A DNA stretch of 64,000 nucleotides from Iphione sp. A-MEVVRFRX5 (GCA_976226885.1 OZ320319.1:88536001-88600000), one strand, 5' to 3'. Positions 1 to 64,000 are shown, counted from the stretch's first letter. Notes: generated from the sequence alone by a model not told the origin. Numbers and translations: made by a program.

Positions 1-2
1 AG

Positions 3-719
3 GGGAGTGAAGACGATGACAATGCTGGAGAGGCCATGGACGAGGATGATGATAATCGTGATGAGGTGGAGGAGGAGGCCGTGGACAATGAGGACGCTAA
101 TTTCAGCTGGTCAAAAGTGGTGGAAGAAGGTAATACGGAATGGATAACTGCAGCAAAGAGATCGACGCCGAAAATTGCCCCTAAGCACAAACAGTATGAA
201 CCACCGATGAATGAAGTAGGGAATGAGACAGTACTAGAAAACAATGCAGGAATTGCATTTAGTGAAGCGGACTCTCCCTTTTCTAACTATTACCCAACAA
301 AAGTGAAACTACACGAAAAGGAGTTTGCGAGCGTGGAGCAAGGGTATCAGTGGGCAAAAGCCCATTATGCTAACGACCAATCTGCAAAAAAGCAAATAAT
401 GGATGCTAAGAAAGGATCGGCGATCAAAAGGATTGGGCAAAAAACAAGAACATCGAAGAAGTGGGAGGAGGACAAGCTAGGGGTAGTACAGACGCTGCTA
501 CGCTCTAAGTTCAGCTTGTCAGAGGAGTTGAAAAACAAATTACTACTCACACACCCGTTCAACTTGATCGCGGCAGGACCAGATCTATTTTGGGGATCAG
601 GCGCGAACATACGATCTAAATCACTGGCACGTGGTTCATTCCCAGGTGAGAACATGCTTGGCAGGTTACTCATGTCAGTGCGCGAGGAACTGAGGGAAGA
701 AGACGAGGATACTTACTAA
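3..719 (+). CDS. NADAR (YbiA/DUF1768-like) domain protein, 5'-partial; probable C-terminus of the LINE ORF1
   Basis: Frame is open from the window edge (GSEDDDNAGEA precedes the ATG at 36). An acidic linker is followed by NADAR motifs at about 252-700: SPFSNYYP, SVEQGYQWAKA, IKRIGQK, W, LRSKF..EELKNKLLLT, GPDLFWGSG, GENMLGRLLMSVREEL. Confidence 0.88.
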   Translation, partial: GSEDDDNAGEAMDEDDDNRDEVEEEAVDNEDANFSWSKVVEEGNTEWITAAKRSTPKIAPKHKQYEPPMNEVGNETVLENNAGIAFSEADSPFSNYYPTKVKLHEKEFASVEQGYQWAKAHYANDQSAKKQIMDAKKGSAIKRIGQKTRTSKKWEEDKLGVVQTLLRSKFSLSEELKNKLLLTHPFNLIAAGPDLFWGSGANIRSKSLARGSFPGENMLGRLLMSVREELREEDEDTY

Positions 720-1169
720 TGTATGTGGCAACAAAGGAGTATTTCTGAGAACTATTGAGCACGAAGTTTGAGTCACATTGATGCTGAATTTCAAGCGGGT
801 AGCTTGATATGACAGCATGCAAGGGCACGTCTACTAACTACCAGGCCAACGGGAATATGGAGAGGGCGCCGGTCATTGTTGCATACATGCGGCGGGGCGG
901 ACTGGCAACTACAACGTGTCAAGGCGAAGGGAGTATACGGACATCACCCCCATAACTCGAGGAAACACATACGTGGATGGTGAACTGTTGCCTATATCGA
1001 GGATATATTGGCAAATATTGGTGTTACAAAGGGAGCATATATGCTCTATGACTTTGCTAAGGATTGCTGGACTATAGGACTGTGTGCTGAACTGCAGAGC
1101 AAGCGAGAGACGAGGCAGATAAGTGAACCGTTGCTAATCTTAGCATATGCCTATATGCCTATTTTTGTT

Positions 1170-1826
1170 ATGCCTGCACACATTTACTATTTTTCTGATG
1201 GGAGGGCAGGTTTGGATAATTGGGAAGTAGTGATAGACGAAAAATCAATACATGTCATCCCTCTAAGGAACCAAAACATACAGTCCATGACAGACAGTAT
1301 TTTATCCCATGTATTCCCCTATAAGCCGTCCATGATACTAGTAGAATGTGGTATTGAGGATCTGGTAACGCATCGTTGTAAATACGAGGATAGGCCGCAA
1401 TATCAGTATATTTGTTTAACAGATGGAGGGTTTGCTGACATTAGTATACAGTTGCGAACAGAGTATGAGGTGTCTAAGCAGCGGCTACAAGGAAAATATC
1501 CGGATGTATATGTGGGGTATGTACCGATCTGGGGAGTGGATCTTGTACGATTGAACCTAGCACGAGGATATACATTACTCGATACACCCGCACCAAAGCA
1601 GCAACTCCTGGATGAGCTGATACCAGAAATCATGCGTATATTAGTGCAGATGAACAAAGACTCTCATGTTCCCACCGTATGGACGATGTATCTAATACAT
1701 AGGATGAATCATGGCAAGTGGGTAACTAGATATGAGAAGCTGTACGATGGTAGGAGCTTAAGCAAACACTTTAATCAAGACTATAAGTCAAAAATTCGAT
1801 CCTTTGTCCAAAAAATTATAATTTAA
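1170..1826 (+). CDS. SGNH/GDSL-hydrolase-like (esterase-type) LINE accessory protein, probably catalytically inactive
   Basis: ORF track 1008-1826 starts at TTG; in-frame ATGs occur at 1041 and 1170. Block I-like IYYFSDGRAGL, block III-like SMILVECGIEDL, VPIWGVDLVRLN, and block V-like LYDGRSL. Esterase domains are known in CR1-group ORF1. The start codon is uncertain. Confidence 0.65.
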   Translation: MPAHIYYFSDGRAGLDNWEVVIDEKSIHVIPLRNQNIQSMTDSILSHVFPYKPSMILVECGIEDLVTHRCKYEDRPQYQYICLTDGGFADISIQLRTEYEVSKQRLQGKYPDVYVGYVPIWGVDLVRLNLARGYTLLDTPAPKQQLLDELIPEIMRILVQMNKDSHVPTVWTMYLIHRMNHGKWVTRYEKLYDGRSLSKHFNQDYKSKIRSFVQKIII

Positions 1827-2074
1827 GTCTAGATTATGTACTAAATTGTGTGACATCCGCTATCATAAGTTACCTATTTAGTAATTGGCAATATTGGCCT
1901 AGAATGTATACTGGATGGTACGTTGACTGTTTTTCACATTTTACTTGAGCACTAGTGACGGAACATAGCTGAACTAAATCTGTCAATGTGGATATACCAA
2001 ACTTTATCATTCATGTCTATCATCTGCACGCTAGAGGGATACGGGGGTGTGGTGAACATGACATATAGATTACC

Positions 2075-4942
2075 ATGGGGATGTTCATAATGATGATGAA
2101 TGTGCGCAGCTTATTAGCTAAAATAGTTGAATTAACAGACTATATAACAAGACTACAACCTTCAATGATACTGATCTCGGAAACGTGGTTAAATGATGAA
2201 ATTGTGGATTCTTTAGTAAGTATTAATGGCTATGTAATGATTAGACGTGACAGAAAGCTGGAAAGTAAAAGTATGGGGGGAGGCTTGATAATATATATTA
2301 GGGAGGGCATAGTTCATGAAGAGATTGCAGTTAATGAGCTTCTTACGGATTGTCCCAACATTGAGATGATAGGAGTAAAAATAAGGATGGATGGTAATCA
2401 GGAGATGTACATTTATAGTGTATATAGACCACCGTTCGCTGATGTACGAAAATTGCCAATATTGTTTGACAATATCGTCCGAGAAACAAAAGGGAAGAAC
2501 ATTATAATAGCAGGAGACATGAATGTAGATCAGGGAAGGCTGGACCTAAGGAGTAATCAGCAAATATTTAATCAAGTAGCGGAACAGGGTCTATATCAAC
2601 TAATAACTACCCCGACTAGGGAGACTGAACGGACAAGCACAGTAATTGATTTGGTTTTTACAACGACCCCAGAAAAAATTCGAACAGAAATAGATAAGAC
2701 AACTTTTAGTGATCATTATACAGTATACATTCACGTACAAGGAAAGGTGGTTCAGAAAAATATTAGGAAGAAATTGTACAGAACAATGAAACATTATAGT
2801 CGTACAAAACTAGCAGATAGACTGAATGCTCGTGACTGGGGGGAGATATACTCACAATGTGATTTAGAGTACAAATGGAGCTATTTTAATGAAAGGATTC
2901 TTCAAGAAGTGAATAGTATCTGCCCAATGAGAGAAACAAAAAACACAACTACAAGACATCAGTGGTTCGACAAGGAGTGTAAGGACTCGGTATTAGCTAG
3001 GGATAAGTGCTATAGTAAAGCCAGGCGTGACGGCAGTGCCAGTAGTTGGTGGGATGCAAAACGACAGTTTAGGAGAACAAGAAGATTAATAAAAATGAAA
3101 AAGAGGGCATACATAAATAAGGAGGTTGAAAATAACAAATCAAATGGAAAGAAATTTTGGAAGATTATGAAGAAGGAGTTGATAGGGGATAATGATGACA
3201 TCAAGATAGAACTAAAAGATAATAATGGGGTTGAGGTAGATAGGTCAGAAGTACCAGATTTTATTAATGATTTCTTTATAAATGTGGGAAGGAGAATATC
3301 AGAACAACTAGGGGAACCAATTAAAAGGAACAGAAAACCCATAAAACCAGCATTTACGTTTGATCTACTAACCATGAAGGAGTATTTAAAGCATGTTAAG
3401 GACTTACCTCTAAACAAACCCTCGGGTTGGCATAGAATAAGTATGATAGTATGCAAAGACATACTATATATAATGAGGCATGAGGTGTTAGTCCTACTGA
3501 ACCAATCACTAGTGAGTAAAGTTGTACCAGCGGACTGGAAAAGATCGATTGTAACCCCAATATTTAAAGGAGGAAATAGATTTGAAGTATCAAATTATAG
3601 ACCTGTGAGTATCTTAAATTTGTTTTCCAAATTATTAGAGAGGGTGGTCTATGAGCAGGTAATGAGACATCTTGACCGTAACAAATTAATTTCAACAAGA
3701 CAACATGGTTTCAGACCGAATCACAGTACGGGGACAGCTACAGGGATTCTGGCAGACGATATATACAAGGGACTAAATGAAAATGAATTAGTGGGGGCAA
3801 CCTATATCGACTGTAAAAAAGCATTCGACTCCGTTAATCATGCAATAGTTTTAGATAAGCTGGAAGCGATAGGATTGCAAAGTGAAATACTGTGGTTTAA
3901 AAATTATTTGAATGGTAGAAAACAATTGGTTAAAGCAAATGGTTTAGAATCGAAAGAACAGTTGGTAACTTGCGGAGTCCCTCAGGGGTCCATTCTTGGA
4001 CCCCTATTGTTTAGTATTTTTATTAACGATCTAGTGAATACAGTAAAGATAGGAAAAATACTTTTATACGCAGATGATACAGTGATATACGCTAATGGTA
4101 GAAAGATGGATGACGTAGCGCAGAAATTACAGGCAGACCTAAATAGGGTGGCTGATTGGTATGCAGAAAACAAGTTGCTGGTTAATATGAGTAAGACACA
4201 GTTTGTAGTATATGGGAATAAAATGAATCAGGAGAAACACAAAAACATTAGTGTAGAAATGTATAATGAGGAAGTAAAGAGATGTAGGGAGTATAAGTAC
4301 CTGGGGGTATGGTTGGATGAAACCATGAGTATGAACAAGTTTTATGACTCTATTTTGGCCAAACTAAGATCAAAGAGTAATATGTTGAACAGGTTGAGAG
4401 GGACAATAAGCAAGAATGTAATGGTTAGACTAATCAAAACCTATGTACAACCGGTAGCAGAATATGGGTGTTTTCTGCTAAAAACTCATGGAGGTAATCA
4501 GATAGATAAGCTAGATACGGTACTACGAAGAATTTATCGAAGAGCTTTAGGATATTCACACATTGACAGAATTAGCAATATCGACTTGATGACAACGATG
4601 AGACTGTTGCCTTTAGCATACAGGGCTGACACTCAAAGGGTTTTGATATATAAAAGAATAGGAGAGATACACATGATGGAATGCAATAATGAGCAGGTGA
4701 AAGATGAACCAAAGAGTAGTAATAGGATTAGGTATCGAACAAGAAGAAGTCTCCTCGCAATTTCTGAACCAGTAAAGATAAACTACGAAGTATTTCGAAA
4801 CTCTATACAATATGGTGGTGAAAAGCTCTGGGATTGGCTGCCATTTGATGTAAAAAGGGAAACAGAGATGGGGAAATTTAAGAAGAAAATAAAGCTGCTA
4901 ATGAAGGAGAAGTACCACTCCGAAAATTTTCTAGTTCCTTAA
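2075..4942 (+). CDS. LINE ORF2: apurinic-like endonuclease + reverse transcriptase, 955 aa, uninterrupted
   Basis: APE motifs NVRSL, ISETWL, GGGLIIYIR, VYRPP, IAGDMN, IDLVF, SDH. RT motifs NYRPVSIL, QHGFRPNHST, DCKKAFDSV, GVPQGSILGPLLF, LYADD, YKYLGVWLD. Start context is accATGG. Confidence 0.97.
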   Translation: MGMFIMMMNVRSLLAKIVELTDYITRLQPSMILISETWLNDEIVDSLVSINGYVMIRRDRKLESKSMGGGLIIYIREGIVHEEIAVNELLTDCPNIEMIGVKIRMDGNQEMYIYSVYRPPFADVRKLPILFDNIVRETKGKNIIIAGDMNVDQGRLDLRSNQQIFNQVAEQGLYQLITTPTRETERTSTVIDLVFTTTPEKIRTEIDKTTFSDHYTVYIHVQGKVVQKNIRKKLYRTMKHYSRTKLADRLNARDWGEIYSQCDLEYKWSYFNERILQEVNSICPMRETKNTTTRHQWFDKECKDSVLARDKCYSKARRDGSASSWWDAKRQFRRTRRLIKMKKRAYINKEVENNKSNGKKFWKIMKKELIGDNDDIKIELKDNNGVEVDRSEVPDFINDFFINVGRRISEQLGEPIKRNRKPIKPAFTFDLLTMKEYLKHVKDLPLNKPSGWHRISMIVCKDILYIMRHEVLVLLNQSLVSKVVPADWKRSIVTPIFKGGNRFEVSNYRPVSILNLFSKLLERVVYEQVMRHLDRNKLISTRQHGFRPNHSTGTATGILADDIYKGLNENELVGATYIDCKKAFDSVNHAIVLDKLEAIGLQSEILWFKNYLNGRKQLVKANGLESKEQLVTCGVPQGSILGPLLFSIFINDLVNTVKIGKILLYADDTVIYANGRKMDDVAQKLQADLNRVADWYAENKLLVNMSKTQFVVYGNKMNQEKHKNISVEMYNEEVKRCREYKYLGVWLDETMSMNKFYDSILAKLRSKSNMLNRLRGTISKNVMVRLIKTYVQPVAEYGCFLLKTHGGNQIDKLDTVLRRIYRRALGYSHIDRISNIDLMTTMRLLPLAYRADTQRVLIYKRIGEIHMMECNNEQVKDEPKSSNRIRYRTRRSLLAISEPVKINYEVFRNSIQYGGEKLWDWLPFDVKRETEMGKFKKKIKLLMKEKYHSENFLVP

Positions 4943-5285
4943 ATGTAACCTTTTGAAGGACTCATGGAAATGTTGACGGATAAATGTAGGCATACAAGAT
5001 GTTTTATGAAGTCCATAAGAAATAAAGGTGCAGAGAGTGGATCAAGATTGGAAGCTATCATCCTGTGGTAACTCTACTATTAGATAAAGAACCGTACCCT
5101 CCAGCGATCACCACATATTAAAAATGGCCATTGTATGTATTTTTGTGCCTATCATGTAATTCAGTGACTAATGTCATACAAAAGAAAGGATTGGTCTATC
5201 ATCACATTAACTCATACATCATTATGTGTTAAGATAAACTTGATTCTGGACCTTATGTACACTGTGTGTATAATATCATCCCAGA

Positions 5286-5313
5286 AATAAAATTTTTCAA
5301 AAAAAAAAAAAAA
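5286..5313 (+). terminator. Polyadenylation signal and A15 tail marking the LINE 3' end
   Basis: AATAAA at 5286-5291, followed by ttttttc-like spacer and 15 A at 5299-5313, about 350 nt after the ORF2 stop. Confidence 0.8.
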
Positions 5314-5589
5314 GCTGTTACCTCCGTTTTAATTAGGTCAATAGCTATTGATTGAGACACGCCATAGTAAATAGCATTTACGTTGTGAAACAATTGGATG
5401 GGTCGACCTGTTAAGTATCTGACAACTTTCTGTAGTCCGCATTACAAAGGAACCAATATTTATCTGACTTCTGACACTTGGGATCTGATATCTGTCTGAC
5501 TACAGACTATTGAGATGGGCAACAGGGCCTGATATCTACCCAAAGCACTATGGTACGAGACTTGGCCATTGTATCTTCCTGTCTACTGA

Positions 5590-5808
5590 CATATGACACA
5601 CAAATAAGACATCAATCAGGAAGTAAAAACAGCGGTCTCGAAACATTTCAACAATTGTCCCAAAGATCAATCTATGCAAGGGGATGGGGTAGACTTCTTC
5701 CATATAGAACTGACTACACACAACAGGGTACTTCAAAAAGCGTTTGAATTGACATTGATACATAGACTACACACTGTCATACCTGATGGTTTAAACTCTA
5801 TAGGCTGA
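5590..5808 (+). pseudogene. Penelope-like element remnant (C-terminal half of GIY-YIG endonuclease)
   Basis: A single frame (not in the ORF track) reads HMTHK*DINQEVKTAVSKHFNNCPK...FFHIELTTHNRVLQKAFELTLIHRLHTVIPDGLNSIG*. This matches the H...AVxxHF...ExxxIxxLxTxxPxGLN pattern of PLE GIY-YIG C-termini, with one internal stop. Confidence 0.65.
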
Positions 5809-5899
5809 TCAAGGCACTCATCTGACTCAGCCATCACTGTAAACAAAATATTAGACTTGGACATCATAGTGATTTTACTTTACTGACTTCTGAATCATG

Positions 5900-6230
5900 A
5901 CACTGAGGGCCTCACCTGACCACTGCCTATTGAGAGTAGTCAGTAGTTAGATTTAATATCCGACTACTGACTATTTGGTATTTCCACGTAGAACTTGATA
6001 TCTATTTGAACAAAGACTACAGAGTTAACAATTAGAGCTTGATATCTATGTGAGCATATACTAGGGAGTTAACAATTAGATTTTCATATTGACCTGAGCA
6101 CAGACTACCACAGGGTGGATACTAAGGAGCATGAAACTATTTGACCACTTGATAATTGAGAGATGACACCTGTGACTCTGAGGTGAATCTGACCACTGAC
6201 CTATTGAGAGTTGATCACTGATAGCTCACT
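5900..6230. repeat. Degenerate tandem repeats (about 45-bp unit gagttaacaattagaNcttgatatctat, plus a duplicated ctgaccactg(a)cctattgagag motif)
   Basis: Units are visible at about 5990-6110; the duplicated motif occurs at about 5916 and 6190. Confidence 0.5.
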
Positions 6231-7159
6231 ATATGCCTGATATCAGACTAGTGTGCCATGCTACTGAGAAGATATACGTGCGTGGGTCATGGGTCCTTTG
6301 TATACATCCTACAGATCTTGATCTTTTCTGGGATTCAGATTCACTGTTTAGATTTGATTAATGCTATTTTAGGATTACCAGGGGAATTAGGTCTTCATTT
6401 TCCAAACGTTATATATAAGCCGATATGTCAATGACTAGATGCTGAGGTGAACTGTTGGTCTTGCGGGGGGGCGGAGGGAGGGAGGGAGGGAGAGGGGTTT
6501 GTTGGTTGATATCAATCTCACTACCAACCATGAAGCCGTCATGACTACTGTACCAGGAGCTCAGCTGTTGCCCTGGGGGTCTGATGCCTATCTATCTCAC
6601 ACTCCACAATAGGGAGGCCTGTCCCCAACTCGTGCTGGAAATGTGAGGAGTTGATGGTGTATATCATCATTCCAGGCACGAACCCGAGTAAACATAGGCC
6701 GGGGGGAGGGGAGTAGCACTGGTATATACACCAGTCCGTCTTCCGTGTATTGTGTCCTCTCAGCTGTTACCTTTCACCATGAGAACTTATCTCAATATCA
6801 TACCATATATCATATATCCTACCACATACCATATATGTATTTACTATATATGGTATGGAGCTAGGTCGGGTGAGATGGCTGGTTGCTGATTGCTATCATG
6901 TGTTTGTGAGAGGAGAGTGTGACTGCTGGTAGTTTTATAGACCCATTGGACATGGGGGAACTCTACTTCCCAGTGAAAGTGTCCTCATTAAAGGTGTGTG
7001 TGTGGGGGGGAGGGGGTCGCCAGTCCTGTAATTGTACCAAGGGTAGTGGAAATATGAATTTTTTCCAGCAAAAACTGTACCGAAAATGTAATGTTCTCTG
7101 TACTGGGTGTTCTCAGCTGTGAGGTTCTACTGTACACGAGTGATTTTTGTCAGTAACTG

Positions 7160-8070
7160 TGTACACGTACATGCATGCATATATGTACATATATCTATAT
7201 ATATATATAGATGGAACGTTACCGAGAGGCTGAGTGTGTGTCTGCAAATGTGTATGCATGTGTGGTTTTTAGTGTAGGTGTCAGAGGTAATGCACAAGTA
7301 TGTGAATGTATAGGAATACATTTCTACATATGCATACATACACACATAACATATATACACACATACATACACATAAATTTACCAGTGTACATATAAAGGT
7401 ACACATGTATATATACATGAATACAAACATACATACTACATATATACCTACCTACATACATATATATATATACAAACCCCTTCGACCAACAACCCACCTA
7501 TGATACAGTCGATGAGTCTGACATTCCTGCAAGGGTCCTTCGCTCTGTGTTCAACGATACGGTACCCACGACTTTCATGTAGAGATGTAATTAACAGAAC
7601 CACAGAAGAACAGCCCCCCCCCCTCTCCCCTACTTCCATCTTGATGACGTTAAAAAAGAGAGTAACTGCGTATATGGCTGTCTGTGGAGATATCCAGACG
7701 CCGCGTTCCTAAGTGCATTCAGTACCAGGATGAAACTCTACACACAGGAGTGTGTATAGGTGTATGGGAATGTGTGTATGTGTGTGAATACAATATGTGT
7801 GTGTTATATTCATTGTACATATTTTACATACATAAACACATTTACATATATACATATACATGCATGCACACATACATTCATAAATATACAGAAGGACCTC
7901 GTTACCCGGACGCCTCCTCTTTCATGTTTTTGGTCCGGATAATCATTAAATATAATACATTCATTCCTAAAGTTCCGTCGAGTTAATTCAGTTTTCCGCA
8001 TAATGAGTCTCCGGTTGGTGAGGTTCGATTGTACACATACATACATATACACATACATACATACATGATT
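7160..8070. repeat. Compound (TA)/(CA)/(TACA)n microsatellite region
   Basis: Direct runs of tata, caca and tacatac. ORFs here are low-complexity artefacts. Confidence 0.8.
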
Positions 8071-9010
8071 GCTGTGGTCGTTGGCGGTTTTAGAATGCCT
8101 CATCTATGGTAGTTTTATTAGTATCATTACACCAACAACCGAACTTCAACTAGGCTTTCGCAGTCGGTCAGTGGAGGCATCACCGGTGGCTGGAACACGC
8201 AGATACAGAAAAGAACACTGTCATGAAGGTTTAGAAAATGGTGTATTTTCGTTGATGAAGGATTTATTATGACCTCAGACACTGTAAAACACAATGCCCA
8301 ATACAAGAAAAAACTATATTTCACTGCATGATTTCACAAAACAAGCTTATAATTAAATCATATAGGCAACTGTTAATGCCACACTGTGGTTTCTGTTGGT
8401 ACATATGATTGCTAACCTGTTATTTTAGATAATGCCTTGACATTATCCGTCCTAGCCTGGGAATGCCTGTAGGCGTTATCCACCCATATAGGGTTAAACT
8501 GAATATGAACCTGTGGACATGTACAGATCACGTGAAGCGTTAGTACCTGTCAACTTCTAGCTTGCGGCGGCGTTTATCTGTAGCGGTTATAATTATGCTG
8601 ATCTTTAAATCACTGTTGACCAAAAAAGGGGGAAAAAAAGGAATATCGCATGTACTTTGACTCTGAGTACAGTCAATAGTCCTTATGCTCATGTCACAGC
8701 TATGCATATCTATTCCTCCATATTCGAGTTTTGAGGGATAATTGAATTTGCCTTGGGATTCCTACATATATATTTACAGTAGACACTTTTCCCCCATTCT
8801 CCGCAGTACATGGAGGTTTGTGTCAGGCGAATTACATATAGGGATATTATTATTTCTTTATGCCGACTAATCAGCTATCATATTCAGACTTACTGAAGAT
8901 ATCTACATGCATTTCATACTGTGTTTACATGGAAGGCTGTGTGTATGTATGTTTGTATGTGTATGTACATGTATGTGTTTGTGCACGTGGATGTATGTAT
9001 ATCTAAATAA

Positions 9011-9152
9011 AGTAGAAAGCCTCTAATCAGGACACTCTGGGTTCTTTCTCTCACTGTCCCTAATTGAGACGTGGCCCTACTGGAAACTTCTTTTTAAATA
9101 GGCAAAAGTGGAGTCTGTTCTTCTCAAAGGTCCCTAATAGAGACTTGTACCT
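9011..9152. mobile_element. Possible degraded Tc1/pogo-type MITE
   Basis: Imperfect inverted ends: agtagaaagcctctaatcaggac ... gtccctaatagagacttgtac. Confidence 0.35.
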
Positions 9153-9211
9153 ATCGAAGTTGCTTTCTACTGTAAAAAGGGGTTTTGACTGCCGTTTGTG
9201 TGTCATTCATA

Positions 9212-9249
<38 letters not shown>

Positions 9250-9668
9250 TGCCTGCGCGTTGAAGTCTGTGTTGGTGTCTATGTCTTCGTGTAAGTGGGT
9301 CTCTTCATGAGTGTATGTGTGAATACTCAACTACATGGGTCGCCTTTCATGTATCCTTATCTATGTGTTAATGTATGTGTTTGTGTGTATATCTGTGCGT
9401 TTGTCTGTGTTTATCTGTAATCATATGAAGATGTATAGCCTGTCTCCTCGAGCTCGCATCTTATCTCTCTGGACGTACATGTGGGTGTGTGCGTATACAT
9501 GCATGTTTGTGAGGTGTAACCATTAGTGTGTCTGTCGGTGGGTGCTAACATCCCATGCGTCTCCATACATCATGCCAGCGGTATGTTCACAGGTAAGGAG
9601 AAACGCAGGAGGCGGCATCTGCACTTCCCCTTTGATCTTCACCAGCTGGGCATGGTGGAACCTCACAA

Positions 9669-10000
9669 ATTATCGCCCACTTGATCACCATCTTGTCCCC
9701 TCCCACCCATCTCTATCTGTAGAGATCCCACCGACTAACCACAACGCTGAGCGATATGGTGAGTGTGACATACAAACACACCTAGCTGCTAGGTGGCGTG
9801 GGGGTATATCCACGTGCCTCGTCGTGGTGGGACCGCCCCAATTATCGCCCACCTGATCACCTATCCTCTCCCTTCCCACCAGCCTCTTTCATACTATAGA
9901 AATCCCACCGACTAATCAAAATACTGCACGACATGGCAAGTGTTACATACAATCACACCCCGCCGCTGGAAGGCGTGGGGTAAGTCCACGTGACTCGTTA
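9669..10000. repeat. Diverged tandem duplication, about 172-bp unit x2
   Basis: aattatcgcccac(t/c)tgatcacc ... cccaccgactaa ... ggcgtgggg ... tccacgtg recurs at about 9669 and 9841. Confidence 0.75.
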
Positions 10001-10199
10001 ATGTCTTATATCCAGGGTCCTTGAGTTGAGACTTCCTTAGTAGATGACGTACAATAAAACCTCAGATAAAGGTCGCACCTTGTAGAGCATCTGCATTTTA
10101 AGACACGTTCCTACAAGAATCCAAATCTCTTTTAAGAACTACGTGGTTTAAGAAGATACAACTGAACTGGAAGTTAGGTTACAGATGCTGCTGGTCTAG

Positions 10200-10520
10200 G
10201 AAGGAAGCCATCTCTGATGGAAGCTATATCAAAGAGTCATATATAATATATATCAAATAAATATATATATATATATCATATATATAAGAGAAGCCATATC
10301 TATAACAGATGCCAGATCTCTAGTAGAAGGCTTGAATATAACAGCCCATATCTCCATTAGGGTGAATATGTAGAAGCCATTTTTATAATGGAAGCCACAT
10401 TTTTAATAGAAGCTATAATTATTATGGAAGCCACATGTATGATAGGAGCCACATGTCTGAAAAAAATCTAAATAGAATAATCTCAACAGAGATCACATTG
10501 ATGAGACAGGTTACTTATCT
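10200..10520. repeat. Degenerate minisatellite (gaagccacat/atctc...tagaa motif)
   Basis: Repeated gaagcca(t/c)at cores at roughly 20-bp spacing. Confidence 0.55.

Positions 10521-64000: not shown

Follow-up and report, generated by a model that had tools for sequence, protein, structure and literature searches.

LINE ORF1 proteins bind the RNA that encoded them. They are usually seen as RNA chaperones with few accessory domains, such as a zinc knuckle, a PHD domain or an esterase. An SGNH esterase in ORF1 of CR1/L2-type LINEs was reportedly described by Kapitonov and Jurka in 2003, and Schneider et al. are said to have determined the structure of one ORF1p of the SGNH-esterase type, that of zebrafish ZfL2-1, in 2013. 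The ORF1 proteins of several LINE families of Crassostrea gigas, labelled Tx1 in Repbase, appear to hold a NADAR domain of the YbiA family (PMC12477816). This is mentioned in one sentence, and the authors guess that the domain takes part in the processing of RNA intermediates. The same paper places a NADAR domain at the N-terminus of Pol in Gypsy LTR retrotransposons of Ectocarpus. Characterised NADAR domains, eukaryotic and YbiA-type ones among them, free guanine in both DNA and RNA, as well as cytidine, of ADP-ribose (PMC11543638, PMC11833690, PMC12945103). [quoted passage not shown] Orphan NADARs of T4-like phages neutralise DarTG1 (PMC11257639; PMC11543638), and they are a model of a mobile element that carries its own eraser as a counter-defence. 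Reviews of the family list molluscs among the animals with the domain and do not mention transposons. In the literature that was searched, PMC12477816 was the sole paper linking NADAR to LINEs, and no functional study was found. The occurrence of NADAR in a LINE ORF1 is therefore not new in itself, since the oyster elements are already on record. An earlier note on the DNA analysed here had stated that no functional description of such a system was known; this stands, and the mention of the oyster ORF1 proteins has to be set beside it. What we did not find described is the full anatomy of such an element (an L1-like ORF1 with NADAR, a separate SGNH ORF, an ORF2 of CR1/jockey type and conserved termini), the depth and constraint of its lineage, and a residue-level picture of its NADAR domain.

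The window analysed here is a stretch of 64,000 nucleotides from Iphione sp. A-MEVVRFRX5 (GCA_976226885.1, OZ320319.1:88536001-88600000), and a LINE on its plus strand crosses its left edge. Frame 3 is open over window positions 3-716 and closes with a TAA stop at 717-719. Reading-frame translation, an AlphaFold2 (AF2) model and fold matches identify window 1..719 as the 3' part of ORF1, encoding residues 305-542 plus the stop, that is, the C-terminal 238 residues of a 542-aa protein. The full ORF1 was recovered from the locus with 1,500 extra bases upstream of the window (L001), where it occupies L001:591-2219 and begins with its own ATG at L001:591, 910 bases to the left of window base 1. 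The intronless ORF with a NADAR domain that the earlier note had placed at 3-719 is thus real as an open frame with a PF08719 match; its start lies outside the window, and the leftward extension that the note had proposed yielded the complete 542-aa frame.

The ORF1 protein is arranged as a disordered N-terminus, a coiled coil, an RRM, an acidic and poorly conserved linker, and the NADAR domain at residues 393-535. The AF2 model of full ORF1, for which 17 paralogues were aligned, has a mean pLDDT of only 55.5 and is of low quality overall. It contains one long helix of 95 residues (96-190), with a block pLDDT of 81-90 over residues 101-180, and a fairly confident beta-alpha-beta-beta-alpha-beta RRM unit at residues 194-273. 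The top Foldseek matches of the model are the human LINE-1 ORF1p trimer and RRM (2ykp, 2ldy, 2w7a), with a Foldseek probability of 1.0 but E values of 2.6e-3 to 9e-3, 24-26% identity and low TM. Pfam Transposase_22 had no match in ORF1, and an L1-type C-terminal domain (CTD) was not recognisable either. The model and its fold matches point to an L1-ORF1p-like coiled coil and RRM to which NADAR has been added through the acidic linker.

The earlier note had placed the ORF with NADAR at the head of the element. The domain does not adjoin ORF2 directly, and a separate ORF of 218-261 aa, here called ORFx, intervenes on the plus strand at window 1041..1826 (open from 1008). Comparison with relatives gives a conserved core of 218 aa that starts near window 1170. 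The window copy has an in-frame upstream ATG that adds 43 residues absent from the relatives. ORFx had no Pfam match, and a PDB sequence-profile search returned chance-level matches only, so that the fold search alone was informative for this protein. Its AF2 model (pLDDT 75.7) aligns in VIA-align with E. coli TesA at Z 13.9 and an rmsd of 3.0 A over 163 residues, with many GDSL esterases at Z 12-13.8 and with PAF-acetylhydrolase at Z 11.9, and the nearest Atlas clusters are GDSL lipases. The conserved motifs of ORFx are FSDGRG, ECGIYD and HRxNHGKW, none of which is a canonical GDS, GxND or DxxH block. One serine and two histidines (Ser52, His220 and His224) are conserved and are candidate active-site residues on the basis of sequence. 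ORFx is thus predicted to have the SGNH-hydrolase fold without the canonical GDS motif.

ORF2 follows on the plus strand at window 2075..4942 and encodes 955 aa. Pfam locates an APE endonuclease at about 2099-2716 (Exo_endo_phos, 5.9e-09; Exo_endo_phos_2, 1.8e-13) and a reverse transcriptase (RT) at about 3587-4312 (RVT_1, 5.9e-39). Among named relatives the best, at 32-35% identity, come from a bird (Mycteria americana) and from a coral, the coral protein being called 'mobile element jockey', and gene models with PHD domains are also among them. In the PDB, human L1 ORF2p gave no match even at E<=10, and R2 proteins were reached at 2.4e-11. Because the named relatives are bird and 'jockey' proteins and human L1 ORF2p is without a match, ORF2 is classed as CR1/jockey type and not L1 type, a judgement from named database matches rather than from an RT phylogeny. 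This agrees with the CR1-group assignment made earlier. Elsewhere in the window, a fragment of another LINE RT lies on the minus strand at 25621-26964 and is 29% identical to ORF2 residues 380-820 (E 3e-53). A run of N, either a gap or a masked stretch, occupies window 12467-12632.

Both ends of the element can be placed by comparison among copies. In the alignment upstream of ORF1, similarity starts abruptly at TCATGGCGGAGTAG, which in the window copy is at L001:373 and gives a 5' UTR of about 220 bases. The conserved 5' terminus ATGGCGGAGTAG, at L001:373-384 (window -1127 to -1116), is also present in 16 related copies. It forms a three-codon upstream frame, Met-Ala-Glu-stop, and its variants (GCA for GCG, TGA for TAG) preserve both the frame and the stop. 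This short frame could be an upstream ORF or part of an internal promoter. At the other end, the 3' UTR (window 4943..5298, plus strand) contains a terminal module that is conserved in 22 copies, and the element closes with an A15 tail at window 5299..5313, as related copies also end in A runs. The 3' terminal module (window 5239-5313) consists of an outer 5-bp stem, an inner hairpin, a tail containing AATAAA, and the A run. The outer stem reads CCTGG...CCAGG in relatives and TCTGG...CCAGA in the window copy, where both sides have changed. The inner hairpin is TACAC...GTGTA, with TACAT...ATGTA in five copies. Of the 11 pairs in the consensus fold of the module, one shows compensatory changes, which occur in 5 sequences. 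The last 60 bases or so before the A run are conserved in the 22 copies although synonymous sites are saturated. The A run is 13-19 long in 23 of the 25 copies listed, and this near-uniform length suggests that it may be templated.

With its ends at TCATGGCGGAGTAG and A15, the whole element measures 6,441 bp (L001:373-6813, or window -1127 to 5313) and all three ORFs are open. A whole element was put together only at places in the genome where two of the fetched loci overlapped. This gave ten full-length copies, the window copy among them, that share the TCATGGCGGAGTAG start and the 3' module with its A run; the nine others are 6.15-6.47 kb long, and the three ORFs are all open in six of the ten, again including the window copy. 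The LINE is therefore as intact as the earlier note had claimed: full-length, with three open ORFs and shared termini. The target-site duplication that the note had expected to match the flank after 5313 did not appear, and no direct repeat of at least 7 bases flanks the element. Among the ten full-length copies a duplication was seen in only one, of 9 bases, and none was consistent.

The association of NADAR with the LINE is a property of many copies. Probing the whole genome at the protein level with the NADAR segment yielded 4,032 first-look candidates, and the 150 that were scored all had E<=3.7e-22, with identities from 100% down to 32%. The scored candidates lie mostly within frames of 500-600 aa that contain no stop. 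An ORF1 relative was present at every one of the 29 other NADAR loci fetched, near whole length in most and at about 50% identity. The loci also keep the same order: 28 continue into ORFx and 23 as far as the start of ORF2, and for five of the six without an ORF2 start the fetched DNA stops just after ORFx. Among RT matches from a DNA search, 16 of 28 have a NADAR match 3.0-3.4 kb upstream on the same strand. On these counts, other copies keep NADAR together with this kind of ORF2, the linkage on which the earlier note had made its proposal depend. At the DNA level the window element is a singleton, and the next best copy is 67-70% identical.

The arrangement extends beyond this genome. A word-index protein search with full ORF1 gave no match at E<=1e-5, probably because words from the coiled coil and the acidic linker crowded out the others, and an exhaustive profile search took its place in the search for ORF1 relatives. 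Outside this genome, the profile search returned 16,423 proteins at E<=1e-3, of which 67 had E<=1e-30, and many of these are proteins of 400-900 aa that match both the RRM and the NADAR parts. One outside NADAR-ORF1 protein is only 30% identical to the window ORF1 across RRM and NADAR. In the ENA assemblies ERZ25767047 and ERZ26222911, an APE-RT gene of about 960 aa follows the NADAR-ORF1 gene on the same strand at all five loci looked up, and at one of the five a 208-aa gene lies between the two. A host-gene last exon and chance adjacency are ruled out by the copy comparison, the complete ORF1 frame and the recurring three-ORF order. NADAR is part of the LINE and not a host exon. In ERZ25767047 (L063:7001-11800), two NADAR-ORF1 genes, both of 664 aa, stand in tandem upstream of one APE-RT gene; a duplication of the 5' part or a nesting of copies may account for them.

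Selection on ORF1 was estimated from 17 intact copies of this genome. Synonymous sites are saturated across them, with median pS values of 0.82-0.87. The NADAR segment has a pN of 0.10, against a median pS of 0.86, and, with synonymous sites saturated, a pN/pS of 0.12, the lowest in ORF1; the coil has 0.23, the RRM 0.30, the N-terminus 0.35 and the linker 0.45. The closest pair of copies, with dS 0.37 the sole pair close enough for a proper estimate, gave an omega of 0.086 overall and 0.04 for NADAR. The comparison across copies that the earlier note had suggested thus indicates strong purifying selection, and from this constraint the NADAR domain is judged to be needed throughout the diversification of the lineage. 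The copies in this and other assemblies also indicate that NADAR was already joined to ORF1 in the ancestor of a large LINE lineage whose members have since diverged deeply, and that purifying selection maintains the fusion. Taken jointly with the domain layout of ORF1 and the place of NADAR within the LINE, we regard this as nearly certain.

The NADAR domain lies at window 267..695 on the plus strand (ORF1 residues 393-535), as delimited by PF08719, by mapping onto 8bau and 2b3w and by the paralogue alignment. The window ORF matches the Pfam NADAR family with E 3.4e-28 and 99.4 bits, above the curated cut-off of 35.1, over model positions 9-163 of 163, which bears out the family assignment made from sequence motifs. 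With phmmer it reaches E. coli YbiA (2b3w) at E 4e-08 and the Phytophthora nicotianae NADAR (8bau) at E 1.2e-07. The AF2 model of full ORF1, with its 17-sequence alignment, has a pLDDT of only 50-67 over the NADAR part. The catalytic residues have been defined as E43, K50 and the family-defining E125 in the Phytophthora protein, and guanine de-ADP-ribosylation by E. coli C7 NADAR depends on the equivalents E88, K95 and D171 (PMC11543638). Mutation of the residue equivalent to E125/D171 abolishes efficient activity in E. coli C7 NADAR (PMC11543638). Through alignments to 8bau and 2b3w, E43, K50 and E125 map to ORF1 residues 416, 423 and 494, and residue 494 also corresponds to the Glu of LVE in YbiA. 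The window copy has Glu416 and Lys423, and its residue 494 is Ala (NLIAAGPD). Every motif quoted in the earlier note is present, and its 'full NADAR motif set' was an overstatement, given this Ala at the position of the YbiA-family catalytic Glu.

Most other members of the lineage have Glu at this position. In the 16 other intact paralogue ORF1s, residue 494 is Glu in 15 and Lys in one, residue 416 is Glu in 15, and residue 423 is Lys in all; across all 17 aligned copies, the window copy included, K423 is invariant and E416 is present in 16. A wider set of 175 NADAR domains was taken from the 150 best proteins outside this genome. There, Glu occupies position 416 in 154 domains and position 494 in 152, and position 423 is Lys in 127 and Arg in 28. 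The E-K/R-E set is complete in 134 of the 175, and about a quarter are without it. The YbiA-family Glu of the last strand is thus, by alignment, a feature that the lineage has and the window copy is without. The ligand-contact residues W458, D498 and W501 are also retained. The NADAR of the window copy differs from its 16 relatives at 10 of 76 sites that are invariant among them, and all ten changes are conservative. This pattern is that of a domain that is not decaying but constrained and probably folded. As an enzyme, the NADAR of the window copy is probably weak or inactive, because Ala at the third catalytic position would impair hydrolase activity.

The described systems each share a part of this organization. 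The oyster LINEs are alike in having NADAR in the ORF1 of an invertebrate LINE. They are labelled Tx1, which belongs to the L1 group, whereas no similarity to human L1 ORF2p could be detected in the present ORF2; this comparison was made by description and not by sequence. PMC12477816 gives no anatomy, selection or residue analysis for the oyster elements, and all three are given here. The Ectocarpus Gypsy elements are likewise retroelements with a captured YbiA-family NADAR. They differ in being LTR elements, in carrying the domain on Pol and not on the RNA-binding protein, and in its bacterial-looking origin, and the Ectocarpus and LINE NADARs are independent acquisitions. The CR1/L2 esterase LINEs resemble the present element in combining a CR1-like ORF2 with an SGNH-fold accessory, and the fold matches of ORFx include PAF-acetylhydrolase. 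In contrast to those LINEs, the SGNH protein here is a separate ORF with FSDGRG in place of GDS, and ORF1 is L1-like with NADAR.

The DarT1-NADAR systems and the orphan NADARs of phages resemble the LINE domain in their first two catalytic residues and, to judge by the sequence matches, in their hydrolase fold, and the phage proteins are the closest functional precedent (PMC11257639). They belong to the BC4488 (Asp) or phage (His) subtypes, whereas the LINE domain is of the YbiA (Glu) type and resides in a eukaryotic host. The bacterial NADARs also have a DarT partner, and the neighbours of NADAR here are LINE ORFs. A search of the whole genome for a writer enzyme with the Pfam families DarT (PF14487) and Enterotoxin_a gave no match; the control genomes were silent too, which makes this weak evidence. 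Among the closest relatives of the LINE domain are host-like proteins with 3 to 7 tandem NADAR domains (for example XP_048255702.1 and XP_046361666.2 of Haliotis rufescens). Of these two, XP_048255702.1 has three NADAR domains and a close NADAR sequence (profile E 9.3e-45). Unlike the LINE ORF1, the mollusc tandem-NADAR proteins show neither coiled coil nor RRM, and no RT lies beside them. The LINE domain may have come from such proteins, or they may be a domesticated offshoot of it.

The reading that we prefer is that the NADAR domain keeps the RNA, the cDNA or the target DNA of the element free of base-linked ADP-ribose, and we give it, by analogy with characterised NADARs, a tentative probability of about 0.45. 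Because NADAR is fused to ORF1p, which binds its encoding RNA, it would be present on the retrotransposition particle: ORF1p would coat the RNA of its own element in cis, and an N-glycosidic ADP-ribose hydrolase would thereby ride on the particle. Members with the Glu/Lys/Glu set, which are the majority, would strip ADP-ribose from guanine or cytosine, whether in the LINE RNA, in the newly made cDNA or in the target DNA. Undoing base ADP-ribosylation in this way would relieve a block of reverse transcription, second-strand synthesis or integration. The presence of Glu494 in 15 of the 16 paralogue ORF1s and of the E-K/R-E set in 134 of the 175 domains elsewhere speaks in favour of this mechanism. 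Against it, in the window copy, stands the Ala at one of the three catalytic positions, with which the domain would probably be weak or inactive in that role. The blank genome search for a writer enzyme also counts against the mechanism, though weakly, and so does the low pLDDT of the modelled NADAR part. PARP activity at integration sites would be a poor fit, since NADARs are inactive on phosphate-end ADP-ribosylation. A counter-defence by means of a self-carried eraser of base ADP-ribosylation is plausible. The stronger version, in which the LINE lineage would survive by virtue of its own NADAR eraser on the RNA-coating protein, as phage orphan NADARs do against DarTG1, seems to us quite improbable.

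The missing third residue also bears on a different explanation, in which NADAR is not catalytic. The domain might instead recognise ADP-ribose or a related nucleotide and so guide the ORF1p-RNA particle or hold it in place, or it might stand in for the missing L1-type CTD as a nucleic-acid-binding or packing surface. The window copy has lost that residue, yet its changes at invariant sites (10 of 76) are all conservative. Similarly, about a quarter of the domains elsewhere are without the E-K/R-E set, and ORF1 has the coiled coil and RRM of L1 ORF1p and no recognisable CTD. However, all three catalytic positions are kept in 15 of the 16 paralogue ORF1s and in 134 of the 175 domains elsewhere, and such retention in most members is hard to explain if the chemistry is irrelevant. 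The ligand-contact residues W458, D498 and W501 have been retained as well. We consider a purely non-catalytic role unlikely.

NADAR may also be an enzyme with another substrate. It might act on an NAD-derived group on the LINE RNA, such as a non-canonical 5' end or a by-product of splicing or ligation, or it might be a small-molecule N-glycosidase, as YbiA is on intermediates of the riboflavin pathway. The domain belongs to a family of the YbiA type with the last-strand Glu in most members, and the physiological targets of NADARs unlinked to DarT are unknown (PMC11543638). The processing of RNA intermediates, moreover, is what has been proposed for the algal and oyster elements (PMC12477816). 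On the other hand, nothing here points to a specific alternative, metabolic clean-up has no obvious benefit to a transposon, and the attachment of NADAR to a protein that binds RNA speaks for nucleic acid as the substrate. Another substrate thus has a small chance of being the correct explanation. The view that NADAR is the last exon of a host gene adjoining the LINE, or a functionless passenger acquired once, can draw on the exact element being single-copy at the DNA level (next best 67-70% identical), but it has next to no probability, as the frame of ORF1 is complete and its N-terminal half resembles L1 ORF1p, 28 of 29 loci here repeat the three-ORF order and other assemblies repeat NADAR-ORF1 followed by APE-RT, NADAR is the most constrained segment of ORF1, and conserved element termini lie outside the ORF on both sides.

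Removal of base-linked ADP-ribose by an enzyme on the retrotransposition particle is thus the reading that we carry forward. An ADP-ribose-hydrolase fold has been kept on ORF1p through synonymous saturation, and ADP-ribose chemistry would therefore somehow matter when these LINEs retrotranspose in their animal hosts. What NADARs do physiologically in animals is regarded as an open question (PMC11125620), which NADAR-LINEs would make directly accessible to genetics. Should the target be a mark written by the host, these elements would be the first case of base ADP-ribosylation as a means of transposon control in animals.
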